From Eledone cirrhosa (Eukaryota): a stretch of DNA of 64,000 nt. This document shows positions 1 to 64,000 of this stretch, piece after piece; position 1 is the stretch's first letter, and each line of letters opens with the position of its first letter. A program made the position numbers and the translations under genes. The notes beneath the pieces were generated by a model that had not been told where the DNA came from, did no database searches, and saw only the letters and a program-made list of their open reading frames with translations. Location of the stretch: contig OZ024742.1 in assembly GCA_964016885.1 (NCBI GenBank), positions 50,592,001 to 50,656,000 on the forward strand, given 5' to 3'.

Positions 1-1697
1 TCAAGTTGATAGAATAGTTGTAGTAGAAATTTAATTTAGGGGTAGAGGAATGCAGACTTATGTTTTGAATGGAAAGAATACTTTGAATGAAAATAATACT
101 TTGGGGATGAATAGAGGTCAAGCCGGTGAACGGTAGACGAAAATTTGATGTTATTAAATAATAATGTTAATGTTAAAACCGAAGGAGATTAAACATTTAG
201 GGTAAAGGTATTGGTGAGAAATACCAATCTTATTTAAAACACAAGGAATTTAGATGTATAACAAGAAATTAAATTAATTCATAGGTATACTTATAGGGAT
301 AAATTTGTATTAATTCATATGGATGTGATAAATAAGAATTAGATGTTATTGAATAATGTTGTTAAAAACGAAGGAAAATAAAATTTTGGGATAAGTGTAG
401 TAGTGAGAAATTCCAATCTTATATAGACTACAAGGAATCTAAATTCATAACAGAAAATTAAATTAATTTATATGTATACCTTTAGGTATTAATTTTAGGA
501 AAAGAGAGCTGTAAGAGGGAAATAAAATTATGAAGTAAACAAAACCCGCGATATACCACCAACACATCAAACCAACCATAATAAACCGCTACAAACCACC
601 ATCTCCTTCACATATAACAAGTCAAGTAAATTCCACACCAAATTTGACTAACTCCCCTGATATAATATTCACGAATGGTTGTAACTGTAGAAACAAGAGA
701 AATTGCCCATTAACAGGAAATTGTCTTATTAATAACATAGTATATAAATGTAAAATTAGCACTAAGGACTCAATTTATTCCTTTATAGGAGCTACGTCTA
801 ACCATTTAAAGTAAGATTTAATACCAACAAACATAGTTTTTAAAATGCCGCATTAGCTAATACAACATTCTTGGCTGAAACAATTAATAATTATAGAAAA
901 AAGATTATCCATTACAACCTGACCTGGAGTGTGCTCAAAAGGGCCACCCCTTATCTAAATAACAGATATGAGTTTAGATTATGCTCCCAGGAACTTTTTG
1001 AAATAATGAAATCTTAGGATATCCTATTAAATAAGCGACACAAATTAATTATATATTGCAATCATAGAATTAGAAGAACTTTCAAATATTATAAACCTAA
1101 TTAATATACACCTTACACTTATATTTTACATATTATTATAATTAGTTTTTTTAATATAGTTAACCTATAATTAGTACTTTACTACAGAGAACATCATAAT
1201 TTTATTTCCCTCTTACACCTCTCTTTTCCTAAATTAATACCTAAAAGTATACATATAAATTAATTTAATTTCCTGTTATGAATTTAGATTCCTTGTAGTC
1301 TATATAAGATTGGAATTTCTCACTACTACACTTATCCCAAAATGTTATTTTCCTTCGTTTTTAACAGCATTCTTTAATAACATCTAATTCTTATTTATCA
1401 CATCCATATGAATTAATATAAATTTATCGCTATAAATTAATTTAATTTCTTTTTATAGATCTAAATTCCTTGTGTTTTAAATAAGATTGGTATTTACCCT
1501 AAAATTCTACTCTCCTTCGGTTTTAACATTAACATTATTCTTTAATAACATCACATTGTCGTGTACCCTTCACCAGCTAGACTCTTTTCATCCCCAACGT
1601 ATTCTTTTCATTCAAAATATTCTTCCCATTCAAAACATAAGTCTTCATTCCTCTACCCTTAAATTAAATTTCTGCTACTACTATTCTATCAACTTGA
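1..1697. repeat. Long imperfect inverted repeat (arms ~1-536 and ~1191-1697) bracketing a PLE endonuclease relic
   Basis: tcaagttgatagaatag at 1 is the reverse complement of ctattctatcaacttga ending at 1697; the inner ends gtaagagggaaataaaattatga (~511-533) and tcataattttatttccctcttac (~1194-1216) also match. The left arm probably continues beyond the window. Confidence 0.9.
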
Positions 1698-2100
1698 CCT
1701 CTTACTACTTTTCTATTGGTCAATTCAAAACCTGTTCCCAAACAGACCTATTATATTAAATCTCTGTTGTTTTATTTTCAATAAACACAGCTCATTATTT
1801 CTGAAGACAGCATATATATGTGAAGGTATATACATTTCCTCTGATAGTTTGTAATAGTTTTACATAGATCTATATGATATACATACCAACACACAAATAT
1901 ATTCTAGAAACGATCGTAAAATGATGAATTTTTTAATATAAGGAACTTGTTCTTTGTTTTAATTCATTGTTTTTATTAATTTATGTTGACTCTGTTTCCT
2001 GTGATTTTCATCGAACATTTTTGTATGCATCTTCTCTTTTCATGATATCTGGATTACATTGAGTTCTTCATACGGATTGGACACTGCTGTATATTTTGGT
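540..2100 (+). mobile_element. 5'-truncated Penelope-like element: decayed C-terminal GIY-YIG endonuclease (Hydra-clade-like) plus 3' UTR
   Basis: Manual translation from ~679 gives CNCRNKRNCPLTGNCLINNIVYKCKI...FIGATS...RFNTNKHSF...TWSVLKRA...RLCSQE...LLNKRH...YCNHR, with frameshifts and stops. An inverted copy of its own 3' UTR lies at the 5' end and an HHR lies downstream. The clade call comes from recalled motifs, not a search. Confidence 0.75.
1792..1928 (+). ncRNA. Type I hammerhead ribozyme with very long stem II
   Basis: Stem I tcattattt/aaatgatga (one G-U); CTGAAGA 1801-1807; ~100-nt stem II region; GAAA 1907-1910; palindromic stem III CGATCG; cleavage triplet GUA. Confidence 0.7.
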
Positions 2101-2104
2101 AGAT

Positions 2105-2162
2105 TTATCTCTCTCTCTCCCCCCTCTCTCTCTCTCTCTCTCTCTCTATCTCTATCTCTCTC

Positions 2163-2253
<91 letters not shown>

Positions 2254-2309
2254 TATAAATATATATGTATATATATATACGCACATGTACACACGCACAC
2301 ACACACATA

Positions 2310-2371
<62 letters not shown>
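2105..2371. repeat. Compound microsatellite (CT)n-(TA)n-(CA)n
   Basis: Directly visible; source of four spurious ORFs. Confidence 0.97.
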
Positions 2372-2458
2372 CGTAGTTCCCGGGTTGAGTCGGGGATAAC
2401 CACAGTAAGTAAGGTACTCAATACATGGCAGAGTAAATTATATTTATTGTATAGAAGG

Positions 2459-2509
2459 AGCTTCTACAGGACTAGAACTGTTTCATTCAGATGAAATCTT
2501 CAGGAAGCT
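2459..2509 (-). ncRNA. Type I hammerhead ribozyme in a PLE-type 3' end (repeat ~2372-2800)
   Basis: Minus strand reads agcttc CTGAAGA tttcatctgaat GAAA cag-ttctagtc-ctg TA gaagct, with a 6-bp stem I. The flank taaccacagtaagtaaggtactcaataca recurs at ~4817. Confidence 0.75.
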
Positions 2510-2829
2510 GGGTGTCATGTTAAGTTCTGGTATTTATACATTTAGGTAGTGAAAAGGGAGGGTGGTGGTTGGGGGGGTTTGGGTAGGTTGGTATTTAGAT
2601 ACACAGGACCATAACATGGCACATACCGTTTTTTGGGGGGGCAAGTGGTCATTTAGCCGGAGTGCTTTTGTAAAAGAAAAAGAAAAAGAAAAAGAAAAAG
2701 AAAAAGAAAAAGAAAAAGTAAATAAATAAATAAATAAATAAATAAAAATAAATAAAACCCCCAAGGATAGTAATTCAACAGATATATAGTAGGGACATTT
2801 TTTAATATATATACATAAACATATATATG

Positions 2830-4565
2830 TTTTCAGAGGGATCAGCTCGTTGGTGTGCTGCTAATTTTAGTGAATATATTAGCTGACCAATATGATTTCC
2901 TTCTCAACATTCATAATAGCTGTTTTGATTTCATGCACATTTGGCTGTTTTGTTCAGTGGAGCGAGGGAACAGCTTTCTCCATTTGCAAAAATGTTTGTG
3001 GGGTCCAAATTAAAAATATGTGATTAAATATTAGGGCCAAAGACTCAAATATTCTAGAGTCTCAGTTGCTTTAAACAGTTATCTCGGATCCAATATATAC
3101 GCAGTTAAATTGGCAAATTTGCATATTTTGTTACATCATTTGGATAAGGAAATTGCTTGTCTACCGGGAAAGTATTACTTTAACAGGTGGACTGGGCAAA
3201 GAACCGTTTTAAACTTCAAAGCAAACAATTTATCATAAGCTACTCGATTAAAAAATAGTGAAGGAATTCGAAAAGTAACTTTCACTGAAATAGTATCAAC
3301 ACCTTACTCTCAAATTAATTTACAAGATTTGATAGCCGATCTGCTGACTTAAAACAGAAGTGTGACAACAGTCCAATTATGGACTCCGTGGTTCAACATG
3401 ATGCGGTGAAAATGGATATTATAATCACACCAACATTAACACTTGCAAAACCAACAAAATCAACGATACTCTCGCACTAGTGCCAACATTAACAATATTA
3501 ACGACATCGCATGCTAGAAGAAACAGCGACGACGTAATTTCAAAGAACAGTAATTTTTTCCTGCAAAAGCATTCTCTGCCGTAGCAGCGTGTTGTCACAA
3601 ACGTATAAAATAAGCATTGTAATGTCTTCGAGTGCCATGCAATTCCTGACTGAAATAATTTCTTCAGGACACTAACAAATTATCGTGATAGGCATATGGA
3701 TATGAATCAAATGAAAATGCAATATAGGGACAAATTCGGAGTAGACAAAGAATATACTAGAGCATAGAAAACTATATAACTCGGCAGAAAATATTTCATT
3801 ATCTAACTTATATGTATTTTCTTCCAGTGACGCCGTGATAAACAGGCAAAACTCCAGTGTAATATGATTCACTATTTATTGTTAATACGAACCTGTCTTC
3901 CCCCTCACCTTAATAAGCCACCCATCTTCCTTTTATATTCTGTTTTATACTCTCTGTTTTACACTAAACTACGTCCTTTATCGTATGGCACATACTCGTT
4001 AATACATACATATCACGTACACATTATAAACTTCAACATACATACACACGTTAAAATGTATCATACACTCACACAAACTGATACACTCTTCGCATGGCCA
4101 AAAGCTACACTGGCGATATTTTATAAACATACAAAATTGCTTCAACGTACATAAACAGTACACACATTCAAAATTATATTCACTCACACATACATGTCCA
4201 CTACCAGTATCAAATAGATATACACATACACTCACTATCTTTCTTAATTTACGAATTTTACCTTTAAAACCACTAACATTTAAACTAACAGTTACACTCA
4301 CACACTAATACACATACTGCCTAAATTTGCATTTCTAGTCGATACCAAGACTACCTAACAGGTTTCTTGCTTTCCCCCTCTTCTTTTCCTTTTTTTCTGT
4401 GTGTATCTACTGGACCCTTTTCTGTTTCCTCATTGTGATCCTGTCTCTAATTGTACCCCTGAAGTAAGCCTTAAGGTCGACACGTCGAACTTTCTTTCCC
4501 CTTTCCAATATAAAATGTGAAACTATTAAAACTTTTTGTACCTCTGTTTGTTGTCACCTTGAACT
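2830..4565 (+). mobile_element. Heavily decayed PLE-like relic with degenerate HHR near 4455-4490
   Basis: Weak GIY-YIG-like traces around 3610-3770 (CNIGTN...RILEH). It has a CA-rich 3' region and cCTGAAGTaagccttaaggtcGACAcgtcg, an HHR-like layout with two core substitutions, before a (TA)n tract. Confidence 0.35.
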
Positions 4566-4580
4566 ATATATATATATATA

Positions 4581-4724
4581 ACGAAGGAAGTGTGGTAAGG
4601 AACCAGATGGACCATGATGTACCAGAGTACTCAATACTTAGGGTAGTAGAGTGGGTAATAGGAAAATGTTTAACCCCTAGACCAGAAATAGCCGTCGAAA
4701 CGGCTTGAGTTCTGCCGTCGGGTT
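4581..4724. mobile_element. PLE-type terminal fragment with 15-bp fold-back and half hammerhead
   Basis: Perfect inverted repeat gaaaatgtttaaccc (4662-4676) / gggttaaacattttc (4710-4724) encloses GAAA cggc-ttgagttct-gccg TC; there is no intact CTGANGA. Confidence 0.55.
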
Positions 4725-4920
4725 AAACATTTTCATATATATATGTATATATATATATTTAGATATATATGTGTGTGTATGTGTTCGTTTCTGTGTATCC
4801 CGGATTCACTCTGAGGTAACCACAGTAAGTAAGGTACTCAATACATAGCAGAGTATAAATATTTAATATAAAAATGGCTTCTACAGAATTTGAACTGTTT
4901 CATTCGAAGGAAATAATCAG

Positions 4921-4970
4921 GCTTTCCTGATGATTTCCTTCGAACGAAACATTTCTAACCCTGTAGAAGC
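4921..4970 (+). ncRNA. Type I hammerhead ribozyme, head-to-head with a mutated minus-strand copy (4876-4920)
   Basis: gctttc CTGATGA tttccttcgaac GAAA ca-tttctaaccc-tg TA gaagc. The inverted copy reads CTGATTA...GAAA cag...ctg TA gaagc. Same family as 2459-2509. Confidence 0.65.
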
Positions 4971-5886
4971 CATATCTATATTAAATATATATATTCCAGC
5001 TATATATATATATATTGTATATTAATATATTCGTTGTGTTGTCACAAAATGTCCTTATATACGTCATGTTAATTTAATAATACTACTGCTTTATCTTTTG
5101 AAATGCATTCTTTGGAATAAATGTTATTTTATGCATTTTATCGATTTCAAACTATAACTTATGATATTACTCTGATTCTCAATAGTTTCAATTTTTACTT
5201 TCGTTCTATTTTTGTTGATGTATGTTTTGCCGAGCAGTACGATATTTCACCCGAAACTACATATTTTATCTATTCAACAAACAGACAAAAATTTTATTAA
5301 AATATATTATTGAATTGATCTACTATAATTGTGTTCTTTTTGGTCTTACCTTCCGTAATGCAGATTTAATCTCATCCTACATTGCTTTGGGATTTAAAAG
5401 TTTATTTGTTTATAACACACTGGAGTTTAATTTGCTTGAGTATAAAGAGAACTAAGAAAATAACAAAGTTATTCTTGAAATTAGTTTTACTATTTTAACA
5501 GTATACATCTTATACTTTTGATATTTATTTTCAGAGTTATTTCTTTCTAAGATGTACTTATAAATAAATAAATAAATAATGCATGTCTTTCTAAGATTCT
5601 GATCGCCCATGGCTTAATTATTTATATTCTATACACATTTCACTTGCGGGTTCGTATCATAAAGAATGGATTAAACATTTTCTATTATTATTGATATATA
5701 TTTTCCTTGAGTATTTACGTTATTTCATATTTCATTATAGTACCAATTTTCTAGAAATCTTGTTCCATGATTTTCTTAACACAATAAGGTCAGAGTTAAT
5801 CATATCTCATACCATTTTATTTTTCTTAATGCATATTTGATGAAGCATATCTCAGAATGAACAGGTTGATCATACATTCGTACATA

Positions 5887-6948
5887 CGAGGGGTGTCAGA
5901 AAAGTTCCAGGACTGATGTCACGAAAGATTTATTTCAAACCCAAACTTCACATTAAGTATTTTCTCCTTCAAAGTAATCCCCCTGGTGTCTAATGCACTT
6001 TTCTATCCTTTTCTGCCACGCTTGCATGCACTCCTGGAAGGATTCTTCCGGGATCCTCCGAAGTTCCGACGTCACGGCCTTTTTGATGTCGTCCACGTCT
6101 TCAAATCGGGTCCACTCCGGGTCGTACTTGATGATCCATGACTCATCACCGGTGATGACTGTCCCTAGCATGTCTGGTTCGATTTCAAGACGCTTGAGGA
6201 TGTCCTGTTACACTTGAATGCGTCGACCCTTCTGGTCATCGTTCACCAGTTTTGGCACCATCTTCGCGCAGACTTTCCGCATGTCCAAATCTTAAGTGAG
6301 AATCTTCTAGACGCTGTCCCCATTCATACCCAGCTCATTTTCCATCAGTCGAACAATCAGGCGGCAATCGCTACGCACCATCTGCCTGACGCGCTCCACT
6401 TTGACCTCAGTCCTGGTTGTTGAAGGCCTTCCGCTCCTGGGGTCATCTTGTACCACTCAAAAACACGTGAGCGTGACATCTCCATACACAGTGCTCCTGA
6501 CGGAGTTTTCCACAACCGTAGCAGAACTTTCAAGTTTGTTCGTTGCCCTGTGCTCATTGCTTGACCACCTGAAACAGAGGACATGTATATCAAATTAATT
6601 GTTTCTACTTTAGGCACAAGGCCAGCAATTACCCAGTACATTACTGGTACTTTATTTTATCGACCCCGTAAGGATGAAAGGCAAAGTTAACCTCGGCGGG
6701 ATTTGAACTCAGACTGTAAAGGGACGTAACTATGCTAGAACGCATGGTGTCCAATCCTCTACCGATACTGCCAATTCACCGACATGTATATAAAATTAAT
6801 GAGAAAAAGTTTGATCGCTGCAGAGAGATAAGATTACAGTTACATACTCCAGGGGGATTAATTTAAAGGAGAAAACTCTTAGTGGGAAGTTTGAATTTGA
6901 AATAAGTATTTTGTGACATCAGTCCTAGAACTTTTCTGACACACCTCG
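5887..6948 (-). mobile_element. Internally deleted mariner (Tc1/mariner) DNA transposon
   Basis: ~50-bp imperfect TIRs (cgaggggtgtcagaaaagttccaggactgatgtcac / gtgacatcagtcctagaacttttctgacacacctcg) with TA on both sides. Transposase remnants are VITGDESWI.YDPE, RFEDVDDIK...W..R..KCI...GDYFEG and SRSRVFEWYK. Confidence 0.92.
6600..6780 (-). mobile_element. tRNA-derived SINE nested in the mariner, with 20-bp TSD
   Basis: A-box tggcagtatcgg, B-box gagttcaaatcc, conserved body gcctttcatccttacggggtcgataaaataaagtaccag. TSD gacatgtatat(c/a)aaattaat at 6580-6599 and 6781-6800. Confidence 0.92.
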
Positions 6949-7594
6949 TATATATATACTGGCTGTCTGCTCAGTACAAAAGCTTGACCGCTTGAGTGTA
7001 CGTTGCTCAGTTTTGGCATGAGATCTTATGTGGCTGTTTAGACGAGACATACTTCTAATATGATATCCACATATATTGCCGTTTCGTTTTATTGCAGCTT
7101 GAAATGCATGTCTGATTTTGATGAATATTTAAATGTCTCTTTAGATCACCTTAAGAGATGTCTGTAGGAAGTGCCCTATTGTGTGCTCTCGTGTGTGGTT
7201 GAAGTACAGCCTCTGACAGGGAGATTTTGACACAAACTCTAGACGTAGAAAAAATCTCCAATTTCGTTACTGGCTGTTTATTTTGTTTCAACGTTGCCGC
7301 TCAAAGGTATTTATGTCATACCATATTTTTAAGCACCAACTATTGGATGCACCGCGAGACTTTCACGGGATCATTTCCTACATTTTTCAGGTTTTCCATC
7401 AATGCACCTTTGAAATGTTCTTCGACCAGATTCTTATTAAAACAGTTGCTTAGGGATACGCTCCTCGGTCAGGCGGAAAATATGTCTAGACAATTGTAAG
7501 GAGTGAACCAACATTTCGGTTACATTTTCCTATACCGTATTTACACGGCAGATCGTTTTATTAAATCAGATCTAACCCCGTGTTTATGTCCCCC

Positions 7595-7762
7595 GGCGGT
7601 CGGACACCATGCGTTGCCGTATAGAGTTACGGCCCTTTCCATTCTGAGTTCAAATCCCGCCGAGGTTAACTTTGCCTTTCATCCTTACAGGGTCGATAAA
7701 ATAAAGTACCAGTAATGGACTGGGTAATTGCTGGTCTTGTTCCAAACGTAGAAACGATTATT
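7595..7762 (+). mobile_element. tRNA-derived SINE (same family)
   Basis: B-box gagttcaaatcc and family body; deletion near the A-box. Confidence 0.9.
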
Positions 7763-7769
7763 ACTAGCG

Positions 7770-8570
7770 TAACAGCAGCTGAGATATATATCGCTGATTC
7801 TCCGAATTGTTCATTAGATTCTTCTATGTGTGAAGTTGTGGGAGCTTAAACACTAAATTGTAATGCATCTTCCTTTTTTCAGATGCTGGCGACATGATAT
7901 AATTATTTCTGAAGAGCCACTAGGATAATATTCAAAAGCCATAACCTGATTCTATCTTCTGACCTGCTACACCCTTCCGAAATGGAATTGTAACCAAATC
8001 AACTTTCCTTGTGCTGATCATCCCCATATAAGCATGTTTCAGACAGCTACTATATCTAATGAATATCTTTTCAATTCATGGATGATCAATGCGGTTTGTT
8101 TTGCTTATCTTTGAATCAAATTTTAATCATCTATAATACATTCCAACAAGCAAGGTCCATTGTATGTTTAATCTCATTTTTTTTATCGATTGACGACATT
8201 ATATGGATAACGACCGCAACCAGTCTTCAGAGCACTTGGACATGGGCCGAGCCAGTCTTGTTTACTTGTCGTTCCCAAGTTCTTTTTAACATTTACTAGT
8301 TTCCTTTGAGACAATTCAAATTAGTTTATAGCGCATTTTAAGGCTACTGCCAACCATACTGCTTATGTAAACAGCTTGTTGTGTACAAGACGTGAATCAG
8401 CATTTAAACATATTTTCAGGGGACATAGGTTGCACAGAACTTCCTCCACTTCTTCGTCACAGAATATTTCATTTGTGTGTCACGGAATGATAGGACCAGG
8501 AATTTCCGTGATCCCAGGTTTTTATTTCCGAGTTTGCAATCTCATAGACTAGCTGTAACAACCACACTTT
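7770..8570 (-). pseudogene. Possible very old LINE reverse-transcriptase relic
   Basis: Minus strand gives GPCLLECIIDD (~8160-8125) followed by CLYGDDQ (~8034-8014), in the order of RT motifs; there is no continuous ORF. Confidence 0.25.
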
Positions 8571-10235
8571 AGAATCTTATGAGTTAGAAATTAGCCTCAG
8601 CAATCAGAGTCATGTTTTATATCAGAGTTATAAAATAACGATATATAATAACATATAATGATATATGATAAAATATACATATAAAATAAAAAAATAAAAT
8701 AAAACAAATTAGTATATACATACAAATATATGTATACATACTACCACATATAGATATGTATGTGTGTGCGTACATGGGCATATATTTGAACCGTCTTAAA
8801 ATATACATAGTAACATCGATATTAAAGTCATATGTAACTTGAGATTCTAGCTAAAGACCAATTCTCACTCGACCAATGCAACATAATAAAAGTTAGCTCT
8901 CACTAACACTTTTCGTGTGAGGTCATGTTAACATTACGGACTAGCTGTGACGAATTTTCAAATATCTCAGTTGCACCTGTGCAGCACACTACATAATGCC
9001 AATAGGATATTACATTACTCATATCCCTTATCGGCACATTGAATGAGATTGACGTTATTGTCGTGACAGCCAAATTAATTACACCCGTTGAAAAACCCTT
9101 GGTATAATCCCTAGAAAGCTTCAACGTTATACATTTCATTACTGTGATAACAAGACAAAGCAATTTGACCTAATGCTTACTCACATAGAAATAGCACAAA
9201 TATTGAACAGTCTGAAACATCAGTAAAATGCGCTATATTCTGTAATATATGTATGCATGTGACTATTAACTGCTGATAATTAAATGCTGTGTGTCTGGGT
9301 ATATCTAAATCTAGCGAAACCTACCAACTCTCCATGTCTCAACACTGACAGGGAGGAAGAGAGAAAGAGTGACAGAAAATAAGTGAGAAAGAAACATAGA
9401 GGGGAAAGCAACAACAGTACTGGAATGATACTTATTTATCGACCTCGGGAGGTCAAATGATAAAATTGACCTCATCCTAGAAGACAGAGCCGGAAGAACT
9501 AGCGCAACACATCTATTAGTCTTGCTAATGATGCTGCTATTTCAACACTTATATTCTGGTGGCGTGGATAAAGGAGAGTGGTTTGTTCATTCGTTTCCTT
9601 CTTCAGCATAGAGAAACAGAGAGAGAGGGAAATATAGAGATTGAGAAAGAGAGAGATATGATAGAGTAGGGAGAATAAACCTGCCTCAAATATCTCACCC
9701 AAAACATAATTACAAAATATTTCTGACTTCTAAAATCGTATGATTCATTCTTATTTTTAAGATGATTAGTTGGACTTCTAAATATCACACAAGTATTATC
9801 TCTTATTCTTGTGATAGTATTCCTCTCGAAAAACTATAGCTAAATATATTGGATTTACTTATTACATACCTGTATACACATTCATGAACTCAGTAATATA
9901 GTTTACTCATTGTATTTAACTATACGCTAGAAACAATAACACATTGAAATTGAAACATGTCTTACTATGAAATCTTTCATTATATTTAGATATATATTTA
10001 ATGACGAATGTTTCTTTCCCTTTCATAGTTTCATTTATTTCAGTGGTCACGACTGATTATACGAATGTCACGAAAATAGCCTAAGGATTTGCTACACGAA
10101 TTGTATGAACTTTATTCTTGCACAATGCAATTGATTACTTCCTTGAACTAAGATTTGCTTCGTAAAATTAGTAAAACCAAATAGGTAATTGTCGTGGCGT
10201 TTCTTTTAAAATTAGAATACTGTAAATCTCGTGTA

Positions 10236-10300
<65 letters not shown>

Positions 10301-10302
10301 TA

Positions 10303-10342
<40 letters not shown>

Positions 10343-10414
10343 TATTAATATATAGATAGATCAATATATACATACATGTGTGTGTGTGTTTGTGTGCGTG
10401 CGTATATGTATATA

Positions 10415-10605
10415 TATTAGAGCAAACATCACGAGCGCTCTATTTCAAAATTATTTTTGAAAAGCATTAGAAATGCGCAACCGGTGTAAACTTAAAACTA
10501 AAACTGAATACTAACCATTACTTATTACTAATTTATACTTATTCCTAATTAAACTAATTTTCACTGGGAAAAATTTGTCAGCATTTTCTTTTCCTTTTTC
10601 TAATA
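10415..10605 (+). mobile_element. Repeat fragment with variant HHR motif (TTGAAAA...GCAA), homologous to 48340-48530
   Basis: TTGAAAA (10457-10463) gcatt-aga-aatgc GCAA ccgg; matches the reverse complement of 48340-48530; flanked by (TA)n. Confidence 0.65.
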
Positions 10606-11334
10606 TATATATATATATATATCCATCTTTTTATTGGTCTAGGAAGATAGCTTCGTGTATATTATAAAAATGGTTAAATTGACTTTTTCTATGTTGTCTA
10701 CTGAGATTGATTTATCTTATTAACATATGTTCACGATTATATTAAATGCAAGAATGTCTGTGAAGTTGAGAAGATATATGTATTTTTTCTGTGTGTTTCA
10801 GGTCACTAGATTTAGTCCTTCTCTATCACCTGAGCTATATCTTCCTTCTTAATTGAATTGCATCCACAGAATTGTAACTTCATTGGCACAGTACTACTGT
10901 GTAATTGACGGTGACATCTCTCCCAAATTGGGACATGATATTCATAAGGTACTTATTGCTGGCTGCAAACACATATGTAATTGTTTATTTTGTATTTAAT
11001 CTGAAGAAATAATAATGTCAAGATCCGTAGTTAAATAGCGACAGGAAAACGTATACACTAACGCTAATGAAGTTTACGAATCAACTTTCATTAGGAAGGC
11101 CATAGATTCATGATGAACTACAAACTGGATATAACTTCATAAAATACATATGCCTAATATGTTCCATGAAAATGTATTGATATGGTATTCCATACAGTAT
11201 TATGTGTACTACTATTTATTAATTTTCTGTGGATCTCAATATCGTGCTCTTCTGAAAGGAGTTTAATTGGTTACATATTGACTTAACCTTTCTAAGCTCA
11301 ATATACAGTAGAAATTCTCCTGCATTTTTAGCAA

Positions 11335-11690
11335 TGTGGATGCAGGATGGTCAGACCATTGCATATATCGTTTGGAAATCATTAGGTCACGGGTTCAATC
11401 CCTGTTTCCAGTTTCTTGGACAAATGCCATTTACCAGAGCTTCGTATTTCTCAATGTCTTTGAGTGAAACTGGTAGACGGACGCCTTTGCATGACCTTCA
11501 GTGGATTGTCCCTGTAATTCAAAGGAACTGTCATGTTACACACTTTCACGCTGAATCTCCCTAAAAATTCGATTATGGTTATACGTATCTGTAAAATGCT
11601 CAACCACTAATAAGATAACTTCATGACCTGGATCTCTGTTATTCGGAAAATCAGAACCTACGTCATCGAAACAGGTGGATGTCTATCGAG
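11335..11690 (+). mobile_element. Old SINE-like repeat of a second family
   Basis: B-box-like gggttcaatccc at ~11391; diverged similarity to the reverse complement of ~20885-21060. Confidence 0.4.
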
Positions 11691-12680
11691 TCGAACTTGA
11701 TACAATTGCTCAATTTCTAAACGACGAAAAGACGCTATACGTTGTGGTTCAATATACATGCATTCGCAGCGAAATTCCCATGAAAAAATTGCCTGGAAAA
11801 AAAAAGTTGTGGTCAAACCTAGAATATTTTACCTCGGTTTACTTGGTATAATCATTATCTGGTAATACACAACAACTACCACGACATAAGGTTTAATTGT
11901 ACACTGCACACACTTCGAGAACAGTTTCGATCTTTTCTTTAATATATTATATTTGCACTGAACGACACGTCTTCTTGTAACCGGATGTATCTTCTATATC
12001 TTATTTACAAAGTATTCTGCTCTGTTAAAAGAAACTAATAATTTTAACATTGTTTCTTTTCTTTTCTTTTTTGACATCTTCCATGTACTATGTTAACTAC
12101 ATACGAGAATATTTGCTGTATTTTAATACATGATCACTTTGCACGTTTTCAATTTTATTTTCAGTATAGAATAACAAACAATGCTTTTCATCCCATGATA
12201 ATTAATATATTTCTATTTTATAGAGAAAATACAATGTCAGATCTCAGTCACGATTATTATTCAAATTTAATTGATTTTCTATATAACTACATATTCATAT
12301 TTGCTATAAAACGACATTGTTGTTAAAATACATAAAGTTGACAAACGTAAAAACCTGATGATACAACCATCAGATATATTGGGATTTCACTTGCTTAATA
12401 TCATTTTCCACGAAGTCAGTTATTTGTACAGAATGTGAAAAATGATCTAAATATGTTCATTTACTATGTATTACGTGTTACTTTTTTCAAGAAAGAGAAT
12501 AAGCACACATACCCTGTCCGGTAGACATGAACATGTTGATAATTTGATGGCATTCATAAGTTTAATATGTAATCCAACAATGGCAGATGTTTATTTTCAA
12601 GGAACTCATTGCCGAACAAGCCTATAGAAATGTTGCCCAGACCAATGAAACAATTATCCCTTTATTTAATATCTAATAAG

Positions 12681-12892
12681 GGCGGTGGATTGGAAGTACC
12701 AGTACAGTGTCGGATAAAATATTTTGCAGTATTTCGATACGAATTTCTACGTTCTGAGTTCAAATCACACCGACACTAACTTGCCTTTCATCATAGCTAG
12801 GTCGATAAAATAAATAGACTTAAGTACTGGGTTTATATAATCGAATTCCCATTATCATAAATTGCTGGCCGTGTGCCAATATTCGAAAGAAA
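12681..12892 (+). mobile_element. tRNA-derived SINE, older diverged copy
   Basis: ggcggtggattgg start, gagttcaaatc B-box, ttgcctttcatc...gtcgataaaataa body and aattgctggcc tail. Confidence 0.8.
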
Positions 12893-13852
12893 TATTTTAA
12901 TATGTAATATCAAATTCTAAATGTTCAATCTTAAGATAGGACAATGTCCTAAGATATAGAAATGTTGTAGTTTAATAAGATCCAACCATAATCAATCAGT
13001 CTCCAGCGAAAGTTACCCCAGGTATGAATATTCCGACTTTTGAGGGGTAAGTAGGGTCAAATTGTCCAATATATTGTTTTTATTAAATTAACACATCATC
13101 TGGCTCTGTAAGAGGTATTTGATTCTAAATCCTAACATGTGCAGCGGCGGTAAATTACTCCTGTCAAATAAATTACTTGTACACACCCACACACACTCAC
13201 TCACACACACACATACACACACCCGCACCCCCCACACATATATATATGTGTGTGTGAGTGTGTGCATTTGTATATAGACAATTATATATTTATATATCTA
13301 TCTGAGGGGTGAGAGAGAGAGAATGAGAAAGAGAGAGAGAGAGAGATGAGGGGGGGGGGGGGGGGGGGGTGAATGCGTGTATCCTCTAATTATGTGTTGA
13401 GTAACACATAGACACTGAAGAACGCTCTTGCTGAATATGTTGAACCGTCATACCGATACAAAATCCTTACACATACATCCGATCCCTAAATTTAGAACAA
13501 TAATCTTGAAAATTAATTTCTCTATAATTACTTTTATCGCACATCCATCAGATATGCATAATGTAAGTAAAGTACAGACATAATACAGCATCGTCTAATA
13601 TGTTTTCCGTTAAAAAAAAAGAAAACATAACTACATTTATTACCATAATCGATATCATTACGTATACCATCATCTCCAACATTAAACGAATTTCTAAGAC
13701 TTCTACTACTACTACTGCTTCCAGGACAAAAAAAAAGCAGCCTCTCTCCAGCTGCCATTATTCTTATCATTTTCATTACCACGTCATGATCGTAATAAAC
13801 GTTGTGATCAAAGTCACTGTAGTAATAATATTAATATATAGAATATTATTAA

Positions 13853-14034
13853 TGATTGTTTCTACCTTTGGCACAAGGCCAGCAATTATCCTAGTGTATT
13901 ACTGGTACTTTATTTTATCGACCCCGTAAGGATGAAAGGCAAAGTTAACATCGGCGGGATTTCAACGCAGACTATAAAAGGCCTATTGCAAAGCATGGCG
14001 TCCGACCCTCTACCGATACTGACAATCCACCGCC
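13853..14034 (-). mobile_element. tRNA-derived SINE
   Basis: Full-length match to the family on the minus strand. Confidence 0.9.
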
Positions 14035-14113
14035 CTATAATAATATTAATAATATAATGGGTATGTAAATAAAACTATACCTGTATGTAGACACACGCAC
14101 ACACAGGTATATC

Positions 14114-14154
<41 letters not shown>

Positions 14155-15179
14155 CTGTGTGATTATGTATGTGTGTAGTGGGTAATTGAAATCTATTTAT
14201 TGAAGTATGTATAAAGGCCAGCGGGAATTTTCGAATTTGCTTCCAATGTAACTGATCTACAAGATCCACAACCACGTGTGGTATATCAGTTTTACCGATT
14301 CGTTCTTAGGACAGTAGTACACAAGTAAAACGATCAGGCAGATAACGATCAATGAAACCTAAGGATTCCAAAAGTTTAAGAAAGAAAGAGCTGAGAGGCT
14401 TTCAGATTCGTCTTCACCTGGACCAAAATGTTTGTATGTCGTTATTTTATAGGGGAAATCGATGTGTATAAATGAGTATAGAAAATTACAACTATATTAT
14501 TATATACATAGATACATACACGTATATACATAGATACATACAACGAGACAAACAAAATATAACTGTGCATATGAGTGTGTGTGTGTATGTTTGTGTGTTG
14601 TGTGTGTGTGTGTTTGTATGTGTGTGTATTTGTATGTGTGTGTGTGTATTTGTGTGTGTGTGTGTTAGTTTTTGCATGAATTAAACTAAATGTAGCATTT
14701 CATTTTGCATGAGAAATACATAAACTCCCGAATTTACATCTTTCATATCTTCTTCTTCTTCTTCTTCTTCTTCTTCTTCTTCTTCTAATATTATAACATA
14801 TCTAATATTTGTCGTTCATTTCTTTATTTCATTCAATAATATTTCAATAGTAAGGAGTTATATGTTTTGTATCATAATTACTACCTTAACTTGTTACTTT
14901 TAACCAAAGCTTTATGTCTATGTAAAACATAAATAGGAGGTTTTCATGTTGAACAATCGTTTTTTTTTTATTTTCTACATGGTGTACTCTACTACCTATT
15001 ATGGATTTAAAACGGCATGTCATTTCTGACATTTGTTTTCCGGCATTTTCTAAAACAATGCAAGTGTACGTAAATTTCGTTGCTTCTATCATTCGACATC
15101 AATCTATTTCACTTACTTACTTCCATGTTGGTTTTCATACTTGGGCAATATCTATACAATCTTTTTTCTTTATATAACA

Positions 15180-18100
15180 CTCCCTCTCACTGTTTCGATT
15201 AATCTACACATGTATGCATTAGTGTGTATGATCTATCTACGTATCTACTCACACCTCAGACACACAAATGAAAACCACACCTCCCCAAAACATAACACAG
15301 ACACCAATAAAAAAGAGCACACAACAACAGCAAACAAAAAACACCACACAAAAACAAAAACATGCATACACATACATAAACACAAGAAATAAAAAAACTG
15401 CTAAACATTGTGTACAACAACAATTTAGTAAAAACCCAAGGGCCTAACTTCACCCAGGCAGGGGATTTCCCACCACCTCAAAATGATTAAGGTCCCAGAG
15501 GACACATATAAAACACTAAAAAACAAGCTTAAAGAGGACGCCTCCCCCCCTGCGTCGGGCCCATTAACCGCGTCCTCCTAAACAACTTCTCAACACCCAC
15601 ACAACTCCAAACATTCCAACTACACAACACACTGATGCCCCTACACTTCCACAAACCACCACCCCACCCAACAACCCATCCCCCACCCTCATGGAAATTG
15701 TGCAGCCCGATACCCGGGAGGCAGAGAGGTAAGTTCATTTTCTCTTCACCACCAACATGGCTATGCTAAGAGTAGGCTGTTTAAATGCGCGTGGCCTGGG
15801 CTCAACTTGAAAGCAAGCAATGCTTCTAAATGACCTCAGGTCACAACGTATAGATGTGATGGTTATTTGCGAGGCCCGGATCAGCAACGTGCGACAGATG
15901 GCTCCCACCTTTGATGACTTTGAGATGCACGAATCTTTCTGTCAGCTCGGAGGTGGGGGTGGGGTTGTTGTTCTGCTGCAAAAAACATCTGGGTCTCGCA
16001 ACACAGACGGTACATTTGGACCCGGAGGGTCGACTAGTGGTTCTGGACCTTGCAGTGGTGAAGGCGGAGCGTTTAGGTTGATAGCCGTCTACAGCCCTTT
16101 CGGGTCAATGCGGCCGGACATCTTCCATCGTCGGGAGACTTTTCTAGGGACGTCCCGCTCCTTGCTATTAGTGGGGGACTGGAATGGTATCCTAGATGCA
16201 CGTTGAGATTACGTAGGGGCCTGTCCCGATAGAGAGGGGTGTAATAGCCGCAAAGGGTTAATCGATAGATTTGACCTGGCCGATAGATATCGACTAGATT
16301 TTCCGACTGCGCCAACCTGCACTTGGGCAAACCACAGCGGATCAACTAGGTCGTACCTAGATAGGTTCTTAGTTAGAAATAAGGATAAGGACTTTTTTAA
16401 GTTGTCCAAAAATGCGCACGGTTGGCTATTCAGACCACAAGATAGTGACCTGCATGGTCAACCTTGACAGAACTCATAGACCCGGTTTACTGCAACTGGC
16501 AACAGAACGGGAGAATTCCCTGTGCTGTGACCAAGGGCGTAATAACGCTAGTGAGGAAGGAGAAGAAGGGGGACGATATAAATAATTTCAGGCCCATAAC
16601 TCTGCTAAATACAGAGTTACAGACAGATTTTGGCCAAGGTGCTAGGAAAGAGGTTGGCGCTTGTCTTGGGCAACCTGGTGGGAGATACGCAGACATGTGC
16701 TATCCCATCCAGGTCCATCCACGACAACCTTCACCTCATAGAGGGGCCCTGATCAACTTGGATCAATCTAAGGCGTTCGATAGGGTCGACCATGGTTACC
16801 TGGATGCGGTGCTAGCGGCGGCAGTCTTCGGACCCGTTTTCAGGGGCTGGATCAATGCCATGTAGAGCAGCCGCATCTGCTCTAGGGTCAAGTGAACGGC
16901 TACTTCTCGGAGCCGTTCGAAATCGCCCGGTCCATCCGACAAGGGTGCCCTCTCTCCTCCCTTCTGTATGTAATGACTCTAGAGCCCCTGCTGCAGAAGT
17001 TGGAGTTGTTGCAGGGCATCCCGTTGGAATCGGGATTGCGGAAAGCGGTGTCGGCCTACGCCGATGACGTAACAGTAATGGTGTCGACGGCCTCGGAAAT
17101 CGGGGCGATCGGCACCTTACTGGAGGAGTACGAAAGGTTTACAAGTGCTAAGCTGAACCGGGACAGGTCAATCGGTCTGCAACTCGGCACGTGGAGGGGC
17201 AAATCGATGCCCTCCGATTGCGGCGTCGGGCGCTGGACGGAGGGCCCGATGAACTGCTCGGGGTCTGGTTCGGACCAGACCTGCAGGTGGAGAAGAACTG
17301 GGGTGAGGTAACGAACAGGGTGTTTGCAATGACCCAGAAGTGGGCCGAGTGCACACTGTCCCTGAAAGGTCGGGCGGAGGTGGCGAACACTTATATAGCG
17401 TCCGTCATCTACTATCGCCTGACCGTTGTGCCTTGCCCAAGGGAAACGCTCGCCAAAATGGAGCGCGCACTCTTCCAATTCTTTGGAAGAAGCGGGCTCC
17501 TATGGTGTGGAGTTCCATCTGCTGTCAACACCCTTCGAAAGGAGGGCTGTGGATGCCGTGGCTAATGATACGTAAACACGCATCAAGCCTACGACACCTC
17601 CAGGTATTCCTCACTGATCAAGCGGTGTGGGCCCCGTTTGTGAGGTGAGTCTTTCCCAGACTCGTCGCGCTCACCGAGCTGCAATCCTGGGTCAAGCAAA
17701 TACCGAGAAAACTGGGCACCTGGCACACCGAGTGTGCCCAGGCGCTCACGGCTCTCTGGCAGGCGGACCCGGCTGTCAGTGGAGAATCCACCTCGTCATT
17801 CTATAGAGGGCTGGTGGTCAGCAGGTGCGACGACGCCCTCGGAGAAGTACTAGGCATGGAGGAAGACGAACTGGCCAACCTGTTCGGTAGGACATTCAGC
17901 CCGGGAACCATGGATAACTTCCAGATGTCCCTGGCCTGGCAGTGCTACCGAGGGGCTCTGCCCGTTCGAGAAAGGCTCTACAGACTCGGGCCCTGGGTAG
18001 GGACCCCTCGAAAAAGATCTGTTCCAGATGCGTGTGCGACGAGGAAACCGTTGCACACGCATTGGTACACTGCTCGGGCATTGCTGATCTGTGGGGCTAT

Positions 18101-18687
18101 GTCGAACAACTGCTGTCAAGGGTGGGACCGATTCGGTTGACCACCGAGTCTATTGTAACGATGAAGCCGCCTCTCCTCTTCAAAAACGAAGGAGAGGCGG
18201 GGTTTCTGTGCGTAATAGCGCTGGCGAAAGAGGTTGTATCGTGGACGCGTCTGAAAGGACTGAAGTCAGACGCCTTTCTCTCTGGCCAACAACTGGTCCG
18301 TTTCTTCCGATATCATTTCGGAAGAAGGATCAAGATGGAGAGAGAGGTGCTGCACCCCAGCCGTTTTTATGAAAGATGGGTGAAAGTGGCGAGAATGGCC
18401 CGTGTGAATGGGCCTTCACTCTACGTCAGACTATAGGTGAGGAAGATGAAAGATCAAGGGTGCACCTCCTCTATGTGCTCCTGAGGAGAAGGGTTGCACA
18501 CTTTTTTTCGGGGGTGTGTGCGACCCCCCAAGGCGCCTCCTCCCTATTGAGGATTTTGTTATTAAATTTATTTTTGTTATATTTTATTTTATTTTTATAT
18601 GTTGCTATTGCCTCCTCCTTATTGAGGACGCCTCTTCATCTAAACTCCTCTCTTTTATTCGCCCTGGTGGCAAATAAAAAGAAAGTT
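15180..18687 (+). mobile_element. Tx1-type (L1 group) non-LTR retrotransposon, 5'-truncated, internally deleted
   Basis: C/A-rich ORF1 tail, then ORF2 with APE endonuclease, RT and a C-terminal Cys motif; ends in an A-rich tail gcaaataaaaagaaag. Confidence 0.9.
15757..18436 (+). pseudogene. Tx1 ORF2 (APE endonuclease + reverse transcriptase), frameshifted
   Basis: MAMLRVGCLNARGL, LIAVYSP, LLVGDWN, SYLDRF, SDH; NFRPITLLN, LDQSKAFDRVDH, RQGCPLSSLLY, AYADDV; CSRC...ETVAHALVHC. Deletion near 16463 between EN and RT. Confidence 0.92.
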
Positions 18688-19042
18688 ATGTATATAATTT
18701 GCTATATGTCTCTTTCTCTCTGTCACAATACATACACACACATAGACGCACACACACATGTATATATCTGTGTATGTGTTTGTGTGTGAATAAGTTTATG
18801 TATGTGTGTGAATGTATTAATGCATGTTTGTGAATCTATTTCTGTATGTGTATATATCTACACTTTTCTTTTTCTTTCTGTTTCTTTGCTTCTTTATTCC
18901 TCCACTTTGTTATTTATGCATGTAATCAAAGAAAAATAGTAATATTCAATTGGATTATTGTTTGTAGCTTTCTGGAATTGAGACACGATGTTAGAGCCGA
19001 TTGAATCAGAAAGCGATAATATATTAATGAGTACATTGAAAT

Positions 19043-19110
<68 letters not shown>

Positions 19111-19160
19111 AGTATGTATGTATACGCACATACATATATGTATACAGACGTACGGTAGCA

Positions 19161-19204
<44 letters not shown>

Positions 19205-19354
19205 CAGGCACACATATATATATGCACGTATCAGTTTACCGAACATTTATTATAATTTTCGCTTTGTTCGTTTGTAAACAAACGAACAGCCTGATTTACG
19301 CCGTACAGTGTTTAAGGCAACCACGTCACCTTTTTGTTCAACACTGACACAGGA

Positions 19355-19397
19355 ACGATGTACTAGTTTCAAGCTTGTTAGCTATCGTCAGCACCGT
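19355..19397 (-). ncRNA. Minimal type I hammerhead ribozyme
   Basis: acggtg CTGACGA t-agct-aaca-agct-t GAAA ctag TA catcgt; palindromic ACTAGT stem III. Confidence 0.88.
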
Positions 19398-19774
19398 ATA
19401 CCTTTCTGCCAGATGGTTGAACGTCCGAAAGTATATTCTTTCCTTATGAAAATTAACGGCTGAGCGACCTAATTTGCATATCGAGTGAGTTCAGTCGGCC
19501 AGGCGCACCGAAAACGATAAATGGAATAGAATGAAACGAAATTCCATTTCTCACTCTTGATACGGCACTTACTTAAATGTAAGTATGTATATATACGTAC
19601 ATACATATATGTATACAGACGTACAGTAGCATGCATATATATATATTCCATTTATCGTTTTCGGTGCGCCTGGCCGACTGAACTCACTCGATATGCAAAT
19701 TAGGCTGCTCAGCCGTTAATTTTCATAAGGAAAGTATATACTTTCGGACGTTCAACCATCTGGCAGAAAGGTAT

Positions 19775-19817
19775 ACGGTGCTGACGATAGCTAACAAGTT
19801 TGAAACTAGTACATCGT
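19775..19817 (+). ncRNA. Minimal type I hammerhead ribozyme
   Basis: acggtg CTGACGA t-agct-aaca-agtt-t GAAA ctag TA catcgt; the single change from the other copy turns G-C into G-U. Confidence 0.88.
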
Positions 19818-19967
19818 TCCTGTGTCAGTGTTGAACAAAAAGGTGACGTGGTTGCCTTAAACACTGTACAGCGTAAATCAGGCTGTTCGTTTGTTTACAA
19901 ACGTACAAAGCGAACATTATAATAAATGTTCGGTAAACTGATACGTGCATATATATATGTGTGCCTG

Positions 19968-20017
<50 letters not shown>

Positions 20018-20126
20018 TGCTACTGTACGTCTGTATGCATATATGCATGTACGTATACATACATACTTACATTTATGTAAGTGCCGTACTATTAGTGAGA
20101 AATGAAATTTCGTTTCATTCTATTCC

Positions 20127-20174
<48 letters not shown>

Positions 20175-20690
20175 ATGATAGTGTGTTTGTACTTGCGATG
20201 TGTCACTAGTATGTGTGTGTGCCTGTGTGAAAGAGACAGAGTCAAAGTGAGAGACAAAAAAAGAGAAGGAGAGAAAAAGAGAGATAGAGACTGTTTTATA
20301 ATACAAAATGTTAAAGACAACTATAAATGTAAATTATATTTAACAAAATTGATTTCGATTTCTCATCATGCGCATCTTATATTGATGTCGAACCATCTTT
20401 TTCAATTATTTGTAATTATTTGTTTTTATTGAAACACTAATAAATTAGATTAGTACTTGATATTTTAGGCGAATAAAAATTACAAAATCCTGTGAGGGCA
20501 TCGATTAAAATTGACATAAATGATATTTAGTAAATTATGACCATTACATGTATGTTGAGGGAAAGGATTCGAATTGCAGTCAGTATGAATCAAAATTACA
20601 ACATGTGCTACATTATGCTTTGTTATAGAAATATATATTACCGTTTTACTATACTAATTTTACGAAATGGAAGTTTAAATCAATAGAATA

Positions 20691-20878
20691 TAATTGTTTC
20701 TACTTTTAGCACAAGGCCAGCAATTATCGCAGTGTATTACAGGTACTTTATTTTATCGACCCCGTAACGATGAAAGGCAAAGTTAACAACGGTGGGATTT
20801 GAAATCAGAACATAAAGGGCCGTAACTCTTTGCTGCAAAGCTTGGTGTCCGACCTTCTACCGATACTGCCAATCCACC
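20691..20878 (-). mobile_element. tRNA-derived SINE
   Basis: Full-length family match. Confidence 0.9.
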
Positions 20879-21611
20879 GTACGGTCCTTACCGATGATGC
20901 ATGTTCCGGTTATTCGGTCAACATAAAGAAGACTGCTCATGATTAAATTATAAGTGGATAAGCATTTCATATATACACGTACTTTTATGTAATTCTCATT
21001 GAGATTCGGAGTGATACAGTGCATGTAAATGCTGGTCCATTGTATTACTGATACAGTCCTTTTGATGGAGTACTAAACATGTTTGGTATAAGCAAATTCA
21101 CTTACGTCAAATCAAGTCTATAGCAAACCATTCTGGTTTGCTATAGTGCGTCCACAATTTAAATACATGTATGGTGCGTCCACAATTTAAATACATGAAT
21201 TCAGTGTTAATATACATAATTTCTATGGTAGAGTATACTCTCTCTATTTATATATCTGTCTATCTCCCGACGTTCTAATAAGTCTGCAAATTCGTCACCT
21301 CGGGTGTAATAATGCCTGACATATACTAATAACTAGAAAGTTTGTAATTCTTTTATTGCTGAAATTCAAACTAAAGAAATACGTGTATATTATAAACAAT
21401 TTCCGTATGGTATGCAATTCATTAATCATTCTCTCTTCAGAGGTAACCTTTGAGTTGCAAATTGTAATTAATGTGGATAATGTTGTATGTGTCAAAGAAT
21501 TCTAAGTATTTATAATTACACATAAGTATTATGAAGATTATTACGATATATATATAAATAAATGAGTGTCTGTGTGTATGTGTCAGTGTGTGCTTGTGTG
21601 TATATATATAT

Positions 21612-21727
21612 AATTGTTTCTACTTCAGACACAAGGCCAGCAATTACCCAGTGCATTACTGGTACTTTATTTTATCGACCCCGTAAGGATGAAAGGCAAA
21701 TTTAACCTCGGCGGGATTTGAACTCAG
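21612..21727 (-). mobile_element. tRNA-derived SINE, 5'-truncated
   Basis: Family body and B-box present; A-box half missing. Confidence 0.88.
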
Positions 21728-21917
21728 TGTATATATATATAATGAGTTGGAATGAGGTGCCAAAGTATCATCATTATATTTATTCTGTTGATACGCGAGT
21801 TTCGATATTCATCCACTGAAGGTACAACCCGTATCGATCGGGCCCGACTCTAGAATCAATAGCTCATCAAACTCGTGGTTTCCCATATGCCATATAAACA
21901 ACATCAAATGTGCAATG

Positions 21918-22191
<274 letters not shown>

Positions 22192-22408
22192 TATATATGT
22201 ATATAGTATATACAGGACGATCTGTTAGGTCTTCATTACGTTTATTGAGTAGTTACGCGTGTTTCGTTATTGATATGCTCAAGGTTCGATCTGTATCGAT
22301 CTCGCCCACTTCTTCTGGAATCAATAGCTCGTCGAACTTCTGTTATATATATATATGTTGATACACAAAAAAACAACATAAATAGATGTAGACGATCATG
22401 TTTTCCTT

Positions 22409-22450
<42 letters not shown>

Positions 22451-22488
22451 CATTTTCAAAATCTAACAGTGGAGGGCAGCATAATCTT

Positions 22489-22547
<59 letters not shown>

Positions 22548-23119
22548 ATAATAAGGAAAACATGATATATATATATATATATTTTGAAAATGATTAGTAA
22601 ATATTAGGGTCAGATCAGTCTGTAGTTTAGAATATAATATCAATCGTTAAGATGCATTCTTAGTGACGTTAAAGCATTGTGTTTGACAGAAGAGATCCAG
22701 GATGGCAGTCTGGTTCCGTATTTGAGCAAACAAACACTTGTCGTCCTGTTTACAATGTGGTGTTGTGATAATTTCGTTTTGGTAAGGATAATGATTCTGC
22801 TTTTATGCTGTCAAAGGACGCCATGTCAGGTTGTTTACATTACAAGATAAATCCGTGGAGAGAAACAGTCAAGGAATATTTGGGGTTATTTGTCCAGTTT
22901 ATATGAGCAATAGCCTTGGTTACAGAAAGTGTGCATAGAATAAAGTAATTAAATATATGCATTAGCCGTTGGGCTAGGGAAATTCCTCTAGCTGTGAACC
23001 AGTATATATGGCCATATTCATCAACAACATAGCGATAACTATCACAGCGACCATCAACATAGCCATTGTCATCATCACTAATATTGCATTCATGATTATT
23101 TACCGGGGTAATAGCATTA

Positions 23120-23207
23120 TCATTAGTAGTAGTAGAAGTATTAGTACTACTAGCAGCAGTAGTAGAAACAGGAGCAGCAACAGCAGTAGCAGCAGCAGCA
23201 ACAGCAA

Positions 23208-23263
<56 letters not shown>

Positions 23264-23288
23264 AAAGTAGAAGCAGCAGCAGCATCAT

Positions 23289-23353
<65 letters not shown>

Positions 23354-23375
23354 TTGGTAGCAACGGCAGTAGTGA
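23120..23375. repeat. (AGT)n/(AGC)n trinucleotide microsatellite
   Basis: Directly visible; produces poly-Ser and poly-Leu ORFs. Confidence 0.95.
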
Positions 23376-24438
23376 TATGAAATAAAAGAAGAAAAAAATA
23401 ACATTATCCATCCATCCCCGAATACACATCTAATCTTTTATTGAACTAAAATAGAAATGTTAGCCAAAAGTGAACGTTGGAGAAAAAAGAAAATACAGGA
23501 GTGTGTAATCAACATAAGAGTTGCCTTCTTAAAGCAATTAATCATAAACTGATGACAACGTTCCCTTCCCCCACTGAAGCTCAAATGACACTTGAAAACT
23601 TCTGTAGCCGTGTTTTCGCATCATCCATCCATCAATCATGCGAAGAACATCGATTCGAGTTAAACCGTAGCCAACTTAAGTTGATTTCATCAAATCAATA
23701 AGTGTGAATGTATGTGTGTGTGCGAGTGTGAATGCACGTGAGTGTGTAAGTAAATGTATGTGGTGTGGATGGTACGAATCGAGCAAAGTTTGGAAAAATT
23801 TGAAGCTATGATATTTTTTCTCTTCCCTTCATAAAGATGACTGATGTTATTGTTGACGTATTTTTTGTTATTGTATTTTAGAAGCTTACAATTCAGTTGA
23901 TGCCCAAACTTTCTTTAAAATAACATAAAAAAAGAAATAAAAACATCAAAATGTTAACCTCCAACATTCCAAACTTACCGTCAACATTGCAAAACTGATG
24001 GTGAATAAGAGACAACACCATCATTAGCAAAATCTTTGACGAATGTGATGATGATGATTGTAATGAAGATGACAATTACATCCATATCCCAATTATTATT
24101 TCCGCCGAGGTTAGCTTTACTTTCTTCGTTATAGGGTCTGTAAAATAAAGTACCAGTAATGCATTCGAATCGATTTATTCGATTTACCCGTATCCACTTG
24201 TGCATAAATCAGAAACAATTATTCTTATTATTTTTATCATTATTACTTAGACAAACGATTGACAGTATTGATATAGCGTCGGATAACATGCATTACGTTA
24301 CGGCTCTTTACGTTCTGGTTTCAAATACGTTGGGGTTATCTTTACATTCATTCTTACGTAATGGGGAGAATTTAATCGTCTTTCCCCTCCATCCAAATAT
24401 TTCGCCTTGTGCCTAAATCCGAAATCATTATTATCATT

Positions 24439-24627
24439 GGCGGTGGATTGGCAGTATCGGTAGAGGGTCGGACGCCATGCTTTGCAGCACAGTTACGTCC
24501 CTTTACGGACTGAGTTCAAAACCCGCCGAGGTTAACTTTGCCTTTCATCTTTAAGGGGTCGATAAAATAAAGTACCAATAATACACTAGGATAATTGCTG
24601 GCCTTGTGCCAAAAGTAGAAACAATTA
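24439..24627 (+). mobile_element. tRNA-derived SINE inserted just after older SINE fragments (~24095-24430)
   Basis: A-box, B-box and family body; attattatca occurs on both sides as a probable TSD. Confidence 0.9.
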
Positions 24628-25139
24628 TTATCACCGGGGATAAATAAATTATTAGAAAGACGTCTATCAGTGAGTCGAGATTCGCGCTCAGCAGGTGTTT
24701 CCTAGCGAAAATTAATTAAGTCTACTGGTTAGCTAAGCCAATGACAGTGTCAATAGTAAATGAGAAAAGTCTAACATGAACAAAAGGGAATCAAGGTAAG
24801 ACAATAAATTTAATATAACTACGATTAGAATGTTGTAGTTGCTTAAAAGTGGTGACAGTTAGGATAAACGCAGTACTTGCTAACATTAAGGGAGAATATT
24901 GCATAAAGGATTAATCAATTGTGAATGAACTCATACCTGAGAACGCCTAATTCGTTGTCTCAAAGCAATAGCTGTACCTTTTTTGGAGGTAAGTCTTGAA
25001 CGTTTCCGTGTGGGCATAACGACGTGTAACGAAGCTGTTAGGTTAGAGAGAGGTGATTAAATACAGAGAGAGATGAGACCAGATTCGTTAGCATGGTTAC
25101 TGGTGAATGGGAAGGTTTGGAAATATGATTACAATAACT

Positions 25140-25398
25140 TACCGAATTTTCCCGTCTATAAATTGCACTTAAAATAATTAAATTTAATCAAAAAACAGCT
25201 CTGCGCTTTATACTCCGGTGAGCCTTATGTATAAATAATACAATGGTAATCAATCACGGCTCTAACAGAAGTAATAGATCTAGACTAAAATAAAGAAGAT
25301 AGCATTTTCCTGGTTGGCCTTACACGCAGTTGCGCGGACCTGATTTTAAATGATACGCCTTATATCCTGGTGAGCCTTATAGAGCAGAAAATATCTAT
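25140..25398. mobile_element. Possible pogo/Tigger-like MITE
   Basis: Degenerate TIRs taccgaattttcccgtctataa / ttatagagcagaaaatatcta and the internal repeat ttata..cc(t)ggtgagccttat. Confidence 0.4.
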
Positions 25399-28300
25399 TG
25401 GAAAAGAATACGAATTCATGACCAAGGTGTGATAAAATAGGCGTCTATACAGCGCCTGAAACAAACTTGTCCAAAACCCTAGGATTTTTCTCGTTAAATA
25501 TCCACCCAAAAGGAACCGTTTTTTAGTTACAAAAAATAACCAAATTGTATAGTAGCTATATTTCTGACATATCATGCCAAAAAGAACAATATATTCAAAA
25601 AATGTTCTAAAGTACATTCAATCTCTCTTTTTGACCGATATCTTAATAAGCAAGTTATCGATTTTTTATTGGCTGTCAGTGTCTATCTGCATGCAGGTGT
25701 GCACGTGTGCGCAATTAATTGCAAATACGCTCATAACATTTAGTCGTAAGCAGAACAAAAAATGCCATTAGAGGTGGGCTAATAATGAAGACACAAACCC
25801 TGTTGAACTTACGTTTAAACACCCGAAAAGTTACTCACTTCCTGTGCAAAAGACTGTATTATAAATTAAGTAATTTTTTAGAATCTTTTGTTTAAAAAAG
25901 GAAAACATTGGTACGACGTAAATTTGTTTACTTGTATTGTATGTGTACAACACAACTTGGTCAACGTATTATTTAGTAATTTTTTTTTCAAAAAGCATGA
26001 TTATTTAAGACTGTTTGAAAATTTACTCACAGCTTTTAGGTTCACAAAAGACACCATTAAATTTGGTTCCCTTTTCAGATAGGGATAATACTGTATTTCC
26101 ACTTGAATAAGGTGGAATATGAAAAGATAAACTCTTTAATGGTCGGTCGTTTACTGAGACAGCTGGGAAGACATGCAGCTGGCCGTCCAATCAATAACGC
26201 ACGTCCTTATATGGGCATATGAAATTTATTTTTATTGCGCCAGATGTAAACTATGAGTTCTTGTGTTCGAATTCACATAAAATTTCATTGGAATCGAAAA
26301 ACATTCTGTCATAGGGCCCGACTATCGATTTTTCGAAAATTTCATGTAGCCTATTCCACTCTACGCGTTGAGTTTTATATATTTGTGAGGTTTCATGAAA
26401 ATTGGATGAACGGTGTAGCATGCAAGTTCGGTACACTAAACAATGTCCATCTTCCCTTTATATATATAGATATATGTAAACTTGGTTCTGACGTTATATG
26501 ATGTGTAGTTCAAACTTATTTTTTTTTTGTAAAATGTAATTATTTATTTCGGTGATTTTCGTTGCACAATTTGTTCCATCGGTTAGTTACTGAAATTGTC
26601 TGGCACCAGGAAAAAATTTACTTCATAGATGAATTGGAAAAAAGTCATTTTCATGTAAATGTTCTCATCAGCAACATGTTTAAATACATGTAGAAAATCC
26701 CAAAGAACTGTAACAGTGATAGTATCATTGCATGCTGTTAAAATAACTTGACACACTTTGATAGCAGACCCACCGATTCAAAATAGAATGACAACAAAAA
26801 GAAAATCTGTTTGGATGAGAACAGAATTTCCGAGAACGACTCGCTCTTCTCATGGACGATGCCAAACCCTTTGTTCCATGCAGCCCAATCAGTTCGATTT
26901 ATGTGGAAAGACCTTTCTAAAATACGTCGTTCTAGAGATAAGAAAGATTTTCCAAGAACTGTATGAACAATTGGTGGTCCAGGACGTGAGTAGTCGTGAT
27001 GGAGATGTGAGTACTTTCATACTAATGGCAGTTTACGTAACGATAGGAGCTGGAAGACAAGGTTTCGTTAGACATCTAAAGATGTTTTAGAGATTATCTC
27101 GTTCATTGGTATTAGTTGGTAATTGGAACGGCATTTTGGAAGCAAGCAGGGATTTTGCAGATTAGCCGAGTGAACAGGGTGTATAAAAGCCACTCAAACT
27201 TGCTCACCCATTTCTATCTGTGTGAGGACTTTTGTATTCATATCTTGAATGCGCCAATATTGACATCGGCAAAACCCAGCGAATCATCCAGATTGTATTT
27301 AATTAGAATTCTCATCTGACTACCAGATGGAATCAGTGTCATTGTCTTTAGTTTCTACGAGTAGCATATACAGACCACACATTTGTGGCCTGTATAGACA
27401 ACTTAGAACATATATATCCGATTTGATTAATAAGATATCAAACTGGAAATGGCGGGAGCTATCAAAAACAACAGGAGCGGATTTGGTGGCCTACGGACTG
27501 AGAAAGAGGGAAAAAAATGTTTAGAGAAATAATAATGATAAGGAGCTCAAACAGAGGAACAGGAAAAACAACGAAGACGTGAATACCAGCTCCCATTGGG
27601 TGACGAAGCTGTTGATCGTGCATAAACGAAAACAAGGCATTAAAAGCGACGTATTTTTGAGGAAATTGGATGTGATTTATAAAACAATCTCTCAAGTGAC
27701 ACTCCCTCGTCGATCCCCCAAATAAACAAAGAATGATATTATTGCCAGCCAGTTTCCAATATGAAGAATCACGAGATTGGGCATTCGTACGATCTGTGCT
27801 TCGAAGTAGGTGGTTGCTTCTCACCTGACTGGGGTTAGATTATTCTGAATAGTGTATTGCTTATTTAATCCCTCTCATTTAAGTTTACTGTATGTTTATA
27901 TGTATATGTATTTAATTATTTGGATAATAGAATATTTCTGTTTTGATCCAACACATGTATTGTTGTTGTTTTGCTCTGTTTCTTATTGTTTTTTGTAAAT
28001 CATAGAGATACTGGTGGTCTTTCATCATGGTCATTATGGTAAATATTCATGCATGACAGACTCAGCAATTATTTTTATTTCCGAAAGAAACCATAACATA
28101 AAATGACAAAAAAAAAAAAGCAATCAAGAAAAATACAATAGAAGCAACACTTCAACATTAAGAAGAACAACTGCATTACCAAGAAGAGAGGAAGCAAGCA
28201 AAGAAATAAAAATAAAATATTAGAAGAAAAACGCGAATTATTTCTAACATCAATCATTGTTAAGCGCAGAAGATCGTAAAGGTTTCCGAGTGAAAAATAG

Positions 28301-28623
28301 CACTTCATCAATGATATGAGATGATATTTTTACAACAGCGTTTGATTTTTTATGTTTTCACTTGATTTTATAACAGAAGAGACAGTTGAACACTTATTAT
28401 ATTTAATGTGTTATTATTTGCTAAAGTTTTTTTATTGTTATTGTTTTATAGCATATATCTTCTATTTTTCGCTTAACGTCTTGAACTTCAAATGTCGAAA
28501 TACCTGAAGAACATTAGGTAATCTGAGATGAATTTAGAAAATATATTGTTGGTTTTATTTCCAAATGTCTGTGTCTCTCTCTCTATCTCGATACAAATAC
28601 ACACACACACACACACATACACT

Positions 28624-28756
<133 letters not shown>

Positions 28757-28865
28757 TTCGTTACAATAGCAGGGAATCGGTGGTCATTTCCCAAATAAAA
28801 ATCGATCTTATATTTTCTCTTTTTTTCGACCAAATTGTTCTGTTATATAATGAAGTTCAAATTTT

Positions 28866-28943
28866 ACACCTGACGAAATCACCGCCCACGTCTTGCATCA
28901 TGTTCGGAATGATGAAGATGTTACATTGAAATATGTATAGTGT
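28866..28943 (+). ncRNA. Type I hammerhead ribozyme with extended stem II
   Basis: acac CTGACGA aat...[acgtctt-g-catcat gttcgga atgatg-aagatgt]...att GAAA tatgta TA gtgt; lies in a ~400-nt segment between (TA)n tracts. Confidence 0.7.
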
Positions 28944-29191
28944 TTTCGAGGAGTTATATGTATAATGTTTCGAGTCTAGATTTCAGTTGTTGTTTTTAAT
29001 GAATATTTCACTCCGTTGTTGCACCAACCACTGGAGACCACCTCTACGATGAATGATCTGCATTACGTAGAATGCTTTAATTTATTGCATTATCGTCTAC
29101 TAACCGGAATCACTAGTTACATCATTTAATAAACAACGCAACTTAAATGGTATATATATATATATATATAATTATATACACATACATACAT

Positions 29192-29227
<36 letters not shown>

Positions 29228-30199
29228 GACTGAGGTTTTTATTAGAGTTTCCATGCGCAAGTTGCATATAAGTGTGCATAATATTTTGAGCCAAATTTCT
29301 CTGACATTGTCCTTCTGTCCTTTACATAATATATTATAATGTAATACACTTTAATGTACTAAAACATGATGTTATATAATGAGATATAATAAGATATCAC
29401 TTGTGTATTACCCTTCAACATTGACAGGTTTAATTCCGCTTCATTTCAGTAATTTGTAATGTTTTGCTTCAAACTGACTTCATTTTCGTTGTGTTCGTCT
29501 CATTGCCTATTATATTTATCTCAAAGGACTCTTTTTCATTTTTTTCTTCGGCTCGTTCATATATTGATTATTGTATTGTACACTAACTATATATATTTCC
29601 CTTGTTTTTTTTATTTTCGCGCTGAAAATCTATATTACAAGTTTTCTTATTTCTTGATATCAACTACTACAATTCGATATTCCACACAAATGTCCTGTTG
29701 CAATTACTACATGCTGTGCTTTCCCAAATTTGCTCCTGTTGTCAACTTTTGGTATTCAATCATGTTACAGCTCTATTTCAGCATTTTATTGCAGGAATGT
29801 TCTGCATGTGCAATTTCTTCCTTACTCACTAAGGTTTACCCCTCTCAATATTTTGCTCTTTACTAACATTGTTGTTTACTTGGTTTCATTTTCTGCCACA
29901 TCTCCCTAATCTCTGATCAGAGACTCTGCTTTTTTTCTATACTCATGAGAGTAAAAGTAGGTACAATAAATCCAAACATTTCACACGTGACATGGCGTTT
30001 TATGTAATTATATAAAGTAATTGAGAAAGGACCCTAGGAATTCTGGAAGTCGGTAACACAACCCAAATGTGAAAACACAACGATTGTATTGTAGTTAAAG
30101 TTTAATTCAAAACATTTGATAAATGTGGTTAAGACTTGTCTGGCTGCTGTCATCCGTTATATTTCTGGAATAATAAATTACACGAAAATCGACAGAGAT

Positions 30200-31210
30200 A
30201 CATTTCACAACAAAAGGAAAAACACCCTCACAATCCGATGGCAAATATCAGTGATCTATACATGAAAAATAAGTTTAGAACATGGGGACATACTAACAAT
30301 TCTTACTGTATGATTGAAGGACAAGGGGAGGGGGGGGGGTTCTAGAGTGAAGATTTTAACAAGAAACGAAGAATGTGTTTGTTAGGGCTTAGATCAATAA
30401 CTATGAATTAATTCAATGGATAGGGGTATCTATTAAACAACTTTAATTCTGTAAAACATGGGCGTTTTAGGGACTCCATATACCTGTGTGTCTGAGAGAT
30501 CCACCTCTAGCTTTATTCCTGAACGACTGATGCCGTAACAATGAAACCTAACACAGGTATAGTTCACTGAGAGACGAATATTCCAGCATGAGTAAAATGC
30601 TGGTTACATCATCATGTTTCTGACGACGCCATCAGGTATACCCAGATATATTGACATTTGTTCTTCTATAGGGTTCAACATCTTTTCAGAACCACTAAGG
30701 CTATTATCATAAAACTGTGCAGGGATATACGTACAGCATATAGCAGGGATATAGGTACTGCCATGTACCTTCTCTTTGACATGATTCCTAATAATGAAAC
30801 AGTGAAATGCAATGATTCTAGAAATGGACATGGTGTTGACATGGTGTTGAGATGGTAACCACGTGGTAGCCATGAAAACGTCCTGATTGTCGGCAACTGG
30901 TGCCACACAACGCAAAAGACATGCCTTAGATTGGCAATATTGTTCGACGATATTCCTCTGGTTCTGGTTAAAGTATGTATCATCAAATTTTGTAACAAGA
31001 AAAAAGAATGAAATATCATCATTTATATACCCACTGTTACTCTATTACCCTTCCCATGGCAACGGGGAATCGTTTTTCAAAATCTGTTAAGTAGGCATTT
31101 AACAGGATAAATCTTAGGAAAATTCACAAGATTATAGAGGGAAATCTACTTCTATTCAAATGTTATTTAAAACACTCCACGCGGCGATGGTGCTCTGAAA
31201 ACGCCCAAAC
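30200..31210 (-). mobile_element. Possible Tc1/IS630-like transposase relic
   Basis: LNPIEE in ORF 30604-30915 and RTFSWLPRG upstream resemble DDE transposase motifs; no TIRs confirmed. Confidence 0.3.
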
Positions 31211-31447
31211 CAGAGCCAAGCTGAGTAGGGTTAATAAATAACTGCGAGCTATATATACATGTAAAATGTTAGCCCAGAAATTATACAAGCAACGTCAACG
31301 TAAATTTTATTCTGTTTTCAAATCCAAGTTACTATTTCATAAATAACATGTGTTGCTGATGAATGAAGACAGACATAAATATCTGTCTTCAAGAAACCAC
31401 TGGTAAATGAAATAATTATCTTATGTTGTGTATTACATAACTATATA

Positions 31448-31504
<57 letters not shown>

Positions 31505-32284
31505 TAGATGAAACAGAAAACAAAAAAATACCACAAGGAAGCGAAGAGGCAGTACGGAATGTTAGTATTAGTTTCACCCTTGAGTCGGCAGGAAAAGTGT
31601 TCCGATAGTGTGAGAGGGAGTGGTCGGAATACATAAAGGGGGGGGGGGGGGGTAGAAGGTAGACGGGAAGGAAAGAGGACGGGAAAATCAATACAAAATT
31701 ATCATAAACAGGTGAAAATACAAACAGAAAATCATAAACAAAAAAATCATAAGCAATAAAAATCATAAGCTGAAGAGTGAGAGATAGAGCTAGAGATAGA
31801 TAGATAGAGAGAGATAGAGAGAGACTAACCAAGCAATAGAGAATATGTAGAGTGATTAATGGCATTGAAGAGAAGAAAGCTTCAGAAAAGATGTTGCAAA
31901 TTCTTTTGACAAAAATATTGCAGGAGAAAACGTGGAAAATATTCGAAATATGCTAAGTGTAACGTAGAAATATCATTGGTGTGAAGAGACCCAGTGCGGG
32001 GACCCAGGAACAAATATGGTTTCGGAGCATTAGGTTCGATCCCTACAAAACTATCATACCATCCTGTGAGGATGTAGGGCAAAGCTAAACTTGGCGGGAT
32101 TTGAATTCAGATCATAAAAAGGTCGTAACTAAATATCTCAAGGCATTTTATTCGACGTTCTATTAGCACACCTCGCTTCTTCAATGGAACCAGCCTACAG
32201 TTGCATTCTCGGAAAAGACCCATTCATACGGACCTTCCTCAACATTCACACATCTTTTTAGCAAATGTACTGTGGTGAGGGCAA

Positions 32285-32364
32285 CACTTCCCTGCACGCA
32301 TCTCGGGCAGGTTCGTTTGATCGCACGTTTGACCATTTGTTTTTTTATGTTGGTGTGTGGGTGA

Positions 32365-32418
<54 letters not shown>

Positions 32419-33160
32419 AAAAGAAGATGGAGAGCTATGTTGGAGTCCTTCTGGGTGGCTTTTAGGACTTTTGCAGTTGCAGTTGTTGGTGGTGATGTTT
32501 CCTTTGCTAATTTCGGCAGTGTTGATGAAGTTTAGGTGTTGGTGGTCCTGTTGCTGCTGTTGGTCTTACTGTGCTAGTGTTGATACAGTTACTGCTACAT
32601 ATATTGATGACTCTCGTGTTGCTAGTTGCAGCTGGAGCACTTCTAGAGCTCTTGGTGTTTGCAGCATTGGGTGTCGCTTTTTCACTATCTTCTTTTGAGG
32701 GCAAAGGTTCTTAAGAGTCCCGTTTCTCCGCGAATATAACAATGGTCTTTTTACCATCAATGACTACGTTCAGCGCCACGGCATCTGGTAGGTAAATGAG
32801 CTCAGGTATGTTTTCCATTTTCTATAGTTTGATATGTAAGGACATTTCTATACATATCTCCGACCAATATTCCCTCCGGGTGCGCCAGACGTCCTATAGT
32901 ATGTTGCTACCCACTGGTACCACACAGAGTGAAAACTCCAGACGTTCTGTCTTGAGGGAATACCTACAAATCTGAACCTTTCGGTACTTCCTCCGTGATA
33001 GATATAACGTATTGGTCTGACCAAATAAGGACCACAGATTTTTTGAAGGCCAGCTATTCGGTTTTGAAGAGTTGTTGTAGTGGTGGTGGTGTGGGTGTAT
33101 GTGCGGTTGGCTGCGCTTACCGTCGTTGTGGTCGTGGCGGCGAAATTCACAGTAGTAACA
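32285..33160 (-). mobile_element. Deleted Tx1-type relic (ORF1 zinc knuckle plus small ORF2 3' piece)
   Basis: CYI(R)GETG(L).KNLCP knuckle around 32745-32700; 32295-32325 resembles 33305-33335 (RTCPRC). Confidence 0.55.
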
Positions 33161-33189
33161 ATTGTCAGAGCCCCATATTTCGATTCATT

Positions 33190-36100
33190 TGCACGAAATA
33201 ATTTTGGATCCGTTCTACACGCGACAACAGCTGTTCAACATAACTCAACAAGTCAGTAATGCACGGACACTGGATGAGTGCGTGCAGAACGGTTTCGACG
33301 CTCTGCGCGCATCTCGGGCAGTTCCGTCTGACAGCCCTTCCGTGTCTGTAGAGCTTATCTCGAACCGGCAGTGCCCCACGGTAGCACTGCCAAGCGAGGG
33401 ATTTTTGGAAATTATCCATCGTCCCCGACTCGAAAGTCCTCCGGTACAGACTGGTTAGTTCGACTTCGTTGACTCCCAGAGCCTCTTCGAGTGCGTCGTC
33501 GCACTTGCCCACCACTAATCCTCTATAAAACTCGAGAGTGGAAGTTCCACTGACCGCATTGCCCGCCTGGTAGAGGGGAGTGAGTGCCTGGCAACATTCC
33601 AGATGCCAGTCACCCAGTCTCGGTCTCTTCTTGACCCAGGACTGCAGCTCAGTCAAAGAAACGAGTTGCGGAAAGGCCCGTCTGACAAACGGCGACCACA
33701 CCTGTTCACCGTTTAGGCAGAATATCTGGAGATATCTCAGCGCGTGCCTGTGCATCGTTAGCCACAGCATGCCCAGCCCTCCACGTAGAGGGTGCTGGCA
33801 AAAGATTGACCGTCTCAGCAGCGGAACCTGACCCCTCCACAAGAATTTGAAGAGGAGCCGCTCCAAGATGGCGAGGCGCGAACGAGGGCAAGGGACGACG
33901 GTCAGACGGTAGTAGATGACGGACGCGATGCACGCGTTCGCCCCCTCCGCCCGACCTTTCAGTGATAGCTTCGTCCCAGCCCATTTGTGGGTGAGACTGG
34001 TTACCCTGCCCATCACCCCGTCCCAATTCTTATCCACCTGGAGGTCAAGCCCGAACCAAACCCCTAGCAACTTTACCAGTCCGTCCGTCCAGCGCCTAAC
34101 GACGCTGTTGGACGGTATGGACTTGCCTCTCCAGGTGCCGAGTTGCAAGCCCACCGACTTTTCCGGGTTAAATTTTGCTCCCGTCAACCTTTCATATTCC
34201 TCCAATAAGTTGCCGACCACCTCGATTTCTGAAGTGTCCGACACCATGACGGTGATGTCGTCCGCATAAGCCGACACAGCCTTTCCGCGTCCCGGTTCGA
34301 GCGGGATGCCCTGCAACAGCTCCAGCTTCCGCAGTAAAGGGTCGAGAGTCAATACGTACAGAAGGGAGGAGAGAGGCCACCCTTGACGGACCGATCGGGA
34401 GACCTGAAACGGTTCTGAGAGGTGGCCATTAATTTTGATCATCGAGCAGGTGCCGCTGTGCATTGCAGCGATCCAGCTTCTGAAGACGGGGCCGAAGCCA
34501 GCCGCCTTGAGGACAGCCTCCAGGTACCGATGGTAGACCCTATCGAATGCTTTCGATTGATATAAATTGATCAGAGCCCCACCGAAGCCCGGTTTACACC
34601 CTATCCTCTCTATGAAAGTATCGCATTAGGTGGAGGTTGTGGTGTATGAACCTGGTTGGGATTGCGCAAGTTGGCGCCTCGCCAACCAAACCCCCGTCTT
34701 TCCTTATCAGCGTCACTACGCCCCGGCTCACAGAACTGGGAATACTCCCGCTTTGCTGCCAGTTGCAGTAGAGGGCTTCGAGGAGACTGGAGAAAAGGTC
34801 TGGCATATTTACGTAAAGCTCGTAGGGCAACCATCCAAACCTGGTGACTTACGCTTCATGCAGCCGGCAAGGGCATCCTGAATCTCGGCTGAAGTAATTG
34901 GCCTTTCGCATTGCCCAGCGTCAGCCGTCGAGAGTTGCGGCAAGCCATGGAGGTAGGAACTGAAGTCCGCCACCATCTCTGACCCGCCACTTCCCCCGAA
35001 CAGCCGAGCAAAACGTTCGCGAAAGGCCTCACACTCCTCTTGGAACCGCTCAGCTCGTCCCCGTCTCGGTCCGACAAAGACTAAATCGTGGTTGCATTAC
35101 CACGCTGCGCCTCTGCCACGCGGGCCCATCGAACCGCTTTGGTTCCCTCGTTTCTCAGAGCACCCGCCTTAGCTCTGACAATGCAACCTTCGTGTTTCTC
35201 ATTGAAGAAAGGGTCTAATGCCTTTCTCGCCGCTAGCACGTCAGTTGCAATGCCACTACCAATAGCCTCGTCTAACTTATCTACCAACTCCCCCTCTTTT
35301 CTATTATTCTCTAACGCTACTTATTTGCTAAACTCTATCGACATTACTCTCATCTCTCTTTTGAGAGCCCCCACCATCTATTGTTGACGACACCCCCTGT
35401 CAACTTTTTCTTAACTAAATTGTTGACCTCGTCCCTGTAAGCCTTACGTGCCGGAAATGACATGTTTAGCTTCCAGTAACCAGGTCCTAACCTACGCGTT
35501 TTATCTAGGTCGACCCTACAGATCACAAACTTGTGATCTGAATAGGCAACCGTTTCAAAACCTGGACAGCTTACACTATTTCTGTCTATTTTCCTAATGA
35601 ATGTCCTGTCTATATAGGATCTAGATGACCTATGCGGTTAGCCCAGTTCCACACAGGCACATTATGGAAATCTAGTCGGTACCTGTCAGACAGTTGGAAC
35701 TGGCTGATCAGGTTCTTGAGGCTTTTTCACCCCCCGCTCCTATCCGATACTCCCACACAGTCCCGGCGTGCTCTAAGATGCCGTTCCAGTCCCCCGCTAA
35801 CAGTATATGGCTAGACGTACCCAGAAAGGCTTCCAGGCGTCTAAAGAAGTCCGGCCGCCCTGCCCCAGTAGGAGCATAGACGATCACCAGTCTAAAGGAA
35901 CCACCTTCGTTATTGTTCACGTCCAGGACCACCAACTTACAGTCCGGGTCCCGGAAGATCGACCTTACCTCGAGATCCAGGCCTTTCCTAAACAGCACTG
36001 CCACGCCGCCTCCCATTCCCGTCCGGCTAACAGATGCAAAGATCTGACAGTCTTCGAAAATAGGGGCTAGTGTGTTCGGGCCGGAAATCCTGCCGTCAGC

Positions 36101-36214
36101 GATGACGGCAATTACATCCATTTCTATAGACATGAGGTCGTTGAGCAGGTGACCCTGCTTCCAGGACGATCCCAGGCCTCGAACATTTAAACATCCTACT
36201 CTTAATACGGCCAT
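33190..36214 (-). pseudogene. Tx1 ORF2 (APE + RT), frameshifted
   Basis: MAVLRVGCLNVRGL, IVYAP, LAGDWN; SPGLDG.PYELY; RQGWPLSSLLY, AYADDI; CPRC..SVETVLHALIQC. Confidence 0.92.
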
Positions 36215-38419
36215 GTTTGCAGGTCAAAAAGAGACAGAAGATAGGTTTACTTACCTTCCGGGCTCTTGTAAAGGTCGGGTGGTTGGACCACCATGATTGG
36301 TGGGGTTTCTTTTTGAGAACCCCTTTAAAAGTCTTGAAGTGGGTTTTACGTTCGGAGTTCCCACGTTCCGAGGAAAACTGTCTCGTATTTCTTTGAATAT
36401 ATCGAGCGACATTCGCACCAGAATCTAATCTTCCGGCACGCGAAATCTGCTCGATTTAAACATTTCCCCCTCTTTTTGTATATTTTCACTTCGTTCTACG
36501 AGGGCCATCAGTTCCTTGTTGGCCCTCCTGACGAGCACAAAGTTTTGTATGTTTTGTTGGTGTGCTTTTATTTGTTTGCGTGGCTGTGGGAGTGCTGGTT
36601 TTGGTGGTGTTATTTCGGTTGTATCTGTGTTTGTTGTGAGTGCGGTGTCTGTGGTTTCAGATGTTTGTGTGTATATCTGTTCTTGCGTTTGTTTAGGTTG
36701 TTTGCGTTTGGTGGATTCTGGTGATGTTGATGGTGGTGTTGATGTTAGTGTTATTGGAGAATTGTTTGCGTGGGTGGTGTCTGTGTTTTTTATTGTGGGT
36801 GATTTTGTGCTTTGTTGAGTTTTTTTTTCTTTCTGTGTTTCCTTTTTAGTATTTTGGGGGATTTGGGATTTCCCTCATTTTCACTACTGGTAGATGAGGG
36901 GTCTGTGTCTGTAAGTGTGTCTGTATGTATGTTTATGGTTTTATTGGTGTGTGTATTTTTTTTGGGGGGGAGGGGAATTTGACAGCTTTCCTCGTTTCCC
37001 CCCTGGGTGGTCAATGTTGGTGGTGGTCTTTCTATTGGTGTTGTTGTTGGTGGTTTTGCCTGTGCTGGTGTTGGTTGTGGTCCTCGCCCCGGCGTCGGCA
37101 GCAGTGGAGCCTTTCGACCCCTTGCCTCTTTCAGCAGTTGAGGGCAGAAGGCTCGCAAATGGGTTTTTTCCCCAAAAAACAAAACACTGCCGCCTTTTGC
37201 CTTCGGTCATAATGTGAATGACCGACCCATTTTAAAAGCGGATGTGGTCCGGGATTGTCTTGACATTCTCGGGCCTGATCTGGAGAAGGATCTCCAGGTC
37301 AACCCCGGACCAGTCCTCTCTGGCCGTTCTGGTCACTTCTATAGGGACGGTATCCGACCCCTCTACAATCACACATACCAGAAGCCACCACATGTCAAGT
37401 CCTGGTGGGATTCTGCTGGGAATGCGGAAACGGGCCGTTCTTTTTCCCCATGTGGGAGGGGTACATTATCACCTTGCTGGTTTTGCAAGGAGTCATAGCG
37501 TGTTTCATAGCGAGGGCTTCTGACTTGAACAACACCGAAATGGTGCTCTACTGTCTGCCCCTCTCTATGTATTCGGTGTCTTCGCTGATGCACCTCAGCG
37601 CGACTTCGACAGATTCTTGTGGGATAAAAGCTGCTATTTTGGTTTGAGCTGAGATGCATCTATAATGCACCGTTCTGCGCTCCACTGCGTCAATAGCTTC
37701 TACCGGGACAGTTAAGTTGGCCCAGGTTTGCTCTTGCTTGATGAGCTTCCATGCTTGGGCCAACTTTTCATCTGTGTTTGAGAAGTCTATGTTGAAGCAT
37801 GGCCTCTTTGTGTTCTTGTTTTAGTTGGGGGTGTTGTGGTTGTTATCGTTGTTCTTGTTGGTGTTGTTGTTAGCACTGTCGCTGTTATCATTGTTGCGTT
37901 TGTTGCTACCGTTGTTCTCAGTGAAGTTGGTATTGTTGCTGTTGGTGTTGTCGCTATTTGTTTTCATGTTAGTGGTGTTGATATTATTGTTGTATTTGTT
38001 TTGTTTTTTTTGTTATCTGTATTTTAGTTGTCGCTGTTACTGTTATTTTTTTCAAAATTAGAGTTCTCATTGGTATCATTGGTGTCTTTATTTACATTGT
38101 TTGTGGTGGTGTTTGTGTTATCAATTTGTGTTAATTTCGCTGTAGCGCTCCTCTCAACTTCCACGTCGTTGTCGCACGACAGCAGACATATCGCTGGGGG
38201 GCGTGGCTCAGCTATGTTTTTTTTTTCCCTAAATCTTTTAATATGTAAAAAAGATTCAAATATTTGAGCCAAAAGGCGCCAATATTATACTTTCCCCTTC
38301 ACAGGGCAAAGTCTAAGGCCTTATATCCCTTACACAACAAGAAATATTTAACAAGAAATAATTTTAACAGGCAAATAAAGCGACTTACTGGGAGCGAGCA
38401 TAATACGTCCGCTTAGACC

Positions 38420-38420
<1 letters not shown>
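33190..38420 (-). mobile_element. Tx1-type non-LTR retrotransposon with 5' UTR, ORF1 and ORF2; 3' end lost
   Basis: 5' end abuts (TTA)n. ORF1 remnants include an Asn/Thr-rich N-terminus and a knuckle RQCFV.GEKTHLRAFCP. ORF2 is homologous to the 15757 copy. Confidence 0.92.
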
Positions 38421-38456
<36 letters not shown>

Positions 38457-38457
38457 T

Positions 38458-38548
38458 AATTGTTTCTACGTTAGGCACAAGGTCAGCAAATATCCAGTGC
38501 ATTACTGGTACTTTATTTTATAGACCCCGTAAGGATGAAAGGCAAAAT
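38458..38548 (-). mobile_element. tRNA-derived SINE 3' fragment
   Basis: Family tail and body only. Confidence 0.8.
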
Positions 38549-40255
38549 TAATAATATAATACTATAAGATATTCTGTCCAGTAATTTGTAAACTTAGAGC
38601 CTTGATACCAATTCAACACATTTATGGTCTCTAATGTTTATGTTCTAAAATATGTGGCGACTATGAAAGGTATCAAACATGTTGTTCGGCGAACATGACG
38701 TCTTAGTTGTGATGTGAAGAATGGTATTTTTTTTAGGATGAAATTATGTTAATTATGAATGGATATGTGTATCAATTATAACAGTTGTGTTCGTGGATTC
38801 ATTTTGCAAGCTATAAATACAGCTAACCAAACAACGCAAAAAATAAAATATATATATGCAAAGATGACCTCACACCTTATAATATTCAATCACATGAACG
38901 AGCTATTATCATTGTTATAAAAGAGATATAGTAGATATGGCCGAAATCGTCATAAATGTGACATACTTGTTATAACGAGGAAATACTTTGGATTCTAAGG
39001 AAATTATTTATCCATCTAAACAACATGAATAAGCAACAATCTAATTACGTCAATATAAAAGAACGATGCGTGAACAGGTAATCTTCGTATTAGATGACAA
39101 ATGAAATATCACCAAGAATTACACCCACATGTAACTATGGAATAACAGGATATCGGAGAAATACTGCAAATCATTGGTGATTATATTCACACGAGACAAG
39201 AAAATATTACAATACCTGAGAAACACTTAACAGTTTTAGTCGAATCACCCACACGTATGTAATGGATTAATTTCACATTTTTATTGAAGACATTGATAAT
39301 TGCAAGACAGGACCACTTTCCTTTAATATATTCCAACTGGAATATTGTGCAAAATAAGTAAAGGAGTAAAGTATAGAACACATAAGAGATCACTGAAAGC
39401 ACTTAAATAGCTACTTTTCGGATATTTGATTTTCGCTGGGTCATAATACATCAATAAGATTGAATACAACATCGGAACATTCACATGCATTACCAAAACG
39501 AAGCAAACGATAAACTGCATGATAAAACACACACGTGATGAAATTGGAGAAACAGATGGTGTGACTATAATATCAGATACAGTTGTTCATAATGTCAGTA
39601 TAGAAAGCAGAAGTCAATCCTTCTGATGCAACATGATCGATATTACGTTGCAGGATATAGTATATAATTTCGTATAGGATTATCGAAGCAATATCTAATG
39701 AAAGGATGAATATAAACATGGCACCATACTGGAAATTGATCACGATTAATGGCTTATGCATGGCATGGAAGGAATACATATTTGACGCTGGTATGGTCAA
39801 TTTCCGAATATAGGAATATCTAGAAGTATGTTATAACTTTAAATAAATAGCAATTCTCATGGCGAATTACGAAAGATTGCGATGTAGATATTAAATTTTT
39901 AGTAAATAGTTCGTTGAAAACATTATTTGCACTTAAGGAAAATAATCAATTATATTGTAAAATAATCAATTATATACCTCTCAGGAATGAAGCACATTTC
40001 TGACGAATATGTCACGTTCAGTCTCGGTGATACGTACAGGCATGCATATATAAACACACACAGGCGCACACACACACTCACACACGCGCGCGTATATATC
40101 TATATATATATGTAGATTCCCGAGTTATATAGGGGGTAACGACAGCCGAAAAAAGGTAATCAATTCATTCGTACTATAAAGGCATTTTATATTTGATATA
40201 GAAATGTTTCGTACGAATGAAACAGTTCTGTAGTAGTCGTTTGTAATATATAAAT

Positions 40256-41131
40256 TCCCGAGATCCATGAACGAGTTCTCTCCAGCGGTCTCTGTCCCTC
40301 ATTATAGCTGCCATGTCCTGCGTCTCCAACAGACCAGTATCTGTCCTTAGGGCATCAACATACGTTAACCTTGGTCTTCCTCTTCTAGTGTGGTCCATGT
40401 AGGGGCTCCCACAGGAGCAGTGACTGCAATGTCAACTCTGGATGTCGGTGAGCTTGTCCAGCTAACCTCAGTCTCCTCTGTGTCACTTTTGAGCTGACTT
40501 TTGGGAGGCTCCCATACAGCTCTGAGTTTTTCATCCTCAGTGTATACTGATTAATCTTCAGAGCCATCCTCAGCATCTCGTGTAGCATCCATCCACCATC
40601 TGAGTGAGTTTCTTGGTCAGTGTCTAAGTCTCAGACCCGGACAGCAGCACAGACTCCACTACAGCAATGAAGAGGCGGACTTTCAGGTCTTTACGAAGGT
40701 CCGACTTCTACACCGATCTCAAGCTGTGGCACGCCGCCAAGGCTTTGCTCTTCCTCTCAACCACATCATATTCCGTATTCCCAATCTTTGCTCCCAAATA
40801 CAGGAAGTCCTCAACCAATTCTAGCGGCTTCCCGCCTACATTAGTGATCGGCTCTGGCTTCTCAACATTCTCTACCAGATATGTTGTTTTAGTCTCATTC
40901 ATTCTCAGCCCCACACTCTTCGACACAGTCTCAACCTCCTGCATCAAATTATCTGCCTCTTTCATTGTATTTGTCACCAAAACTATGTCATCGGCAAATT
41001 CAGCATCTGATATCTTTTCCGCCTTAACTCTCCTGCTCTGAAACGGTGCTACAGTAAAGCCAGATTCCTTGTGTTTCTCCAGTGTAAGGCGCATACAATA
41101 GACCACTACGATGATAAAAAGGTAGGGAGCC
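40256..41131 (-). mobile_element. RTE-group LINE 3' fragment (RT and C-terminus)
   Basis: LAPYLFIIVV, EFADDIVL, VGLRMNETKT, DFLYLG, RRLRLAGQAHRH, RGRPRLTYVD, MRDRDRWR. Confidence 0.85.
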
Positions 41132-41716
41132 AATGTATATATATATGGAGGGGGGGGGATGTGTGTGTGTGTTTATGTATGAGCGTGTGTGTGTGTGTGT
41201 ATCGATACGTATACACGATGGCAAATCGATTGTTGTAGTTATTTGTTAGTTAATATATAATCACTTTTGTATTGCAACGTAGGTAATTATTTTACTTGTT
41301 TTTAAATCCTTGAAATGTCGGGGATGAATCATTGGGATAATGCTGGACGACCTCATTGCAAGGTCCATATTCGACTCTAGCCACATTAATGTTTTTCTCA
41401 TATATATATATATATGAGAGGGGTTTCCATACAGATTCTCAATCACTTTGCTACGAAGCTATATACTCTAAACATACAATCATATCTGTGACTGTTCATT
41501 TATCCAATTTAATTCAAGTATGTGTCATTGAAAATGAATACAAATTATAAGATTAATCTTATCGCCTGATATAAATTGGTATGTTAGTATAATACTGCAT
41601 TCTCTTGATATATAATTTACTACTATCTTGAGTACCAAGCATGTGATGCCTTTTGATGCAGACTGAAATATCTTCTCTCGACACATACCACATTTACTTT
41701 TATTATAAGTGTAATA

Positions 41717-41904
41717 GGCGGTGGATTGGCTGTATCGGTAGAGGGTCGGACGCCATACTTTGCAGCAAAGAGTTACGGCGCTTTATGGTCTGAGTTCAAA
41801 TCCCGCCGAGGTTAACTTTGCCTTTCATCCTTACGGGGTCGATAAAATAAAGTACCAGTACTGTACTGGGTAATTGCTGGCCTTGTGCCATAAGTAGAAA
41901 CAAT
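41717..41904 (+). mobile_element. tRNA-derived SINE
   Basis: Full-length; agtgtaata on both sides as a probable TSD. Confidence 0.92.
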
Positions 41905-42029
41905 TATTAGTGTAATAGTTAACATTTCTAAATCAATTTTCTACGCTTTGAAAATAAATGTAATTATCCTGTTTAAACAATACATACCCACACGCAGGAA
42001 ACCCCCACCCCCCACACACATACTCACCC

Positions 42030-42062
<33 letters not shown>

Positions 42063-42309
42063 GGTTGGAGACTATCATTTCGCTAACTCTGGAATTACTA
42101 TTTATATCCAAAACTATCTAATATAGTATAACTTATTTAAGACTGGCTAATATTTCAAAACCTATAAAACCACTTTATTTTTTGTGAAATTATTTTGAAT
42201 TCATTATTTTGATGACCTTGTAGGCTTCCCCGGAGATTATCGAATGTACAAGTGGGCGTGAAATATTCCATAGATTTGCCACCGACACAAGGTTAACACC
42301 TATGAGATC

Positions 42310-42970
42310 TAATAGTAAGTACTTCTAACCATTTTATTTGTTGCGTGCTACATTATGTGTGACAGGTGCACATTTCGCAGAAATGGAGGCAAAAATCCTG
42401 GTATTTGAAAATGAGCGATGTCTGTGTTGCCCGTTCAGAGTCAATTTACTTCTCAATTACCTATTCAAAATAGCACGATTTGTCATCCAGGAGAGACCAC
42501 AGCTAATAGCTTTAAATAGTAGAATTACAAAAGATTATAATACAATCTTAAATGAAGGGTCACTATGTATAATCCAGTCGAGTTTCCCTTTGCATTTCAC
42601 CCTTTCTTGGTCGATAAAGATTTACCAGCCCAGGACTGGTGCAATGCTATTTCCACAATCTATTATATTTTGGATATTCTGTTGGATCATAGAATGGTGA
42701 GTTGAGGGAATGTCTCTGTCTACATTGGCAAATAAAATCCTTATGGAATGCATGTTACGTACTACAAAATGAAGACTGATTTCGAGTGACGGCTGTAGTT
42801 TTCTTTTGTTTTGATATGTGTTAACTTGACACTGCACGGTCAACACAAACGTCGCTCATTTTCAATGTTACTAGTACATGACTAGATTTTCGACTACCGT
42901 TACTGCCAAATGTGCAGCTGTTAGACATAACGTTAGCACGTAAGTAATAGAGTAGTTAGAAGTTATCTTT
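42310..42970. mobile_element. Non-autonomous element/MITE with ~130-bp imperfect TIRs
   Basis: cttctaac...cgtgcta...tgcacattt...ttgaaaatgagcga...tgtgttg is mirrored by caacaca...tcgctcattttcaa...aaatgtgca...tagcacg...gttagaag. Confidence 0.6.
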
Positions 42971-44087
42971 ATATAGGTATGTATTACTTCATATATATAT
43001 ATAAGTTAATCAATCAGTTTTAATTACATTCTCCGACGTGTATACATTTGATTATTTGCTTTCCAGAACAGAATGTCTACTTGTCGAAAATAAGAAGCCA
43101 TACAAGTTTATGTAGTTATAGTAATCAGAATTGGATATTAACATGGATGAAGTTAGTGATTGATTAGCATTGTATGAACACTGTCTCTTTAAGAGATAAT
43201 GTGTGCTCATTGTTATATGTATAGAATAGTTTTAATAATGTATTATATTGCAGAGATAATTATTATTTGCTAAAGTGCTTGGATTTGTCAATTGTCAATT
43301 GAACATTTTCCTTACATTTATTGAAAGATCTACTCATACTATTCAGGGTCCTACACTTGATGAAGTCAAATGCAGCCGAAGCTAACCCTGCCTATCATCC
43401 ATCAATGCAGGGTAAATAGAATGATGTGCTGGTCAAGGACTTGCTGCAATTTGTCGATATATATTGATTCGTAATTTCGCCAGGATTTAGACTGATAGTC
43501 ATAAAGCTGTGTCCTGACTTGTTATGCATTTAGCACATTGTGTATTGTTCTTGTTGTATCGTGAACACTAGATATCTGTGGAGTCTTGATATGCATCGTT
43601 ATATTCAACCCCCTGAAACAACTCAAACAATTTTGCTAGTGTTCTTAAAGCTTGGTATTATAAACAATTGAAAGAATATTCCATTGCAGCAATTCCTAAT
43701 TCTCCCATTTTCCTATTTTAGAGCTTCGTACCTTTACAGTTATCACTTTTTTATTCATAATTCTATTATCAATTGAGCAAACACTATCAATTTCCACCCC
43801 AAAACACTACTTCGTTATTCTTAGTATAACAATATCTGTGCCCCAATGCTATATTTGCTTATCCATTTGAGGTCCCACAATTGTTTTACATGGTTATTTC
43901 ATTTTAGAGGAAACGTTCTGATTTGTGGAAGTTGGACTTCTTCGGATATTCAGATATACATCTTTCACACAACCCCCTATGTCATATTGAAGGATGATTG
44001 TAAGGTTCGCTAGTTTGTATCGAGTAAGTATCATGTATTTAGCGACCACAGGCACGAAGGCCTTTTCATTATCACCAGAAAAAGAAC

Positions 44088-44160
<73 letters not shown>

Positions 44161-44503
44161 ATTAGGATTTAGCTTCAATATGGATATGTATCACAATTTC
44201 GTTTTTCTTAAGAAATACGGTCTGTTTATGGATAAACATTTAGAAAGCCGTAGCAATGCAAAGCACATGGGTTATCACCCGCTGGTGCTCTCCAGCAGAA
44301 ACAGGAGGTCTTAACTGGTTATCATCAGGACGGTCTCTTCCATTCTTGCAACTGCTCGACTTGAAATGAGGCGAGAATATATGGAGTTCTCGTCTAGATA
44401 AATGAGGTAATTAATCTCATTTGCATATGCAGTTGCATAAGTTGCCTCAATTTATAATAGAATAACGTTAGGATTTCTCTCTCTCTCTCTCGCTCTCTCT
44501 CGT

Positions 44504-44535
<32 letters not shown>

Positions 44536-44536
44536 G

Positions 44537-44700
<164 letters not shown>

Positions 44701-45276
44701 AAACACATCAAAGCTGCACGTAACACTGTTAAAAGGAGGTTATCTAAAATCTGAATGTGTTTGTTGCAGAAATTCTCCAATGCCACTTACATTTGGTTAC
44801 CATAAATTTCTTTGATATGAAGTTATCTTTCACAGCCATATTGAAATTCATATCTTGATTCTGAACTGATCATATTCTATATAAATTGTTGGAAAATATA
44901 TATGAGACTTGAAATGAGATAAAACATTTGTATAGTTTTGTGGTGTACAGGTAATAGTGTACACAATATTCGGAAGATGATTGTCTTTTTTCCCATTATT
45001 AATTACAAAGTTGTTACCGAGTATATATCCTCAGCATATGACTATCAATTATTCAGGATTATGTGGACAGTTTACCTTCAAAGATATATAGATTTCCGAG
45101 ATTTCGACGCAATAACATATATAAATTCTGAAATATAATATAATTTTAAGTGTAATTACGGGGAAAATGCGGGATCTTTGTACGTTAATACGATAAGTTG
45201 TGTAACTTTATCTAGGTGTTATGAAGTCTCGGCTCGTTTTATTCTGGAAATATAGAAATATAACTTCCTCATATGC

Positions 45277-45325
<49 letters not shown>

Positions 45326-45425
45326 TAATGAAGATTCCGTTGAAAATTGAAAAAGTCATAGGAGTGAAGAGTGCTCTATGTAAGTACCAGAGCAAAATGT
45401 AATGTATAATATACAATACAATATA

Positions 45426-45503
45426 ATTACCTCATTACCAGAGGTTTCCTGAATAAGACGAATACGAAAAAAACGTCCTCATTCGTTCGTCGGACAAGGT
45501 AAT
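45426..45503 (-). ncRNA. Hammerhead-like motif with U4C core substitution
   Basis: attaccttgt CCGACGA ac-gaatgaggacg...cgtcttattc-ag GAAA cc-tct-gg TA atgaggtaat; 10-bp stem I (two G-U) and a long stem II. Confidence 0.6.
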
Positions 45504-46856
45504 ATAAAACATAGTGAAATATTTGGAAAGTCTCCCCAAGAAATGCAAAAAAATATATAAATAAAAGTAATGCAAGAGATATATAAAATATATAAAAAAT
45601 ATAAGAAAATATAGTTAGGTATGTGTATATGTATATACACTCACAAATGTACATATGTATGTACAAATACATGTGTATGGTGAAAATGGTGCGTAAGTAC
45701 ATATATGAGGGCAAGTATATTTGTGTATATGTGACCACAAATACGGATATAATATGAGTTGAAAAAGAAAATGATAATATAGTTGACACGCATCCAGATA
45801 CAGGTATTAGATACACATACGAGTATGAAAGCACGCGTATAAACACACACACACGCGCGGTCACTTATATGCGGAAGATAAAGCGGGAAGGGAGTGTAAT
45901 AGTTAAAACAAAGTGTCATTCTCGATATATGTTTCAAAATGAAACAATATATAAGAATGAAAACAATTTTAAATGAAAGAGAAAGTAGTCAATTAACACT
46001 AGAGAAAAGAAAACAAACATAGGTACGCACGTACATACACATATATCTATAAAAAAATATTTATACACGAAATACGTACAGACAAGAGCGCATGCATGCG
46101 TACATACATACACACGATGCACGTATATATATATATATCGCCCCATGTATATCTAATCACACGTACGTACGCGACTATATATACACGCACGCGCACGTAC
46201 GGAGGCGTTCGTGTACATATACAGAACGTATACACACGTAAAGACACTCAGACACATAGATACAGAGTATAAAGCAGCCTTATGAATAAATGAATAGAAA
46301 TATAAAATCGGCTGTGAAACAACAGAATATATCTGGAGTGGAAAACGCAAGTGATTCTGTAAAGAAAATAGGGATGTAAAATGTGGAATGTGAAGATATT
46401 AGGTAAGTGAATCGAAGAGTAGAGGGGGGGGGGGGGTTACTGGTGGATGTATATATATATATACATGTATATATATATATATATACATACATAAATATGT
46501 GTGTGTGTTTGTGTTTGTGTTTGTGTTTGTGTGTGTTTGTGTATGTAATCTATTTTTAGAAGATTTTAAGAATATTTGCAAATTCAAGAAAATATATATT
46601 TATGAAAATAAGGTAAACGCTCCAGCTTGGTATTTAGTTTAAAATGTAGTTTATTATGCTGGGTTTATTAGACATCACTAACAGACAACACATTTCGGAG
46701 CGTTGCTCTTAGAATTCATCCCACACTTGTACTATGTTTATGGCGAATATGCTACCATTTACCCGAATGTAAGCTAAACATGTTCTTTATATGTCAAGGC
46801 TTATATTCTTTGGTCAGTATACAAAGAATCACGTTATAGAAATGTTAAAAATATAT

Positions 46857-47040
46857 AATTGTTTCTACTTTTGGCACAAGGCCAGCAATTATCCAGTGTA
46901 TTACTGGTACACTATTTTATCGATCCCTTAAAGATTAAAGGCAAAGTTAACCTCGGCGGGATTTGAACTCAGAATGGAAAGGGCCGTAAATCTTTGCGTC
47001 AAAGCATGGCGTCCGACCCTCTACCGATACTGCCAATCCA
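46857..47040 (-). mobile_element. tRNA-derived SINE
   Basis: Near full-length family match. Confidence 0.9.
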
Positions 47041-47327
47041 AGATATAATGCTTTTGAAAATGTATTAACAACTTAAACTGAGGATTTTAACTACGAAACC
47101 GAATTAAACCAGTGGGAATATTACCCCATAGAAACATAAAATATATAAAGCGTCCTTCGTCTGAAATATAGGCTCAACAAAACAACAATATTGACCGGGA
47201 TGGGGACTAATATAAATATATATATATATATATACTGTAAGTGATATATACCGAAGTGATATTATAAGTCAATCAAGTAAAACAAGTATTTCGAATTTAA
47301 ATCTTTTGTGGTAAATTATTATTTAGG

Positions 47328-47366
<39 letters not shown>

Positions 47367-47779
47367 TACGTACACACACACACATGTGCCGCACACACAC
47401 ATGTGCCGCACACACACATGTGCCGCACACATACACGCACACACACATATATATATATTTCAATCATATCTCATTTTGTTTGACCCGTTTTAGCTTGTTC
47501 GCTTTTTTGGCTATGGGGGTTAATGGCTTCTTAACCATCGTCTCAACGTGTATGACCTTTTAAACTTATGTTTATAGCGCTGGTATCTTCTTCAGTTCCA
47601 TCGATGTGTGTCAGCACAATATGGAAGTTGCGTTTCGCTAATTTCTACCCGCCGAAATGCGATTCTCGCTAAATTATATTTATTAATTCTGGCAATATTA
47701 CGCAAATATGACCCTCCCCAAATATAACAATATCTGTTTCGACACACGATTTCATATAAAAAACCTCGCAAAACTAATA

Positions 47780-47821
<42 letters not shown>

Positions 47822-48259
47822 AGAATATTGAAGTTTGCTTGAAGCATTGTGGAACAATAAGTAAATATTTATAAGTCGTTTGGAAGTCTCGACAATGCAA
47901 ATGGGTAAATCTCCGGGTAACAAGGTCCGGTGGTGGAGAGAGAGATATGTAAGTGGGTGTACGTTGAGATGCGTGGTGTGTATAAGATGTGTGAGATGTG
48001 TAGAATGAAGGGAAGAGTAAAAGAATAAAAATAATAATAACAACACAAGAGAGAGAGTTACCTTGGGAGAGATTTAATAGTCCCTATATATTTCGGATTC
48101 ACATCCATCAACTGGGGTTTTTTACGGGGTGGGGGAAAAGCTTGCCTGTCGGACAACTCGGAACGCATCTTTCGCTGTCTGTTGATTTGAATATCTGAGG
48201 TATTTGGCCGAGCGCGCGTGCGCGTGAAATGGGGTCGGTCGTACAGAGGTCAGCGGCCG

Positions 48260-48338
<79 letters not shown>

Positions 48339-48339
48339 G

Positions 48340-48805
48340 TAAACGGAATAGAAAATGCTGACAAATTGTTCACAGTTGAAAAGTGGTTTAATTAGGAATA
48401 AAAGAGTATTAGTGATTGTATGGGTTAGTATTCAGTTGTGGTTTTAAGTTTTTAAGTTTTTACCGGTTGCGCATTTCTAAATGCTTTTCAAAAATAATTT
48501 TGAGTTAGAGTGTCCGTGTTGTTTGCTCTGATCTGATTAGTTTTGGGAATTCTACCTGTTTTTATGTTAAAAAAGTGGCTCCAGCGTTACTTTGGTGTTG
48601 CAAAAATTCTTGTGGTCAAAGCAATTTTGATTGGTCGGTAGAGGTCATGTGAATGTAAAAAATTGATTTTGCGCCAAGACTGTTTTTATGTTAAAAAAGT
48701 GGCTCCAGCGCTACTTGGTGTTTGCAAAAATTCTTGTGGTCAAAACAATTTTGATTGGACGGTAGAGGTCTTGTGAATAAAAAAATTGGTTTTGCGCCAA
48801 GATTG
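48340..48805 (-). mobile_element. Non-coding repeat with variant HHR (48456-48496) and an internal ~124-bp tandem duplication
   Basis: Minus strand TTGAAAA gcattt-ag-aaatgc GCAA ccgg TA. ctgtttttatgttaaaaaagtggctccagcg occurs at 48556 and 48680. Related to 10415-10605 and more distantly to 49705-50908. Confidence 0.7.
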
Positions 48806-49294
48806 AGAAATGACTCTTTCACAACAAATATGTGTGTGTGTGTGTGTAGTAGTAGTAAGGTGTTCGATGTTGTGATAATTGTTAGCAGGGATGTGTGTCA
48901 AATGGCTATTAAGATAAGTGTGTGTGTGTGTGTGTGTGTATATAGCAGAGTAATTCGTGGTAGCAGGGATGGTCAGTAAGAATGTGTCTGAAAGCAATGG
49001 GGCGTATTTTAGCATGTCAAAAGATATTTTTTCACCTTTTGTCTTATACGGAGAAGTGCGTGTGTGTGTATGTGTGTATAAGTCTCTTTGTATGTTAATG
49101 TACGCGTGTGTATGTGTGTGTGTATATATATGTGTGTGTGTGTGTGGGTGGAACAGTATTTTTTTCCCCCTGGTAAAATGATGTACATTATTCGATTTTT
49201 TCAGTAAAATCGGTTCTCTTAATTGAATATCAAAAATTTTAACAATAAAAGGTGTGAAATGATATTCACTATATATATATACATATACATATAT

Positions 49295-49340
<46 letters not shown>

Positions 49341-49390
49341 CACATATATTTTTTTGTGTAGCACCATAGAGCATGTGTGTTTACGTATGT

Positions 49391-49450
<60 letters not shown>

Positions 49451-49776
49451 ACAATATACATTTATATATGTATATATTGAGTGTTGGAAGACCACAAGTC
49501 AAATAGTACTTGAGGCAATGAGGAATGCAGAATGTGTATATTAATGAAGTAGTGATTCGACCGCGGGATCTTGGGATTCTGCTAGAACTCATGGTCTAAT
49601 CTATATCTCAGTAATATATATATATATATATATATATTAGAAAGTGAGGTGTTTTTTTACAAAATGAAAAATAACCAAGGTGTCCTACACGAGTGAAAGT
49701 ATAAAGAAAAAAAGATGAAATCGAAAATGCAACTGGAGTCTTATTTTTTAAAAGAAAATATATATTTATTTGGTTC

Positions 49777-49812
49777 CTTTACCGGTTTCGCAGTTCTTCT
49801 GCTTTTCAAAAG
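49777..49812 (-). ncRNA. Minimal hammerhead ribozyme, U3-A8 core variant
   Basis: ctt TTGAAAA gcag-aagaa-ctgc GAAA ccgg TA aag; palindromic ACCGGT stem III; stem I is short. Confidence 0.65.
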
Positions 49813-50801
49813 TAGAATTGAGATGGAGGGTCTGTGGTTTTTCTCACATCTGGTTGGTCTTTGATTGTTACTTATTTTATATGGAGAAAAGTGGCTCGAA
49901 ATGCCATGTTTTTAGAGAAGTAATTTGATTAGTTGGTCAATAAGTATAATAAGATTCGCGCCAGTTCGCGTTACAAAGCTCTTCAAACAAGGGGTGGGGG
50001 GGACTCAGGTTGTTTTTTCATATATGAGTGTTTGAATTTCTTTTTACTTAAAAAAAGGGGCTCATGAAGGCTTTTTTTATAAATGTAATTTGATTGGTTA
50101 TAAATGAAATTATGGCTATCACGTAAACAAGTTCATTAAATTTAGCACCCGTATTTGGGAATTTATTTTGTAACCTTTTAGAGAATTTTATGACAAACAA
50201 AAGATAATGGTCAAGAGAAATGGGATGGGAGAATTGTTCTGGTTCAGTGAATATAGCAGGTTTTTTGGTTGGTAGTCATATATGAATGAAGTGTGGTTGA
50301 ATGAAGTTTGGTTGGTAGTCACGTGAATAAGTAAATCAGCTTTCGCGTAAGTTTGTTTGAATTTCTTTTTTTTCTTTAAAAAAATTGCCTCACGAAGGCT
50401 TTTTTTAAAATAAATATAATTTGATTGGTTATAAATGAAAGTTCATTAAATTTCGCGCCCGTATTTGTGAATTTATTTTGTAGCCTTTTAGAGAATTTTA
50501 TGACAAAAGATAACCAATCAAATTACATTTATAAAAAAAAAGCCTTCGTGACGCCCTTCTTTTAAGTAAAAAGAAATTAAAACACTCATATATAGAAAAA
50601 CAACCTGAGCCCGCCTCCCTCCTTGTTTGAAAAACTTTGTAACGCGAACTGGCGCGAAATTTATTATACTTATTGACCAACCAATCAAATTACTTCTCTA
50701 AAAACTTGGCGTTTCGAGCCACTTTTTTCCATATAAAACAAGTATCATTCAAAGACCAACTAGATGTGAGAAAAAACCTCAGACGCTGCATCTCAACTCT
50801 A

Positions 50802-50837
50802 CTTTTGAAAAGCAGAAGAACTGCGAAAGGGGTAAAG
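50802..50837 (+). ncRNA. Minimal hammerhead ribozyme, U3-A8 core variant (loop III mutated to gggg)
   Basis: ctt TTGAAAA gcag-aagaa-ctgc GAAA gggg TA aag. Confidence 0.55.
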
Positions 50838-51267
50838 AAACAAAATAAATATATATATTTCTTTTAAAATAAGACTCCAGTTGCATTTTCGATTTCATCT
50901 TTTTTTCTATATATATATATAGAGAGAGAGATAAATATACATGGGTGTGTATGATTGTGTCTAGAAGATTATATTAATAAAAGGAATTCCAACTTTGTCT
51001 GATTTACTCGTTTTATTTACAATCCTTTAAAATTATTTTTGTTTCAGCAAATACCCATCTCTACTTATAGAAAATGGCATACAGCGTGTAATAAAAATAC
51101 CTATACAACAACTTAGGACAACGCAAGGAAGAAGAAACCAAGAACTGGTCATACCATTTATAATGACACACAACCCATGTCACCAGAATATCTACAACAC
51201 TGCCAAAGCAAACCTACCGGTCATTGCTCAAAGTAATTAATTAAAAGGCTTAATCACAGATCGATCT

Positions 51268-51744
51268 TTGACTATTAGTAAAAGACAGCCGAAAAATTTG
51301 AAGCAATTACTAACAAAAGCAAAGTTTGACCTTAACAACAAAGACCAATCATTCACTGTATCTAAATGCAATGATAGTCGATGTGGCACATGTCAATCCA
51401 TACACGCCGGTCAATATATGAAAACAAAAACTGGAAAAATATTCCCAAATGCAAATATGAACTGCAAAAGCAGAAATCTATTTTACATTAAATGCCCGAA
51501 TTGTGAAGAACTATATGTCGGTGAAACGGGAAATGAACTATCGGAACGCGCACGAGTCCACCGACAGAAAATCAGAGACCCAAATGTCCGTCAGATAGCC
51601 CTGAGTAACCATCTAGCAACATGTGGTCAGAGAATATTTATAATATTCCCATTCTACAAATTACACAGCCCAAGTGAAATCAAGAGAAAAATCAAAGAAA
51701 AGAATTTTATTGATAAATTCCAACAAAAGCTAAATGAACAATAA
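51268..51744 (+). pseudogene. PLE linker + GIY-YIG endonuclease
   Basis: KRQPKNLKQLL, C...RCGTC, NCKSRNLFYIKCPNCEELYVGETG..L..R...H, HL..C, KEKNFI..F...LN; upstream stop and no RT core. Confidence 0.88.
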
Positions 51745-52096
51745 TAATGGGGTATTAATCCTACTATGACTATGACTTCGACCACTAAAAACAACAACAA
51801 CAATAATAATAATAAAAGTGATGTTCATGGTGATCATTACTAGAAAATGGTAGTTTCATCATTTCTAAAAATAGCAAAACAATTGATGCATTGGATAGGG
51901 TAAATTAGTAGTCGTTAGACATGCTCAACCAGCCGTGACGCCTAAACCAATCAGCTTTATTAATCCACTGAAACTTGGTCGAAATACAGTTTGCAAGATT
52001 TAGTATTCTGTAGCCACTTTTCACTGTATATAAGGCACACAATTTACCCATCACATTCGAGTTAAAAATTGGAAACTTGACTGTCACCACAGAATA

Positions 52097-52135
52097 TGAA
52101 CCTGACGATTGCGAAAGCATGAAAGTATTTGTTCA
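52097..52135 (+). ncRNA. Minimal hammerhead ribozyme in the PLE 3' region
   Basis: tgaac CTGACGA t-tgc-gaaa-gca-t GAAA gtat TT gttca; perfect 5-bp stem I. Confidence 0.75.
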
Positions 52136-52251
52136 ATTAACACTTAACATTTAATATTCTACCATACTATTTCATGCTAATACCATTATACATTTTAAAG
52201 GATTGTAAATGAAACGAGTAAATCAGACGAAGTTGGAATTCCATTTATAAC

Positions 52252-52310
<59 letters not shown>

Positions 52311-52311
52311 T

Positions 52312-52408
<97 letters not shown>

Positions 52409-52429
52409 GTGTGTGTGTGTGTGTGTGCT

Positions 52430-52467
<38 letters not shown>

Positions 52468-52509
52468 TAATGGTGATAAAGAGGAGTCCGTGATGCATCA
52501 CAGTTTATT

Positions 52510-52603
52510 AACATATTACACATGTTTCTCCGACGATCAGCTCACGGCGGAATATATTATAGATCGAACCTGACTCTGCATTGACAAGGTCCTCAGACAT
52601 GTT
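52510..52603 (-). ncRNA. Type I hammerhead motif with long, poorly paired stem II
   Basis: aacatgt CTGAGGA ...~60 nt... GAAA catgtg TA atatgtt; sits in a ~200-nt island between (TA)n tracts. Confidence 0.55.
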
Positions 52604-52660
52604 TATCGTTTTTAAGGCATTTTATTTGACTTTTATTGCAACCTTACAACAACTGTATAG

Positions 52661-52722
<62 letters not shown>

Positions 52723-53668
52723 TTATATATACACACTGTTTATAATAAAGATAGAAATGTGAGTAAGAGTTAAACAGATAGATTTATGTATAAGATGGAA
52801 GGATAAAAGGTTACGCACATTTCATTCGTTTTAACTCGATTAATTCCGAAGCTCAAATCACATGCACGTTTACAATAGATTTCTTCTAAACTGACGTTGT
52901 TACGAAAAAGAAAATAAAACATATTTAAAGATATTTTTTTTTATTTTCTCTTAGCGCTCCAAAGACATGGATTAATTGACGGCAAACATACTGCGGATTT
53001 AAACTGAATTATCTGACGTCACAACATGTACCAGTTGGGAATAACAGGCATTATTGAACAATTATTGATTGTTCCATAAACACACGCACACTGAAACACA
53101 CACGGACGCAAAAAACGGATAAATCAACACAAAGACTATGTTCGTTTTGCTCCTACAATAATATTAAGTCATTTACGATAACCACTATTGAAAATATAAT
53201 TAAGTTTGTTTGGTTCTTTCTTTATATTGGAAATGACAGAGGCTTTACATTTAATCTGACAATCATATGGGTTTTGTAGGCTCTTGGGAAATTCCTAGAA
53301 CATACAAACATTTACTATAGTTCATATAGTACAGTGTCGCATACTTCAACACACGTTTCTGATTCGTAGCTGCCTGTACAATTTATCTGCTTATTGTTTC
53401 ATATAATGCTACCTTATAGAAAAAATAAAATCTAACTCGTCATGTATAAACACAAATGTCTGCTCCTGGTATTAAGCCTCCCGCAAAAATATAGGTAAAC
53501 GAGATATCTCTATCACCGGGATCGCCCTGTAATTGCAAATTTAACCCCAAATATCCATAATTATCATAATTATTTTGAACCGACTTTTCTTTAGGGCTAC
53601 ACATAAATGATTGGTTCCGTGGGATTTGATGGTAAGCATGTGTTGGAAACATAACAATAATAATAATA

Positions 53669-54311
53669 AGGATCTGTGGAGAGAGAGAGAGGAGACTGTG
53701 GCTCACATTGTATCCGAGTGTAAACACATAGCTTTGTCTCACTATAAAGGCTGGAGACATGATGTAATGGGCAGGGTGATCCACTGGCACCTATGCAAAG
53801 TAAACAATTTACCACATTCTGAGAAGTGGTATGAGCATAAGCCAGAGTCGGTGATAGAAAACGATCAGGTGAAGGTGCTGTGGGATTTTAGGATACAGAC
53901 GGACAAGAAACTGGAATACAATTGGCCTGACCAGGTGGTTTTGGACAAGGAAAAAAGATCGTGCCTGGATGTAGATGTAGCCTGCCCATTTGACACGAAC
54001 ATGCAAGAAAAGGAGAGGGAGAAAATCAACCGATACCAGATTTAAAGTGGGAGGTAAAAAGAATGTTGAACTGCCATGAAGTCAGAGTCGTCCCGATTGT
54101 CATAGGCGCACTAGGTACTATCTCATAGCGTTTCCAAGGATGGTTAAAGAAAATTAGTCCGGCCCCGCTTTTTGGAACACTTCAAAAGGCATGCTTGCAG
54201 GGAACAGCAAGAGCAACTCCGATAGGTCCTAAATATCTGAGGCTGCAGGTAGCGGCTTGATATTCATTTCAACAAACTTTCCACTTAAATAACATCAATG
54301 ACTGAGACTCA

Positions 54312-54313
<2 letters not shown>
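53669..54313 (+). mobile_element. R4/Dong-type LINE 3' fragment in (TAA)n
   Basis: ETVAHIVSEC, RHD and PD..VLD......VDVACP restriction-like endonuclease motifs; close to 59311-59956; (TAA)n on both sides. Confidence 0.92.
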
Positions 54314-54384
<71 letters not shown>

Positions 54385-54388
<4 letters not shown>

Positions 54389-54636
54389 CAGGAACTACCA
54401 TGACGTGAAAGTGGTCCCGATTGTCATAGGCGCACTAGGTACTATCTCAAGGAGTTTCCAGAGATGATTAAAGAAGTTTAGTCCAGCCCCGCTTTTTGGA
54501 ACACTTCAAAAGGCATGCTTGTTGAGAACAGCAAGAACACTCCGATACGTCCTAAATATCTGAGGCTGCAGGTAGCGGCTTGATATTCATTTCAACAAAC
54601 TTTCCACTTAAATAACATCAATGACTGAGACTCAAA
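54385..54636 (+). mobile_element. R4/Dong-type LINE short 3' fragment
   Basis: VVPIVIGALG...GTLQKACLL and the same 3' UTR; (TAA)n on both sides. Confidence 0.9.
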
Positions 54637-54647
54637 TAATAATGATG

Positions 54648-54734
<87 letters not shown>

Positions 54735-54888
54735 CAAAGGGAAGAAGACGCACGAGGTGACGGAGGTCATGAAATCGCTCCCGTAAGTTTTGAATTTTTA
54801 ACATATTTAAACCATTTGTGAAATAACAACTCTTAGCACAAATGCTACGTAAAGCACCCGGCTTGAGCCCCCAAAAATTCGGACCCAA

Positions 54889-56186
54889 AATATATTGTTA
54901 TAAGGCTCAAATATTCAAATATTCAACTTTGTATTGTACACTGTATATCCAAAAAAAAAAAAGGCTATAAATGGAAGAAGAACCCCTCCCCTCCTCTCCT
55001 CTGGCTACACTATATAGGACAGCTAAACTCACCAACACCAGAAACTAGATACACCACCCACCCCATCATCTGTGTACACTAAACACAACAGCCAGATAAC
55101 GAAACATGTTCACCTTCAACGCCACCGCTCACTACGGCCATCATTACCACCACTATCCCAACACCGCCGCCGCCACCCCTTGACTCCGCTACAGCACCAT
55201 CACTACAGTAATACGGTCACATCACCGCCACAACTGCCTCGGTATCGACATCACCACCACCACTGTCTCAGTATCGCTAACGCCGCCAGTCTCCCACTTC
55301 CCTGCTGGCTGCTACTTCCACATTATAGAATTCCTACTACTAACAAAGAGGAAGGCATCAAAATATATAGATAGACCCAAAAGAAAAAAGAAAAAACAAA
55401 CAACAAAACCAAAGCAGCACAGCAACAACAGCAAAAAACGAGAAAAACAAACAGAGAAAAACAAAAACAAAAAAAAGAAACCCCAAAAACGTAAAGAAAA
55501 TATATTGTTATAAGGCTCAAAACGTAAAGAAAATATATTGTTATAAGGCTCAAAACGTAAAGAAAATATATTCTTATAAGGCTCAAATATTCAAATATTC
55601 AACTTTGTATTGTACACTGTATATCCAAAAAAAAAAAAAAAAAAAAATGGCTATAAATGGAAGAACCCCTCCCCTCCTCTCCTCTGGCTACACTATATAG
55701 GACAGCTAAACTCACCAACACCAGAAACTAGATACACCACCCACCCCATCATATGTGTACACTAAACACAACAGCCAGATAACGACACATTTTCACCTTC
55801 ACCGCCACCGCTCACTACGGCCATCATTACCACCACTATCCCATCACCGCCGCCACCACCCCTTGACTCCGCTACAGCACCATCACTACAGTAATACGGG
55901 CACATCACCGCCACCACTGCCTCGGTATCGACATCACCACCACCACTGTCTCAGTATCGCTAACGCCGCCAGTCTCCCACTTCCCTGCTGGCGTCTACTC
56001 CCACATTATAGAATTCCTACTACTAACAAAGAGGAAGGCATCAAAATATATAGATAGACCCAAAAGAAAAAAGAAAAAACAAACAACAAAACCAAAGCAG
56101 CACAGCAACAACAGCAAAAAACGAGAAAAACAAACAGATAAAAACAAAAACAGAAAAAAGAAACCCCCAAAACGTAAAGAAAATAA
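54889..56186. repeat. 683-bp tandem duplication with ~31-bp subrepeats at the junction
   Basis: Matching positions at 55072 and 55755; aaacgtaaagaaaatatatt(g/c)ttataaggctca is repeated at ~55486-55585. Confidence 0.92.
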
Positions 56187-56487
56187 GAATGAAGAGAGAA
56201 GCAGGCGGACGGACAGAGAAGAGGGGGGAAAAAGTAAAACTTAAAAAACTAAAACTAAGTCAGACATTCGAACACTACATTACAATGAAACTTATGCTTA
56301 TTCATTTCTGGGGCCCTTTCTGCCTGTGTGTTTGTTTGTTTATGTGTGTTCGTATACAGCGTGGCGATAATGCCACACAAGGGCCAAGTGGGATGGCGGA
56401 TCCACAGATGGCTATGTAAACATACATTCGCCAATCCTCGATAAGAGTGTTTAAATATCGAACATAAACAGTTCGAATAACGGTGAA

Positions 56488-59400
56488 ATGGAGACTAGAA
56501 CGTCATGTGACAGACTCTCACCCAACAGGTGCCCCCTGGCTCAGCAGCAGGAACCTGACTGTCAACCAAATACTGCTGATGTTGGAGGAAGGAGAAGAAG
56601 GAAAGGGGCCAGAACCAACTGAACGAAAGAATTGAATAGAACTGTTATGCAATGCTACCTGAAAAGTAACCCCAAGGAGAGGGGCTACAGGAGACGGATG
56701 CATAACATCTGGAACGAGATTGGTTTATTTAAATTAGATGAATAAAAATTGGCCGGGCAGGCTCGGGTAATAAGAACTAATGGGTGGATAAGCGAGCTGG
56801 AACTGGAGGAACTGAGCAGAGAGAATGGCTTGGAGATGGCGGGTGTAGTATTCCAGACAAGCGAGCCGGTGGGAAATGAAGGTGAGGAGGTCCTGAGAAC
56901 GGAGGAACCACCCGAAGCAGACAATGATCTGAGTACTGAGATAAATAATACCTGGAACAGAGATACGGCCACTGAGGAGATGAATGCTGACGGGCTAGGA
57001 CAAGATTCGGTTGACATCCTAAATTTAGTGGTAGATGAATTGAACAATGATAGTGGGAGACCTATGAACCTAAGATTTGTAGACAGGAAAAAGTTAAAAG
57101 AAACAACAGCTAAGGTAAACAAAGTCATCCCATACCTTGACGCGAGGAGCCTTCACCAGTGCAACAATATCCTCAGAGCAACAGCAAATACGGTGAGGAA
57201 ACTACTTGGTATAAAAGCGAGAGGAAACAACAGACAGGAAAGAGCAGAGCCGTGGTGGAAGAAGCGACTGAGTGGGCAAATCGGGGAAATGAGAAATGAC
57301 ATAGGAAAGCTTGAGTCACTACTGAATGGGACACTAAAAAACATAGGCACTAAAAATAGACTGGAAATAAAATACAAAACTAGGAGTAAAAAGCTAAATA
57401 TTATCATAGAGGAATTGAAGCAACGCATTGTAGCAAAGAGTGCAAAAATCAGGCGATACGAGAACAGAGTCAGTCAGTATAAACAGAACCGCATGATCGA
57501 CAACAACCAGAAGATGCTGTTTGGACAGCTTGAGGGGAAAGAAAGAGGCAACGACTTGATCCCTGGGGCGGAGCAAACTAAAACATTCTGGAGAGGAATA
57601 TGGGAGCAGGATGTTAGACACAATGCCCAGGCAGGGTGGATTGAGACAGTACAGAGGGAGATCGGTGAGCAGGCACAGCAACAGACTGATTTGAGTATCA
57701 CAGTTGAAACTCTTAAGGGGCAAGCCAAAAAACTAACCAACTGGAAATTACCAGGCCCAGATGGTGTGCAGGGGTATTGGATTAAACATCTAACATCCCT
57801 CCACCCGTAGCTGACGGCCATGTTCAATGAATGCTTGGTGTCGGGTGAGGTGCCAGAGTGGTTGACAAAAGGTACCACAGTTCTGATAATGAAAGACCGA
57901 ATCAAGGGTAATGATGCTACCAACTATAGACCTATCACATGTCTGCCCGTAATGTGGAAACTGTTGACGAGCATTGTGTCTGAGGAAATCTACCATCACC
58001 TCCACACAAACAACTTGTTACCGGACGAACAGAAAGGATGCCGAAAGAAGTCACGTGGTACAAAGGACCAGTTGCTTATTGATAAGATGGTAATGGGGAA
58101 TTGCAGGAGGAGACACACTGATCTTGCCATGGAATGGATAGACTACAGAAAGGCATTTGACATGGTGCCTCATTCCTGGATCACCAAAAGCCTGGAGATC
58201 TTCAGGGTGGCGGATAACATCAGACAGTTGCTAGGCAGGAGTATGGGGTCCTGGGAGACAGAGTTGACATCAACTGGAGTATCCTTGGGAAGCGTGAAGA
58301 TCAAGAGAGGTATCTTCCAGGGAGATAGCCTGTCCCCTCTGGTGTTTGTCCTTGCCCTGATACCCTTGACCATTATGCTGCGAAAAGTGAGAGCAGGATA
58401 CAAGTTGGGAAGGGGAGAGCTTACCATCAATCACCTCCTCTTCATGGACGATCTTAAGCTCTTCGGGAAAAGTGAGAAGGAGTTGGATGTGCTTGTTGAC
58501 ACTGTCCGTATTTTCAGCAGTGATATATGTATGCAGTTTGGTATTGGTAAATGTGGAGTCATTGTGATGAAGAGGGGTAGGTTGAGCAGAAGTAACGGGA
58601 TCCAGATACCAACAGGTGAGATGATAAAGGAAATTGACTCTGAGGAAGGATACAAGTATTTGGGCGTTCTGGAGGCTGATGGCATAAAGAACAAAAAAAT
58701 GAAGGAATTGTTAAGAACTGAATACATTCGGAGAGTAAGGAGCGTATTGAAGTCACATCTGAACAGCAGAAATGCCATAAGCGCAGTAAATTCCCGAGCT
58801 GTGTCTATTATTAGGTACAGTGCGGGAATTCTGAGATGGAATGTTGCTGAACAGAAAGAAATGGATAGGAAGACTAGGAAGCTATTGACTATCTACAACA
58901 TGTTCCACAAGAGGAGTGATGTCGATAGACTCTACCTAAGGAGATCTGAGGGTGGAAGAGGTCTTATCAGCATAGAAGACTGTGTTCAGATGGAGAAAAA
59001 CAACCTATACAAATACGTGACCTATAGTAAGGAGCCAATGCTCAGAGCTGTACTGAAGGAGGGGACAGTAGGCCAGGGGATGTCCAGGGAGGAAATAACA
59101 TCAAGGAGGAAGAGCAGCCTTAAGGGAAAACCCCTTCATAGTACCTTCTTTGAGAAAACTGAATTTAGAGATCCACAGACATGGAACTGGTTGAGAAGAG
59201 GAGACCTCAAAAAGGCTACATAAGGAATGCTAATGGCTGCGCAGGAGCAGGCCCTCAAAACGAAGTGGTTGAAGCACCATATCTACAAGGAGGAGGCCAG
59301 CCCACTGTGCAGGATCTGTGGAGAGAGAGAGGAGACTGTGGCTCACATTGTGTCCGAGTGTAAACACCTAGCCCAGACCCACTATAAGGGCTGGAGACAC

Positions 59401-59880
59401 GATGTGATGGGCAGGGTGATCCACTGGCACCTGTGCAAAGTAAACAATCTACCACACTCTGAGAAATGGTATGAGCATAGGCCAGAGGCGGTGCTGGAGA
59501 ACAGTCAGGTGAAGGTGCTGTGGGATTTTAGGATACAGACGGACAAAAAACTGGAACACAATAGACCTGACCTGGTGGTTGTGGACAAAGAAAAAAGATC
59601 GTGCCTGATTGTGGATGTGGCCTGCCCGTTCGACACGAGAGTGCAAGAGAAGGAGAGGGAGAAAATTAACCGATACCAGGACCTAAAGTGAGAGGTGAAA
59701 AGGATTTGGAACTGCCATGAAGTCAAAGTGATCCCGATTGTCATAGGCGCACTGGGGACTATCTCCAAAAGTTTCCAGGGATGGTTAAAGAAAATCGGCC
59801 CCTTCACGCTTTTTGGAACGCTTCAAAAGGCATGCTTGCTTGGAACAGCAAGAACCCTCCGATACGTCCTGAATATCTGA
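56488..59880 (+). pseudogene. R4/Dong-type non-LTR ORF: RT + CCHC finger + restriction-like endonuclease, interrupted by nonsense codons
   Basis: N-terminal VMQCY...GYRRRM..IW; EPWWKKRL; NWK.PGPDGV; YRPITCL; EQKGC; [12 protein letters not shown]; [10 protein letters not shown]; LFMDDLKL; YKYLG; CRIC...ETVAHIVSEC; RHD; RPDLVVVD...IVDVACP...K..RY. ORFs at 56749, 57820, 59227 and 59695 share one frame. The start is approximate. Confidence 0.95.
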
Positions 59881-59963
59881 GGCTGCAGGTAGTGGCTTGA
59901 TATTCAATCCAACGGACTTTCCAGTTAACCAACATCAATGACTGAGATTCAAGGAATAACAAC

Positions 59964-60000
<37 letters not shown>

Positions 60001-60001
<1 letters not shown>

Positions 60002-60625
60002 GGCATGACAGAGCTGCACAATACATACATTGGATAATGTGTAAGCATTTTGACCTGCCCCATCAAAAGAATTGGTGGGAGCATCAACCACCACCCATAC
60101 TTGAAAAGGATCACATCTCAATCTTGTGGAACTTTAGCATCCAAACAGACCGAAAAATAGATGCAAATAGACCTGATATAATATTGAAGGACTTTCAAAA
60201 GAGGGTATGCCTGATAATTGATATGGCTGTTCCAATAGACAATAATGTATCTATAAAAGCATTTGAAAAATTGAGCAAGTATAAAGACCTGGAGATAGAA
60301 ATTGGAAAAATGTGGAAATTGAGAACTAAAACAATACCAGTGGTTGTAGGCGCTCTGGGAATGATACCTAAGGGGTCTAATGATTACACATCGCAAATCC
60401 CAGGAAAGCCGCGTATAGGAGAAATACAAAAGATAGTACAAATGGGAACTGCCCATATACTAAGGAAGATTCTGTCAATAAAATTACATCACAAGTCTAA
60501 ACACTAAAGATGCATGTGTGAATATTTATGTTCTTTCTTGAACATGGCGGACCTTGTTGTCTCTTGAGGTCACTGGTTGTGACTTGGTGATAACTCGTAT
60601 GAACATAAAGCAAGATAAATGCAAC
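60001..60625 (+). mobile_element. 3' fragment of a second, divergent R4/Dong-type family
   Basis: RHD...W..C...WWEH.P...ILWNFSIQTD.KI.ANRPDIIL....CLIIDMAVP...K..KYKDL...IPVVVGALG; different 3' UTR; (TAA)n on both sides. Confidence 0.92.
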
Positions 60626-60667
<42 letters not shown>

Positions 60668-60672
<5 letters not shown>

Positions 60673-60922
60673 CAGGAACTACCATGAAGTCAAAGTGGTC
60701 CCGATTGTCATAGGCGCACTAGGTACTATCTCAAGGAGTTTCCAGAGATGATTAAAGAAGATTAGTCCAGCCCCGCTTTTTGGAACACTTCAAAAGGCAT
60801 GCTTGTTGAGAACAGCAAGAACCCTCCGATACGTCCTGAATATCTGAGGCTACAGGTAACATCTTGATATTCATTTCAACAAACTTTCCAGTTAAATAAC
60901 ATCAATGACTGAGACTCAAAGA
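60668..60922 (+). mobile_element. R4/Dong-type LINE short 3' fragment
   Basis: Near-identical to 54385-54636, including the 5' junction. Confidence 0.9.
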
Positions 60923-60943
60923 ACAATAATACTAATAATAATA

Positions 60944-61035
<92 letters not shown>

Positions 61036-61272
61036 ATATTTAGAAACACACAGATACATGCGGACACACACATATATACATGAATGCATCCGCACCCAAC
61101 TGTGAGTTAAGGGTGCCAACTTCACCGATGTTGCTCAATGAATGACTGGGACAGACCAATTCAGTTGAACCAGACTGAACCAGTATCAGAGTTAAAAATA
61201 CATTATGAAGAGAGAAGAAACATTTAGATATAATTAGTAATATAATGTATCATACCTAAACTGCTCTTAAAT

Positions 61273-61362
61273 TCCTCGACTACGTAGTTTCGTGGCATAA
61301 ACAAAAACAATATATCATAAAGATATAGAGTCCTTGCGAGGTCTGCCGACTTATCAAGAGGA
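61273..61362 (-). ncRNA. Type I hammerhead ribozyme, U3-A8 core variant
   Basis: tcctc TTGATAA gt-c-ggca...tgcc-ac GAAA ctacgtag TC gagga. Confidence 0.8.
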
Positions 61363-61867
61363 TACCTCATTTTACTAGTCTCAAGAACGCGTCTACACGA
61401 CGTGAGAAAGAATCCCAAAATGCGGAGGGGGAGATAGTCACGCGATATAACGGTCGAGAAACAGAGCTAAGCCTCTTATAACCCCGAAGAAAATACCACG
61501 GAGGCGGAGGGGGTATTTATATCGAGGCCGCAGAAGAGGTGGTGAAGAAGGCGAGAAGTATGAGTAATGGAAGCTTTCCAGCTGTCCCCACACTTCAAAG
61601 ATTGCTCGACCAGAGGGAGTTATTAACAATATATTTAGAAACACACATATACATGCGGACACACACATATATACATGAATGCATCCGCACCCAACTGTGA
61701 GTTAAGGGTGCCAACTTCACCGATGTTGCTCAATGAATGACTGGGACAGACCAATTCATTTGAACCAGACTGAACCAGTATCAGAGTTAAAAATACATTA
61801 TGAAGAGAGAAGAAACATTTAGATATAATTAGTAATAAAATGTATCATACCTAAACTGCTCCTAAAT

Positions 61868-61957
61868 TCCTCGACTACGTAGTTTCGTGGCATAAACAAA
61901 AACAATATATCATAAAGATATAGAGTCCTTGCGAGGTCTGCCTACTTATCAAGAGGA
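61868..61957 (-). ncRNA. Type I hammerhead ribozyme, U3-A8 core variant
   Basis: As 61273-61362; the only change is the bulged stem II base (c to a). Confidence 0.8.
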
Positions 61958-62427
61958 TACCTCATTTTACTAGTCTCAAGAACGCGTCTACACGACGTGA
62001 GAAAGAATCCCAAAAGGCGGAGGGGGAGATAGTCACGCGATATAACGGTCGAGAAACAGAGCTAAGCCTCGTAGTCGATGAATTTAGGAGCAGTTTAGGT
62101 ATGATACATTTTATTACTAATTATATCTAAATGTTTCTTCTCTCTTCATAATGTATTTTTAACTCTGATACTGGTTCAGTCTGGTTCAACTGAATTGGTC
62201 TGTCCCAGTCATTCATTGAGCAACATCGGTGAAGTTGGCACCCTTAACTCACAGTTGGGTGCGGATGCATTCATGTATATATGTGTGTGTCCGCATGTAT
62301 CTGTGTGTTTCTAAATATATTGTTAATAACTCCCTCTGGTCGAGCAATCTTTGAAGTGTGGGGACAGCTGGAAAGCTTCCATTACTCATACTTCTCGCCT
62401 TCTTCACCACCTCTTCTGCGGCCTCGA

Positions 62428-62435
62428 TATAAATA
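62428..62435 (+). promoter_or_regulatory. Candidate TATA box in the 595-nt unit
   Basis: TATAAATA in a GC-rich context ~155 nt upstream of the HHR on the same strand; present in the minus-strand copy too. Motif only. Confidence 0.3.
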
Positions 62436-62586
62436 CCCCCTCCGCCTCCGTGGTATTTTCTTCGGGGTTATAAGAGTCTTAGCTCTGTTTCTCGACCGTT
62501 ATATCGCGTGACTATCTCCCCCTCCGCCTTTTGGGATTCTTTCTCACGTCGTGTAGACGCGTTCTTGAGACTAGTAAAATGAGGTA

Positions 62587-62676
62587 TCCTCTTGATAAGT
62601 CGGCAGACCTCGCAAGGACTCTATATCTTTATGATATATTGTTTTTGTTTATGCCACGAAACTACGTAGTCGAGGA
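62587..62676 (+). ncRNA. Type I hammerhead ribozyme, U3-A8 core variant
   Basis: tcctc 62587-62591, TTGATAA 62592-62598, GAAA 62658-62661, palindrome ACTACGTAGT, GUC ending at 62671, gagga 62672-62676. Confidence 0.8.
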
Positions 62677-62745
62677 ATTTAGGAGCAGTTCAGGTATAAT
62701 ACATTTTTTTACTAATTATATATAAATGTTTCTTCTCTCTTCATA

Positions 62746-62789
<44 letters not shown>

Positions 62790-62793
<4 letters not shown>

Positions 62794-63780
62794 CATTTAA
62801 ATGTTTATAAATTTCCTGTTGGTTGGTTCCAAAACCGGACGGTTGTTCATATATTGTCAAAGTTCTTCCGTCACTCATTCTGTGACCTCTTCAGTGACTG
62901 GGGATTCTTTTCTTTGTATTGTGCCTTCCCCTTGTTCTGTCCTACGCCATCTTGTTTTTGTGTGTTGTGTGCTTAGTTTGTGTATGTGTTACATCTGGGT
63001 GTCTGTATGTGTGTTTATATGTTTATTTATTTGTTTATGTATATGTTAGTAGTTAGTTGTTTGTTCTATGTGTGTGTGTTTTCATTTTGTGATGTTGCTA
63101 TTCCATTCATGTTTTCTATTTAATTCGGTTGGAGTTCATTTATGTTTATTGCCTCTGTGATTTGTCTAAACATTGCGTCTTTTCTGTGTGTAGATTCTAT
63201 TTTATTTCTATGTTCTCTAATTTGCCCTTATGTTCTATTTTAGCATGTTGGTGGAGTACTGATGAATCTTTTCTATCTTGGAGTTTTCGCCAGTGTTCAT
63301 TTAATTGTTCTACTATGATACGAGCTGTCTCACCTATGTACATTATATTCTTATCGTTACATTGTCCCTCAGTACATCATATGCTATATACTATGTTTCT
63401 AGGTTTACAGTTAATATGGGGGCTTATTTTACAGATTATGCATTTCCTATCTATACAGGGAGGTCTTTCAAAAGGGTATATATTACTTATAAGTGTTTTT
63501 ATGGAGGTACGTGCTTTTTCGACTATCTTAATATTTAGTTTAAGTTTATGTAGGGCCCTTCTAAATTTGTAAGCTAGTTCACATCTAGGGGTTGTATTGA
63601 TGAACATTACACTCTGGTATTTATTGTTATAATACCATGAGTTTATTTTATTAATCTTATTTCTAGTTCTTTCTATTCCAAAATTTGCTCCTATACAAGG
63701 CGCAGGTCCCATCTGTATCATGTTTTACCATTTTTTCCCATTTGGTTCTGGCTCCTCTATATACTCTGATTTTATCTCTC
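62790..63780 (-). mobile_element. 5'-truncated Penelope-like element (linker + GIY-YIG relic) with degenerate HHR at 62856-62898
   Basis: SVMFINTTP..EL...IKIVEK.RTSIK.L....PF...PC....C.IC......NCK.RNIVYSI*C....C....MYIGETAR.....NEH...SVLHQH; in the 3' region gtca CTGAAGA g-gtcac...gtgac-g GAAG aactt tgac. Confidence 0.82.
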
Positions 63781-64000
63781 TGGTTGTAATCGGATGAAGT
63801 GTTGTATGTGTCTCTCCAGTTCTTTGTGGTTGCACATGCAGGACGCGTTCCTCATCATCCTTACTAAATCCGCAATCAGGATGTTGATTTTGGTGTGATC
63901 CGAAACAGCTGAGTTTCGGTAGATCAGGTATTTGGAAGTCATGGGTTTGGCATAATGGAAATGTGGGATTTGTTTTTTTATTATTAATTTTTCTACTTTA

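What the first reader, a model, noticed from the sequence alone, without database searches (positions are those of the whole stretch)
61035..62747. 595-nt ORF-less tandem/inverted unit carrying a non-canonical (U3-A8) hammerhead: candidate cephalopod retrozyme/circRNA
Seen: a 595-nt unit repeated ~1.7x on minus and ~1.1x on plus, with near-identical copies, embedded in (TA)n. Each unit has tcctc-TTGATAA-stem II (gt.ggca/tgccac with a ~45-nt insert)-GAAA-ctacgtag-TC-gagga. The one HHR difference between copies falls on the predicted bulge. Established: C3-G8 is a base pair in the active hammerhead, so U3-A8 is a compensated variant. Metazoan non-LTR retrozymes are tandem non-coding units with type I HHRs that give circular RNAs and are thought to be mobilised by PLEs. 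Inference: multimeric transcripts would self-cleave to 595-nt monomers (62077-62671) and circularise. The unit is on the long side for retrozymes I know of, and a CUGANGA-only motif search would miss it. I cannot confirm it is undescribed.
Basis: partly seen in the sequence, partly recalled or inferred. Interest (0 to 1): 0.9.

Follow-up and report, generated by a model that had tools for sequence, protein, structure and literature searches.

The report
Penelope-driven retrozyme with RNA-editing scars
This is one of thousands of young copies of a 595-base non-coding repeat with a predicted self-cutting RNA motif, and the fixed ends and shared A-to-G changes of its copies suggest that a Penelope-type jumping-gene enzyme likely copies one edited RNA circle into both sides of a DNA break.

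Summary
Observation confirmed: two opposed arms (1.74 and 1.15 units of 595 nt) in (TA)n, three U3-A8 type I hammerhead motifs. It is one insertion of a young dispersed family: 7,681 exact hammerhead-joint copies genome-wide. None of 149 insertions examined is fused to an ORF. Arms end at two fixed sites, 80 and about 245 nt past the predicted cut; 73 of 80 two-armed insertions use one of each, the Penelope 'tail' footprint. Units of one insertion differ by 0.5% (between loci 3-4%), and changes shared by all units are strongly A>G on the ribozyme strand (34 vs 11 T>C polarised events); unit-private changes are not. Best reading: a non-autonomous Penelope-like element (retrozyme) whose ADAR-edited RNA, probably a circle, is reverse-transcribed from both target ends. 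A co-resident intact Neptune-type element shares the U3-A8 core and both end motifs: likely driver. The class, U3-A8 and the size are all in print; cleavage, expression and circles are untested. This scan reported the same picture for other unit families in this genome, none for this unit. New member of a known kind; interest 0.55.

The parts
60949..61035 (.). (TA)n target run, left
   Evidence: sequence; TA run at 221 of 229 3' ends in the family
61036..62070 (-). Left arm, ribozyme strand on minus: partial unit 398-595, one whole unit (61872-61278), then 242 nt ending at the long end site (about +245)
62070..62751 (+). Right arm, ribozyme strand on plus: 7 nt, one whole unit (62077-62671), then 80 nt ending at the short end site (+80)
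62587..62676 (+). Type I hammerhead motif, U3-A8 core, long stem II, palindromic stem III; predicted cut after 62671
   Evidence: activity untested
61868..61957 (-). Type I hammerhead motif; predicted cut between 61873 and 61872; C>A at the stem II bulge
61273..61362 (-). Type I hammerhead motif; predicted cut between 61278 and 61277
62157..62321 (+). The 165-nt 'tail' between the two fixed end sites (unit positions 81-245)
   Evidence: same two sites in the 80%-identical old subfamily
62426..62447 (+). TATA-like plus GC-box-like stretch, 22 nt invariant between old and young subfamilies; possible internal promoter (inferred, weak: one large subfamily has A>G in the TATA)
62752..62789 (.). (TA)n target run, right

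Best explanation
This is one insertion of a young, abundant, non-coding repeat family with a hammerhead motif in every unit, likely a retrozyme whose RNA is predicted to self-cut and close into a circle that a Penelope-type reverse transcriptase likely copies from both ends of a cut (TA)n target. Steps: (1) inferred: a locus of more than one unit is transcribed on the ribozyme strand; (2) predicted: hammerheads cut, probably as dimers, and the monomer is ligated; (3) inferred from A>G scars: ADAR edits the highly paired RNA; (4) inferred from fixed ends: a PLE protein nicks both strands of (TA)n and starts reverse transcription at two internal sites, +80 and about +245, one for each DNA end; (5) inferred: each enzyme runs round the same RNA for 0.1 to 5 turns; the two cDNA ends are joined at short homologies, giving two opposed arms with 3' ends outward, or one arm if only one side extends. 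Shown directly: copy number, arm geometry, fixed ends, one-of-each rule, within-insertion uniformity, strand-biased A>G. The likely driver is a young intact Neptune-type element in the same genome.
For: Family: 7,681 exact hammerhead joints; 1,946 exact +80/(TA)n junctions. 149 insertions from 146 loci: all 80 simple two-armed ones have 3' ends outward; 73 pair +80 with +245, 1 is 80/80, 0 is 245/245, 6 other; in loci picked only by position 22 of 25, and 22 of 22 with both ends typed. 65 of 66 one-armed insertions end at one of the two sites, 5' ends are scattered. Two internal start sites make the PLE tail (PMC11167929); tandem/inverted insertions and (TA)n targets are PLE traits (PMC8557442). 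Differences: 0.43% same arm, 0.47% opposite arms, 3.8% between loci in the position-picked set; 65 of 66 variants fixed in one arm are in both arms. Shared variants A>G 103 vs T>C 21; seen in one insertion only 18 vs 7 (p 7e-4); polarised site-by-subfamily events A>G 34, T>C 11, C>T 6, G>A 5; unit-private 23 vs 49, as base content predicts. Where 3 or more units cover a site, A>G is in all units 27 times, in some 2, in one 4. L075 has six A>G in all 7-8 units. Edited sites favour 5'U or 3'G (17 of 21 vs 53 of 112, p 0.008). Hammerhead 44 of 44 positions invariant against an 80%-identical old subfamily, rest 432 of 551. Circular fold z -8.1 and -6.4 on the ribozyme strand, -1.6 and -2.7 on the other (15 shuffles each). 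No indel in 355 joints and no pile-up of 5' ends at the cut. Driver: 938-aa open RT+GIY-YIG frame, copies mostly 96-98% alike, U3-A8 hammerhead (11,539 exact copies), two ends with the motif TTTCT(W1-3)ATA that also marks the unit's ends.
Against: No cleavage, expression or circle was observed. In the predicted circle the active stem I has probability 0.0 and a competing hairpin 0.88; 8 of 9 Xenopus retrozyme dimers did not cleave in vitro (10.64898/2026.07.22.740005) and the Anolis PLE used uncleaved RNA in vitro (PMC11167929). 13 of 23 unit-private A>G fall on the shared A>G hot spots (p 4e-4), so some templates were probably multimers or were edited between passes. Edited As are not significantly more paired than other As (15 of 21 vs 69 of 112). 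47 of 72 two-armed insertions could formally be fold-back copies, and inner ends lie within 30 nt of each other more often than chance (13 of 72, p 0.048). The unit has no alignable homology to the candidate driver beyond short motifs. Events on related copies are not fully independent.
Confidence: 0.7

Rival explanations
1. Same PLE-driven element, but the template is an uncleaved linear multimeric transcript from uniform source arrays; the hammerhead cuts rarely or at another stage and no circle is needed.
For: Hammerhead mutants did not affect PLE insertion in vitro (PMC11167929); stem I is not formed in the predicted fold; private A>G at hot spots; precise joints and no run-off at the cut fit this equally.
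Against: Independent editing of each unit would give A>G in one or some units; observed all 27, some 2, one 4. Insertion-unique shared A>G (18 vs 7) need one edited unit to have been copied into all units in some generation. Strict conservation of the hammerhead needs a function.
Confidence: 0.2
2. The template is one linear monomer (cut at both hammerheads) and the enzyme jumps repeatedly from its 5' end to its 3' end; or the second arm is a fold-back copy of the first cDNA.
For: Gives the same uniform units; three insertions have perfectly palindromic inner joints and 13 of 72 have inner ends within 30 nt.
Against: No indels at 355 joints; 5' ends not piled at the cut, 4 of 234 within 1 nt; in 25 of 72 two-armed insertions neither arm is contained in the other.
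Confidence: 0.07
3. The unit is just the pseudo-LTR of an autonomous PLE, and the copies are 5'-truncated fragments of it.
For: Ends, tail, inversion and hammerhead type are all PLE traits; pLTR-retrozyme kinship is reported in Xenopus (10.64898/2026.07.22.740005).
Against: 0 of 149 insertions run into an ORF; 67 one-armed 5' flanks share no common extension; arms hold up to 5 whole units head to tail; no homology to 84 loci taken at PLE RT or GIY-YIG matches, apart from nested copies of the unit. Only a sample of about 7,700 copies was read.
Confidence: 0.03

Closest known systems
Metazoan non-LTR retrozymes (Cervera and de la Pena 2020, PMC7229834, parts 2-4 of 6 read; Li, Clavereau and Pollet 2026, 10.64898/2026.07.22.740005, parts 1-3 of 5 read)
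   Same: Non-coding head-to-tail units with a type I hammerhead in each; low GC; predicted highly paired circle; co-resident PLEs; unit length inside the reported 51-972 bp range; circle copied by a PLE RT is their proposed route.
   Different: PLE-type rather than canonical hammerhead (U3-A8, long stem II, palindromic stem III); dispersed one- and two-armed insertions with two fixed ends; A>G scars in the genomic copies. The parts read report none of these three for retrozymes. RNA not shown here.
Penelope-like elements, EN+ (Craig et al. 2021, PMC8557442, 12 passages read; Frangieh et al. 2024, PMC11167929, parts 1-2 of 4 read)
   Same: Partial tandems, inverted 5'-truncated arm, (TA)n target, tail at one end made by two internal RT start sites, hammerhead upstream of the ends.
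   Different: No ORF; tail 165 nt rather than 30-40; start sites end in TA-like letters that match the target, whereas the Anolis sites were not homologous to the cut DNA; strict one-site-per-arm rule, whereas the in vitro work saw no strand difference.
U3-A8 minimal hammerheads of Schistosoma Cercyon PLEs (Cervera and de la Pena 2014, PMC4209133, parts 1-2 of 4 read)
   Same: U3-A8 core, short stem I, bulged base near the start of stem II, palindromic stem III suited to dimer cleavage.
   Different: Here in a self-repeating non-coding unit, with a 60-nt stem II, and nearly invariant across thousands of copies.

Membership tests
Non-LTR retrozyme | Head-to-tail non-coding units, type I hammerhead motif in each | tested here: met
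   125 whole units between successive motifs, 585-607 nt in 124
Non-LTR retrozyme | No LTR-retrotransposon body, no ORF | tested here: met
Non-LTR retrozyme | Hammerhead self-cleaves | not testable with these tools
   Motif conserved 44 of 44; active fold within 1.1 kcal/mol of the local minimum, stem III self-duplex -12.9 kcal/mol; no assay
Non-LTR retrozyme | Covariation in hammerhead stems | tested here: inconclusive
   Stems I, III and the base of II do not vary; outer stem II has one-sided changes only; 321 of 323 parsed cores are U3-A8, none C3-G8
Non-LTR retrozyme | Expressed as linear and circular monomer RNA | tested here: inconclusive
   Only indirect genomic evidence
Non-autonomous PLE | Fixed 3' ends with a tail at one end, variable 5' ends | tested here: met
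Non-autonomous PLE | Partial tandem and inverted insertions in microsatellite targets | tested here: met
Non-autonomous PLE | Sequence shared with an autonomous partner at the 3' end | tested here: inconclusive
   Shared 10-nt end motifs, U3-A8 core and +80/+82 spacing with the L269 family; no alignable homology
Autonomous PLE (pLTR of) | Unit flanks an RT + GIY-YIG ORF | tested here: not met
   0 of 149 insertions
Catalogued repeat (Dfam, Repbase) | Entry exists | not testable with these tools
   Neither library is on hand

The most novel reading that the evidence does not exclude
The genome holds a fossil record of single RNA circles: each insertion is a concatemeric cDNA of one ADAR-edited, hammerhead-ligated 595-nt circle, copied at once by the two active sites of a Neptune PLE dimer from two fixed start points, so the genomic copies prove circular-RNA retrotransposition and show RNA editing feeding heritable change into a mobile element.
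Probability: 0.5. Interest if true: 0.75.

Novelty: new member of a known kind. Interest (0 to 1): 0.55.

Why it matters
Reverse transcription round a retrozyme circle by a PLE enzyme has been proposed since 2014 (PMC4209133, PMC7229834) but, in the papers I read, not shown. Here editing scars act as molecular barcodes that tie all units and both arms of an insertion to one RNA unit, and an intact candidate enzyme with matching end motifs lies in the same genome, so the route can be tested in vitro with defined parts. It would also explain PLE inverted arms and tails as twin priming at two fixed sites. The class itself, the U3-A8 core and the unit size are not new.

Tried and rejected
Rfam: no hammerhead match, three weak microRNA matches judged chance. 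No RNA holder listed among public runs: no evidence on expression. Contigs of four coded runs carry the family, one as a 621-nt contig that goes back 595; tandem DNA gives the same, so not used. The broken PLE beside the finding (62800 onward, minus) as partner: it has its own C3-G8 hammerhead, other end motifs and no homology to the unit; Pfam was blank on its four pieces. A short-stem-II relative of this hammerhead: 0 matches. A second Neptune-like family is older (best copies 90% or less) and shows no homology. Alignment of the first 80 nt after the cut between unit and candidate driver: no better than shuffles. Selection for wobble pairs as the cause of A>G: C>T is equally tolerated but not raised. 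Count of +245 junctions (650) covers one junction form only and is not comparable with the +80 count. Inner-joint homology is modest (mean 1.6 nt in 37 clean joints of 64; 27 had nearby mismatches or extra letters). One search for tail-only relatives returned only family copies. Dropped before counts: 8 loci (five overlaps, two refetched longer, the neighbour stretch); 9 of 149 insertions outside the three young subfamilies in the mutation counts; 38 of 106 events not polarisable; one insertion (L044) is counted twice because its locus is duplicated.

Full report
Observation. The stretch 61036-62751 lies between two (TA)n runs. It has two opposed arms of a 595-nt unit: minus 61036-62070 (1.74 units) and plus 62070-62751 (1.15 units), 98-99% alike. 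Three whole type I hammerhead motifs are present, two on minus and one on plus; they differ only at the stem II bulge. The unit has no ATG frame over 76 codons.

A family, not a curiosity. The 19-mer across the predicted cut occurs 7,681 times in the 3.0-Gb genome, the reversed control 0 times. I read 149 insertions from 146 loci: 39 best matches, 47 loci taken in order of position from the first 100 listed matches, and 60 taken from lists of end junctions. Median length is 1,020 nt, the longest 4,577. Three young subfamilies (595, 591, 593 nt) and an older one, 80% identical, were found. No insertion runs into an ORF, and the 5' flanks of 67 one-armed insertions share no common extension.

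Penelope footprint. On the ribozyme strand, arms end at two sites, 80 and about 245 nt past the cut; 5' ends are scattered. Of 66 one-armed insertions 38 end at +80, 27 at +245, 1 elsewhere. All 80 simple two-armed insertions have 3' ends outward; 73 pair one +80 with one +245, 1 has two +80, none has two +245, 6 are other (two of them at 74 and 83). In the position-picked loci it is 22 of 25, and 22 of 22 with both ends typed (p 2e-7). TA runs abut 221 of 229 3' ends. The old subfamily uses the same two sites. PLEs make partial tandems with an inverted arm and a 30-40-bp tail at one end and favour microsatellites (PMC8557442, passages); the tail is the stretch between two internal RT start sites, and that protein cuts and extends both strands and is predicted to be a dimer (PMC11167929, parts 1-2). 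The simplest reading is twin priming (name recalled from L1 work): each target end primes at one of the two sites. In 25 of 72 two-armed insertions neither arm fits inside the other, so fold-back copying cannot explain all; it may explain some.

One template per insertion. In the position-picked set units differ by 0.43% within an arm, 0.47% between opposite arms and 3.8% between loci; 65 of 66 variants fixed in an arm are in both arms. Variants shared by all units of an insertion are A>G 103, T>C 21, G>A 28, C>T 20 on the ribozyme strand, although the unit has 131 A and 215 T; unit-private variants are 23, 49, 46, 45. Counting only variants seen in one insertion gives 18 against 7 (p 7e-4); polarising with the old subfamily gives 34, 11, 5, 6 distinct events. 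Ten of 12 variants that recur across subfamilies are A>G, single insertions carry clusters (six in all 7-8 units of L075; three within 16 nt in L071), and the sites favour 5' U or 3' G (17 of 21 vs 53 of 112), the ADAR preference as I recall it. Since DNA-level changes show no such bias, the excess most likely arose in RNA. Since it is in all units (27 all, 2 some, 4 one, where three or more units cover the site), one edited unit was copied repeatedly. Joints are seamless (355 read, no indel) and 5' ends do not pile at the cut, which favours a circle over jumps on a cut monomer. Against: 13 of 23 private A>G sit on the same hot spots, so some templates were multimers or were edited between passes; edited As are not clearly more paired than others; related copies are not independent. 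The window's own insertion carries two shared A>G, at positions 107 and 342.

The ribozyme. All 44 core and stem positions are unchanged between old and young majority units against 432 of 551 elsewhere; 19 of the 44 were used to find the first old copy, the other 25 were not. 321 of 323 parsed cores are U3-A8, none C3-G8, so there is no covariation to score. Stem III is a palindrome that pairs with a second copy (-12.9 kcal/mol), as in dimer-cleaving PLE hammerheads (PMC4209133, parts 1-2), where U3-A8 is already described. The circular unit folds far better than shuffles on the ribozyme strand only, and old-young differences mostly keep the predicted pairs (30 one-sided, 5 two-sided, 1 broken; structure derived from the same sequences). 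In that fold stem I is blocked by a conserved hairpin, which could protect a circle or mean poor cleavage. Activity is untested; Rfam does not recognise the motif.

Driver. The broken PLE next door is unrelated. A GIY-YIG search found a young family with a 938-aa open RT+GIY-YIG frame between two terminal repeats ('Neptune-type' rests on its cysteine-rich linker, no tree was built). Its hammerhead is also U3-A8 with a palindromic stem III (11,539 exact copies). It ends at +82 and +149, opposed arms taking one of each in the loci seen, and the motif TTTCT(W1-3)ATA occurs exactly at those two ends and exactly at the two ends of the old unit; two other PLE families checked lack it. There is no longer homology, so the link is likely, not shown.

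What is known. Retrozymes as PLE-mobilised circles are proposed in PMC7229834 (parts 2-4 read) and PMC4209133; kinship with pLTRs and sizes of 51-972 bp are in 10.64898/2026.07.22.740005 (parts 1-3 read; supplements not seen). Eight searches (listings only for papers not named above) showed no description of this family, of the one-of-each rule or of editing scars in retrozyme copies; Dfam and Repbase could not be searched. After my analysis was largely done, earlier notes of this scan showed the same picture for 310-, 422-, 460-, 467-, 483- and 615-nt units in this genome and none for this unit; they are unchecked notes and are not counted as support.

Verdict. Real feature; new family of a known kind (non-LTR retrozyme, in effect a non-autonomous PLE). 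PLE-driven RNA retrotransposition: about 0.9. Circular monomer as the usual template: about 0.7. The named Neptune-type family as driver: about 0.55. Interest 0.55.

Noticed in passing
window 62800-64000 minus, continuing in L031: Old broken PLE (RT and GIY-YIG pieces, many stops) with its own C3-G8 hammerhead; very large family whose ends lie about 158 and 218 nt past the cut.
   Followed up: partly
L269 = G000:C1:145869000-145877500 minus; pieces in the window near + 50805 and on minus near 49800: Young PLE with a 938-aa open frame and a U3-A8 hammerhead, 11,539 exact motif copies, two fixed ends 67 nt apart; many copies are tiny two-armed insertions.
   Followed up: partly
L271 = G000:C1:83811000-83820500 plus; L272, L273, L276, L282: Two further PLE families: a 1,096-aa open frame, and a family with a C3-G8 hammerhead whose opposed arms also end at two different sites (about +129 and +178).
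   Followed up: partly
window 59500-60930 plus: Three fragments that look like the 3' ends of restriction-endonuclease-type LINEs, each ending in (TAA)n; R4/Dong-like by recall, not tested.
   Followed up: no
L022, L053, L070, L073 and others: 11 of 147 insertions have target flank duplicated in inverted orientation across the insertion (mismatched control 1.4%); 7 have direct duplications. Possible template switch onto target DNA.
   Followed up: partly
unit position 355 (window 62431): The abundant 591-nt subfamily has a fixed A>G in the TATA-like box, so either the box is not the promoter or that subfamily is transcribed otherwise.
   Followed up: no
L044 2473-6328: One two-armed insertion duplicated with its flank at 2,554-nt spacing.
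   Followed up: no
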